From Saccharolobus solfataricus (GTDB taxonomy: Archaea > Thermoproteota > Thermoprotei_A > Sulfolobales > Sulfolobaceae), in assembly GCF_900079115.1 (NCBI RefSeq), contig NZ_LT549890.1:720001-752000 (forward strand): a DNA stretch of 32,000 nucleotides, in the 5' to 3' direction. Positions within the stretch are counted from its first letter, which is position 1; every line of letters begins with the position of its first letter. The position numbers and the translations under genes were made by a program. This document shows, piece after piece, positions 1 through 32,000 of the stretch. The notes under the pieces were generated by a model, which worked only from the letters and a program-made list of their open reading frames with translations, searched no databases and was not told where the DNA came from.

Positions 1-196
1 ACTTGTTAACGTAGTAAGACAAGTTCTCTCCAGTACCGCAGCCTATTTCTAATATCGACTCTTTACTTTTTGCAAATTTTTCAATCGCGTCCTCAGTTAG
101 TTTTATCCTCCTAAGCATGTGGGCTGTTAACTCTAACTTAGCGTAGTGTTGCTCGTAGAATTCCTTTATTGGGTCTTTAGGCATATATGAGTACAT
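1..196 (-). CDS. Class I SAM-dependent methyltransferase, N-terminal part only (gene runs off the left window edge)
   Basis: Absent from the ORF track because it is open at the edge. Reverse-strand translation from ATG 196 (alternative ATG 184) gives MYSYMPKDPIKEFYEQHYAKLELTAHMLRRIKLTEDAIEKFAKSKESILEIGCGTGENLSYYVNK. ILEIGCGTGEN is the glycine-rich SAM-binding motif I of Rossmann-fold methyltransferases. Confidence 0.6.
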   Translation of the reverse strand, partial: MYSYMPKDPIKEFYEQHYAKLELTAHMLRRIKLTEDAIEKFAKSKESILEIGCGTGENLSYYVNK

Positions 197-200
197 AATG

Positions 201-210
201 TTTATATTTA
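201..210. promoter_or_regulatory. TATA-like element TTTATATTTA(AA) between two divergent genes
   Basis: It reads as a TATA box on both strands (reverse complement TTTAAATATAAA). Its centre is about 25 nt from GTG 230 (+) and about 22-24 nt from ATG 184 (-), the usual spacing for leaderless Sulfolobales transcripts. Confidence 0.4.
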
Positions 211-229
211 AAAAACCTATTGTGGAAAT

Positions 230-964
230 GTGGAGTTCATTCCGCCTAAACGATTGCTTGAATTAATAAGACAATATAGTACGACTTTCGAGAACTGGCA
301 TTCAGTAATGCTCAGTATTTATCTTCATAAAGAGAGGATAAAGTGTAAACTAAGAAATGGGCAACTACTGTATTTGAAACCTAACGAGATAGTCTTGCTG
401 GCTGGGCTAAAGATCGTTGAACTTAATGAAGATAGTGTGAGATTTCAATTTAATGGAAGGGAAATTTGTTTGAAGGGTTGGAAATTAAGTTATCCAGGTG
501 ATTCCTTCTCAGATTATTGGAGAATAGACGTTAGGGGAAAGAGAGTGTTAGATATAGGGGCAGGGATTGGGGATTCCCCAATTTACTTTTCCATTGCAGG
601 AGCGAAAGAGGTGGTAGCAGTAGAAGTAGACAGTAAGAAAGTTGAACTAATGAGGGAAAACTTAAAGGCTAACAGTATCAATAACGTTATTGTGGTAGAC
701 AAGGGCGTAGGCATAAAGGACGATGAAAATTATATCAGTTGGCCAAAATTAATCTCTAATTATGGTCCATTTGATGTAGCTAAAATAGACTGCGACGGAT
801 GTGAGAAAATCATAGTCCCTTATATCAAGGAAATACCGAGTTTGCTCATAGAATGGGATTATAACTATAAGGATATAGTAAGTAATCTGACTAAAAACGG
901 GTATAAAGTAAAAGTTGAGCACACCCTAAAGAACTTAGGGTTTATTTATGCAAAGAAGCGGTGA
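230..964 (+). CDS. FkbM-family SAM-dependent methyltransferase (paralogue 1)
   Basis: 244-aa ORF with a GTG start. VLDIGAGIGDSPIYFSIAGAKEVVAVE is SAM motif I plus the acidic strand. KIDCDGCEKIIV aligns with the K-x-D-x-E-G-x-E signature of FkbM/Methyltransf_21 enzymes. Clear paralogue of 3025..3948 and 9508..10413. Confidence 0.8.
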   Translation: MEFIPPKRLLELIRQYSTTFENWHSVMLSIYLHKERIKCKLRNGQLLYLKPNEIVLLAGLKIVELNEDSVRFQFNGREICLKGWKLSYPGDSFSDYWRIDVRGKRVLDIGAGIGDSPIYFSIAGAKEVVAVEVDSKKVELMRENLKANSINNVIVVDKGVGIKDDENYISWPKLISNYGPFDVAKIDCDGCEKIIVPYIKEIPSLLIEWDYNYKDIVSNLTKNGYKVKVEHTLKNLGFIYAKKR

Positions 965-970
965 TAAACC

Positions 971-2020
971 ATGAAGATCTTTTTCCTCACCAGTCGTCTT
1001 AAAGAAAGAGACGGGGCCAGTAGGGCTATAATAAATTTTTCTAAAGGAATAAAACAAATAAGTCGATATGAACCAGTAATTATTTCATTATCTACCTCAA
1101 TAGGCGTAAACAAACTTGGAAACATAGAAATAATTAATATCGATAAAGGTTTAGGGCTGCTTTCAAGCTTTAGAATTCTTTTAGGCTCTCCGTCCCCTCT
1201 AAAGCCCTTTAAAAAATATCTTCATGATGATGGAATATACATAGTCGCTGTTGAAGACATAATTCCCGTTTCAGAATTTAAAGACGACTTAATCTATTGG
1301 AGTCAAGGAGTGTTAACTAGTGTATTTTTCTGGGAACCGTTTATTAGAAGGAATAAGCTAGTTTCAGCATTAGCGTCTCCATTTCTCCTATATAATGCGA
1401 TAAAATTCTCGAATTTCGTTAAGAAATATAAGGTTGTATTAGCGAATAGTAAAACCTCAGCCGTCTATGTTTCTTTACTTTACAACAGACCCCCTAAGGC
1501 AGTAGTTTACCCGCCCTTAAATACAGATTTCTTTAAACCTTCTAAGAATAAAGAGAAGTTCGTGTTAGTGTTTCTAAAAAGAGGATATCCTTCTCACGTA
1601 GATCTGCTAACTAAAATCGCGGAAAAAGTAAAGATGAAGAGCATAGGGTATAAGATACCTAACGCCGAGTATTTAGAGAGAGTTTCTGATGAGGAATTAA
1701 GGGATCTCTACTCTTCAGCATTGGTTACATTGTACCCTATTGACTTCGAGTATTATGGTTATATACCGGTTGAGTCTATGGCCGCTGGGACACCAGTAAT
1801 TGCTTTTAGGTATTCTGGGGGACCAGCTGAGACTATAGTAGATGGGGAAACAGGTTGGTTAGCATCAGATGAAGAGGAGTTTTATAGACTAACAATAAAA
1901 GTTTATAACGAAGGTTACCCAGAAGATACTAGTGTGAAAAGCAGAAAAAGAGCTGAAGAGTTTTCTATACAAAATCAGACTAAACTGCTGTTATCTATTA
2001 TTGAGAAACTAAAAGCATGA
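971..2020 (+). CDS. GT-B fold glycosyltransferase, family 4 / group 1 type
   Basis: 349 aa. The C-terminal EYYGYIPVESMAAGTPVIAFRYSGGPAETIVDGETGWL matches the E-x7-E nucleotide-sugar-binding region typical of GT4 enzymes. It starts 7 nt after the preceding methyltransferase. Confidence 0.8.
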   Translation: MKIFFLTSRLKERDGASRAIINFSKGIKQISRYEPVIISLSTSIGVNKLGNIEIINIDKGLGLLSSFRILLGSPSPLKPFKKYLHDDGIYIVAVEDIIPVSEFKDDLIYWSQGVLTSVFFWEPFIRRNKLVSALASPFLLYNAIKFSNFVKKYKVVLANSKTSAVYVSLLYNRPPKAVVYPPLNTDFFKPSKNKEKFVLVFLKRGYPSHVDLLTKIAEKVKMKSIGYKIPNAEYLERVSDEELRDLYSSALVTLYPIDFEYYGYIPVESMAAGTPVIAFRYSGGPAETIVDGETGWLASDEEEFYRLTIKVYNEGYPEDTSVKSRKRAEEFSIQNQTKLLLSIIEKLKA

Positions 2021-2986
2021 TTATATAGAGAGCATTGAGTTACTCCGAACTTTTTTTAGATAGAGACTTCTGCTTTTCTCCGCTGAGAACACTGATAATA
2101 AGGAAAGTCCTTGTAGGAAGAAATTCCACTTATTAGGGTATTTTAGGGAATATCTTAACATCTTTACCATGCTAATTAAAGCGTCTCTTTTACTAATTTC
2201 TTTTTTAGAAATAATCTTATATAAGAAATCATGCTGAATAATAGACATTTCAATAAAATCTCTCAGGGCTTTGCTACTAAATATTTGCTTAAAATACAAT
2301 GCGTCTTCGTATAGCATCTTAAACAATTTGTCATTTACCTCTGTATTACTATTTTGGCTCATAATAATCCTGTAATAAGTCAACTTTCTAAAATCTATCA
2401 TTATAGGTAGGTTATTTTCTACGGCACAAAATAATAGAAATGTATCGACAGATATATTAACATTTTTCAATAAGTCAACGCATCTCATCGCCAAGTCTCT
2501 ACTAATTACTATAGAACTACCGTTAAACCCTGCTTTAAACTTGTATAAAAGTTCCTTCAGCCTTCGAGTGTCAATACTAGTATAATACATAAATCTTTGA
2601 TTATCCGTAGATAAATTAGAACCAGTTAACTTGTTATGAATTACCTCTTGAGCGTTATGATAAAACCCTATATCATATTTACTGAATTTATAGATAACTT
2701 CCCTAATTTTATCTTTACTAAATAAATCATCATCATCCAAAAAGAACAATATATCGCCAGAACTCTGATATATGCCTAATGAAATCTTTCCGCCCAATGT
2801 TTCATCATCAGTATAAATATTCTTAACATGATAAGTTTCTAAAAACGAGTCAATCTGATAGTCCTTGAAATTCTTCACTACTATAATCTCTGTTGGTTTC
2901 AATGAATTTTCCATGACAGACTCAATAGCGTCCTTTATAAACGCCTTCCTCCTATGCGCTGTAACGATTACTGTTGATCTTAACAC
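2021..2986 (-). CDS. GT-A fold glycosyltransferase, family 2 type
   Basis: 321 aa with a GTG start. The N-terminal strand VIVTAHRRKAFIKDAIESV and the acidic motif ILFFLDDDDLF are typical of GT2 enzymes. Paralogous to the broken gene at 7539..8585. Confidence 0.75.
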   Translation of the reverse strand: MLRSTVIVTAHRRKAFIKDAIESVMENSLKPTEIIVVKNFKDYQIDSFLETYHVKNIYTDDETLGGKISLGIYQSSGDILFFLDDDDLFSKDKIREVIYKFSKYDIGFYHNAQEVIHNKLTGSNLSTDNQRFMYYTSIDTRRLKELLYKFKAGFNGSSIVISRDLAMRCVDLLKNVNISVDTFLLFCAVENNLPIMIDFRKLTYYRIIMSQNSNTEVNDKLFKMLYEDALYFKQIFSSKALRDFIEMSIIQHDFLYKIISKKEISKRDALISMVKMLRYSLKYPNKWNFFLQGLSLLSVFSAEKSRSLYLKKVRSNSMLSI

Positions 2987-2990
2987 AAAA

Positions 2991-3017
2991 ACTATAATAG
3001 ATATAACCTATTTAAAC
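2991..3017. promoter_or_regulatory. Two interleaved TATA-like boxes in a 38-bp divergent intergenic region
   Basis: The intergenic sequence 2987..3024 is aaaaactataatagatataacctatttaaactttcata. CTATAATAGA (2991..3000) lies about 27 nt from ATG 3025 (+). CTATTTAAAC (3008..3017, reverse complement GTTTAAATAG) lies about 26 nt from GTG 2986 (-). Confidence 0.4.
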
Positions 3018-3024
3018 TTTCATA

Positions 3025-3948
3025 ATGGCTAACTATGCATCATTTATAGAGGTACTAATAAGTAATTTCAATAGGTATCCATATACCCTTTTCCCTTTAT
3101 ATGCAAAAGCATACAAAAATCCATTAATTGTAGCCCTCAAATCATTATTAAGACATTACCCATTTGTTGTTGAATTAAAAAACGGAGAAAAGGTTTTAGT
3201 GACCGGAAAAGGGTATAAGATCGCCTCTTATTATGCTTTTCTCTATTTAGCTCGCAAAAAAGGTAAAAAAATAAATATAATAGACATAGATGAGAATACA
3301 ATTAAAATAATTTATGATACTAATGAGATAATTTTGAAGGATTATACTAAAGGTGATATCATTGGAGTTTACATTAAGGAAGAATATCAAGATGTAAACG
3401 TAAAAGATAAAACCGTCATTGATTGCGGAGCTGCGATAGGAGATTCTGCTATTTACTTCTCGTTAAAAGGAGCCAAAAGAGTTATTGCGATAGAAGCGTA
3501 TCCAAAGATAGCTAAAATTGCAGAGGAAAACGTGAAACTCAATAACTTTAAGAACATCCAGATTGTTAATGCCGCGTGCGGAACTGATGGTATTGTAACG
3601 GTGAATCCGAGGCTAGGCGGTGGACCAACACCACTGATGAGTTCAAATAACGGTTATACTGTTCCGTCGTTCTCGTTGCAAGGCTTAATAAAAAATTTCC
3701 AAGTAGAGAAAGGAAGCGTGTTGAAGCTAGATTGTGAAGGATGTGAATACGAATTCTTATTAAATGCTGATAGTTCCACATTAGAGTATTTTGACCAGAT
3801 CATAATGGAGTACCATTATGGATATTCTCATCTGAAAAGAAAATTAGAGAAGGCCGGATTTAAAGTGAAGGTAACCAAACCAGAACTATGGAATAATCAA
3901 TATAAAAAGGGTTTAATCCTAGGTAAATTATATGCTTCTAGAGAATAA
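3025..3948 (+). CDS. FkbM-family SAM-dependent methyltransferase (paralogue 2)
   Basis: 307 aa. It carries VIDCGAAIGDSAIYFSLKGAKRVIAIE (motif I) and KLDCEGCEYEFL (FkbM signature with two Cys). The ~130-aa N-terminal extension is laid out as in 230..964 and 9508..10413. Confidence 0.8.
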   Translation: MANYASFIEVLISNFNRYPYTLFPLYAKAYKNPLIVALKSLLRHYPFVVELKNGEKVLVTGKGYKIASYYAFLYLARKKGKKINIIDIDENTIKIIYDTNEIILKDYTKGDIIGVYIKEEYQDVNVKDKTVIDCGAAIGDSAIYFSLKGAKRVIAIEAYPKIAKIAEENVKLNNFKNIQIVNAACGTDGIVTVNPRLGGGPTPLMSSNNGYTVPSFSLQGLIKNFQVEKGSVLKLDCEGCEYEFLLNADSSTLEYFDQIIMEYHYGYSHLKRKLEKAGFKVKVTKPELWNNQYKKGLILGKLYASRE

Positions 3949-3956
3949 TTACATCA

Positions 3957-5180
3957 CTAAAATAACGACATTAAATCTCTATAATATCTTTCGACTACTA
4001 AATCCCAGTCAGTATGTTTTTCGATAAATTTATCCATTTTGTCATTAAAAATAAGGGAGTTGTACTCATCATCATTCATAGTTAAGATTTTTGTAACTTC
4101 GGTCGCCATAAGTTTTATATTATATTCCTCAACGAATTTTACCGCACTTAATCCACTATATACAGATTTAGGCCCAGGTATGTCATAAGCCACCACTGGA
4201 GTTCCCACAGTTATTGATTCCAATATAGCTAAAGAAAAAGAATCTTCATGTGTAGGATATATCATGCATCTAGCTTCCGATACCATATTAAATAATTCTT
4301 CTCTACTAGTCAGATATCCTTTATATATTATGTTATCTTCTAATTGAAGTCTCTTAACAATTTCGAAAAAAATTGCTTTTAAGTTATCATCAGGAAACTT
4401 TCCCATGACTACTATCTTTAACTCCTTATATCCGCTCATTGTTATAACTTCCTTAACTATAAATGGAAGCTCTAGAACTCCTTTTAGTGGAATTAGCCTA
4501 GCAAAAAACACTAGATAATCTTTTTTCTTTGACGCCTCCTTTCGCTTATTTAATAACTCTTTCTCAACAGCTAATGGGGATCTATAACTATTGCCTTTTT
4601 AGAATTGTTAAGCCCTAATGCTCTCAGTTGACCTCGTGAAACTCCATAAATACGTGCTATGAGGTTAGAATATTTAATAAAATTGGAAATTAAGCTTTCT
4701 CTGACACCTTTATAAAATGTATATAAGCTTGTTCCTAGTACTAAGAAAGATATCTATAGGAAAGTTTTTCCTTATTTTCAAGTACTTAATTAGATTGTAA
4801 GGAATTCCAAGCCTAGATGCATGCAAACCCATACCTTGAAGCAACAAAGCGCTTCTGACTTTAAGTTTTCTAGAATAATAATAACTATGATCCAATAGAA
4901 TATGATAATTGTTTATTTTAAAATTATTCTTAAAAAATTTAATTTGATGATAATTAATAGGCCAATAGTTTAGGTCAAAAATCATTTTAATATTATCATT
5001 TTTTAACTCATTTAACATTTTATCAATATAACTCCAATCATTAATCTTGTATGCCACCTTAATATTATCGCCGAATTTGTTTAATAACCTCCTGCTAATT
5101 TGAGCTTCCACGTATGCTGAACCACCCTCTGGTTGCGGATCCATAAGAACTAAAATTTTTTGTGCTATAATCTGACACAC
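3957..5180 (-). pseudogene. GT4-type glycosyltransferase disrupted by two frameshifts
   Basis: ORF 4710..5180 is the N-terminal half and ORF 3957..4511 the C-terminal half (FFARLIPLKGV ... TVGTPVVAYDIPGP). The piece between them reads through in other frames (KGVRESLISNFIKYSNLIARIYGVSRGQLRALGLNNSKKAIVI, then PLAVEKELLNKRKEASKKKDYLVFFARL). The shifts lie near 4712 (T run) and near 4585 (C run). Confidence 0.7.
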
Positions 5181-5186
5181 CCCTTT

Positions 5187-7469
5187 TCAATAGTTTTTAA
5201 AATATCTAAATATCTTAAATCTTTGTAACACATAGATTAAGACCAGAATAATGAAGCCCAGAAAGACCAATAAATACGTTATGTGCACGGTTTGTAATAT
5301 ACTCAGTTTTAATGTGGCTACGTAATTTCCAGCTGGCATTAACCACGCATTTGCGTAACCATTAGCTATATAGTGATGGGTATTTATCTCACCGTTTATT
5401 GTAACTTCCCATAAGGGCGAATACCCCTCATCGAAGACTAAATAAAATGGTCTTGAGGCATTGACTTGAATCTCGTATACCTCGTTACAGTAATCGTTAA
5501 CCACTCTAATATGAACGCCAGAGATATTAGTTATATTAATCGCACCTAACCCGTAAATCACGCTCTGTTTCTGTGCTTTTAGCATATTATTCGCGTAAAG
5601 AAAGAACAACTGGTCACTACTTAGGTTTTCCGCAAGCCCCTCAGATGGATATAATAGACTTACGTTTAAGTTTATCATATACACGTTGTAATAACTATTT
5701 TCCATTACTAACGTTATATTAGGGGTACGAGCTAAAGCCTCAATAAATTTCGTGTAATTCCAAGGATATCCTCCAGCGTAACCCAGAGGAACGCCTGGGC
5801 CTGGATATTCTTGCTTGTTTAACACAATGTACTTCGCCCCTAATAATACGAAATAGTTGGTTATGTTAGTTATGTTAAAAGCTGGAAAGTACTTATAAAT
5901 GGGGTAAATCGCGCTGTTAGCAAGAGATTTTATAATCGCGTTGTTAGCAAGAGCAGGAGATTTTATAACTTGCCCCATAATGTAGTCTGACAAAGGATAA
6001 ATTGTATACCATACAGCTTTTGTTCCGTTATTATCGTACATTCCCGCAGCATACTGCATTGGGAATTCAATTACATTATAAAATTCGTCGTGCACAGAAA
6101 GATAGTTTCCCACACTGACTAACTCAGGGGGTGGGTAGAAAATATTTGTAGCATTAACTGGCAAGTTAAATGCCCTAATTTCTGGGTGTACCTCGCCAGC
6201 TCTAAAAGAGTAAATATAAGACGAGGATAAAAGCAAAATGATTAAGATGAAAAGAATCTTAATGTAATTTCTTCTTTTGCCTAGATATTCAAGGATATAC
6301 AAGAGTGTATAACCTATTATTAGACTACTAACAAAGGAAACAGGAAAACCAGAAAAGATGTATTGTATACTGTACATTAAGCCTATAGCAATGAAACCTA
6401 TGGGAGTAGAGTGTAAAGAATATAAGGGTAAAACATTTATGATTCCAGTAGACAATCCTCCTATTATTAATAATAGAAATAAAAGGGGAGCAAAGAATTT
6501 ACCAGTTTTACCTTTTATAAAGAGTATCGTAGCGAAAATCAGTACAAATATTAATACCCCAATAATTTCATATTTTTCTGGCGAATATAAAGATATAAAA
6601 GAAGATAAAGGAAAGTTTTTGTATTGTGCCTCTGTTTCATATATAACTATTGGCTTCCCTAGAAACTCACCGTGAACACCAACTTGATATGCTCCTATTG
6701 ATGCATTATATGTCTGATAAAGCTGTTCTAATCCAGCTACGATGACAATTAGAGCTATAACGAGGTTCTTTACGGTAAACTGTACAAAAGAAGGTTTACG
6801 TGAAAGTAACCATATTGGAACTACAGTAAATAAATAGAGCACTATAGACCAAAGTAGGTACGTAAATTCGGAAAATAGAGTCCCACTAGCCAGAATTAAA
6901 TACAAAATTATTAAAGAGAATGAAATGACTTTTTCCTTGAAAATATACTTTATGCTAAAATATAGGACTAAAGGAAATAACATATAAAAAATAAAAAACG
7001 GGTAATTTACTCCTAATATAGGCGGCGTATAAGAATAAAATCCCCATGAATATATAAATCCCCCTAATAGTCCAGCTATTAAGGTAAAATAGGAACTGTA
7101 TCGCTTCTCAAGAATTTCAAATATAATATTTAAGAGTTTTACAAAACCCACTTGAGATAGATAAATAAAGAGAAGTAAGTAAATAAACTCTGATAACTCT
7201 AAGGAAAAATGGAATATATTGTATAGTAGAAAAATAATAATTCCCATGAATAATGAATCTTGAGAATAGAAAAGTGGAGCTCCAGGGAAAAAGGGATCGT
7301 TCCAATAATAAAATAAAATTTTCCTAAGTAATATTAATGGAGAAAAAGGATAATTAGAGTCTAACCAGTATATTATTCCATTATCAAGATATGTGTATAA
7401 AAGTATAATATCAAACATTAAAGGAGTTAAGTAGAGTAATAAATATAAGGGTCTAATTTGCTTTAACAT
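5187..7469 (-). CDS. Large polytopic membrane protein with a C-terminal extracytoplasmic domain; possible GT-C-type glycosyltransferase or polymerase
   Basis: Uninterrupted 760-aa ORF. Roughly the first 430 residues are a series of hydrophobic helices, followed by a ~300-aa soluble domain and a final TM helix (ITYLLVFLGFIILVLIYVL). The N-terminal pattern WLDSNYPFSPL...YYWNDPFFPG resembles the first periplasmic loop of GT-C enzymes such as AftD/DUF3367, judged by eye only. No WWDYG motif, so it is not an AglB-type oligosaccharyltransferase. Confidence 0.55.
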   Translation of the reverse strand: MLKQIRPLYLLLYLTPLMFDIILLYTYLDNGIIYWLDSNYPFSPLILLRKILFYYWNDPFFPGAPLFYSQDSLFMGIIIFLLYNIFHFSLELSEFIYLLLFIYLSQVGFVKLLNIIFEILEKRYSSYFTLIAGLLGGFIYSWGFYSYTPPILGVNYPFFIFYMLFPLVLYFSIKYIFKEKVISFSLIILYLILASGTLFSEFTYLLWSIVLYLFTVVPIWLLSRKPSFVQFTVKNLVIALIVIVAGLEQLYQTYNASIGAYQVGVHGEFLGKPIVIYETEAQYKNFPLSSFISLYSPEKYEIIGVLIFVLIFATILFIKGKTGKFFAPLLFLLLIIGGLSTGIINVLPLYSLHSTPIGFIAIGLMYSIQYIFSGFPVSFVSSLIIGYTLLYILEYLGKRRNYIKILFILIILLLSSSYIYSFRAGEVHPEIRAFNLPVNATNIFYPPPELVSVGNYLSVHDEFYNVIEFPMQYAAGMYDNNGTKAVWYTIYPLSDYIMGQVIKSPALANNAIIKSLANSAIYPIYKYFPAFNITNITNYFVLLGAKYIVLNKQEYPGPGVPLGYAGGYPWNYTKFIEALARTPNITLVMENSYYNVYMINLNVSLLYPSEGLAENLSSDQLFFLYANNMLKAQKQSVIYGLGAINITNISGVHIRVVNDYCNEVYEIQVNASRPFYLVFDEGYSPLWEVTINGEINTHHYIANGYANAWLMPAGNYVATLKLSILQTVHITYLLVFLGFIILVLIYVLQRFKIFRYFKNY

Positions 7470-7538
7470 TCTAACACTTTCTCGTTCTTTGTAATTTAAG
7501 TTTTATCGTATGGTTAATAACGATATCCATTAATCAAC

Positions 7539-8585
7539 TTAACCAAACAGATTATTGTACATTTTAACTCTAAAATTATAAATCCTTCTTAGAATGATCT
7601 TCCTTAATGTGAATGGGAAATAGGAAGCGATTGCAAGGATAAAGTTTCTAAGTCTGTCTTCGGCGTATGGATTATTAATAACCTTAAGGATATCATAAAA
7701 ATTCAATTTGCAGATATCATCTGATGGTTTCTTTTTAGTGTTTCTAAATAATTTGTGCAGTACTTTCAAGAACAAATAGTCATACCTCAAAAATTTCTCT
7801 ATTTCTGAACCTTTACTTAATCTATAAATTATCTGCATATCTTCGCATTGAATTCTAAACTTAGAAGAGTAATTGTTTATAAAATTATTAATTAGTTAAG
7901 TTTGAAGATGCAGAATATTTTTGTAATCTATATTTTCCTAGAACTATGTGATCAAACAGCATATCATAGTTTGATAAAAATCCTATAACCAAATAAAATG
8001 AGTCAATAGCTAATTTGATTTGTTTCAAATAAGTATCATATTCCTCTAAAATTTCTCTTCTGATTGCCATGGAAGACACGGACACATAACCGCCTCTGTG
8101 TAAGTTAATAAATATTGTTTTCCAATATTTCGACTTTTCTTGATAACAATTTTACCAGAATTATATAGGTTGTAAGGTAAATTTGCTTCCTTACCGTTTT
8201 CATTAATAATCTTAACTTTATGTCTATAAAAACCTAAATTTTGATTTTGCTTAAATATATCATATATTACCTTTAATTTGGTTCTTTCAAATAGATCATC
8301 ATCCTCTAAGAAAACTACCACATCACCAGATGTTTCTTTTAGTGCTTCAGAAACCTTGGGCCCTATCCATCTATTTTTGGACTGAATAAATTTCCATTTA
8401 TTACATAAATACCTAGAAATCTCAGCTTGATCAAAATTGGCTACGATAGCCTTTGTATTAATCCTAGTAAAGAGTAAAGTTTTTAACCATCGTCTCATAA
8501 CTAAATTACTTGATGCAAGTAGAGTGCAAAGAAGATCTAGATGATCTCACACTAGTGATAATATTAATGATATAATAAAATTCTA
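7539..8585 (-). pseudogene. GT2-type glycosyltransferase, paralogue of 2021..2986, broken into at least four frames
   Basis: The fragments 8046..8498 (VVVFLEDDDLFERTKLKVIYDIF, against ILFFLDDDDLFSKDKIREVIYKF in the intact paralogue), 7888..8085 and 7539..7838 are colinear with the intact gene. The first strand (IINIITSVRSSRS, compare VIVTAHRRKAF) lies upstream of 8498 in yet another frame. Confidence 0.65.
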
Positions 8586-8639
8586 TTATTGCTTTAATGA
8601 TGTCAATGAGTTAATTAAATGGTCTAGATCTAGACCTTC

Positions 8640-9418
8640 TGCTGAAATAAACATCGTTGAAAAAGAAGGAGACTCAGAAATAGTATTTGTAGTCCCTACA
8701 CCGAATGTCAAAGATAAGTTAACATCAAATTTATTGAAATCTATCAAAAGTTTCCATACAATCCTAGTGGAAAGTAAGGGGAGGTATTTTAACTATGCAA
8801 GGAGTGTTAATAAAGGTGTGGAAATATCATTAAAATATAATCCAAATGGATAATTATTAGTAATATGATATAATTATCAGAGATAATATAAAACAGCTTG
8901 TATCAAAGCTACTAAATATTGATAATAAGAGATTTAATTCAATTATAGGTGCTGGAGGCCCACATAAGTTTAAATTATGTAGATTCAATTTCTTGTCGAA
9001 TTTACTACTTTTGTCAAAATATAGGTAAAAATTTACTATTTTAAAGAAATTTAATACAAAATTTTATATATATGAATATAAAGAATTTTTTAGCTTAATT
9101 TGTAGACCATTAATGAGCGTAGAGAATATCTCTTTCTTTGGAGAATTTTTGATTATAAGTCCATATTATATTCTAAGAAATAATGGAATATTGTTCGATG
9201 AAACCTATATTAATGGAGTAGAAGATTTTGATTTATTTTTAAATATATTAAGCACGGGTTCTTATAAGTCTATACGCTTTAATATTGAGCATTTAGGTGG
9301 TAGATCACTAGGAACCGATGATAAAAGATTTCTAAGAAATTATATTAATATGATATATTTAAATTATAAAATTGTAAATAAAGTTATAAAAATTAAGAAG
9401 ATTAATATAAAATTATGA
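8640..9418 (+). pseudogene. Second degraded GT2-type glycosyltransferase
   Basis: The + strand from about 8640 reads SAEINIVEKEGDSEIVFVVPTPNVKDKLTSNLLKSIKSFHTILVESKGRYFNYARSVNKGVEISLKYNPNG then a stop, which is a GT2 N-terminus with an FNYARSVN-type motif. The next segment needs frame changes. ORF 9113..9418 supplies the C-terminal part (FDETYINGVEDFDLFLNI). No usable start codon is present. Confidence 0.6.
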
Positions 9419-9507
9419 TTTTTATAACATAAATAGAAACCGCATTATAAGCGAAATATTGACAAAAGATTTAAATATGAAAAATTGTAGAGATAACAAA
9501 GATATTA

Positions 9508-10413
9508 ATGGGAGTGTTTAGTAAATTAAGAAAATCTGTGGGGTTTACACGATTATTATTACGATATGTTGACAATTGGTTTGACATTTTATACCTTACT
9601 ATTGCTAATAAAAAATTGGCATTTTTAGAAGTTAAATTAAAAGACAATAATAGAATATTTTTAAAAAATAGTATTTACGATTTATACGCTCTTCTTAGCT
9701 TATTAAAAAAAGGTTGGAAGGTTAAAGAAGCAGACGAGAATAATGCTATTTTATGCAAAGAAGTCTGTTTGAAAATTAGAACTAAAAAAGGTGCAGATAT
9801 TGGACATATAGATGAAATATATGAGTGCAAGACCTATGGTGAGTCTTTTAAAGGAGTTGTAATAGATGTAGGAGCTTCCAATGCAGATTCGTCTATTTTC
9901 TTTGCAACTAACGGGGCAGAAAAAGTTATTGCGTTAGAACCTTTTCCTGAGTCTTATGAACTTGGAAAATATAATATAAAAATTAATAATTTAGATAATA
10001 AGGTAATTTTATTGCCTTATGCATTAACTAATTATGAGGGGTATGTAGATTTTATTATTTCTTCAGACAATCCTAATGTAAATACTGTTAGCCCTTCTAC
10101 TCAAGTTATGGGATTATTAGGAATTAAATTTGACCAAAAGATTAAGGTGCCTACGACGACTCTTGCATCTTTAATTCAAAAATATAATATTGATAGAGTA
10201 TACTTACTTAAGATGGATTGTGAAGGTTGCGAATACGCTATATTAAGGGATCTTCCTGCAGAAGTATTGAATAAAATAGAAAATATAATATTAGAGTTTC
10301 ACGATTATCCGCAAGATCTTCCAGATATTTTAAGAAAAGCTGGGTTCAACGTTAATTACGAGAATAAACCTATAGGAATTTTAAAAGCATATAAAAACGA
10401 TAAACTAGCGTAA
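9508..10413 (+). CDS. FkbM-family SAM-dependent methyltransferase (paralogue 3)
   Basis: 301 aa. It carries VIDVGASNADSSIFFATNGAEKVIALEP (motif I) and KMDCEGCEYAIL (FkbM signature with two Cys). It is extremely AT-rich. Confidence 0.8.
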   Translation: MGVFSKLRKSVGFTRLLLRYVDNWFDILYLTIANKKLAFLEVKLKDNNRIFLKNSIYDLYALLSLLKKGWKVKEADENNAILCKEVCLKIRTKKGADIGHIDEIYECKTYGESFKGVVIDVGASNADSSIFFATNGAEKVIALEPFPESYELGKYNIKINNLDNKVILLPYALTNYEGYVDFIISSDNPNVNTVSPSTQVMGLLGIKFDQKIKVPTTTLASLIQKYNIDRVYLLKMDCEGCEYAILRDLPAEVLNKIENIILEFHDYPQDLPDILRKAGFNVNYENKPIGILKAYKNDKLA

Positions 10414-10605
10414 TTTGACTAGATCTAGAATTACTAGATAATATTTAAATTTGTTAAAATATCTGTTTTTATATTTGAGTTGTGTATTTATTAAAAATTA
10501 TGGATATTCTGTGATTATATGCATAATCACTACATCTAAGGTGTGAGAGCCTTTGTTATCTCATATCTTCTTAAAATAACTATTTATGTGTTACTATAAT
10601 TGCTC

Positions 10606-11153
10606 AGAGTGTGTCTAACAATTTTATTCACCTTGTTGTATAAAGTGAAGAAAGCCTTAATACACCTCATTATTAAAGCTTTGTGTGGGAAGTGTTTACC
10701 AATTTGCAAGCCTTAACTTCAAACTCCTAAACACATGTTCTACCAAGTTCACAGAATGTCTAATGTTTTAAGCCCAAAGCAAAGAGTGCATTATACCATG
10801 TCGTGAAGTATTTTACCAGTCAAGCTTAATCCCTCAAAGTCTAATCCTAGTCTAAGACCACAAATACCGTGATTAAATCCATCAAAACCCAATAAACTGA
10901 GTTATTAACTACCCTAATTCTCATCAACAGCATAGGGTAAGGGTACTCGCCCAACTTCCTCCACAGTACTCCTACGCGAAGTGATACCTCGACCCTCCTC
11001 AACAAGCTGATAAAGCTCTTGTAACTTCATCCCTAGTACAAGGGGAAATGTTTAAAGCAAGGTGAGGCGTTCCAACTTGCTTCTCATATTTCCCCTTATA
11101 TTACCACCTCACCATCCTACTAAAATTTTATACAAAAATTGTTGGACACATTC
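10606..11153 (+). mobile_element. Non-autonomous MITE-like element, copy A (~548 bp)
   Basis: Collinear over its full length, at high identity by eye, with the reverse complement of 25928..26474. The termini are inverted: AGAGTGTGTCTAACA at the left and TGTTGGACACATTC at the right. No ORF of 60 aa or more on either strand. No target-site duplication recognisable. Confidence 0.8.
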
Positions 11154-11326
11154 AGATAAAGTATAATTCGCACAATCTGTGATATCGTCTCTTTAATGTC
11201 AAACGCATGAAATTAGTGCACAGAATGAGAGCATGTGAAACATATTGGCAGAATGAATAGAAAGCAAAGTTAAGGGAACCATCGTGAAGGCTAAAATTAA
11301 CCTAGGTAATCTTATAAAAACTTTGT

Positions 11327-12280
11327 CTAAACTGTCAACCACGGCTCGTCTTCTACGAAGAACTTATCATTAATTAAAGGCTCCCACCACCATCTGTTAT
11401 TCAAATACCATTCATAAGTCCTCCTCAGACCCTCCTTAAATGGCGTTACTTCATATTTCATACTTGTTGTCATACAATACCTTCTATCGTGGCCAGGTCT
11501 ATCTGAGACAAACTTTATCTTAACCTCTTTACCGCTCACTTCCTCCAACATCTTCAAGATCTCGAGCACATTATACCTCTGCCCTCCCGGTATGTTATAT
11601 ACTTCCCCTTTCCACTCAGCTCTACTCACCACGTCGAAAATTATCCTAGCAGTGTCCTCTACAAATATCCAGTCTCTTTCAGCTTTCCCATCACCGTACA
11701 CTGGAATGTGTATCCCTAGTAAAGTCCTAATTATAGCCTTAGGTATTAACTTTTCAGGGAACTGCCTAGGACCGTAGTTATTAGATGGTCTAACTATAAC
11801 CGCACTTATCCCATAAGTCCTTACGTAAGCCTTTACGAACAAGTCAGCTGACGCTTTAGACGCGCTATAAGGAGAAGAGGGTTTTAAAGGTGAGTTCTCA
11901 TCCCCGCACTCCTCACCGTAAACCTCATCTGTAGAGATGTGGACGTATTTGAAATTGAATTTCCGTGAAGCCTCAAGTAAGTTTACCGTACCTAGAACAT
12001 TAGTAGTTACGAAATCTTGTGGTTTATAAATTGACCTATCTACGTGGGTCTCGGCTGCGAAATTTATGACGATGTCTGGAGAATACTCCTTAATTATATC
12101 ATGCATTTTTTCGCTCCTAACGTCGGCTTGGACGAAATCGTAGTCTGTCCCAATGAGGTTTTCCTTCCTTCCAGCGTAGGTTAAGAGGTCTACTACGATG
12201 GGCTTTATACCCCTCTTGTTCAACTCCCTCACGAAAGCGGAGCCTATGAACCCAGCACCACCAACTACTATGATTTTCAT
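11327..12280 (-). CDS. rmlB: dTDP-glucose 4,6-dehydratase
   Basis: 317 aa, intact. It has the extended-SDR motifs VVGGAGFIGSAF (GxxGxxG), ISTDEVYG and YSASKASADLF (YxxxK). It is the last gene of the rml operon, and its ATG overlaps the rmlA stop (ATGA at 12277..12280). Confidence 0.9.
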   Translation of the reverse strand: MKIIVVGGAGFIGSAFVRELNKRGIKPIVVDLLTYAGRKENLIGTDYDFVQADVRSEKMHDIIKEYSPDIVINFAAETHVDRSIYKPQDFVTTNVLGTVNLLEASRKFNFKYVHISTDEVYGEECGDENSPLKPSSPYSASKASADLFVKAYVRTYGISAVIVRPSNNYGPRQFPEKLIPKAIIRTLLGIHIPVYGDGKAERDWIFVEDTARIIFDVVSRAEWKGEVYNIPGGQRYNVLEILKMLEEVSGKEVKIKFVSDRPGHDRRYCMTTSMKYEVTPFKEGLRRTYEWYLNNRWWWEPLINDKFFVEDEPWLTV

Positions 12281-13310
12281 AATATCACCGAGGAGTTCTC
12301 ACCTATAATTAGCTTTTGCCATCTCCCACCTTTTTCAACAGTAGAGTTATTCCCTATTAAAGAGTCCATTAGTGTCACCCCCCTTATCTTAACGCCGTCA
12401 AGGATTACGCTGTATTCTATCTCACTGTCCGTTATTTCGCTCTGGTCACCAATAGAAGTGAAAGGACCTATATAGGAATTGATAATTTTAGTGTCCCTCC
12501 CTATGTAAGTTGGTCCCCTTACCACAGAGTTCTTTATTACAGCCCCCTTCTCAATTATCACTTTGCCGTCAACTGTAGAGTTGTCTACTACACCTTCAAT
12601 CCTACTTTCAGCGTATCTGTCTAGTAGAAACGCGTTAGCCTCTAAGATGTCCTTTGGAGTCCCAGTGTCCTTCCACCAACCCTGGATTATTTCATAATTT
12701 ACTTCCCTACCTCTGTCTATTAACCCTTGTATTGCGTCAGTAATCTCGAGTTCACCTCTCCAGCTAGGCTTTAACGACTCAATAACGTCAAAGATCTCCC
12801 TTGTGAAACCGTAAACACCTACTAGGGCTAGGTCGGAAATCTGTTCTTTAGGCTTTTCGATGAGCTTTACGACCCTCCCGTCTTTTATTACAGCCACGCC
12901 AAACCTATTGGGATTATTAACTTTGGCTAGTAGGATTGAAGCTGAGCCTTTGAAAGAGGAGAACTTGCTAAGGTCATAAGGGACTAAGTTGTCCCTAAGT
13001 AGACTAAGAACTTGTCCGAAACCACGTCCTTCACTTTATAAACCGCGTCAGCTAGTCCTCTAGCCTTACCTTGATAAACGTAGGTTATCCTAACCCCGAA
13101 CTTGCTACCGTCTCCGTAATACTCCACGACACGTGTTGGCGCGTTGTCTCCAAGTACAATAATCACGTCCCTTATCCCTGCATCCCTGATCTGTTCTAAG
13201 ACCCACTGTGAAACCGGCTTTCCTGCGACTTTTATCAACTGCTTTGGGCCAGTATGGGTTAACGGCCTGAGCCTTGTACCTTGCCCTCCATGTAGGATTA
13301 CTGCCTCCAT
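12277..13310 (-). pseudogene. rmlA: Glucose-1-phosphate thymidylyltransferase (long form with C-terminal hexapeptide-repeat domain), one frameshift
   Basis: The N-terminal ORF 12984..13310 carries ILHGGQGTRLRPLTHTGPKQLI (GxGTRLxPxT). The C-terminal ORF 12277..12897 carries the beta-helix repeats. The gap reads LGDNLVPYDLSKFSSFKGSASILLAKVNNPNRFGVAVIKDG once a single G is restored in the run at about 12993..12995 (the sequence has ttaggg-acaac). Confidence 0.85.
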
Positions 13311-13311
13311 C

Positions 13312-14133
13312 TCACAACACCATACCTTCTAGGTCTAAACTGTAAAAATCGACGGATAAGATTTTCTTAGCTTTTGAGTAGTCCAAAGAGGAGTCAAAGG
13401 GCCTCCTAGCTGTCCATCCTTTAACCTCATCTACTTCCTTCACTTCTCCTGGCAAATTGAACTTTTCCTTAATCTTTAGAGCCAGCTCGTAACGCGATAT
13501 TCTCTCTCCTGCAACATTTAGTAAACCAGTTTTCCTAAGGGCCAGTAACTCTTCTATTGCTGATGCTAGTTTCCTCGCTGAAATGGGCGAGTAATAACCT
13601 TTATACGCGAAGACTGTCTTCCCTTCCTTTAACGTTTTGTACACATATACTGGAACCCCTTGTGTCTGAATACCCCAGAAGTCCTTATAACGAGGCTGTC
13701 GTCGTATGATAAGGCAAAGGTCTCTCCTAATAACTTTGTCAGCCCATAGTAGTTTATTGGATTTGGTAAGTCATCCTCTTTGTAATTCCCCTTCGTGCCG
13801 TCAAAAACGTAGTCCGTACTCACGTGAATAAAGTAAGCTTCCACTACCCTACTAGCTCTTACCATGTGTTTTACTGCTTCGGCATTTATTTTATAAGCCT
13901 TTTCTCTTTCTACCTCGCACTTGTCTACGTCAGTCATAGCTGCAGTGTTTATTATACATCAGGCCTAGTCTTAATTATGAAATCCTCCAAACGGGAAAAT
14001 CGGTTATGTCCATTTTATGACTGTCAGGAATTTCAGACGAGTTATACACCTTGATCACTTGGTATTTTTTAGAAAGTAACTTATTTAATTCAATGCCTAA
14101 CTGGCCAGAGGCTCCAATTAGTAGTACTCGCAT
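13312..14133 (-). pseudogene. rmlD: dTDP-4-dehydrorhamnose reductase, two frameshifts
   Basis: The N-terminus starts at ATG 14133: MRVLLIGASGQLGIELNKLL...RPDV. The frame then breaks near 13951..13957, where PDVIINTAAMTDVDKCE needs one more A. The middle ORF 13629..13937 contains HVSTDYVFDG. A second break near 13652 (KGF-PVYVYKTLKEGKTVFAYKG needs one more C) leads into ORF 13312..13644. Confidence 0.85.
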
Positions 14134-14156
14134 TGTACTTATTATTCCAATAGAAA

Positions 14157-14710
14157 TTATAAATCTTTTTCAACAAGTGGTCTAAGAAACACTTCTGCCT
14201 TATCAAGTGGGGGGCACTGTTTGTCCTTATCGCTGACTATGATTTCTTTAATCGGCCATTCGATATATGAGTAGTTTATGCACCTCTCGTGTTGAGGCGA
14301 GTAGTCGTTATGGGTTACGAAGTAAACGACTAGTGAATCATCTAGAGCTTGAAAACCGTGGGCAAAGCCTGGGGGAATCCACAACATGTGGTGGTTAGAC
14401 TCACTTAATTCCGCACTTGTGTACTTTCCAAAAGTTGGTGAAGACTTTCTGACATCTACTGCAACATCTAATATTTTCCCTTTAGGTACGAATACTAGTT
14501 TTCCTTGTTCCTTTGGCGTTATCTGATAATGCAATCCCCTCACTACTCCTCTAACTGAGAAGGACATGTTAACTTGAACTGGCATAGGAATGTTGTGTTT
14601 GCTGAAGTCAGTAGCCTTAAACAGCTCAAGGAAGAAACCCTTTTGTCAGGGAAGACCTTAGGTTTAATTAACAGAACTCCCATACCTAGGTCTTCAAAGT
14701 CAAAAGGCAT
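14157..14710 (-). pseudogene. rmlC: dTDP-4-dehydrorhamnose 3,5-epimerase, one frameshift
   Basis: ORF 14157..14585 has the cupin motifs RGLHYQ and WIPPGFAHGF. The true N-terminus, MPFDFEDLGMGVLLIKPKVFPDKR from ATG 14710, continues as GFFLELFKATDFSKHNIPMPVQVNMSFS only after a 1-nt shift in the run aaacccttttg at 14638..14644. Confidence 0.85.
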
Positions 14711-14731
14711 GGTTTAAAATTGTATCTTCAG

Positions 14732-14741
14732 TATAATAAAA
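14732..14741 (-). promoter_or_regulatory. TATA-like box of the rmlCDAB operon
   Basis: The reverse strand reads cattttattatactgaagatacaattttaaaccATG. TTTTATTATA is centred about 27 nt upstream of the rmlC ATG at 14710. Confidence 0.4.
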
Positions 14742-15174
14742 TGTTTTAGTTCGGATAGCGAGAGCTATGATCTTAATATATGCAGTAATGTATGTGGAAT
14801 CCTCCTTGTATAGGCATTCGTTATTTTCTTCTTTTACTCATAATCTCTTCTCTCTCCTATGGCAAGCCCATGTGTACAAACCCTCGTCAGTAACTTTGTA
14901 GAACCTATTGTCATAAGTAAAAATGTAAGGATTTGAAACGAAGTCAATTCTGCTTGAAAATCCCATAAAATACAGCTGTTTTATAAGTCTCGTGTCTTAA
15001 GTGGAAGTGCCCTACTGAGTTCCTACCCGCCTTGGAATGGCAAGTCCTTCGTTTTGTTAAACCAAACACTTCACGGTGAGGATTGGAGTTTTTAGCGTTA
15101 AATACAGCTGTTTTGCATTCACCTTTCCTTAGAATCTTTTTAACCTTTTGTCTTGCTTTATCTACCGAATAAAA

Positions 15175-15717
15175 ATGAAAATGACAACCACAAAAGGAAG
15201 GTTTAATGAAAAATCAATCGAAAGTCTATCAATGGGTATAGGTATAATATCCGTTGTAGTTCTATTAACAACAGGCGGTTCAATTAGCATAGCATCCATG
15301 GTATTGCTATCAACGGCAATCATTTTCCCAATATCATTTCTTTTAATAACTAAAAGAAACATAAACAGACTTGTGATAAGGCTAACAAGACCTATAATAA
15401 ATGCAAGTGGGTTTGACGATAAAAAGTTAGAAATTGGTAATGTATTATTATTACTGCTAGTAGGACTGCTAGTAATAATCTATATCATCGTAAAATGTAT
15501 CCCCAAAGCTTTTGAAGAATACATATCTACAGTATCGCCATCAAACCCTCTATATAACTCCATTATGACCATTATGACTATCTATAAGCCATGGCAAGGT
15601 CTAGGTAGTTTATTCAGCAGTCCCATCGGTTTAATCATAATAATCTTAATAGTAGTCATGATAGCAGTGATAATTGCCCTAAAGAAAAGAAGTTTCTCCA
15701 GTTATGCAGGCACATAA
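15175..15717 (+). CDS. Small integral membrane protein (about four TM helices), function unknown
   Basis: The ORF track starts it at 15148. ATG 15175 (MKMTTTKG...) lies about 30 nt after a T/A-rich box (atctttttaacc) and is the more likely start. The hydrophobic stretches are IGIISVVVLLTTGG, VLLSTAIIFPISFLLI, VLLLLLVGLLVIIYIIV and LIIIILIVVMIAVIIAL. Confidence 0.6.
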   Translation: MKMTTTKGRFNEKSIESLSMGIGIISVVVLLTTGGSISIASMVLLSTAIIFPISFLLITKRNINRLVIRLTRPIINASGFDDKKLEIGNVLLLLLVGLLVIIYIIVKCIPKAFEEYISTVSPSNPLYNSIMTIMTIYKPWQGLGSLFSSPIGLIIIILIVVMIAVIIALKKRSFSSYAGT

Positions 15718-15742
15718 AAAGCTAAGCTTACAAGCTAATATA

Positions 15743-15749
15743 TTTTTTT
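15743..15749 (+). terminator. T7 tract downstream of the membrane-protein gene
   Basis: TTTTTTT lies about 25 nt after the stop at 15717. Oligo-T tracts are the usual archaeal termination signal. Confidence 0.35.
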
Positions 15750-15829
15750 GAAATTCTCTTTTCTTCTCATCTTGCCTTCCTTTATTAACAAGAGCATTGA
15801 ACAATTTATAAATGAACGGAAAACTTCGC

Positions 15830-16404
15830 CATTCACGGTATAACCAAAAACTTTTTACAAAAAATACTGAACGAGATTAGTATGGAGATTAGGTCTTCTA
15901 TTAGTTCTTGTTCTGGTGTTTTTTCTTACTACGAGTTCGCAGTTGTATGCTTTGGATACTCGAGACCAAACCTGACTAGTCTGTCTGGGTATGTTATGAC
16001 TACTTTTGATACTTCATTGTCGAGTATCATTCCTAGTAGTTTGAGGAATCTTTTCTCTTCATGTTTAATCCAAAATGGTGATGACTTGGTCGTAATCTTT
16101 GACGTTCTCCTCGAGTACTTTACTTGGTTTATCAGGTCGTCTTTGTTTGATGATACTCTGGCGTATAGTATTACTTTCCTCTTCCTGATAATTCCCATTA
16201 ATCTTTCTACGTCTTCTTCTTTGAATCTCAACTTTCCGGTCGGTAGTACTATTGGCTTAATGTATCCTTTCTTTACGTAACTCTGTAGTGTGCGGTAGGA
16301 TATTCCTAGTTTTTAGCATACTTCCTTAGGTTTAAGCATTGTAATTAAATGATCATGTAAAGTATATAATCTTCACGGTTTGTCGAAACTGTTATCAACG
16401 GCTT
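15830..16404 (-). mobile_element. Remnant of an IS607-type element: left end plus a degraded serine-recombinase tnpA; no tnpB
   Basis: Reverse-strand translation from ATG 16339 gives MLKPKEVC*KLGISYRTLQSYVKKGYIKPIVLPTGKLRFKEEDVERLMGIIRKRKVILYARVSSNKDDLINQVKY. That is a MerR-type HTH followed by the YARVSS catalytic-serine motif, the IS607 TnpA architecture. There is an in-frame TAA at 16313..16315 and frameshifts downstream. The tail TPEQELIEDLISILISFS lies in another frame near 15860..15915. The 62 bp at 16343..16404 recur at 19553..19615. Confidence 0.65.
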
Positions 16405-16472
16405 TATATTGAAAAGTCTGAAATTAACTAATTTTCTCTGCTTATAATCTGACTATTAATCACTATCAAAAG

Positions 16473-16484
16473 CTTTAATATTTT
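16473..16484 (+). promoter_or_regulatory. BRE/TATA-like box of the flippase gene
   Basis: aaagCTTTAATATTTT is centred about 27 nt upstream of ATG 16505. Confidence 0.4.
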
Positions 16485-16504
16485 TTCTCAAAGAACTAAA
16501 TTGG

Positions 16505-17914
16505 ATGAATCCTATAAAGAACGCGTTGAAGAGCCTCAGCGTAATCACCACTAATGTCCTAATCGCCTTAATCTTCTTCATAGTCACTGCAAAAATTTCT
16601 AATCCAGCGTTCTTTGGGAAAGTTGCAATAATTCAACTTCTTGAAGTAGTTACTTTTACGTTCTTTTACTTTATCCCGGGACAAATAATAACAAGGGAAA
16701 TATCTTACCTTTACGCAAAGAAGGAGGTAAATAAAGGGGTTGTGGGAAAGTTCCTCTCATTCCCTTTCCTCGCTATACCAGTTTTTCTAATCTTCCTACT
16801 TTTCCCAAATTACGTTAAGTTAGCGATCCCTTATCTCTTTCTCTACCTTCTGAATAATGTCCTAGTTGCTATAATGATAGGGATGGACATGTTTACTGAG
16901 ACAGCAATAACTGGGAACCTTTTTCTAATCATAAGATGGGGGATTTCAATTATCGCCGTCCTCTCTCACAATATTTACTTATTCGTAGAAATATGGATTT
17001 TGGGAGGAGTACTCTCAGTCCTCCTTAACTACTCTTTTCTGTCTAGAAAAGTGGGGCTAGTCTTACCTTCTCTAGACTTTGCATTTCTGTTTAAGCACTT
17101 CAAGGAAGGCTTACCTCTCTACTTGTCTTCTTCAGCTAATTTCCTCTCATCGCAAGGGGACAGAGTTACAACAGCCTATTTGTTAGGCTCTTACTATCTA
17201 GGTTTATACCAATTTTCTGCATTAGTAGCTGGGGTTCCTGCAATGGTTTTAGGGGCGTTGAACAACGTTCTTTTACCTACTGCCTCATTCTATAAGGCTT
17301 TAGGTAGTGACGAAAAGAAGATGTCTTCAATTTCTTTTCGCGTATTGGCTTTAATCTCCTTTCTGTCAGTAATTATTTCAATACCTATTGCTATCCTGGT
17401 CGTGGAAAGGTTTTTCCCAGACTACACTGAGGGTATAAGAGTTTTGATCCTACTACTTTTAGCTACAACCCTACCTTTTCCTATAAACTCTCTAACGAAC
17501 TTCATAATAGCTGCTAAGAAGTCTTTAAGGCCCTTTTTATTCCTTTCGCTGCTTAATGCTGGTGTAGTCTTACTGACTTCCTTCCTTCTAATTCCAAGAA
17601 TTGGAATAATGGGGGGAGCAATTTCCCAAGTAATAGTCACCGTTATCTCCTCTTCTTTTATCCTTGTGTACGCTTTAAGGACTTCAACATTTATTTTGGG
17701 CAAAAGGGAGGGCATATTACTGACTGCAATGCCTTTAATAGCTCTTTATGAAGTTTTCGTAGATCCTCCATATCTCGACCTCCTTTTGCTTCTCTCGGTT
17801 ATTGTTCTTTTTAAGTTATTTAAGATAATTTCTACTGAAGAGGTGAGATTAATAGAGTCTTTTTTACCTTCTAAGCTAAAATTCATAGCCTCGCTATTAA
17901 AGGTAATTAGTTGA
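16505..17914 (+). CDS. Wzx-like oligosaccharide/polysaccharide flippase (MOP superfamily)
   Basis: 469 aa with about 12 or more predicted TM helices throughout. Its size, topology and position in a glycan cluster fit polysaccharide biosynthesis (Wzx/RfbX-type) proteins. The assignment rests on architecture and is not tied to any specific motif. Confidence 0.65.
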   Translation: MNPIKNALKSLSVITTNVLIALIFFIVTAKISNPAFFGKVAIIQLLEVVTFTFFYFIPGQIITREISYLYAKKEVNKGVVGKFLSFPFLAIPVFLIFLLFPNYVKLAIPYLFLYLLNNVLVAIMIGMDMFTETAITGNLFLIIRWGISIIAVLSHNIYLFVEIWILGGVLSVLLNYSFLSRKVGLVLPSLDFAFLFKHFKEGLPLYLSSSANFLSSQGDRVTTAYLLGSYYLGLYQFSALVAGVPAMVLGALNNVLLPTASFYKALGSDEKKMSSISFRVLALISFLSVIISIPIAILVVERFFPDYTEGIRVLILLLLATTLPFPINSLTNFIIAAKKSLRPFLFLSLLNAGVVLLTSFLLIPRIGIMGGAISQVIVTVISSSFILVYALRTSTFILGKREGILLTAMPLIALYEVFVDPPYLDLLLLLSVIVLFKLFKIISTEEVRLIESFLPSKLKFIASLLKVIS

Positions 17915-18051
17915 GTGAGGGGAGAGAAAGTTAATAAGTAACTGATAGTCGATTAAGGTGAGAATTTTATGCAGCGAGTTTTTCCGTCCACAGCCTGATA
18001 ATATTTATTAAAAGGCGAAAATAAGTATTTTAAAGGAGAGAGGCCGTCTTC

Positions 18052-18771
18052 ATGATTTTCACATATGGCAAGACTAAGCTGAAAGTCCCGGAGGGTTACG
18101 AATACGTTTATTACGCTACTTTCATAGCCGCTGAATGGGACTTCTTGAAAGTTAAGGACATGGACACTGTGCTTGATGCGGGCGCATTTATTGGGGATTT
18201 CACCGTAAAGGTGGCTAGGAAGGCTAAGGAAGTAGTTGCCGTTGAACCTTTACCTTGGGCTTTCAAACTGTTGAAGGAAAACGTGGAGATAAACAATTTA
18301 AAGAACGTTGTTTTGGTGAACAAAGCTTTATATGATGTTGACGGTGTTAAACTAAAGATTGTCGATGAGGGGACTGGCTCGAGGATTGGAGAAAGCGGGG
18401 TCGAGGTCGATAGTGTTAGTGTGAACTCTTTAGGCAAGTTCTCAGTAGTGAAGATGGACATCGAAGGAGCTGAGGGGAGGGTGATGAAAAGCGGGGAGTG
18501 GTTAGACTACGTTAAGCAAATAGCTGTTGAACTCCACGGTAGAGAAAACATAGAGATTATACCACACTTGTTGAGGAAGAGGAGTTTTGTGATCAGGTTC
18601 ATGACAAGGGGTGATTTGGTTAGAAACACTGTAAGGAACGCGTTACTCCACCCCATTTCGTTTATAAAGGCTGAGGCTAGGACTAAAGTGGTCTTGAACT
18701 ACTTTAAGAGGAAGTACTACGTACCGGCTCTGAGCGGGGATGAGTATAAGATCGTTTACGGTAGGAGATGA
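18052..18771 (+). CDS. FkbM-family SAM-dependent methyltransferase (paralogue 4, canonical signature)
   Basis: 239 aa. It carries VLDAGAFIGDFTVKVARKAKEVVAVEP (motif I) and VKMDIEGAEGRVM (the canonical K-x-D-x-E-G-A-E). It has a short N-terminus, unlike the other three paralogues. Confidence 0.8.
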   Translation: MIFTYGKTKLKVPEGYEYVYYATFIAAEWDFLKVKDMDTVLDAGAFIGDFTVKVARKAKEVVAVEPLPWAFKLLKENVEINNLKNVVLVNKALYDVDGVKLKIVDEGTGSRIGESGVEVDSVSVNSLGKFSVVKMDIEGAEGRVMKSGEWLDYVKQIAVELHGRENIEIIPHLLRKRSFVIRFMTRGDLVRNTVRNALLHPISFIKAEARTKVVLNYFKRKYYVPALSGDEYKIVYGRR

Positions 18772-19030
18772 AGGGGAAGAGAGACTAAGAAACTGATTTA
18801 CGTTTAACACGTTTTTCTATCAACTGTAGAGTAGTAATAGTGTTTACTCGTGACGTAACTTTTCCTTACTTCTAATTCAGCCACTGGCTTAAGGGATCAT
18901 ACCCCTCGAGGAAAACACCTATATAAATGTATTCAAAACTGTATTTAAAAAACGAGTAGTTACGTGAAAGAGTTACAGTCTAAGAATTAACACGAGCTGA
19001 TATTAGTAATCTTTAAAAATGAAGAAGAGG

Positions 19031-19130
19031 ATGGCTGTTATTTTCACTTACTGCAAAACTCAAAATCCAGGCAATTACGAATACGTTTTTATTTTAATAG
19101 CCGATTAATGGGACTTCTGAGAGTTAAGAG
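19031..19130 (+). pseudogene. Degenerate ~100-bp copy of the 5' end of the 18052 methyltransferase gene
   Basis: atggctgttattttcacttactgcaaaactcaaaatccaggcaattacgaatacgttttt...atagccgattaatgggacttctgagagttaag aligns with atgattttcacatatggcaagactaagctgaaagtcccggagggttacgaatacgtttatt...atagccgctgaatgggacttcttgaaagttaag at 18052 onward. It contains stops. Confidence 0.5.
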
Positions 19131-19299
19131 CTCTAGCATTTCCAGAAAGTTCTTAGACTAGGATTTAATGGTGAGTCATTAGCTGAAAGCTATTAACTTT
19201 AGTGTCTGCCTTAATTAGGAATACAAGACGGAAAGAGATAAAGGCGAAAGTAAGATGATTAGTAATATGAAGGAAGTAAATTAATATATTAATAACTTA

Positions 19300-19615
19300 C
19301 TTCTTACTTAGTGGGTTTGGGCTTCATTGAATTTTCATGAATTTGTATCTAATTCTCAGCCCTTGGGCTTCACCAGAGTCAAGGGCAGACCCGTTCATAC
19401 CCCTTAGCGGGATAACCCCAACCCACAGCCTTGAGGATGTGGGGAAACCCGCACATCTTGAGGTCTAGTGCGAACCCACACCTAAAAGTCCTACCAACCT
19501 TTCGGGAAACATCTGGGGCAGGACCTAGATGTGAGGTGTGTGTTCACTTCACAATTAAATGTACACGCAAAGTATTTAAACTTCACGGTTTGTCTGAAAC
19601 TGTTGACAACGGCTT
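19300..19615 (-). mobile_element. Internally deleted IS607/IS605-type remnant: left end fused to a tnpB 3' end and right-end region
   Basis: 19553..19615 matches the left end at 16343..16404 at roughly 85% by eye, and diverges exactly where tnpA starts in that copy. The GC-rich 19300..19550 on the reverse strand reads ...VGVIPLRGMNGSALDSGEAQGLR. The PLRGMN segment resembles the PIKGCN terminus of the TnpB at 21974..23356. A hairpin gcccttg-N14-caagggc lies at 19359..19386. Confidence 0.45.
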
Positions 19616-19925
19616 ACCTCTATTTACTATTTAGTTACTTTTTGCTAATCGTCAATGGTGAACTTAGGGGTCGGATTATCATTTAGGTTTCATAATTTAA
19701 CTTCTAGTCCCCATTCTCCCTGTCCTGCCCCACGCCTAGGTTAGGGAGCCAACCACGACATGATAAGCCTTCATTGAACTTATACTCCCCCTCACATTGC
19801 TCATAGAGTTCATTGTAGAACTCTCTTCTACATTGCAATGTGTGACTACGAAATTTATAAACTTCCTTAATAGCGTTGATAACATCGGATCTTATGTTGA
19901 TCTATGAATAAGTTTCAAATAATCT

Positions 19926-19943
19926 AAATTGTTGAACACACTC
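19926..19943. repeat. Solo terminal-repeat-like sequence related to the MITE ends
   Basis: aaattgttgaacacactc, against aaaattgttggacacactc at the end of MITE copy B (26455..26473). The similarity stops after about 20 nt. Confidence 0.4.
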
Positions 19944-19956
19944 ATGAAATCGAGAA

Positions 19957-19967
19957 ACTTTAAATTA
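19957..19967 (+). promoter_or_regulatory. TATA-like box of the secreted-protein gene
   Basis: ACTTTAAATTA is centred about 28 nt upstream of ATG 19990. Confidence 0.4.
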
Positions 19968-19989
19968 ATGTAATTAGTTAGACTTATCT

Positions 19990-20964
19990 ATGAGATTACT
20001 ATTGTTACTATTAATGTTGACAATTACCTTACTTTCATCAGTAAGTTCGTTCACTGCCTCAGTTTCTGTGCAATATCCAAAGGAGGTAATATTAGGTAGT
20101 AAAATTTCCATAAACTTCTCGTTAACTCAGCAGGAGATAAATAGCACCGCCTTCCCTTTCATAACTGCAGGGGTAAGAGAGATAAGCGAAGAACCACTAA
20201 TACTTGAGGGGGCGGGGATAGCAGGATCATTCGCAGTATTTAAAATAAACAACTCCTCACAAGTTGTGGTAATTACGTTTATAGGTAAAGATAATACATC
20301 TCCAGGGTGGAATCCTGGCATAGTAGTTTATGGAGGGAATTTTAATCCTCACGTATCAGATTTATCGCAGGGAGACTTTACCGCAGTCTTAATTACCTTC
20401 ACTGGTAGACTTTGGGTTCACACTCCTTCTAAGGGTTGGTTTACTCTTTCTTGTTCTCTCCCTAGCATAGCTCCTCAAAGGGACGGTTGGATTAACGCTA
20501 CTAAGCCTTTCAATTACACTGCAATCTTGGAAGACGTTAACGGTTCGATTTTTGTTAATTATGTAATCCTTAACGGCGAAAAATACATTGTTGACTATCA
20601 AACTCCTATTCCTTGGAATTTCACTTACGTGGGAGTTAGAATTGACCCCTCTACGGTAACTGTATGCGGTTTTTATGTAACAATTCCTTCTCCTCATCAA
20701 CCTTACGTAGTTTACGTTAACGGCAAGGAATACACTAAGGGGTATACAAATAGCCTGGGTGAAGGTTCAGTTTCACTTACTATATCTTCTCCTTCCATGG
20801 TCGTTAACATAAGTTTCCCTTCAGCCCACGTCTTTCGTGTTATAACAATTTCTGCTCAAAGAGACGCCAATATACACGTTGAATACCCAATCCTTCAGTA
20901 TGCACTTTTAGGTGTTTCTGTAGTTTTGGTTGCTATCTCGATAATTTGGAGGAAGAGACTATAA
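19990..20964 (+). CDS. Secreted, C-terminally membrane-anchored protein rich in N-glycosylation sequons
   Basis: 324 aa with an N-terminal signal-like segment MRLLLLLLMLTITLLSSVSS and a C-terminal TM plus basic tail LLGVSVVLVAISIIWRKRL. I count about ten N-x-S/T sequons (NFS, NST, NNS, NSS, NTS, NAT, NYT, NGS, NFT, NIS). Confidence 0.7.
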   Translation: MRLLLLLLMLTITLLSSVSSFTASVSVQYPKEVILGSKISINFSLTQQEINSTAFPFITAGVREISEEPLILEGAGIAGSFAVFKINNSSQVVVITFIGKDNTSPGWNPGIVVYGGNFNPHVSDLSQGDFTAVLITFTGRLWVHTPSKGWFTLSCSLPSIAPQRDGWINATKPFNYTAILEDVNGSIFVNYVILNGEKYIVDYQTPIPWNFTYVGVRIDPSTVTVCGFYVTIPSPHQPYVVYVNGKEYTKGYTNSLGEGSVSLTISSPSMVVNISFPSAHVFRVITISAQRDANIHVEYPILQYALLGVSVVLVAISIIWRKRL

Positions 20965-20989
20965 CGTTTTCACATAACTTTTGATAACT

Positions 20990-21127
20990 GTGGAGAGGTA
21001 CTTAACACCTAGCGAAGTTGCTGAAATATTCAACTGTTAATTCAGAGAAGTTAAAATCAAGGCTGTGGAGATTAACGGTAGGTGGAAGATTCCATACAGC
21101 GAAGAGGTTGCTAAGCGGAGGTGGTAA
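20990..21127 (+). pseudogene. Small excisionase/MerR-like HTH gene with an in-frame stop
   Basis: GTG 20990 gives (M)ERYLTPSEVAEIFNC*FREVKIKAVEINGRWKIPYSEEVAKRRW*, with TAA at 21038..21040. The pattern LTPxEVAE ... IKAVxINGRWxIP resembles excisionase-family DNA-binding domains. Confidence 0.35.
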
Positions 21128-21912
21128 AATAGTAATTATAACAGTCTTTTTAGTGATCCTATTTTCTTTTTAGGAGTAGAATATTCGATGCGAACATTCC
21201 TTATGTAATGTAGAAATATATGAAAAATTTTTATTAGATAGAATAATTTCTTTATTTCACTCAATAAGTCTTAGGTGTAGAAATAGAATTCTTAAGTTTA
21301 TTGTATAGATCCTAAATTGATGGGGATTAAAAAAGTTCGAGATTCGGTTTTCTGAAGGAAAATGGGCTTGAATATGAGCATTTCAGAACTCTTCAATTTC
21401 AACTAATTCAATGCTCTTAATTCTGTTGATTCCTGCTTAACAATGTAATTACTGGAAGACACAAAATCATCTATAATACGTTACATATGGAAAATTATTT
21501 GCGAATAAATCACTTTTCATAAGGTTTTTATTCATTCAGATGACACAGAATAAAAAACCTAGCTAGGAGTATTAAAATATTTCAAGATAATAGTTATGGG
21601 TCCTTACTTTCACAAGATGGCGATTTCAACAATGTTTAACTAATATAGTAATTAATAATGAATAACTATACTTCTAAGGAAGACAAAAATATTATAAGTT
21701 GATTGTGAGAAGCACAATGTTATTAGCCTATTGAACACGACAACGCTGTAGCTATTATGGACGGAATTGCGGAAATATATTTGAAGATAGTTTATATACA
21801 GTAGGCTGTGTTTAAGATATCTTGGGAGGATTGGTAAAGGCGAGGTATATAGGATCCTAAGTAAAGCACAAGTAAATATTTATCCATCTATATCTGACAA
21901 ATAAACGACAAG

Positions 21913-21935
21913 CCTCGCCCCTTCTAGGGGCGGGG
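21913..21935 (+). other. Left-end subterminal hairpin of the IS200/IS605 element
   Basis: cctcgcccc-ttcta-ggggcgggg: a 9-bp stem with one G-T pair and a 5-nt loop. Confidence 0.6.
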
Positions 21936-21973
21936 TAAAGCTATTTAAACTTTAACAACGACTATTAACTAAG

Positions 21974-23356
21974 ATGCCCTCCTCTGGTCAACTTTATGGG
22001 GATGAGGAGCGGGAGCTAACTCCTACTCCCGCAATACCGGAGGAGGGTGTCTACGAAGTTAAATACTCAAATCGAAGAACCAATGTAGTTCGTCTTCTTC
22101 CAAATGGTTTTCAAGAGAGGAAGTTGAGGAGGTTAGCTAATCTCTCTGCAAAACTCTTCAACGAAGTTAACTTCGAAAGGAGGCAACAATTCTTTCACGA
22201 AGGGAAAGTAAACATTGAGGAAACATATAAAAAATATTATGAGAAGTATAAGGTCATACTGGGCGTTAATGCTCAAGCTGTTCTCAATAAGAATAATGAA
22301 GCGTGGTCATCCTTCTTCTCCTTGTTAAAACTGAAGAAGGAGGGAAAACTACCACCACACATGAACCACGTTTCTCCACCCGGATATTGGAAGGACAGAG
22401 AAGCAGGGAAAAGAAAGCAAATACTAGTTATTAGACAGGACCGTTACAAGGTAGATGCTGAAAACCACAAATTAATCCTCAAGGATTTCGACATGGAGAT
22501 AGACTTCATTGGTAGACTAAAATGGTATGGTAAACAAGGTAGACTAGAAATAATTTTTGACGAAACCAGAAACGCTTGGTATGCGCACATACCAATTGAA
22601 GTAGGTGTTGAGGAAACAAAGGCTGGAAAGAAGAGTAAGCACGTCGTCAAGGGTGAGAGAAAGTCCATCCAGATTTCCAAACCAAAGGGAAACAAAGTAG
22701 CTTCAATCGATCTAGGCATCAACGTAATAGCTAGCGTAGTAGTTAACGATGGCACCTGGTTGTTGTATAAGGGTGTTAGAACAAAGGAGGACTACTTCTA
22801 CTTCCAAAAGAGAATTGCAGAAGTGCAATCGTTAGCTGACAGAACCAGAAACATTGGTGAATATGATGCGTACCTAGAATTGTTGAGGGAAAAGAGGAGG
22901 TTGTTTAAGAAACTAACTAGGAGGCTCACTCATCTATATCGTAACTTAGCTTCCCACCTTATTGAAACACTCTACGAACTAGGAGTGTCAACAATTTATC
23001 TAGGTTACCCATTCAATATCGTGCAAGAAAAAGGCAATAAGTTTACAGTGAACATGTGGTCTTATCGTAAGTTAATGGAATCCATTGAATTGAAAGCACA
23101 AGAATATGGTATGAAGGTGTTTGAGGTTGTTGAGTATAATACGTCCAAGTACTGTGCTTATCATGATGTGGAAGTAAAGAGGAACCCAAGAGGTGTTATC
23201 AACTGTCCTTTAGGTCATAAACTTCACAGCGATTTGAATGGTGCGTTAAACATTCTAAAGAAGGCATTAGGAGTAATCGTTAACGCAGTGAAAAAACCAT
23301 TATCCTTCATTGTGGATCATAACCGAGTAGCACCCATAAAGGGGTGTAACCCTTAA
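21974..23356 (+). CDS. tnpB: TnpB (OrfB) RNA-guided nuclease-like protein of IS200/IS605
   Basis: 460 aa. VASIDLGINVIA is the RuvC-I Asp. A C/H-rich finger follows, CAYHDVEVKRNPRGVINCPLGHKLH, then SDLNGALNILK, the RuvC-III Asp (D-x-N-A-A-x-N type). I could not place the middle acidic residue with confidence. A BRE/TATA box aaagctatttaaac lies about 28 nt upstream of the ATG. Confidence 0.85.
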   Translation: MPSSGQLYGDEERELTPTPAIPEEGVYEVKYSNRRTNVVRLLPNGFQERKLRRLANLSAKLFNEVNFERRQQFFHEGKVNIEETYKKYYEKYKVILGVNAQAVLNKNNEAWSSFFSLLKLKKEGKLPPHMNHVSPPGYWKDREAGKRKQILVIRQDRYKVDAENHKLILKDFDMEIDFIGRLKWYGKQGRLEIIFDETRNAWYAHIPIEVGVEETKAGKKSKHVVKGERKSIQISKPKGNKVASIDLGINVIASVVVNDGTWLLYKGVRTKEDYFYFQKRIAEVQSLADRTRNIGEYDAYLELLREKRRLFKKLTRRLTHLYRNLASHLIETLYELGVSTIYLGYPFNIVQEKGNKFTVNMWSYRKLMESIELKAQEYGMKVFEVVEYNTSKYCAYHDVEVKRNPRGVINCPLGHKLHSDLNGALNILKKALGVIVNAVKKPLSFIVDHNRVAPIKGCNP

Positions 23357-23369
23357 GACCTCGGGGAAC

Positions 23370-23388
23370 CCTCGCCCTTTAGGCGAGG
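23370..23388 (+). other. Right-end subterminal hairpin of the IS200/IS605 element
   Basis: cctcgcc-cttta-ggcgagg: a 7-bp perfect stem, 14 nt after the tnpB stop. It is followed by AG and then by the decayed IS110 copy. Confidence 0.6.
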
Positions 23389-23390
23389 AG

Positions 23391-24483
23391 CTTCCGGTAT
23401 AAAAACTTTTAGCCAAAAATTGAGCATAGTGCACACTACTTATGCAAACAAAAGCCCTCGTCATCACTCGTTAGCATTAAATGGCTTATTATAATACAGC
23501 AAGACCCAAGTAATAACAACCTAATACATGCAACAATCAACTTCTTACCCTTTAACCTACCCTTATGCCCCTCATAAAAACACTTAATCACCGGATTAAC
23601 CTTGATAACAGTCAAAACTGCAAGATAGAAAACCCTCCTCAACCCTCCTTGAGACACCTCAAAATACAACACTCAACAGAATCAAGACCACAATAAGCCA
23701 CAAACTTCCTCTTATCATCAAAACGCCTAACATCACCTACCCTCGCCAAAATTATCAAACCCAGCACCTTCCTAAAGATCAAACTATCCCTAGGAACAAC
23801 ATCCTCAAGCCTCTTCTCAACCTCCCTCTTCCTAGCCTCAAGCCTCTCCAACTCATCCAAAAGAAACTTAACCTCAGACAAGATAATATTATCCCCACCC
23901 TCCAATACTTCACTCAAATTCTTCCTAGACAAGCTATCACTATAACCCAAGAGGATTAAGTCCCCAACCTTTTCTTAACCCTAACAATGACGATAAAATC
24001 CCATTGACTCGTCAACTCCCTAGCATCACTTAACGTAAACTCACATATTAACAACTAGTTCAGCGAGTTTTTTAGCATCATTCTTGTCACTCTTCTTACC
24101 CCTAAAATCCTTGAACTTCTTGATTACCAAGGGATTAATAACCCTCACCTCATACTTGGCAAGGTTAACGTGGTAAACTCCGGTACTCTTAATACCTACT
24201 TTACAACCTCTCGGCATCACTTCTTCAAAACCTTGCTTATCGTTAGGAAACTCGTAGAATTTACCTTGAAAATATACTATTAGTTTATCTTTTGATATAT
24301 TTATCCCTGCAACTGGGGTCTTCATGTATCCTTATGTTTTATTCGGGCTTTTTGTCCAACTTCCAGTCTGAATTTGGAGGTTGGCTAAGCTTTAAGTCGA
24401 GCTTTAAGCTCAAGGATGGACTACACTCCAGTCAGATCTGTATTACTCAGATCTGACCAATATGTTTTATATAAGGAAGTCAG
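23391..24483 (-). mobile_element. Decayed IS110-family element (copy of 28851..30036), ~1.09 kb, transposase broken into three or more fragments
   Basis: ORFs 24041..24325, 23639..23950 and 23436..23672 are colinear with the intact 316-aa transposase at 29011..29961. They lack CLMNE and the TIPGIGKT helix-hairpin-helix and carry frameshifts. The non-coding ends also match: 24330..24483 against 28851..29010, and 23391..23460 against 29965..30034. Confidence 0.85.
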
Positions 24484-24744
24484 CCAGAAAGCTTTCCTAC
24501 AAAGTATAGATACAGTGGAGCAAGTTATGGAATGCAGTTAGCTGCTGCAGTTGAGGGAGGTTTAATGCCAATACTACTAGTCGGTCTACTAGGACTGCCT
24601 TCACAATATTTAGCAAATTCTTGGATAGTTATTACATTCTTAGCATTATGAGGAATAATATCAGCGTTGGCTACATTAGGTTTAAAGGAAACTAAGGGAA
24701 CACAGTTAGCTGAAGAGAAAGCTACTAACAAGGTAATATCATAA
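24484..24744 (+). pseudogene. 3' fragment of an MFS (metabolite:H+ symporter-type) transporter gene
   Basis: The + strand reads PESFPTKYRYSGASYGMQLAAAVEGGLMPILLVGLLGLPSQYLANSWIVITFLAL*GIISALATLGLKETKGTQLAEEKATNKVIS*. The FPTxxRYSG ... GG..P and ETKG motifs are typical of the last helices of MHS-type MFS transporters. There is an in-frame TGA at 24649..24651. The 5' part is missing, cut at the IS110 boundary. Confidence 0.6.
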
Positions 24745-24767
24745 TTTATTAACAACTTTTTTCCTTT

Positions 24768-25128
24768 TTATCTCATTTTTTCTATCTTTAATCTCTCTTC
24801 GACTTTTTTAATTGATTCAAAATCATTATCGTTAGTCACTATTATCATGTCCCTGTTTAGGGCAATAGAAGATAAAATTATATCCACCGCATTAACTGGC
24901 TCTCCTATTTTTCTTAGTTTAACCATTATCTTTTATGGCAAGTTCGTAATCACTTCTTGTGGGATAAATTATTATCAATTTCTCCTTTAGATCTATTATT
25001 GGAGGGTATTCTATCACATTTAGTATGGACGTTGTTACGTAATTAGTCGTAGATAGGAGAGATTTATTCTTATGAATTTTAATTAAGGCGTTCGTATCGT
25101 AGATCTTTTCTTTAATTCTCTCTGAAAT
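24768..25128 (-). pseudogene. vapC: PIN-domain VapC-type toxin, frameshifted and without a canonical start codon
   Basis: The reverse strand reads IKEKIYDTNALIKIHKNKSLLSTTNYVTTSILNVIEYPPIIDLKEKLIIIYPTRSDYELAIK. After a shift near 24925 it continues VKLRKIGEPVNAVDIILSSIALNRDMIIVTNDNDFESIKKVEERLKIEKMR*. YDTN and VTNDNDF are the first and last acidic PIN motifs. Confidence 0.6.
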
Positions 25129-25199
25129 TCGTCCTCACCTTGAGGAGGTTCCACATTTATATCTTTTTCATCTACACCGAGTCGTTTAAGTCTCTCCAT
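25083..25199 (-). CDS. Short ORF upstream of and overlapping vapC; possible truncated antitoxin
   Basis: MERLKRLGVDEKDINVEPPQGEDEFQRELKKRSTIRTP, 38 aa. Only its position, immediately 5' of and overlapping the PIN gene, supports the call. It is much shorter than typical VapB proteins. Confidence 0.25.
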   Translation of the reverse strand: MERLKRLGVDEKDINVEPPQGEDEFQRELKKRSTIRTP

Positions 25200-25222
25200 A
25201 AGTTCATTCCCTGTAGTTATGT

Positions 25223-25897
25223 CTAAGGTGTGGGTTTGAAAAGCCGAGGCCAGTTTAGATCTATTATGCGTGTAATCCTCAAGTCTGCTTCTAAATGCTT
25301 AATTATTTCATCATATTTCTTATTCTCGTATAAGCTCTTTACTTCTTCACCCTTGCCATATGGTTTAGGCACATTCACACCTTTTTCCCTGAGCATCTCT
25401 GCCAAATATTCAAGCTGCAGCCCCTTAAACCGCATGTTATTAAGGGGCAAGGCCATTTGGAGGTAGTCTCTGGTGAAAGTATTGTGCCATAGACTGTTCA
25501 GCTCTTCTAGACTTCCAACCCTGTGTTCTACCCCCTTCTGAATGAGGAGCGGTATGTCGAACCTAAGTATATTGAACCCTACAACCTCGATATACATCTC
25601 TTTACGTCTCCACTTCTCTATCAGCTCTTTTAGATACTTGTAGAATTGGGTAACAACACTATACTCGTCATGCTCCCACTCTTCACTACGCTCGTCACGC
25701 TTCCACTCTTTAAAGTATTTGAACTCCACCTTAGGAAGATCCCATATGTTTGAGGATTCAGGTTTATAATCCGTCTGATCAGCTATCAATCCTATGGCAA
25801 TTACCTTCTCGTTTACAAATGCACTCTTAGGCCTATAGGTCTCTATATCGAGATAGAGCCTCATATCCCCTAGCAATCCCATCCTAATACTATGCAT
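25223..25897 (-). CDS. RNase H-like / DEDD-type 3'-5' exonuclease-fold protein (YprB / PolB-exonuclease-like)
   Basis: 224 aa. RLYLDIET is Exo I (D-x-E). VVGFNILRFDIPLL is the Exo II-like N-x-x-x-F-D. IKHLEADLRITRII is a distal acidic motif. TATA aattttatata (reverse strand, 25901..25911) is only 9 nt from ATG 25897 but about 24 nt from the second ATG (MGLLGD, 25882), which is the more likely leaderless start. Confidence 0.65.
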   Translation of the reverse strand: MHSIRMGLLGDMRLYLDIETYRPKSAFVNEKVIAIGLIADQTDYKPESSNIWDLPKVEFKYFKEWKRDERSEEWEHDEYSVVTQFYKYLKELIEKWRRKEMYIEVVGFNILRFDIPLLIQKGVEHRVGSLEELNSLWHNTFTRDYLQMALPLNNMRFKGLQLEYLAEMLREKGVNVPKPYGKGEEVKSLYENKKYDEIIKHLEADLRITRIIDLNWPRLFKPTP

Positions 25898-25927
25898 CGT
25901 TATATAAAATTTTACCGCTATTCAACC

Positions 25928-26474
25928 GAGTGTGTCCAACTATTTTTGTTTTTAGTAGGGCGGTGAGGTGATAATATAAGAGGATAATATGAGAAGTAAG
26001 TTGGAACGCCTCACCTTGCTTTAAACATTTCCCCTCGTATTAGGGATGAGGTTATAAGAGCGTTATCAGCTTGTTGAAGAGGGTCGAGGCATTATTTCAC
26101 GTAGGCGTACTGTGGAGGAAGTTGGGCGATTACACTTCGCCCCTCACCCTAAGCTGTTGATGAGAATTAGGGTAGTCAATAACTCAGTTTATTGGTTTTG
26201 ATGGATTTAATCACGGTAGTTGCGGTCTGAGACTAGGATTAGACGTTATACTTCTCTTTGATGGATTAAGTTTGAGGAGAATGGTAAAATACTTCACGAC
26301 GTGGTATAATGTACTCTAGCTCTTGTGTAAAGCGTTAGACATTCGGTGAACTTGGTAACAAGTATTCAGAAGTCGTTAAGGCTAAACACTTCCCACACAA
26401 CGCTTTAATAATGAGGTGGATTAAGCTTTCTTCACATTATACAACAAGGTGAATAAAATTGTTGGACACACTCT
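25928..26474 (-). mobile_element. Non-autonomous MITE-like element, copy B (~547 bp), inverted relative to copy A
   Basis: Its reverse complement aligns end to end with 10606..11153. The termini are GAGTGTGTCCAAC and GTTGGACACACTC(T). No ORF of 60 aa or more. It starts about 17 bp from the TATA box of the exonuclease gene. Confidence 0.8.
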
Positions 26475-26619
26475 ATAACTCAGTAGCAAATCTAATAAGT
26501 TTCTGAGTACTATTCATTAACGTGAGAAATTATAATCTGACCTCCTTATATATTACATAGAACATAACGTAAATTAGCCAACAATCTTATTTACTTAGTT
26601 CTGTTTAGAAATTTTTATA

Positions 26620-27201
26620 TTGATTGATCTTTGTGTAGTAAAATGCGATGAAAATGAAGTTAAAAAGAAATCTAAGGAAATAGTTGAAGGTCTTAAGGAA
26701 ATATATGATAATTTTAATGATTCACTCATAAAAGAGATTAGAGTTGAAGAATCAGTATTTGGTATAAGGGGATCTTACAACTATAATTCCAAGATATTAA
26801 CATTATATTGTATTAATTGTGTAATATGTGTTGAAACTATTGTCCACGAAATAATTCATTCAAATAGCTATAAGCGGGCAAGAGATATGTATTTTGAAGG
26901 TTTAACCGAATTTCTTACATTGTATTATCTAAAGAAGAGAGTTAGAGCTTGCTTAGATCATAGATTTATTGATGAAATTTGTCGAATTAATAAAGAATAC
27001 GAAATATATGCTACATTTTGGGGTAATCTAGCTTTGATTATAGGAATAAAAGAATTGTGGAAATATTATTCCAAAGGATATAATCATAATAATATAGATA
27101 ATTTGGTAAAGAACGATATTTACAAAGCTTCTTTTGAGTTAGCAAAGAGATATAATACTAAGTTAATGGATTTAATTGATGTTATAGAGAAATTAGAATA
27201 G
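26620..27201 (+). CDS. HExxH zinc-metallopeptidase-like protein (ImmA/IrrE-like or MA-clan gluzincin-like)
   Basis: 193 aa with a TTG start; the start is uncertain because there is no in-frame ATG near the 5' end. The motif is VETIVHEIIHSNSYKRARDMYFEGLTEF, that is H76-E77-x-x-H80 with E93/E97 12-16 residues later. It is preceded by a strand-like GSYNYNSKILTLY. Confidence 0.55.
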   Translation: MIDLCVVKCDENEVKKKSKEIVEGLKEIYDNFNDSLIKEIRVEESVFGIRGSYNYNSKILTLYCINCVICVETIVHEIIHSNSYKRARDMYFEGLTEFLTLYYLKKRVRACLDHRFIDEICRINKEYEIYATFWGNLALIIGIKELWKYYSKGYNHNNIDNLVKNDIYKASFELAKRYNTKLMDLIDVIEKLE

Positions 27202-27264
27202 AATGCTATACTTTGCTAGAGTCTATTAGTAAAGCTTTTATTAGTATGTATAGTATAGTTATAC

Positions 27265-27633
27265 ATGAGTTTTGGTTTTTATTATGCTGGAATAATTACC
27301 AAGGCAGACGCTATAAGGATTATTGACTTATTAAATAAAAAGGGTCTTTCTAAGTCGGAGATAGCAAACAGGATAGGAATAACTAGGAGTTCTATTTATC
27401 AGTGGATTTGGGATATTGTGAAAGATATAGACTATGAAAATAAAGTAAAACTTCTTGATTTATTTTATGAAATAGATAAATTCGAAGCTATAAATTTTAT
27501 AGAAGAAATACTAAAGGAGCATCTAAAAATTCTAGAAAAGGAAAAAGAGATAAATTTTAAGCCCACGATAAAAGTAGAAAAAATACTAGTTCCTGCTTCA
27601 ACTACAGTTCAATTAGGAGTTGTAGATTATTGA
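27265..27633 (+). CDS. Small helix-turn-helix DNA-binding protein
   Basis: 122 aa. GLSKSEIANRIGITRSSIYQWIWD is a classical HTH (helix, G-I turn, recognition helix). A BRE/TATA box aaagcttttattag is centred about 25 nt upstream of the ATG. Confidence 0.6.
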   Translation: MSFGFYYAGIITKADAIRIIDLLNKKGLSKSEIANRIGITRSSIYQWIWDIVKDIDYENKVKLLDLFYEIDKFEAINFIEEILKEHLKILEKEKEINFKPTIKVEKILVPASTTVQLGVVDY

Positions 27634-28178
27634 TCATAAAAAGCATAAGAATTTTGTTTAAGTTTTCCTATCCTTATACTTTAGACTTAAGGGACATGAT
27701 TAGAATCCTCAAGGACTTAAGCTACGTTATCTCTAGTAATTTACCATTAACTCCTCCAGGGTCTATGATATTAGGAAGTGTAACTGCATTAAAAGATGAT
27801 TTAATAGTAGAATTCAATAACATTACTGGTACTATAAGTTTCTTTATTCAATCCCTAGATAAAATAGACTTAGTTGAGGAAGACTTTAGCAGGATTGTTG
27901 GTAATTTAAACTTGGGCAAGATAGATTACATAGAATTATCATTAGAAATGATATTAAATGGAAAATTAAATTTAAATATAAACATGCTAGGAGGAGAAGT
28001 TGTAGGTCTGGAGGTATCGTCAGAGAGGAAGAACGTTAGAATCAACTCTTACATGGCAATGGCTAACTCCTATTCCGTGCTAATTACTTATAAATTAAAC
28101 GAAATTAAAGATCTAGATAAAGTCACTGAAGAAATAAAAAGAGATATTCAAGAACTTGAGAATAAAGGATTAAGATAA
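27630..28178 (+). CDS. Hypothetical protein, no family recognised; translationally coupled to the HTH gene
   Basis: 182 aa. Its TTG start overlaps the upstream TGA (TTGA at 27630..27633). It has no TM segments and no motif I can name, and its C-terminus is charged and coiled-coil-like (KVTEEIKRDIQELENKG). Confidence 0.5.
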   Translation: MIIKSIRILFKFSYPYTLDLRDMIRILKDLSYVISSNLPLTPPGSMILGSVTALKDDLIVEFNNITGTISFFIQSLDKIDLVEEDFSRIVGNLNLGKIDYIELSLEMILNGKLNLNINMLGGEVVGLEVSSERKNVRINSYMAMANSYSVLITYKLNEIKDLDKVTEEIKRDIQELENKGLR

Positions 28179-28404
28179 CTTATAAGATACTACGTCTACT
28201 CTTCCTAACGAGATAGTTTATCACAACTGAAGTAAGATCCATTACTTACTTCTTGCCCAAGTCTCGCAAATGACCCGACTGAGCTCTAAAAGAACTGTTA
28301 CATTAAATCTCTTAGACGCTATACTCCCTGCTACTGCAGTTAAGCTCATAAGTTACTACTAAAAGTCGGCAAAGCTTATTAGCTAGCGATAGAAATCTAT
28401 CTTT

Positions 28405-28809
28405 ATGAATGAATATATTGCCAGATATGTTGTATCTAAGGATCATAGAATAATCGGGGTGATAAATACTAGGTACACGGCAAATAACGACGATGAGAGT
28501 ATTAAAATTGCTAAATCCGTTTGTGAGAAGTTAGGTGAAGAAGACATTGAAGAACTAATAATAGGAAAGGTAATAGGTACAGTGAGCGTAGACGTAATAG
28601 GTAACTTATTAGGAAAGTCCGATGATGACAAATTGCTCGGAACCATAGCTGGTGCAATAGTAGGCACATTAGTTGGTCACGCTATAGATTCTACAATAAC
28701 TAAAGTAATATACTCCAAAAAGTATCCTTGTATCAAGCCTAGGCCTTTTGAAGATATTGTTAATTATGTTGACCTCGAAAGATTAGAAGAGATAGTTAAT
28801 GAACGTTGA
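28405..28809 (+). CDS. Small protein with two glycine-zipper segments
   Basis: 134 aa. IIGKVIGTVSVDVIGNLLG and LLGTIAGAIVGTLVGHAI (GxxxGxxxGxxxG) lie between a soluble N-terminal ~50 aa and a charged C-terminus. A BRE/TATA box aaagcttattagc is centred about 28 nt upstream of the ATG. Confidence 0.55.
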   Translation: MNEYIARYVVSKDHRIIGVINTRYTANNDDESIKIAKSVCEKLGEEDIEELIIGKVIGTVSVDVIGNLLGKSDDDKLLGTIAGAIVGTLVGHAIDSTITKVIYSKKYPCIKPRPFEDIVNYVDLERLEEIVNER

Positions 28810-28850
28810 CGAGCTTATCAATTTATGTAATAGTTACAGTCTGACTTCCT

Positions 28851-29010
28851 TATATAAAACATATTAGTCAGATCTGAGTAATACAGATCTGACTGGGGTG
28901 TAGGCCGTTGACTCCCTTGAGCTTAAAGCTCGACTGGGAGCTTGGCCAACCTCCAAATTCGGACCGGAAGTTGGGCAAAAAGCCCGAATAAAACATAAGG
29001 GTGAATACAC
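28851..29010 (+). ncRNA. Candidate bridge-RNA-coding left end of the IS110 element
   Basis: This 160-nt non-coding leader has several hairpins: gtcagatctg-agtaata-cagatctgac, gagct-taa-agctc and gggc-aaaaa-gccc. Two 8-nt segments, GGGAGCTT (28936..28943) and ACCGGAAG (28963..28970), match the element's right junction ACCGGAAGCTCCC (30027..30039) in antisense and sense. The RNA itself is inferred, not observed. Confidence 0.4.
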
Positions 29011-29961
29011 ATGGAGGCCCCAGTTGCAGGGATAGATGTATCAAAAGATAAACTAATAGTATATTTTCAAGGTAAATTCTACGAATTTCCTAACGATAAG
29101 CAAGGTTTTGAGGAAGTGAAGAAAGTCCTGCCAAGAGGTTGTAAAGTAGGTATTGAGAGTACCGGAGTTTACCACGTTAACCTTGCCAAGTGCTTGATGA
29201 ATGAGTATGAGGTGAGGGTTATTAATCCCTTGGTAATCAAGAAGTTCAAGGATTTTAGGGGTAAGAAGAGTGACAAGAATGATGCTAAAAAACTCGCTGA
29301 ACTAGTTGTTAATATGGGTAGTGAGTTTACGTTAAGTGATGCTAGGGAGTTGACGAGTCAATGGGATTTTATCGTTAAGAGTATTGTTAGGGTTAAGAAC
29401 AGGTTGAGGAGGGACTTAATCCTCTTGGGTTATAGTGATAGCTTGTCTAGGAAGAATTTGAGTGAAGTATTGGAGGGTGGGGATAATATTATCTTGTCTG
29501 AGGTTAAGTTTCTTTTGGATGAGTTGGAGAGGCTTGAGGCTAGGAAGAGGGAGGTTGAGAAGAGGCTTGAGGATGTTGTTCCTAGGGATAGTTTGATCTT
29601 TACTATACCGGGTATTGGGAAGACGCTGGGTTTGATAATTTTGGCGAGGGTAGGTGATGTTAGGCGTTTTGATGATAAGAGGAAGTTTGTGGCTTATTGT
29701 GGTCTTGATCCTGTTGTTGAGTCCAGTGGGGGGAGTGTTGTGTCGCGAGGTATCTCAAGGAGGGGTGATGCTGTTTTGAGGAGGGCTTTCTATCTTGCAG
29801 CTTTGACTGCTATCAAGGTTAATCCGGTGATCAAGCGTTTTTATGAGGAGCATAAGGGTAGGTTAAAGGGTAAGAAGTTGATTGTTGCATGTGCTAGGAA
29901 GTTAGCTGTTATTACTTGGGCTGTGCTGTATTATAATAAGCCCTTTGATGCTAGTGAGTAA
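29011..29961 (+). CDS. IS110-family DEDD transposase/recombinase
   Basis: 316 aa. The N-terminal RuvC-like DEDD motifs are AGIDVSKDKL, GIESTGVYH and KSDKNDA. The C-terminal domain has the helix-hairpin-helix TIPGIGKT and SSGGSVVSRGISRRGDAVLRRAFY. Confidence 0.9.
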   Translation: MEAPVAGIDVSKDKLIVYFQGKFYEFPNDKQGFEEVKKVLPRGCKVGIESTGVYHVNLAKCLMNEYEVRVINPLVIKKFKDFRGKKSDKNDAKKLAELVVNMGSEFTLSDARELTSQWDFIVKSIVRVKNRLRRDLILLGYSDSLSRKNLSEVLEGGDNIILSEVKFLLDELERLEARKREVEKRLEDVVPRDSLIFTIPGIGKTLGLIILARVGDVRRFDDKRKFVAYCGLDPVVESSGGSVVSRGISRRGDAVLRRAFYLAALTAIKVNPVIKRFYEEHKGRLKGKKLIVACARKLAVITWAVLYYNKPFDASE

Positions 29962-30256
29962 AGCAGGTTTCATCACTTGCGTAAGTAGTGTGGACTATGC
30001 TCGATTTTTCATGGAAAGGTTTTTATACCGGAAGCTCCCCGCCCTAAACGGTAGACCCAAAATCATATTAGAAAAAATATTTCTGGTGGGATAATATCGA
30101 TTCATGATAGATAAAGCAATTTATATGAGTATTAAGAATTCAGTTGAAGAAAGGTTTAAGGTGAGGGAGATGTGGTATTACCACGTGAGTAAGTGAGATG
30201 GTAACACCAGTACTCCCTCACCGAACATTCAACAAATAGGATATAAATTACTTTCC

Positions 30257-30346
30257 ATGCTGAACTTCAAGGGAAAGAAAGGGGAAGAGGTGGCGAGAAC
30301 CCTCATCTCAGCGTGTTTATGGAACGATTCGGTGGAAAGCAAGTCG
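30257..30346 (+). pseudogene. Possible 5' piece of a gene interrupted by the IS5-family element
   Basis: ATG 30257 gives MLNFKGKKGEEVARTLISACLWNDSVESKS and runs straight into the IS terminus at 30347. The link to the ORF after the IS is unproven because the frames differ by 2 nt and no target duplication is visible. Confidence 0.3.
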
Positions 30347-31634
30347 AGAGAGTGTCCCAAGCGCAAATAATTGAATAAATATAGTATGATAGAAAAATAA
30401 TTTTATAATTAATTAAGAATAAAATATAATTATATCTTTCAGTATAACGAGAGATTAAGCTTATATTGTAATGGAAAATAATCAAGTATAGAGAAAAACA
30501 GAATTTCCAACATAGTCCACACTACCTTGATCAACTCTCGCGGTACAAGTTAGTGGGCGAGTTGACTCTCCGGAACACGCGATAACACAGAAGTGTAGAT
30601 GTAGGAGTTGTAAATCAACGCGATAACGTAGACAAAGAACTCGACCATACCCTTTTCAGTAGCGTAAGGCCTCCAATACCTCCTCAAGAAGATCCCAAAG
30701 AACTCCACATACCTCCTGAAACTAGAGAAACCTATCAACCAGGTCGAGGACTTCCCCACGAAGCCCCTATCCACTACCTTATAACCGCTGCGAGAGAAGC
30801 CAACCTTATTGTCCGGAAAATTGGCCAGTTCCACTTGAATCTCGTGAACTATCATTGTTGGCGACATGAGGTTGAAGACCTTGAAGCCGAAGTAACTCCT
30901 GTTCCTCTTCTTTGTAAACTCTCCCTTGAACCTCCTCCTCGCTTTGCACTTAATGTAAAAGAAGAGCGTGTTAGCCGCCTCCCTGTACTTCCTCTGCCTT
31001 AGGTCTAGCTCAAACTTCTTCTTCAATGTTTCCTTGTTCCTCTTCCCGAAGGGTACCTCGATTAGGAAGGAATCCACGATCCACAGCTTTCCAACCTTTC
31101 CGTATAACGCACTGCTAGGTAAGTAGTCGGCAAGTCTACTCATCTTCCCCTCCAACTCCTTGGCGTACTCCTTGAACAGAGTCTTTACCTCTCCCCTAAA
31201 TTTCTTTGCCCTCCTATGGATCTCCGACTTAGACTTGTACTCGCCTAGGAACCACCTTACCACCACGTCTGACTCGTAGTAGCTCCGCACGTCCCTGTAG
31301 GAGCACGTCCACACAATCATTACTATTAACGCTCTCAATATGAAGAGGTCAGAGAGACGCGACAGCACTTCAGACGTGATCAGCATGTAGTTCATTTTCA
31401 CAAGTGTTTTATGCCTTGCTGATAAATGTTCATAGGGAACCGGGCCGTTGTAGTATTCTATCCAATGCTTCATGTGAATCGGTACTACATCGTCCCGGTT
31501 CCCTTTAAGTATTACGCGACTTTTTGCTTCAAGCGAAAATTCAAAATTTCTCAGTAATTCACGATATCTTTTGAATTATTATCTATAAACCTTTACATAG
31601 ATTTATTCAATTATTTGCACTTGGGACACTCTCT
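30347..31634 (-). mobile_element. IS5-family insertion sequence, 1288 bp, with 34-bp terminal inverted repeats (ISC1290-like by size; name unverified)
   Basis: The left end AGAGAGTGTCCCAAGCGCAAATAATTGAATAAAT (30347..30380) matches the reverse complement of the right end AGAGAGTGTCCCAAGTGCAAATAATTGAATAAAT (31601..31634) at 33 of 34 positions. It holds a single transposase ORF. Confidence 0.85.
30550..31473 (-). CDS. DDE transposase, IS5-family type
   Basis: 307 aa. The candidate DDE residues lie in WIVDSFLIEV, YKVVDRGFVGKS and SFRRYVEFFGIFLRRYWRPY. The last resembles the Y-x-x-R-x-x-x-E-x-x-F-x-x-L-K-R block of IS5/IS4-type enzymes. Confidence 0.75.
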   Translation of the reverse strand: MKHWIEYYNGPVPYEHLSARHKTLVKMNYMLITSEVLSRLSDLFILRALIVMIVWTCSYRDVRSYYESDVVVRWFLGEYKSKSEIHRRAKKFRGEVKTLFKEYAKELEGKMSRLADYLPSSALYGKVGKLWIVDSFLIEVPFGKRNKETLKKKFELDLRQRKYREAANTLFFYIKCKARRRFKGEFTKKRNRSYFGFKVFNLMSPTMIVHEIQVELANFPDNKVGFSRSGYKVVDRGFVGKSSTWLIGFSSFRRYVEFFGIFLRRYWRPYATEKGMVEFFVYVIALIYNSYIYTSVLSRVPESQLAH

Positions 31635-31636
31635 TG

Positions 31637-32000
31637 AAAGGACAGATAGAACCTGGGAGGGCGATCCATTCAAAAAGTTCGACTTCTATATTCCTAAATA
31701 TAATTTATATTTAGACGTTACTGGTACATCATTCACCAAATCAGAGAGTATAAAAAGGGCGCATATGCTGCAATTGAGAGGAGCAATAATCGCTATTCTG
31801 GGCATAAAAGTTTCGGTGGCAGAAATACTTGCTGCGAAAGGCTATAGAACTGCTTTTGCTAATGTTGCAGAGAGAGAAGGTGAGATAAGGTTTATGCCAT
31901 ATTCTAGACTGAAGGTCTTAGAAAAGAATGGAAGGGCCATTATCGCCCAACCAGAAGAAATAGAGTTTGCGAAAGGCGAAAGAACGTATATACTCACAAG
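31637..32000 (+). CDS. Hypothetical protein, partial (continues beyond the right window edge); possible PD-(D/E)xK-like motif
   Basis: Absent from the ORF track because it is open at the edge. It reads ERTDRTWEGDPFKKFDFYIPKYNLYLDVTGTSFTKSESIKRAHMLQLRGAIIAILGIKVSVAEILAAKGYRTAFANVAEREGEIRFMPYSRLKVLEKNGRAIIAQPEEIEFAKGERTYILT. FDFYIP...LYLDVTGTSFTK loosely fits a D...(D/E)-x-K nuclease core. It begins directly at the IS boundary and has no start codon of its own. Confidence 0.45.

Follow-up and report, generated by a model that had tools for sequence, protein, structure and literature searches.

Four open reading frames, g1 to g4, lie on one strand between a MITE-like element and an IS110-family insertion sequence of Saccharolobus solfataricus, at the places (Table 1) where an earlier note on this DNA had put them. 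Positions are those of the window, by which is meant the whole 32,000-nucleotide stretch that was analysed. All four evolve under purifying selection (dN/dS 0.06–0.35) and are real genes. However, they are not the single four-gene cassette of that note, as g4 is absent from most copies of the other three and its constant partner elsewhere is a PIN-domain gene. The block is two juxtaposed modules: a mobile trio, g1-g2-g3, and the stump of an unrelated glycine-zipper/PIN pair.

Table 1. Features of the block and its borders, in window positions
Feature	Position	Strand	Basis
MITE-like non-autonomous element	25928..26474	.	terminal inverted repeats, second copy
g1-g2-g3 trio with own leader, conserved horizontally transferred unit	26546..28188	+	blastn, GC
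g1, 193-aa predicted soluble zinc metallopeptidase, gluzincin-like	26620..27201	+	motif, fold model
BRE/TATA-like promoter of the g2-g3 operon, AAAGCTTTTATTAG	27231..27244	+	position, conservation
Candidate operator, palindrome ATGTATA-N7-TATACAT over the g2 start codon	27246..27266	+	conservation
g2, 122-aa helix-turn-helix protein, predicted autorepressor	27265..27633	+	HTH profiles
g3, 182-aa acidic soluble protein, orphan family	27630..28178	+	overlap with g2, no family match
g4 promoter AAAGCTTATTAG, part of the g4-PIN unit	28371..28382	+	conservation upstream of homologues
g4, 134-aa glycine-zipper 2TM protein, upstream partner of PIN-domain gene	28405..28809	+	PF05433
First 14 codons of PIN-domain (VapC-like) gene, cut by IS110	28799..28840	+	tblastn
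IS110-family insertion sequence, intact 316-aa transposase 29011-29961	28841..30051	+	domains, second copy

Two modules side by side

The trio and its leader make up 1.65 kb with sharp edges at 26546 and 28188: blastn over exactly that interval gives 93–95% nucleotide identity to Acidianus and metagenome loci (L010, L017, L019–L022), the flanks being unrelated on both sides, and identity is at that level also in Sulfuracidifex. These breakpoints, and not the MITE and IS110 as had been thought, are the limits of the module. GC content is 0.28 for the unit and 0.26–0.30 across its genes and leader, against 0.36 around it and in the remaining window, so that the AT-richness earlier ascribed to the whole block holds for that part of it and not for g4 (0.35) or the gap 28179–28404 (0.38). 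The MITE-like element is there as described, with its repeat end at 26474, a perfect 13-bp terminal inverted repeat, GAGTGTGTCCAAC / GTTGGACACACTC, at 25928–25940 and 26461–26473, and a second, inverted copy at about 10606–11090 (90–96% identity), and it adjoins the trio on the left, outside the module.

More distant copies, at 37–63% protein identity, are present in Saccharolobus shibatae and three metagenome contigs. Wherever the locus was recovered, i.e., in S. solfataricus, Acidianus, Sulfuracidifex metallicus, S. shibatae and the metagenome contigs L013–L015, g1, g2 and g3 are linked, and the expectation that these genes travel together is borne out over several genera, 37–96% protein identity and two gene orders, with the coupling of g2 to g3 constant. 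g2 adjoins g1 in all of the loci, in two orientations; in L013 and L014, at 37–44% identity, g1 is inverted relative to g2-g3 and still adjacent. The family is small, with roughly eight distinct contexts, and statistics of co-occurrence on it are thin. The trio is a module of Sulfolobales, possibly of other Thermoproteota too, and has been transferred horizontally; its carriage on mobile DNA, as proposed earlier, accords with low GC, cross-genus identity and changing flanks. It sits among defence and toxin-antitoxin genes and IS elements: the neighbours include an AriA/AbiLi-like ATPase with a weak OLD-TOPRIM-like partner, PDC-S01, type III CRISPR genes, VapB, CcdA and insertion sequences. In two independent lineages g1 is frameshifted while g2 and g3 are intact, and in A. 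infernus (L023) g1 and g2 are deleted and g3 is 5′-truncated, a pattern of decay which, on these three events, is consistent with addiction.

The history of g4 is another one. Its match to PF05433 (glycine zipper 2TM; 32.5 bits, cut-off 24.2) confirms the glycine zippers read from its letters, and it has thirty homologues across Sulfolobales. The centre of its promoter lies about 26 nt before ATG 28405, and the promoter is conserved before the homologues in S. islandicus and S. tokodaii, both of which are without the trio. In those two species and in A. infernus a PIN gene follows with an 11-nt overlap (frameshifted in S. tokodaii), its domain scoring 35.6 bits in A. infernus and 41.9 bits in S. 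islandicus. In the window tblastn with the A. infernus PIN protein finds 13/15 identities at 28799–28843, homology to the uninterrupted locus (L023) ends at 28840, and the remainder of the PIN gene is absent. g4 thus opens a glycine-zipper/PIN pair of its own, which IS110 insertion destroyed here. The transposase of that element has the domains DEDD_Tnp_IS110 (58.9 bits) and Transposase_20 (97.9 bits). The ends, defined by homology to a second, inverted, degraded copy at 23382–24490, place its left border 31 nt past the g4 stop; the note was right about the element to the right of the block and wrong about the distance, given as 41. The stump of the PIN gene, which overlaps the g4 stop, had gone unmentioned.

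Control region and proteins of the trio

That g2 is an HTH protein, as first suggested, agrees with profile matches to HTH_3 (23.6 bits, cut-off 23) and UPF0122 (24.9 bits), with HTH_3, HTH_23 and UPF0122 at about 1e-5, and its PDB matches are YlxM-like and HipB-like; going by sequence it is a generic HTH protein. Of the genes it is the most constrained (dN/dS 0.06–0.09), residues 1–95 being conserved and the C-terminal tail variable. The centre of AAAGCTTTTATTAG is about 26 nt before ATG 27265, and this promoter is kept in close copies of the trio and, less strictly, in L018 and L015. The BRE/TATA-like boxes pointed out earlier before this ATG and that of g4 are both conserved in homologous loci. 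A leaderless start for g1 did not find such support, as the strongest TATA-like box, TTTTTATA (26611–26618), abuts the TTG start codon, and a weak box alone is present at about −30; g1 would be transcribed separately from g2-g3.

The palindrome occurs as one site per locus and always at the g2 start, no second copy having been found before genes that neighbour the trio. It is retained in S. shibatae, although the proteins there are only 53–63% identical, and in L014 it is swapped for ATGTGTGTA-N7-TACACACAT with identical geometry; in L013 and L015 it is missing. Palindromes of similar size are frequent in this AT-rich DNA, and it is on conservation, not statistics, that its candidacy as operator is founded. 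Conservation of promoter and palindrome exceeds that of the proteins.

The TTG start of g3 overlaps the TGA stop of g2 in TTGA, as the note had it, and with the overlap being 4 nt or, in L013 and L014, 20 nt, and a GGAG/GGTG motif 10–16 nt upstream, g3 is translationally coupled to g2 in every trio locus. Its product (pI 5.0; dN/dS 0.13–0.29) is without obvious catalytic signature, and among 1.84e9 representative proteins only about six are related to it. No recognisable motif had been seen in it and family searches agree: there is no match in Pfam, NCBIfam or PADLOC, the PHROG match (E 0.13) is at chance level, and among PDB sequences none is credible. No recognised toxin or enzyme family was matched in these searches. 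The AF2 model (pLDDT 81.6) has a (beta-alpha-beta3-alpha)x2 layout, for which a fold search gave no convincing match; the weak ones (TM 0.2–0.5), to AdoMetDC-like proteins, Med18/20, CYTH, giant-virus orphans and VETF-L, are uninformative on activity. A long loop carries an invariant PPG-S, and the model resembles an AdoMetDC-like sandwich; that g3 might be a self-processing enzyme of pyruvoyl type is a more speculative reading.

The HExxH...E zincin core discerned in g1 is indeed there, as HEIIH at residues 76–80 and EGLTE at residues 93–97. In six sequences, down to 38% identity, H76, E77, H80, E93-G-L-T-E97, six cysteines and H114 are invariant (dN/dS 0.16–0.35). In the AF2 model (pLDDT 85.7) the HExxH helix, and then the glutamate helix, come behind a small beta-sheet and a backing helix, with additional helices at 109–191. 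The Foldseek search that had been suggested for it matched zincin metallopeptidases, IrrE/PprI and PrpR weakly: all informative PDB matches are zincins, the best being selecase (4qhg; E 0.038, prob 0.98), itself a weak match with TM 0.35 on the query, 0.55 on the target and rmsd 6 Å, and the further ones jannalysin, IrrE/PprI, PrpR, M32, ERAP2 and Spartan. The IrrE/PprI structures 3dte, 8sln and 6cyj are listed at E 0.3–0.4 and weak, with TM about 0.2. Sequence searches in Pfam, NCBIfam, PHROG, PADLOC and PDB gave zero matches. Against the Peptidase_M78/DUF955 profiles of Pfam and NCBIfam nothing appeared for six family members even at E <= 10, nor did profile searches against PDB sequences, IrrE/PprI included, return anything relevant, and g1 cannot be assigned by sequence to the ImmA/IrrE (M78/COG2856) family or to any other peptidase family. 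By motif and modelled fold g1 is a predicted zincin, of an undescribed family.

The minigluzincins (selecase, projannalysin, proabylysin; Methanocaldococcus/Pyrococcus), its best structural matches, are like it archaeal and soluble, with HExxH helix and glutamate helix after a small beta-sheet and backing helix. Yet g1 has 193 aa to their 110 or so: some 85 residues at the C-terminus form a further helical domain, and a CxxxC is present at the N-terminus. PDB sequence searches detected no similarity to the minigluzincins. The length of g1 exceeds the minimal catalytic domain of about 100–110 residues that marks this family. Minigluzincins are not known to pair with HTH genes.

How the trio might work

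Is the trio then an archaeal relative of switches familiar from bacteria? Switches in which a protease gates a repressor govern the induction of prophages and ICEs, the response of Deinococcus to radiation and many immune operons of bacteria, and in ImmA/ImmR (ICEBs1), IrrE(PprI)/DdrO (Deinococcus) and CapP/CapH (CBASS-associated) they consist of an M78/COG2856 metallopeptidase and an Xre-type repressor. None is known to have been characterised in archaea. The likeness of the trio to these three is in the adjoining of an HExxH zinc peptidase gene and a small HTH gene, in the operator-like palindrome at the promoter of the HTH gene itself, and in location on mobile or defence-associated DNA. 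IrrE, PprI and PrpR are among the fold matches of g1, IrrE poorly (TM about 0.2), and g1 shares conserved cysteines with CapP, for which an internal cysteine switch has been reported. However, the host of the trio is archaeal, g1 is without detectable sequence similarity to M78/DUF955 or to the IrrE sequences of PDB, an orphan gene is obligatory and coupled as third member, and cleavage of g2 by g1 is a prediction.

No three-component COG2856-Xre-toxin system is known to have been demonstrated in archaea. Such systems, with PIN or RelE as toxin, were predicted mostly for bacteria by Makarova, Wolf and Koonin in 2009, with the logic that the protease inactivates a repressor/antitoxin (PMC2701414), and there are precedents for the concept of a protease-gated module (PMC2701414; bioRxiv 10.1101/2022.04.27.489752). 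The trio resembles them as protease, HTH protein and third gene in one mobile unit of patchy, HGT-driven distribution, and differs from them in that g3 is neither PIN nor RelE nor another known toxin, and that the protease and HTH protein of the trio are separate and of unclassified families.

Since the trio is linked on AT-rich mobile DNA and the fold matches of g1 are to zincins only, it can reasonably be read as a zincin/HTH switch to which a third gene is coupled, and it is probably a protease-triggered switch or addiction module. Of the earlier proposal of a protease-gated HTH/effector module, what stands is linkage of the trio, zincin-only fold matches and HTH, and what falls is g4 as effector and a place for g1 in the ImmA/IrrE family. 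In the mechanism we infer, g2 binds the palindrome that lies where its own transcription and translation begin and so would repress the g2-g3 operon; it probably also keeps g3 in a complex, because both are made from coupled reading frames. g1, a soluble HExxH...E zinc metallopeptidase from a separate transcript, would cleave g2 when triggered by damage to DNA, infection or redox stress, its invariant cysteines perhaps acting as the sensor, whereupon g3, the constant cargo and putative effector, possibly a growth-arresting toxin, would be de-repressed and/or freed. The trio is best read as a variant, archaeal and hitherto undescribed, of modules with a protease-gated repressor or of three-component toxin-antitoxin modules. 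Whether it is a self-contained mobile module in which the protease g1 gates the repressor g2 and the effector g3 is, in our judgement, evenly poised. That it is a new autonomous conflict system of archaea, serving abortive infection or addiction, whose zincin senses infection or damage to DNA, destroys an HTH repressor/antitoxin and so unleashes an effector, g3, of novel fold and novel biochemical activity, is put forward tentatively; if true, it would be a characterised archaeal counterpart of ImmA/ImmR- and CapP/CapH-type switches.

The layout of g2-g3 is that of an ordinary type II toxin-antitoxin pair, with two small overlapping genes, the DNA-binding protein first, patchy distribution, horizontal transfer and a setting of defence/toxin-antitoxin islands. 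Were it no more than this, g1 would be accessory or independent and not gate g2; it may be a toxin paired with the HTH protein, in line with the original proposal for COG2856-Xre pairs, COG2856 having been listed as a possible toxin (PMC2701414), or it may be a peptidase with other substrates. Coupling and autoregulatory architecture would suit such a pair, and so would a g1 that is its own transcription unit, variable in orientation and, from the two frameshifted lineages, dispensable. On the other hand, adjacency of g1 survives inversion down to about 38% identity with an invariant catalytic motif, from which a functional tie is expected. The known, characterised zincin/HTH pairs, moreover, all work by repressor cleavage, and we regard this alternative as unlikely. 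If the trio were what is left of the part that serves immunity or regulation in an integrated virus, plasmid or other element so far unrecognised, g1/g2 would be its ImmA/ImmR-like induction switch, and g3 a non-toxic protein specific to the element, e.g., a factor of pseudo-dimeric alpha/beta fold that acts early or in replication. Mobile elements are what switches of the ImmA/ImmR type typically control. The low GC of the trio, its horizontal transfer and its setting in variable regions rich in IS elements are in keeping with such an origin, as are the best fold matches of g3 in a viral library, to giant-virus orphans and the large subunit of VETF. Such an origin is nonetheless quite improbable, as no copy was found in IMG/VR contigs, GenBank phage/virus records or PLSDB plasmids, the shared DNA is the 1.65-kb trio alone with unrelated flanks and no integrase, replication or structural genes, and the palindrome is only at g2.

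Could g1/g2 instead be a CapP/CapH-like regulator of neighbouring defence genes, e.g., of a PARIS/AbiL-like ATPase-TOPRIM pair, with g3 as co-factor or sensor? In six loci, mostly copies of one shared context, the trio is head-to-head with an AAA_15/21 ATPase and a TOPRIM-like gene, and in S. shibatae it adjoins another AAA_15 ATPase. However, the two ATPases share generic P-loop motifs only, the defence neighbours vary from one context to another, with neither the window nor S. metallicus having them, and the constant partner is g3. The palindrome is at g2 and not before the neighbours, a weak test given that it is a candidate operator. There is little to recommend this regulator. As for a four-gene cassette with g4 as the membrane-acting effector of a protease/HTH switch, g4 does follow g3 in S. 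solfataricus and A. infernus with an identical 226-nt spacer. But the A. infernus g4 adjoins a truncated remnant of the trio without g1 or g2, and g4 is absent from every other trio copy (Acidianus, S. shibatae, S. metallicus, metagenome contigs). Its GC resembles that of the host, its conserved promoter is its own, and in genomes without the trio it is coupled to a PIN gene, so that its proposed membership of the module, a very remote prospect, was not upheld.

The trio, as a putative protease-gated switch, is compact, clearly delimited and mobile, a candidate in the genetically tractable Sulfolobales with two of its three proteins outside any described family. Learning how g3 acts and what activates g1 could bring to light a new effector and a new sensor of stress or infection at high temperature. 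The corrected boundaries between trio and glycine-zipper/PIN pair also bring the latter into its own. It resembles VapBC in having a small gene overlap a downstream PIN-domain gene by 11 nt, in having its own promoter and in being patchy in Sulfolobales. It differs in that its PIN gene is destroyed in the window and that g4 is a glycine-zipper 2TM protein: in Pfam and NCBIfam glycine-zipper families are its sole matches, with no RHH, AbrB, PHD or other DNA-binding antitoxin domain detected. The conserved pairing of glycine zipper with PIN thereby departs from the usual VapBC pattern.

Extent and mobility of the g1-g2-g3 segment

How many genes does the unit contain? The earlier note had proposed one AT-rich four-gene conflict or addiction cassette between a MITE and an IS110, and the four plus-strand ORFs on which that was built, g1 to g4 (listed below with neighbouring features), are present as described. 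The window matches Saccharolobus solfataricus, the four products being AAK41140-AAK41143 of strain P2, annotated in order as hypothetical, HTH, hypothetical and glycine zipper. Nei-Gojobori dN/dS values against homologous loci are 0.16-0.35 for g1, 0.06-0.09 for g2, 0.13-0.29 for g3 and 0.10-0.17 for g4, so all four are under purifying selection and are real genes. Also borne out are the zincin motif of g1 (HEIIH at residues 76-80, EGLTE at 93-97), the HTH character of g2 (marginal yet consistent matches to HTH_3, HTH_23 and UPF0122), the glycine zipper of g4 (an above-threshold match to the glycine zipper 2TM domain) and the start of g3 inside the g2 stop codon. The AT-richness held in part: GC is 0.26-0.30 over ~26400-28200 versus ~0.36-0.42 on both sides, but g4 (0.35) and the spacer at 28179-28404 (0.38) do not share it. 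Neither an Rfam scan of the region nor one for bacterial promoters and terminators was informative. Nothing turned up in the literature under the accessions or under SSO locus tags guessed from the order of the genes, and searches on ImmA/IrrE in Sulfolobus found nothing relevant.

Coordinates of the genes, the g4/PIN pair and the MITE-like element (window positions unless a locus is named)
Feature	Position	Strand	Description
MITE-like element	25928-26474		~547 bp; perfect 13-bp terminal inverted repeats GAGTGTGTCCAAC
g1	26620-27201	+	193 aa, TTG start; predicted zinc metallopeptidase
g2	27265-27633	+	122 aa; HTH protein
g3	27630-28178	+	182 aa, TTG start within g2 stop (TTGA); orphan-family protein
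g4	28405-28809	+	134 aa; glycine-zipper protein
g4/PIN pair	28405-28840; L033-L037 4001-4865; L028-L032; L023 1575-2478		11-nt overlap

The single cassette did not survive blastn alignment of the window to all of the related loci fetched. The DNA common to the window and the Acidianus and metagenome loci L010, L017 and L019-L022 is 26546-28188, at 93-95% identity, with homology ending sharply 74 nt 5' of the g1 start and 10 nt 3' of the g3 stop; Sulfuracidifex metallicus shares 26561-28326. As the chromosomal DNA of these genera is too diverged to align, the 1.65-kb segment is ascribed to recent horizontal transfer. Nor do the MITE and IS110 delimit the mobile unit, neither element coinciding with its breakpoints. 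By tblastn, g1, g2 and g3 occur together (the trio) in S. solfataricus, a Sulfolobaceae MAG, Acidianus (seven fetched loci, L010-L012, L017 and L019-L021, most in one common context), S. metallicus, S. shibatae and the metagenome contigs L013, L014 and L015, and of the neighbourhood conservation that had been thought worth checking, it is the joint travel of g1 to g3 that was found and that of g4 that was not. Identity to the window is 53-63% in S. shibatae, 37-44% in L013 and L014, where g1 is on the other strand and reads away from g2-g3 with adjacency kept, and 40-55% in L015. The last, a 1869-nt contig of ENA ERZ1669405 whose trio has a GC of 0.57, implies that some GC-rich thermophile beyond the usual range of Sulfolobales also harbours the family. 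GTDB genome and metagenome scans returned close copies only, because the peptide patterns used were narrow.

Inclusion of g4 in the unit is contradicted, since g4 is missing from nearly all other trio loci: among those bearing the trio it was found only in S. solfataricus and A. infernus, and the A. infernus trio is a wreck with g1 and g2 gone and g3 5'-truncated. What, then, is g4? It has 30 homologues across Sulfolobales, and in five S. islandicus genomes and A. infernus an intact PIN-domain gene lies 3' of it, the PIN ATG being 11 nt inside the g4 end. In S. tokodaii that PIN gene is frameshifted. The S. islandicus and S. tokodaii g4 loci have no trio and keep the promoter-like AAAGCTTATTAG box; S. 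islandicus and S. acidocaldarius as species seem to be without the trio. In A. infernus, whose locus is uninterrupted, the match to the window holds up to 28840, beyond which the PIN gene continues; the window itself has PIN codons 1-14 at 28799-28840, IS110 from 28841 and no remainder of the PIN gene. From this comparison and the truncation, g4 belongs, as first gene, to a separate glycine-zipper/PIN pair that was inactivated by IS110. Compared with VapBC, the pair is unusual in having a glycine-zipper 2TM protein in the VapB position, an arrangement conserved across Sulfolobales.

The three products and the g2 palindrome

g1 is probably an active metallopeptidase of gluzincin-like type, from a family not yet described, as predicted from residue conservation and a structural model. 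Invariant in six sequences, down to 38% identity, are H76, E77, H80, S81, N82, E93-G-L-T-E97 and H114, together with six cysteines (5, 9, 64, 70, 111 and 121). The AlphaFold model (pLDDT 85.7, pTM 0.87) has the zincin layout of backing helix, small beta-sheet, HExxH helix and then glutamate helix, with ~85 extra residues of C-terminal helices. Zincins head the Foldseek list against the PDB and are its informative matches, all weak: the top one is selecase (E 0.038, probability 0.98, TM 0.55 normalised to target), with jannalysin, abylysin, IrrE/PprI, PrpR, M32 carboxypeptidases, ERAP2, MATCAP, Spartan and ArdC further down. g1 may thus be likened to ImmA/IrrE in its working, yet it is not classifiable there. 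The six cysteines and H114, outside the HExxH...E core, could be a structural metal site, disulfides or a cysteine switch, for which those reported for CapP and Wss1 may be compared.

For g1 and g3 alike, no usable match came from Pfam, NCBIfam, PHROG or PADLOC, even with all members of each family included at E <= 10, the matches to IPPT/MiaA, DUF749 and SepF being at chance level, and profile searches against PDB sequences gave chance matches only (ribosomal L7, cubilin and PilZ).

The g2 product is an HTH protein of a generic kind; its matches are YlxM/sigma-region-4-like and HipB-like, residues 1-95 are conserved and the C-terminal tail varies. Its promoter box and the sequence from box to ATG are conserved more than the proteins are. 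Overlapping the start codon is a palindrome, ATGTATA-N7-TATACAT (27246-27266), one per locus, which is intact in S. shibatae, has 9-nt arms in Acidianus, is replaced by ATGTGTGTA-N7-TACACACAT in L014 and is missing from L013 and L015. Same-size palindromes being common in this DNA, the argument for it is comparative only; by that argument it is predicted to be an autorepressor site over the transcription start.

The coupling of g3 to g2 is constant, by the TTGA overlap or one of 20 nt, with a GGAG/GGTG motif upstream. The g3 family is tiny: a word-indexed search gave eight matches, and when 1.84e9 representative proteins were searched exhaustively with a profile, about six true relatives emerged, three long repeat proteins in the list being spurious (P0017, on reading, is a repeat protein). 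Conservation is highest at FSYPYxLDLRD (12-22) and PPGS (42-45). The protein is soluble and acidic, and its model (pLDDT 81.6) is two-lobed, (beta-alpha-beta3-alpha)x2. Foldseek gave low-TM matches only, to AdoMetDC, the spermine synthase N-domain, Med18/20, CYTH and ACT, and in the viral library to giant-virus orphans and VETF-L. When the two halves were aligned with hhalign, the in-register signal was only weak (E 0.003, probability 9%), and internal duplication is not relied on.

A predicted switch and its alternatives

The trio is a real, previously undescribed gene set, with two key proteins outside all profile libraries. The reading with the best support is that of a mobile, self-contained module of three components; most likely it is a switch of an already known type in a new archaeal form. 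g2, as HTH autorepressor or antitoxin, would be made together with an orphan effector, g3, and the separately transcribed zincin g1 would inactivate g2 upon some signal. The logic proposed is that of ImmA/ImmR and IrrE/DdrO, and it matches that of CapP/CapH (bioRxiv 10.1101/2022.04.27.489752) and of the three-component COG2856-Xre-toxin systems predicted in PMC2701414. The comparison establishes linkage, coupling, mobility, fold class and the conservation of cis-elements, whereas repression, cleavage, the trigger and the role of g3 as effector are predictions from sequences and models; small family size bounds the weight of the finding.

Might g1 be dispensable? In one Acidianus lineage g1 is frameshifted at ~residue 134 (L017 4034-4608) and in S. 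metallicus at ~residue 50 (L024-L026, e.g., L025 8992-9569), two independent lineages, each in several independent assemblies and with g2 and g3 intact; a plain g2-g3 toxin-antitoxin pair with g1 as an accessory is nevertheless less well supported than the three-component module. The same grade applies to a remnant of the immunity region of some unrecognised element, against which virus and plasmid searches found no copy of the trio. It applies too to a regulator of neighbouring defence genes. Trio neighbours elsewhere include a divergent AriA/AbiLi-like AAA_15/21 ATPase with a weak OLD-TOPRIM-like partner, a PDC-S01 ATPase, type III CRISPR genes, another AAA_15 ATPase, VapB- and CcdA-like genes, TnpB and other transposases, and PaREP1; however, they vary between loci, and the trio-adjacent ATPases of Acidianus and S. 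shibatae, considered as orthologues, were rejected as such.

Neighbouring genes and mobile DNA

In Acidianus-type loci a two-gene pair lies head-to-head with the trio (L010 8230-9812; L021 3808-5420; L017 2257-3845), one gene encoding the AAA_15/AAA_21 ATPase (AriA/AbiLi-like, ~1e-13) and the other a protein of 187-189 aa that weakly matches an OLD-like TOPRIM; the two look like an archaeal PARIS/AbiL-like defence candidate. A stretch of ~50 nt on the 3' side of g3, at window ~28270-28326 (AAAGAACTG...CTCTTAGA.GCTA.ACT), is recognisably similar in Acidianus loci (L010 ~11650-11700), where the surrounding spacer is unrelated; it has no Rfam match.

IS110 is present as two inverted copies with left ends inward, that at 23382-24490 degraded, with a broken transposase, and that at 28841-30051 intact. 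The pair brackets 24491-28840, i.e., an exonuclease gene, the MITE, the trio and g4, and could permit inversion; the remainder of the PIN gene may fail to adjoin the IS on account of this arrangement. The trio's left breakpoint relative to the Acidianus loci, 26546, falls inside a sequence, CTGACCTCCTTATATATTACATA at 26537-26559, that is much like the left end of IS110 (CTGACTTCCTTATATAAAACATA); this could be a site of the kind targeted by IS110, a footprint or coincidence. On the minus strand, 25223-25897, flanked by the degraded IS110 and the MITE, encodes a stand-alone 224-aa protein with weak matches to the family B DNA polymerase 3'-5' exonuclease domain (PF03104/PF10108, ~1e-3) and to PHROG DNA polymerase/exonuclease (~4e-5). 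The MITE-like element has a second, inverted copy at ~10606-11090. An IS at 30344-31637, with a 307-aa ORF giving no clear Pfam match, has terminal repeats beginning with GAGAGTGTCCCAAG, and as these look like those of the MITE, this IS might mobilise it.

Follow-up and report, generated by a model that had tools for sequence, protein, structure and literature searches.

Introduction

The closest described system for the locus analyzed in this work comprises the bridge RNA and bridge recombinase of IS621, an IS110-group element of E. coli (Durrant et al. 2024, PMC11208160; Hiraizumi et al. 2024, PMC11208158). In IS621, the long left end, which precedes the DEDD/Ser recombinase gene, encodes the RNA, and the core dinucleotide is CT. 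[quoted passage not shown] Target recognition is the task of the first, variable loop, whereas the second, conserved one reads the RE-core-LE donor junction. The 5' sides of the loops pair with the bottom strand over 8–9 nt and the 3' sides with the top strand over 4–7 nt, the latter being antisense to the core and the right half. Directly 3' of the core guides there are handshake guides, complementary to the non-cognate DNA, and the targets lie within repeated sequences.

Each of these traits has a predicted counterpart in ISC1190, an element found in the window, i.e., the whole analyzed stretch (32,000 nucleotides) of Saccharolobus solfataricus DNA. Unlike IS621, ISC1190 has an archaeal, hyperthermophilic host, and its putative RNA has neither a match in Rfam nor a call in the published covariance-model survey. 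Its predicted target loop is symmetric (12x12 nt), its handshake candidates comprise three bases (two in IS621), its left-donor core guide is UU (wobble) and not CU, and the right-donor guide in ISC1190-type groups has only 3–5 nt plus the core. Further differences are a 1-nt variation of the core-guide register between guide classes (the register is ambiguous in group II), candidate promoters of the archaeal TATA-box type, and a last stem that adjoins the start codon and extends into an SD-like motif. The recombinases are about 25–30% identical, as estimated from their alignment.

The second related system is the seekRNA of IS1111-group elements, which have 7–17-bp sub-terminal inverted repeats and encode the RNA behind the gene, in their right end (Siddiquee et al. 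2024, PMC11187229). ISC1190 is similar in that an RNA from the non-coding end of an IS with a DEDD transposase would carry short stretches matching the target and the ends. Neither of the two IS1111 hallmarks was found in it: the putative RNA is placed in the left end (160 nt, longer than the 73-nt right end), and the donor is flanked by no more than a very short inverted motif.

ISC1190 itself is a catalogued element (ISfinder name; "Transposase ISC1190" in UniRef/NCBI), whose entry gives the transposase and the ends, and no RNA. In the original survey across the family, ISC1190 and its Sulfolobus relatives are listed without a bridge RNA (for ISC1190, the field "Detected Bridge RNA End" is empty in Supplementary Table 5 of Durrant et al., PMC11208160), Rfam 15 gave no match at E ≤ 10 within 28000–31000 and no relevant match on the repeated target elements, and our literature search found no paper reporting an RNA from the ISC1190 leader. 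The transposon-derived Sulfolobus RNA-257 was considered as a possible leader RNA and rejected, as it originates in ISC1904, not ISC1190.

Results and Discussion

Identity and boundaries of the element

Judging from its sequence, the window element is ISC1190 (IS110 family) of S. solfataricus P2, as its protein is 100% identical to P0001, "Transposase ISC1190" of strain P2 (AE006641.1). A second ISC1190 subtype (L005–L014, 84% aa) corresponds to the ISfinder-type sequence. The scan of genome contigs with a single protein gave 4 loci, and the alignment-query scan of metagenomes was far more productive; the resulting comparison set comprised about 25 independent copies (group I) and two more distant Sulfolobales IS110 groups (II and III). 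The features distinguished are collected in Table 1.

Table 1. Coordinates of ISC1190 features in the window; RNA elements and guides are predictions.
Feature	Position	Strand	Remarks
ISC1190-type IS110-family element	28851..30034	+	1184 bp without core; boundaries by copy comparison
Left target half (LT) CTGACTTC	28841..28848	+	target DNA, outside IS
Left core dinucleotide CT	28849..28850	+	directly before (T/C)ATATAAAAC in all group-I copies
Left-end start = right donor half (RD) TATATAAA	28851..28858	+	also TATA-box-like
5' hairpin	28865..28895	+	12-bp stem 28865-76/28884-95, loop 28877-83
Target-binding loop module	28903..28947	+	basal stem GGCC/GGCC (28903-06 / 28944-47), 12x12 loop, distal hairpin
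Target-loop 5' side GUUGACUCCCUU	28907..28918	+	left-target guide 28908-28915, core guide CU 28916-28917
Target-loop distal hairpin GAGCU-UAA-AGCUC	28919..28931	+	RNA pair counts
Target-loop 3' side GACUGGGAGCUU	28932..28943	+	right-target guide 28934-28938, core guide AG 28939-28940, handshake CUU 28941-28943
Donor-binding loop module	28957..29006	+	basal stem AUUC/GAAU (28957-60 / 29003-06), internal loop, distal hairpin; RNAalifold
Donor-loop 5' side GGACCGGAAGUU	28961..28972	+	left-donor guide ACCGGAAG 28963-28970, core guide UU 28971-28972
Donor-loop distal hairpin GGGC-AAAAA-GCCC	28973..28985	+	3/4 pairs with double changes across groups
Donor-loop 3' side	28986..29002	+	right-donor guide AUA 28995-28997, core guide AG 28998-28999, handshake GGU 29000-29002
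316-aa DEDD/Ser recombinase (IS110 transposase)	29011..29961	+	Pfam PF01548 + PF02371
Right end, 73 nt	29962..30034	+	ends conserved in all copies
TATA-like TTTTTATA	30020..30027	+	within right end
Left donor half (LD) ACCGGAAG	30027..30034	+	tip of right end
Right core dinucleotide CT	30035..30036	+	copy comparison
Right target half (RT) CCCCGCC	30037..30043	+	copy comparison
Decayed ISC1190 copy	23391..24473	-	flanking CT cores at 24474-75 and 23389-90

The comparison confirmed the left boundary (28851) and the leader length (160 nt, 28851–29010) given in the original prediction: 20+ independent copies are mutually divergent upstream of about 10 target-like bases, and one target has an uninterrupted relative. 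The CT core is present on both sides of the element in all group-I copies. The LT bases are common to many independent copies, divergence setting in farther upstream, and RT is a part of the repeated target family CTGACTT(C/T)-CT-C(C/A)CCGCCCT..., uninterrupted in L062. Uninterrupted relatives of the target sequences are present in L062 and L083, and the flanks of L031, when joined via a single CT, are colinear with the L083 empty site (92/115 identical), which has TT, not CT, at the core position. A first guess from the two window copies alone, with the IS starting at CTGACTTCC (from 28841) and ending at CGCC (to 30043), was dropped, since copies with other guide classes and the empty sites mark these bases as conserved target. 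For the window copy itself, no empty site was found in a search via the upstream neighbour protein (10 contigs shown); nine of these contigs end about 60 nt past the upstream neighbour gene, approximately at the IS start, and the tenth (L096, a complete chromosome) has the IS there.

The layout is that of the IS110 group, with a long left end, a shorter right end (29962–30034) and no long terminal inverted repeats. The left-end start TATATAAA is invariant in group I and is replaced by CATATAAA in Acidianus and by TATATAGG and TATATAAG in groups II and III, respectively. In all three groups a TATA-like box is located 7–8 nt from the right end.

Recombinase

The product of the gene fits, on sequence comparison, an architecture with a RuvC-like DEDD domain at the N-terminus and, at the C-terminus, a Tnp domain bearing the catalytic Ser. 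It scores 226 bits (cut-off 140) against NCBIfam NF033542 "IS110 family RNA-guided transposase" and aligns over its full length with the IS621 and ISCro4 structures (E about 1e-24; residues 6–315 against IS621, 8wt6, E = 3e-24). Residues D9, E49, D88, D91, and S239 are conserved, being invariant in 14 relatives.

Conserved fold of the leader

Covariation-backed fold prediction indicates an RNA with two internal loops in the non-coding left end. The RNAalifold consensus of 18 distinct leaders starts with a 5' hairpin, followed by an internal loop of 12x12 nt, assigned to target binding, and by another internal loop, assigned to donor binding. In the structure model on the alignment of these leaders, 98.7% of cells are paired, a value reached by 0/500 shuffles. 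The group-I covariance model gave full-length matches upstream of recombinases only 40–57% identical (E = 1e-9 to 5e-4) and recovered the structure in groups II and III, where the 12x12 geometry of the target loop is also seen. In the wider cross-group alignment, 96.4% of cells are paired (25–49% in slid controls) and compensatory double changes occur in 26 of 33 helix pairs, counts that are inflated because this alignment was fitted to the model's structure.

Across groups, double changes were found at 12/13 pairs of the 5' hairpin, whose U:G pairs are valid only on the + strand, and at 4/5 pairs of the target-loop distal hairpin (with GC/GU/AU compensation at the second pair). One pair of the donor basal stem has U:G, C:G, and U:A variants, group II has AUC/GAU alongside GUC/GAC at the equivalent stem, and the donor distal hairpin occurs as GGGC/GCCC, GUGA/UCAC, GUGG/CCAC, and GUCA/UGAC. 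A K-turn or C/D-box-like motif at the 12-nt loops was rejected on inspection, as the 3' strand has no GA adjoining the stem and the 5' motif is not conserved.

The fold originally proposed for ACCGGAAG, with AUUC paired to a proximal GAAU, had to be replaced, since it gives a bulge without a 3' side. The consensus uses the distal GAAU/GAGU (29003–29006), leaving a 17-nt 3' side that bears the right-donor guide. The proximal basal stem fits group I (98.6% paired), but it has no 3' loop strand and differs from the alifold/group-II solution, and for these reasons the distal stem is preferred.

Predicted guides of the target-binding loop

Sequence comparison suggests that the 5' side of the target loop has the sense of LT and core, that its 3' side is antisense to core and RT, and that both covary with the flanks of individual copies. 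In the window copy, the left-target guide agrees with LT+core (CTGACTTC-CT) at 6/8 + 2/2 positions, and the reverse complement of the 3' side reads AAG-CT-CCCAG versus AAG-CT-CCCCG at the junction. Its own guides mismatch the insertion site at 28914 and 28935; they would specify the target CTGACTCC-CT-CCCAG, and the class-a guides CTGACTTC-CT-CCCCG. Neither the class-a target nor the guide-encoded target of the window copy gave matches above chance in the window and loci. The two loop strands of the window copy are able to pair with each other.

Covariation of the loop segments with the flanks, named as a check in the original prediction, proved to be present across the copies. Left flanks and target-loop 5' sides share 115/152 matches (permuted mean 77; 0/20000 permutations, also 0/20000 with one representative per guide class), and right flanks and 3' sides share 53/70 (39.9 permuted; 11/20000). 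Leader variation is highest in the two guide stretches (1.0 bits in the 5' side, which holds the most variable columns, and 0.83 bits), with 0.07–0.24 bits in the hairpins, basal stem and core/handshake guides and 0.4–0.5 in the linker and 3' tail. As examples, GUGACGCCU-CU of L018 corresponds to the flank CTGACGCCT-CT and UUGAUUUCC-CU of L019 to TTATTTCC-CT; the predicted and observed RT of L029 are both CCTCG, and L025 has AACAA versus AATAA. L110 and L111 encode an identical protein and have different guides, with left flanks different to match. Exceptions are the left guide of L016, the right flank of L018, and the junction of L022/L034. In group II, good matches were seen in L039, L044, L047, and L051, with a register varying by up to 2–3 nt and some copies unmatched, and the target-loop covariation of this group was not relied upon.

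Predicted guides of the donor-binding loop and handshake guides

In the donor loop, the 5' side appears to be in the sense of the right end and core, and the 3' side antisense to the core and left-end start. The left-donor guide repeats the final 8 nt of the right end exactly; its counterparts are ACUGAAC(A)UU in group II (right end ACTGAACG) and ACCGGAGGUU in group III (right end ACCGGAATG). AUA-AG is the reverse complement of CT-TAT, i.e., the core with the left-end start. This guide is short in the window copy (3 nt + core), and elsewhere it reads AUG-AG in Acidianus (left end CAT), AUAUA-GG in group II (CC-TATAT), and AUAUA-AG in group III. With the donor ends being ACCGGAAG|CT|TAT, ACTGAACG|CC|TATAT, and ACCGGAATG|CT|TATAT in groups I, II, and III, respectively, the donor, core, and handshake guides change along with each group's own ends, group II having GG core guides and a CGU handshake. 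This covariation rests on few between-group events, because both partners are invariant within group I.

The putative handshake guides CUU and GGU pair with the non-cognate DNA, and neither pairs with the cognate DNA. CUU is complementary to the last three right-end bases (AAG) in group I, and the target-loop 3' side of group II ends with GG-CGU, the reverse complement of ACG-CC, i.e., of its own right end and core. GGU is only partly complementary to the last LT bases (G:C + G:T in the window copy); in Acidianus, GUU faces AAT.

The two 8-mers of the original prediction

The starting point for this analysis were two 8-mers, GGGAGCTT (28936–28943) and ACCGGAAG (28963–28970), said to tile the right junction ACCGGAAGCTCCC (30027–30039), which reads ACCGGAAG-CT-CCC. 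Their positions were re-found by script and the tiling holds: GGGAGCTT is the reverse complement of AAGCTCCC (30032–30039) and ACCGGAAG equals 30027–30034, hence their overlap at AAG. The tiling arises because the junction consists of left-donor, core and right-target parts, as a recombination product does. In the guide assignment proposed here, GGGAGCUU would combine the right-target guide GGG, the core guide AG, and the 3-nt handshake guide CUU on the 3' side of the target loop, and ACCGGAAG(UU) would serve as left-donor guide in the 5' strand of the donor-binding loop. The 8-mers are retained as probable guides located in internal loops; they belong to different loops and are not two halves of one. 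Apart from these two segments, the guide inventory had missed the left-target guide (28908–28917) and the right-donor guide (AUA-AG-GGU, 28995–29002).

The family-level model places both segments in internal loops, not in helices. The single-sequence minimum-free-energy fold of the window copy has a helix between GGGAG and CUCCC. This helix lacks conservation, most of its pairs being absent from 5 to 10 of the 18 sequences, and in the RNAalifold consensus the GGGAG segment is in an internal loop.

Probable bridge RNA and alternative explanations

The two-loop guide fold and the change of the loops with the flanking DNA of each copy, which together support the bridge-RNA reading of the leader at the level of structure modelling, lead us to conclude that the left end of ISC1190 (about 28865–29006) very probably encodes an archaeal bridge RNA working like that of IS621. 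The boundaries, the conserved fold, the guide-flank and guide-end covariation, and the catalytic residues were computed here; that the RNA is made, bound by the recombinase and directing the reaction is inferred by analogy with IS621.

The best surviving alternative, which we nevertheless regard as very unlikely, is that the conserved structure does no more than act in cis as the 5' leader of the transposase mRNA, controlling translation or stability (e.g., by sequestration of the SD-like GGUGA), with the protein picking the target. Its attraction lies in the last stem, which stops 4 nt short of the ATG and shares bases with GGUGA at 29001–29005, so the structure could also, or instead, be an mRNA leader; in addition, the stretch from the last stem (29006) to the ATG (29011) has no evident terminator that would set the RNA apart from the ORF. 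A leader of this kind does not explain why the only hypervariable stretches it has copy DNA outside the element, on both sides and in opposite senses, why identical proteins with different loops occupy correspondingly different sites, and why the constant loop strands match the two ends of the element and change with them across groups. The mRNA-leader and bridge-RNA roles are not mutually exclusive.

Still less probable is that the matches act as DNA, i.e., that the internal copies of ends and flanks are protein-binding or synapsis sites, or products of gene conversion or flank capture, with no RNA involved. DNA would show the same sequence identities, and sub-terminal repeats are common in IS elements. 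Against this, pairing in the stems around the guides is maintained by compensatory changes and by G:U pairs, which on the other strand would be A·C mismatches, and this points to a single-stranded RNA of the + strand; several guide-DNA pairs work only as RNA-DNA wobble (UU for CT, G opposite T), and the recombinase belongs to a family shown to require such an RNA. Finally, a chance match of the two 8-mers, found post hoc in a single copy, can be practically dismissed, as P(both) is about 1e-4 in 40,000 simulated 160-nt leaders (first-order Markov; sense 8-mer 0.013, antisense 8-mer 0.008; uncorrected for the post hoc choice of the site), in line with the original view of it as unlikely, the same pattern, made up of other sequences, is seen in about 25 copies and in three groups of elements, and the permutation tests already refute it.

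Proposed mechanism and significance

In the bridge-RNA model, the putative RNA would consist of the 5' hairpin and two internal loops, the donor guides of which would together recognize the RE-CT-LE junction of the excised circle (donor site ACCGGAAG-CT-TATATAAAAC; circle junction ...TTTTTATACCGGAAG-CT-TATATAAAACAT...). The 316-aa recombinase with the RNA would synapse the circle and the target, and strand exchange at CT would give LT-CT-[IS]-CT-RT, without other duplication. Each core guide is followed on its 3' side by three bases (CUU, GGU) with complementarity to the other DNA partner; these would stabilize the exchanged top strands (handshake). Transcription from the TATA-like box of the right end would begin at or near the first base of the 5' hairpin, but only when the ends are joined in the circle.

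This box is the only one placed for a start at the 5' hairpin, and one may go a step further, to a reading that we consider rather unlikely: in Sulfolobales IS110 elements, the full bridge RNA would come from the excised circle only and also serve as the recombinase mRNA leader, with the donor-loop stem hiding the SD-like GGUGA, which would couple guide production, translation, and excision state. If true, one archaeal transcript working at 75–80 °C would constitute a naturally thermostable programmable recombinase system for archaea.

To our knowledge, bridge RNAs have been characterized so far only in bacterial elements. The probable bridge RNA of ISC1190 is an expected extension of the known mechanism and not a new one; the two-loop logic (target, donor, core, and handshake guides) predicted in three Sulfolobales groups suggests that the mechanism extends to hyperthermophilic archaea. 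It would explain why ISC1190-type elements prefer CT sites within two families of repeated sequences, and it gives explicit guide-target rules open to test. The recombinase is a candidate heat-stable programmable enzyme for Sulfolobus genetics and biotechnology, and the predicted structures may serve for testing the proposed descent of Nop5/C/D-box RNA guidance from IS110 systems.

Decayed copy in the window

The second, decayed ISC1190 copy retains a covariance-model match at 24317–24473 (- strand, 125 bits). Its ORF is broken, its left-target guide has lost 6 nt, and TAAAG stands in place of GGGAG and ACTGGAAG in place of ACCGGAAG. Its two segments, TAAAGCTT and ACTGGAAG, carry 3 and 1 substitutions, respectively, instead of the 4 and 2 counted previously.

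A Probable Bridge RNA in the Leader of ISC1190

The 160-nt non-coding left end of the ISC1190 copy, upstream of the recombinase gene, very probably encodes an archaeal bridge RNA, previously uncalled, which is to be expected once the protein family is known as RNA-guided. A literature search found no report of an ISC1190 leader RNA or of any archaeal bridge RNA, and the bridge-RNA field is empty for ISC1190, ISC1229, and ISSto4 in Supplementary Table 5 of Durrant et al. (PMC11208160).

The 316-aa recombinase is 100% identical to the protein named 'Transposase ISC1190', whose gene is located at ~729 kb in Saccharolobus solfataricus P2 (AE006641.1). It matches NCBIfam model NF033542 'IS110 family RNA-guided transposase' (226 bits, cut-off 140) and can be aligned from end to end with the IS621 and ISCro4 recombinases of solved structure (E ~1e-24). 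The DEDD residues and the catalytic serine (D9, E49, D88, D91, and S239) are kept and invariant in 14 relatives.

Further copies were gathered from the P2 genome, Acidianus manzaensis, a metagenome scan, and four more genomes. All copies have the left end (T/C)ATATAAAAC... and the right end ...ATACCGGAAG in common, each end is bordered by CT, and the 8–10 bases outside vary between groups of copies. The flanks of locus L031, joined via one CT, are colinear with an uninterrupted repeated element in L083 (92/115), and L062 has an uninterrupted sequence similar to the sites into which the window copies and L018 are inserted. The shared ends and uninterrupted targets define the element, its core, and its target, and they bear out the element coordinates of the original prediction. 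A longer element, from CTGACTTCC (28841) to CGCC (30043), derived from the two window copies alone, was ruled out by the flanks of the other copies and the uninterrupted targets.

Features of the window discussed in the text
Feature	Position	Strand	Basis or remark
ISC1190 copy, IS110-family insertion sequence	28851-30034	+	ends from comparison of copies
Recombinase ORF, 316 aa	29011-29961	+	PF01548 and PF02371
Core dinucleotide CT, two copies	28849-50 and 30035-36	+	flank comparison
Target halves, CTGACTTC (left) and CCCCGCC (right)	abutting cores	+	flank comparison
Segment GGGAGCUU	28936-43		end of first loop's 3' strand
Segment ACCGGAAG	28963-70		second loop's 5' strand (with UU)
AUA-AG-GGU	28995-29002		second loop's 3' strand
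SD-like GGUGA	29001-29005		5 nt upstream of ATG
Decayed second ISC1190 copy	23391-24473	-	broken ORF
IS-like unit	30344-31637		terminal inverted repeats 30344-30383 / 31598-31637
307-aa ORF in this unit	30550-31473	-	
Inverted repeat, ~480 bp	10606-11090 / 25986-26474		91–96% identity

Conserved Fold of the Leader

Eighteen distinct, easily aligned leaders were subjected to RNAalifold, run without hints, and used to build a covariance model. The consensus comprises a 12-bp hairpin, a stem GGCC(G)/(U)GGCC around an internal loop with a small distal hairpin inside, and a second stem AUUC/GAGU around a second internal loop, which contains the hairpin GGGC/GCCC. With the model made explicit, pairing across the 18 leaders amounts to 98.7% of cells, and 0/500 shuffles reach the observed values. 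The covariance model gave full-length matches upstream of recombinases just 40–57% identical to that of the window copy (rough E-values of 1e-9 to 5e-4). In the wider alignment, which was fitted to the model and so favours it, the paired fraction of cells is 96.4%, with changes on both sides in 26 of 33 pairs; sliding the partners as a control lowers pairing to 25–49%. As the U:G pairs of the leader work on the + strand only, the modelled fold points to an RNA and not a DNA palindrome.

This consensus puts both junction-matching segments in internal loops; in the single-sequence fold of the window copy, GGGAG pairs with CUCCC. Most positions of the extra helix that this fold draws across the first loop lack pairing in 5 to 10 of the 18 sequences, and 75 °C folds of L018, Acidianus, and one group-III leader leave the first loop open.

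The First Loop and the Target

Nearly all variation among the leaders of group I (ISC1190-like copies) falls into two stretches, columns 58–65 (1.0 bit) and 82–88 (0.83 bit). The hairpins, basal stem, and core and handshake guides show 0.07–0.24 bit, the linker and 3' tail 0.4–0.5 bit, and both second-loop strands 0–0.12 bit. In the first loop, the 5' stretch repeats the final 8–9 left-flank bases and then CT, and the 3' stretch, with AG after it, is antisense to the beginning of the right flank.

Guide stretches of the first loop and the corresponding flanks
Copy	Loop 5' side	Left flank and core	Loop 3' stretch	Right flank
Class a	UUGACUUC-CU	CTGACTTC-CT		
L018	UGACGCCU-CU	TGACGCCT-CT		
L019	UUGAUUUCC-CU	TTATTTCC-CT		
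P2-type copy	UUGAUCUCC-UU	TTGATCTCC-CT		
L111	GACACUAU-UU	GACACTAT-CT		
Acidianus	ACUCAAC-CU	ACCCAAT-CT	CGAA	TTCG
L029			CGAGG	CCTCG
L025			UUGUU	AATAA
Most other copies			CGGGG or UGGGG	CCCC(G/A)

When the leader–flank assignments were reshuffled 20000 times, the 115/152 matches between the left flank and the 5' side (permuted mean 77, sd 6) were reached in 0/20000 permutations, as were the 69/96 matches (versus 45.5) obtained with one representative per guide class; for the right flank and the 3' side (53/70 versus 39.9) the count was 11/20000. The covariation expected under the original prediction is thus present on both sides. Moreover, loci L110 and L111 have an identical recombinase (P0017) and differing target-loop guides (GTTGACTTCCTT/GACGGGGAGCTT versus GTGACACTATTT/GGTGTGGAGCTT), and their left flanks differ in line with these guides. 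Judged by these sequence comparisons, it is the first loop that reads the target. The strand logic is the same as in IS621, where bottom-strand pairing by the 5' side of a loop spans 8–9 nt and top-strand pairing by the 3' side spans 4–7 nt, core included.

Exceptions to the guide–flank match are L016, the right flank of L018, and the L022/L034 junction. The guides of the window copy deviate from the class-a consensus at 28914 and 28935, and this consensus would match the window site perfectly. The core guide occupies loop positions 10–11 in some classes and 11–12 in others, its register being ambiguous in group II.

Group I naturally inserts into at least two families of repeated sequences, at an internal CT, i.e., ...GCTAATGACGCTC-CT-CCCCAGCTCGATTGAGGGCTTAATGGGACTG... 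and ...CTGACTT(C/T)-CT-CCCCGCCCTGGAAGGGTCGAGGGTTCCCC..., read from the right flanks of L004, L022, L030-L034, and L038, as well as from L018, L083, and window 23291-23388. Neither family had a match in Rfam. Repeated-sequence targets are usual for the IS110 family.

The Two Segments, the Second Loop, and the Donor

Both segments and the right-junction string lie exactly where they had been predicted; in the decayed copy the segments carry 3 and 1 substitutions, instead of the 4 and 2 originally counted. In simulated leaders, an 8-mer of the 13-nt site together with an 8-mer of its complement occurs with P ~1e-4, uncorrected for the site having been chosen post hoc. GGGAGCUU consists of GGG (right-target guide), AG (core guide), and CUU, which can pair with the AAG that closes the element's right end and shares its position and non-cognate complementarity with the IS621 'handshake guide'. 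ACCGGAAG is identical to the terminal 8 nt of the right end, and the UU that follows would serve as core guide through wobble pairing. Right end, CT, and right target make up the recombination product, and for this reason the right junction is tiled by the two segments.

The second loop carries on its 3' strand AUA-AG, which is antisense to CT-TAT (core and beginning of the left end), and GGU, for which the left target offers partners at its end (G:C and G:T in the window copy). Since the donor-loop strands and element ends are invariant within group I, the test of the donor guides comes from more distant elements. In Acidianus, the left end CAT... is accompanied by the right-donor guide AUG-AG, and the donor-loop handshake GUU faces the left target ...AAT. 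Group II (ends and core ...ACTGAACG-CC-TATAT...) has the donor guides ACUGAAC(A)-UU (left) and AUAUA-GG (right), and its first loop ends with GG-CGU, the reverse complement of ACG-CC. Group III (...ACCGGAATG-CT-TATAT...) has ACCGGAGG-UU and AUAUA-AG, respectively; in its member L036, the first loop shows UCAACAAC-CU versus flank TCAACAAC-CT, and AUGGAGA-AG versus right flank TCTCCAA. The core, donor, and handshake guides thus appear to follow each group's own ends, over few independent events.

A chimera present in two metagenomes (L058 and L059) joins the left end, RNA, and N-terminal half of group I to the C-terminal half and right end (...TTACTGAACG-CC) of group II, and its donor guide is therefore mismatched to its own right end. 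At the right ends of L040 and L095, the core is immediately followed by a left-end-like start (ACTGAACG-CC-TATATAGGTTTT and ACCGGAATG-CT-TATATAAGGG), an arrangement that may be left over from junctions of the circle or tandem type.

Proposed Mechanism and Transcript

In its observed sequence, fold, and covariation, the ISC1190 system matches IS621, with all testable mechanistic features of membership found; the sole disagreement concerns detection, as an Rfam search of the ISC1190 region gave no match. The left-end position of the RNA sets the system apart from the IS1111/seekRNA type. Transcription, protein binding, and catalysis would proceed by analogy with IS621: base pairing of the recombinase-bound RNA would engage the RE-CT-LE junction (right end, core, left end) of an excised circle through the second loop and the target LT-CT-RT (left half, core, right half) through the first, and strand exchange at CT would yield LT-CT-[IS]-CT-RT.

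Each of the three groups has a TATA-like box 7–8 nt from its right end (TTTTTATA, TTTATTA, and TTTAAATA). In the circle, it would set a start ~25 nt downstream, roughly where the 5' hairpin begins; from the TATA-like beginning of the left end, transcription would be initiated inside this hairpin. No terminator is present between the RNA and the ATG, and the SD-like GGUGA shares bases with the handshake guide of the donor loop and with the 3' half of this loop's basal stem. It may therefore be that the RNA is processed from the mRNA leader. Many metagenome copies have the start codon TTG in place of ATG.

Variant Copies and Neighbouring Repeats

The decayed window copy and a copy in a Sulfolobaceae MAG (L002:1354-2357) have in common a 6-nt deletion in the left-target guide and a GGGAG-to-TAAAG change, and they occupy different loci, each at CTGACTTC-CT, which suggests a defective-guide lineage mobilised by RNA supplied in trans. 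In L025:1493-1648 (-), and also in L026 and L064, an internally deleted group-II element lies in opposite orientation within a group-I recombinase gene; it retains the complete RNA-coding left end, joined to the final codons and right end. Another deletion, common to L023:606-751 and L108 (S. caldissimus), extends from the distal hairpin of the first loop to the hairpin of the second (GCCC...GCCC) and takes out the right-target and left-donor guides; the 316-aa ORF is intact in L108.

Immediately downstream of the ISC1190 copy lies an IS-like unit with 40-nt terminal inverted repeats (93%), whose 307-aa ORF had no match in Pfam or NCBIfam. The ~480-bp inverted repeat, with its arms 15 kb apart, is another repeated element of the window.
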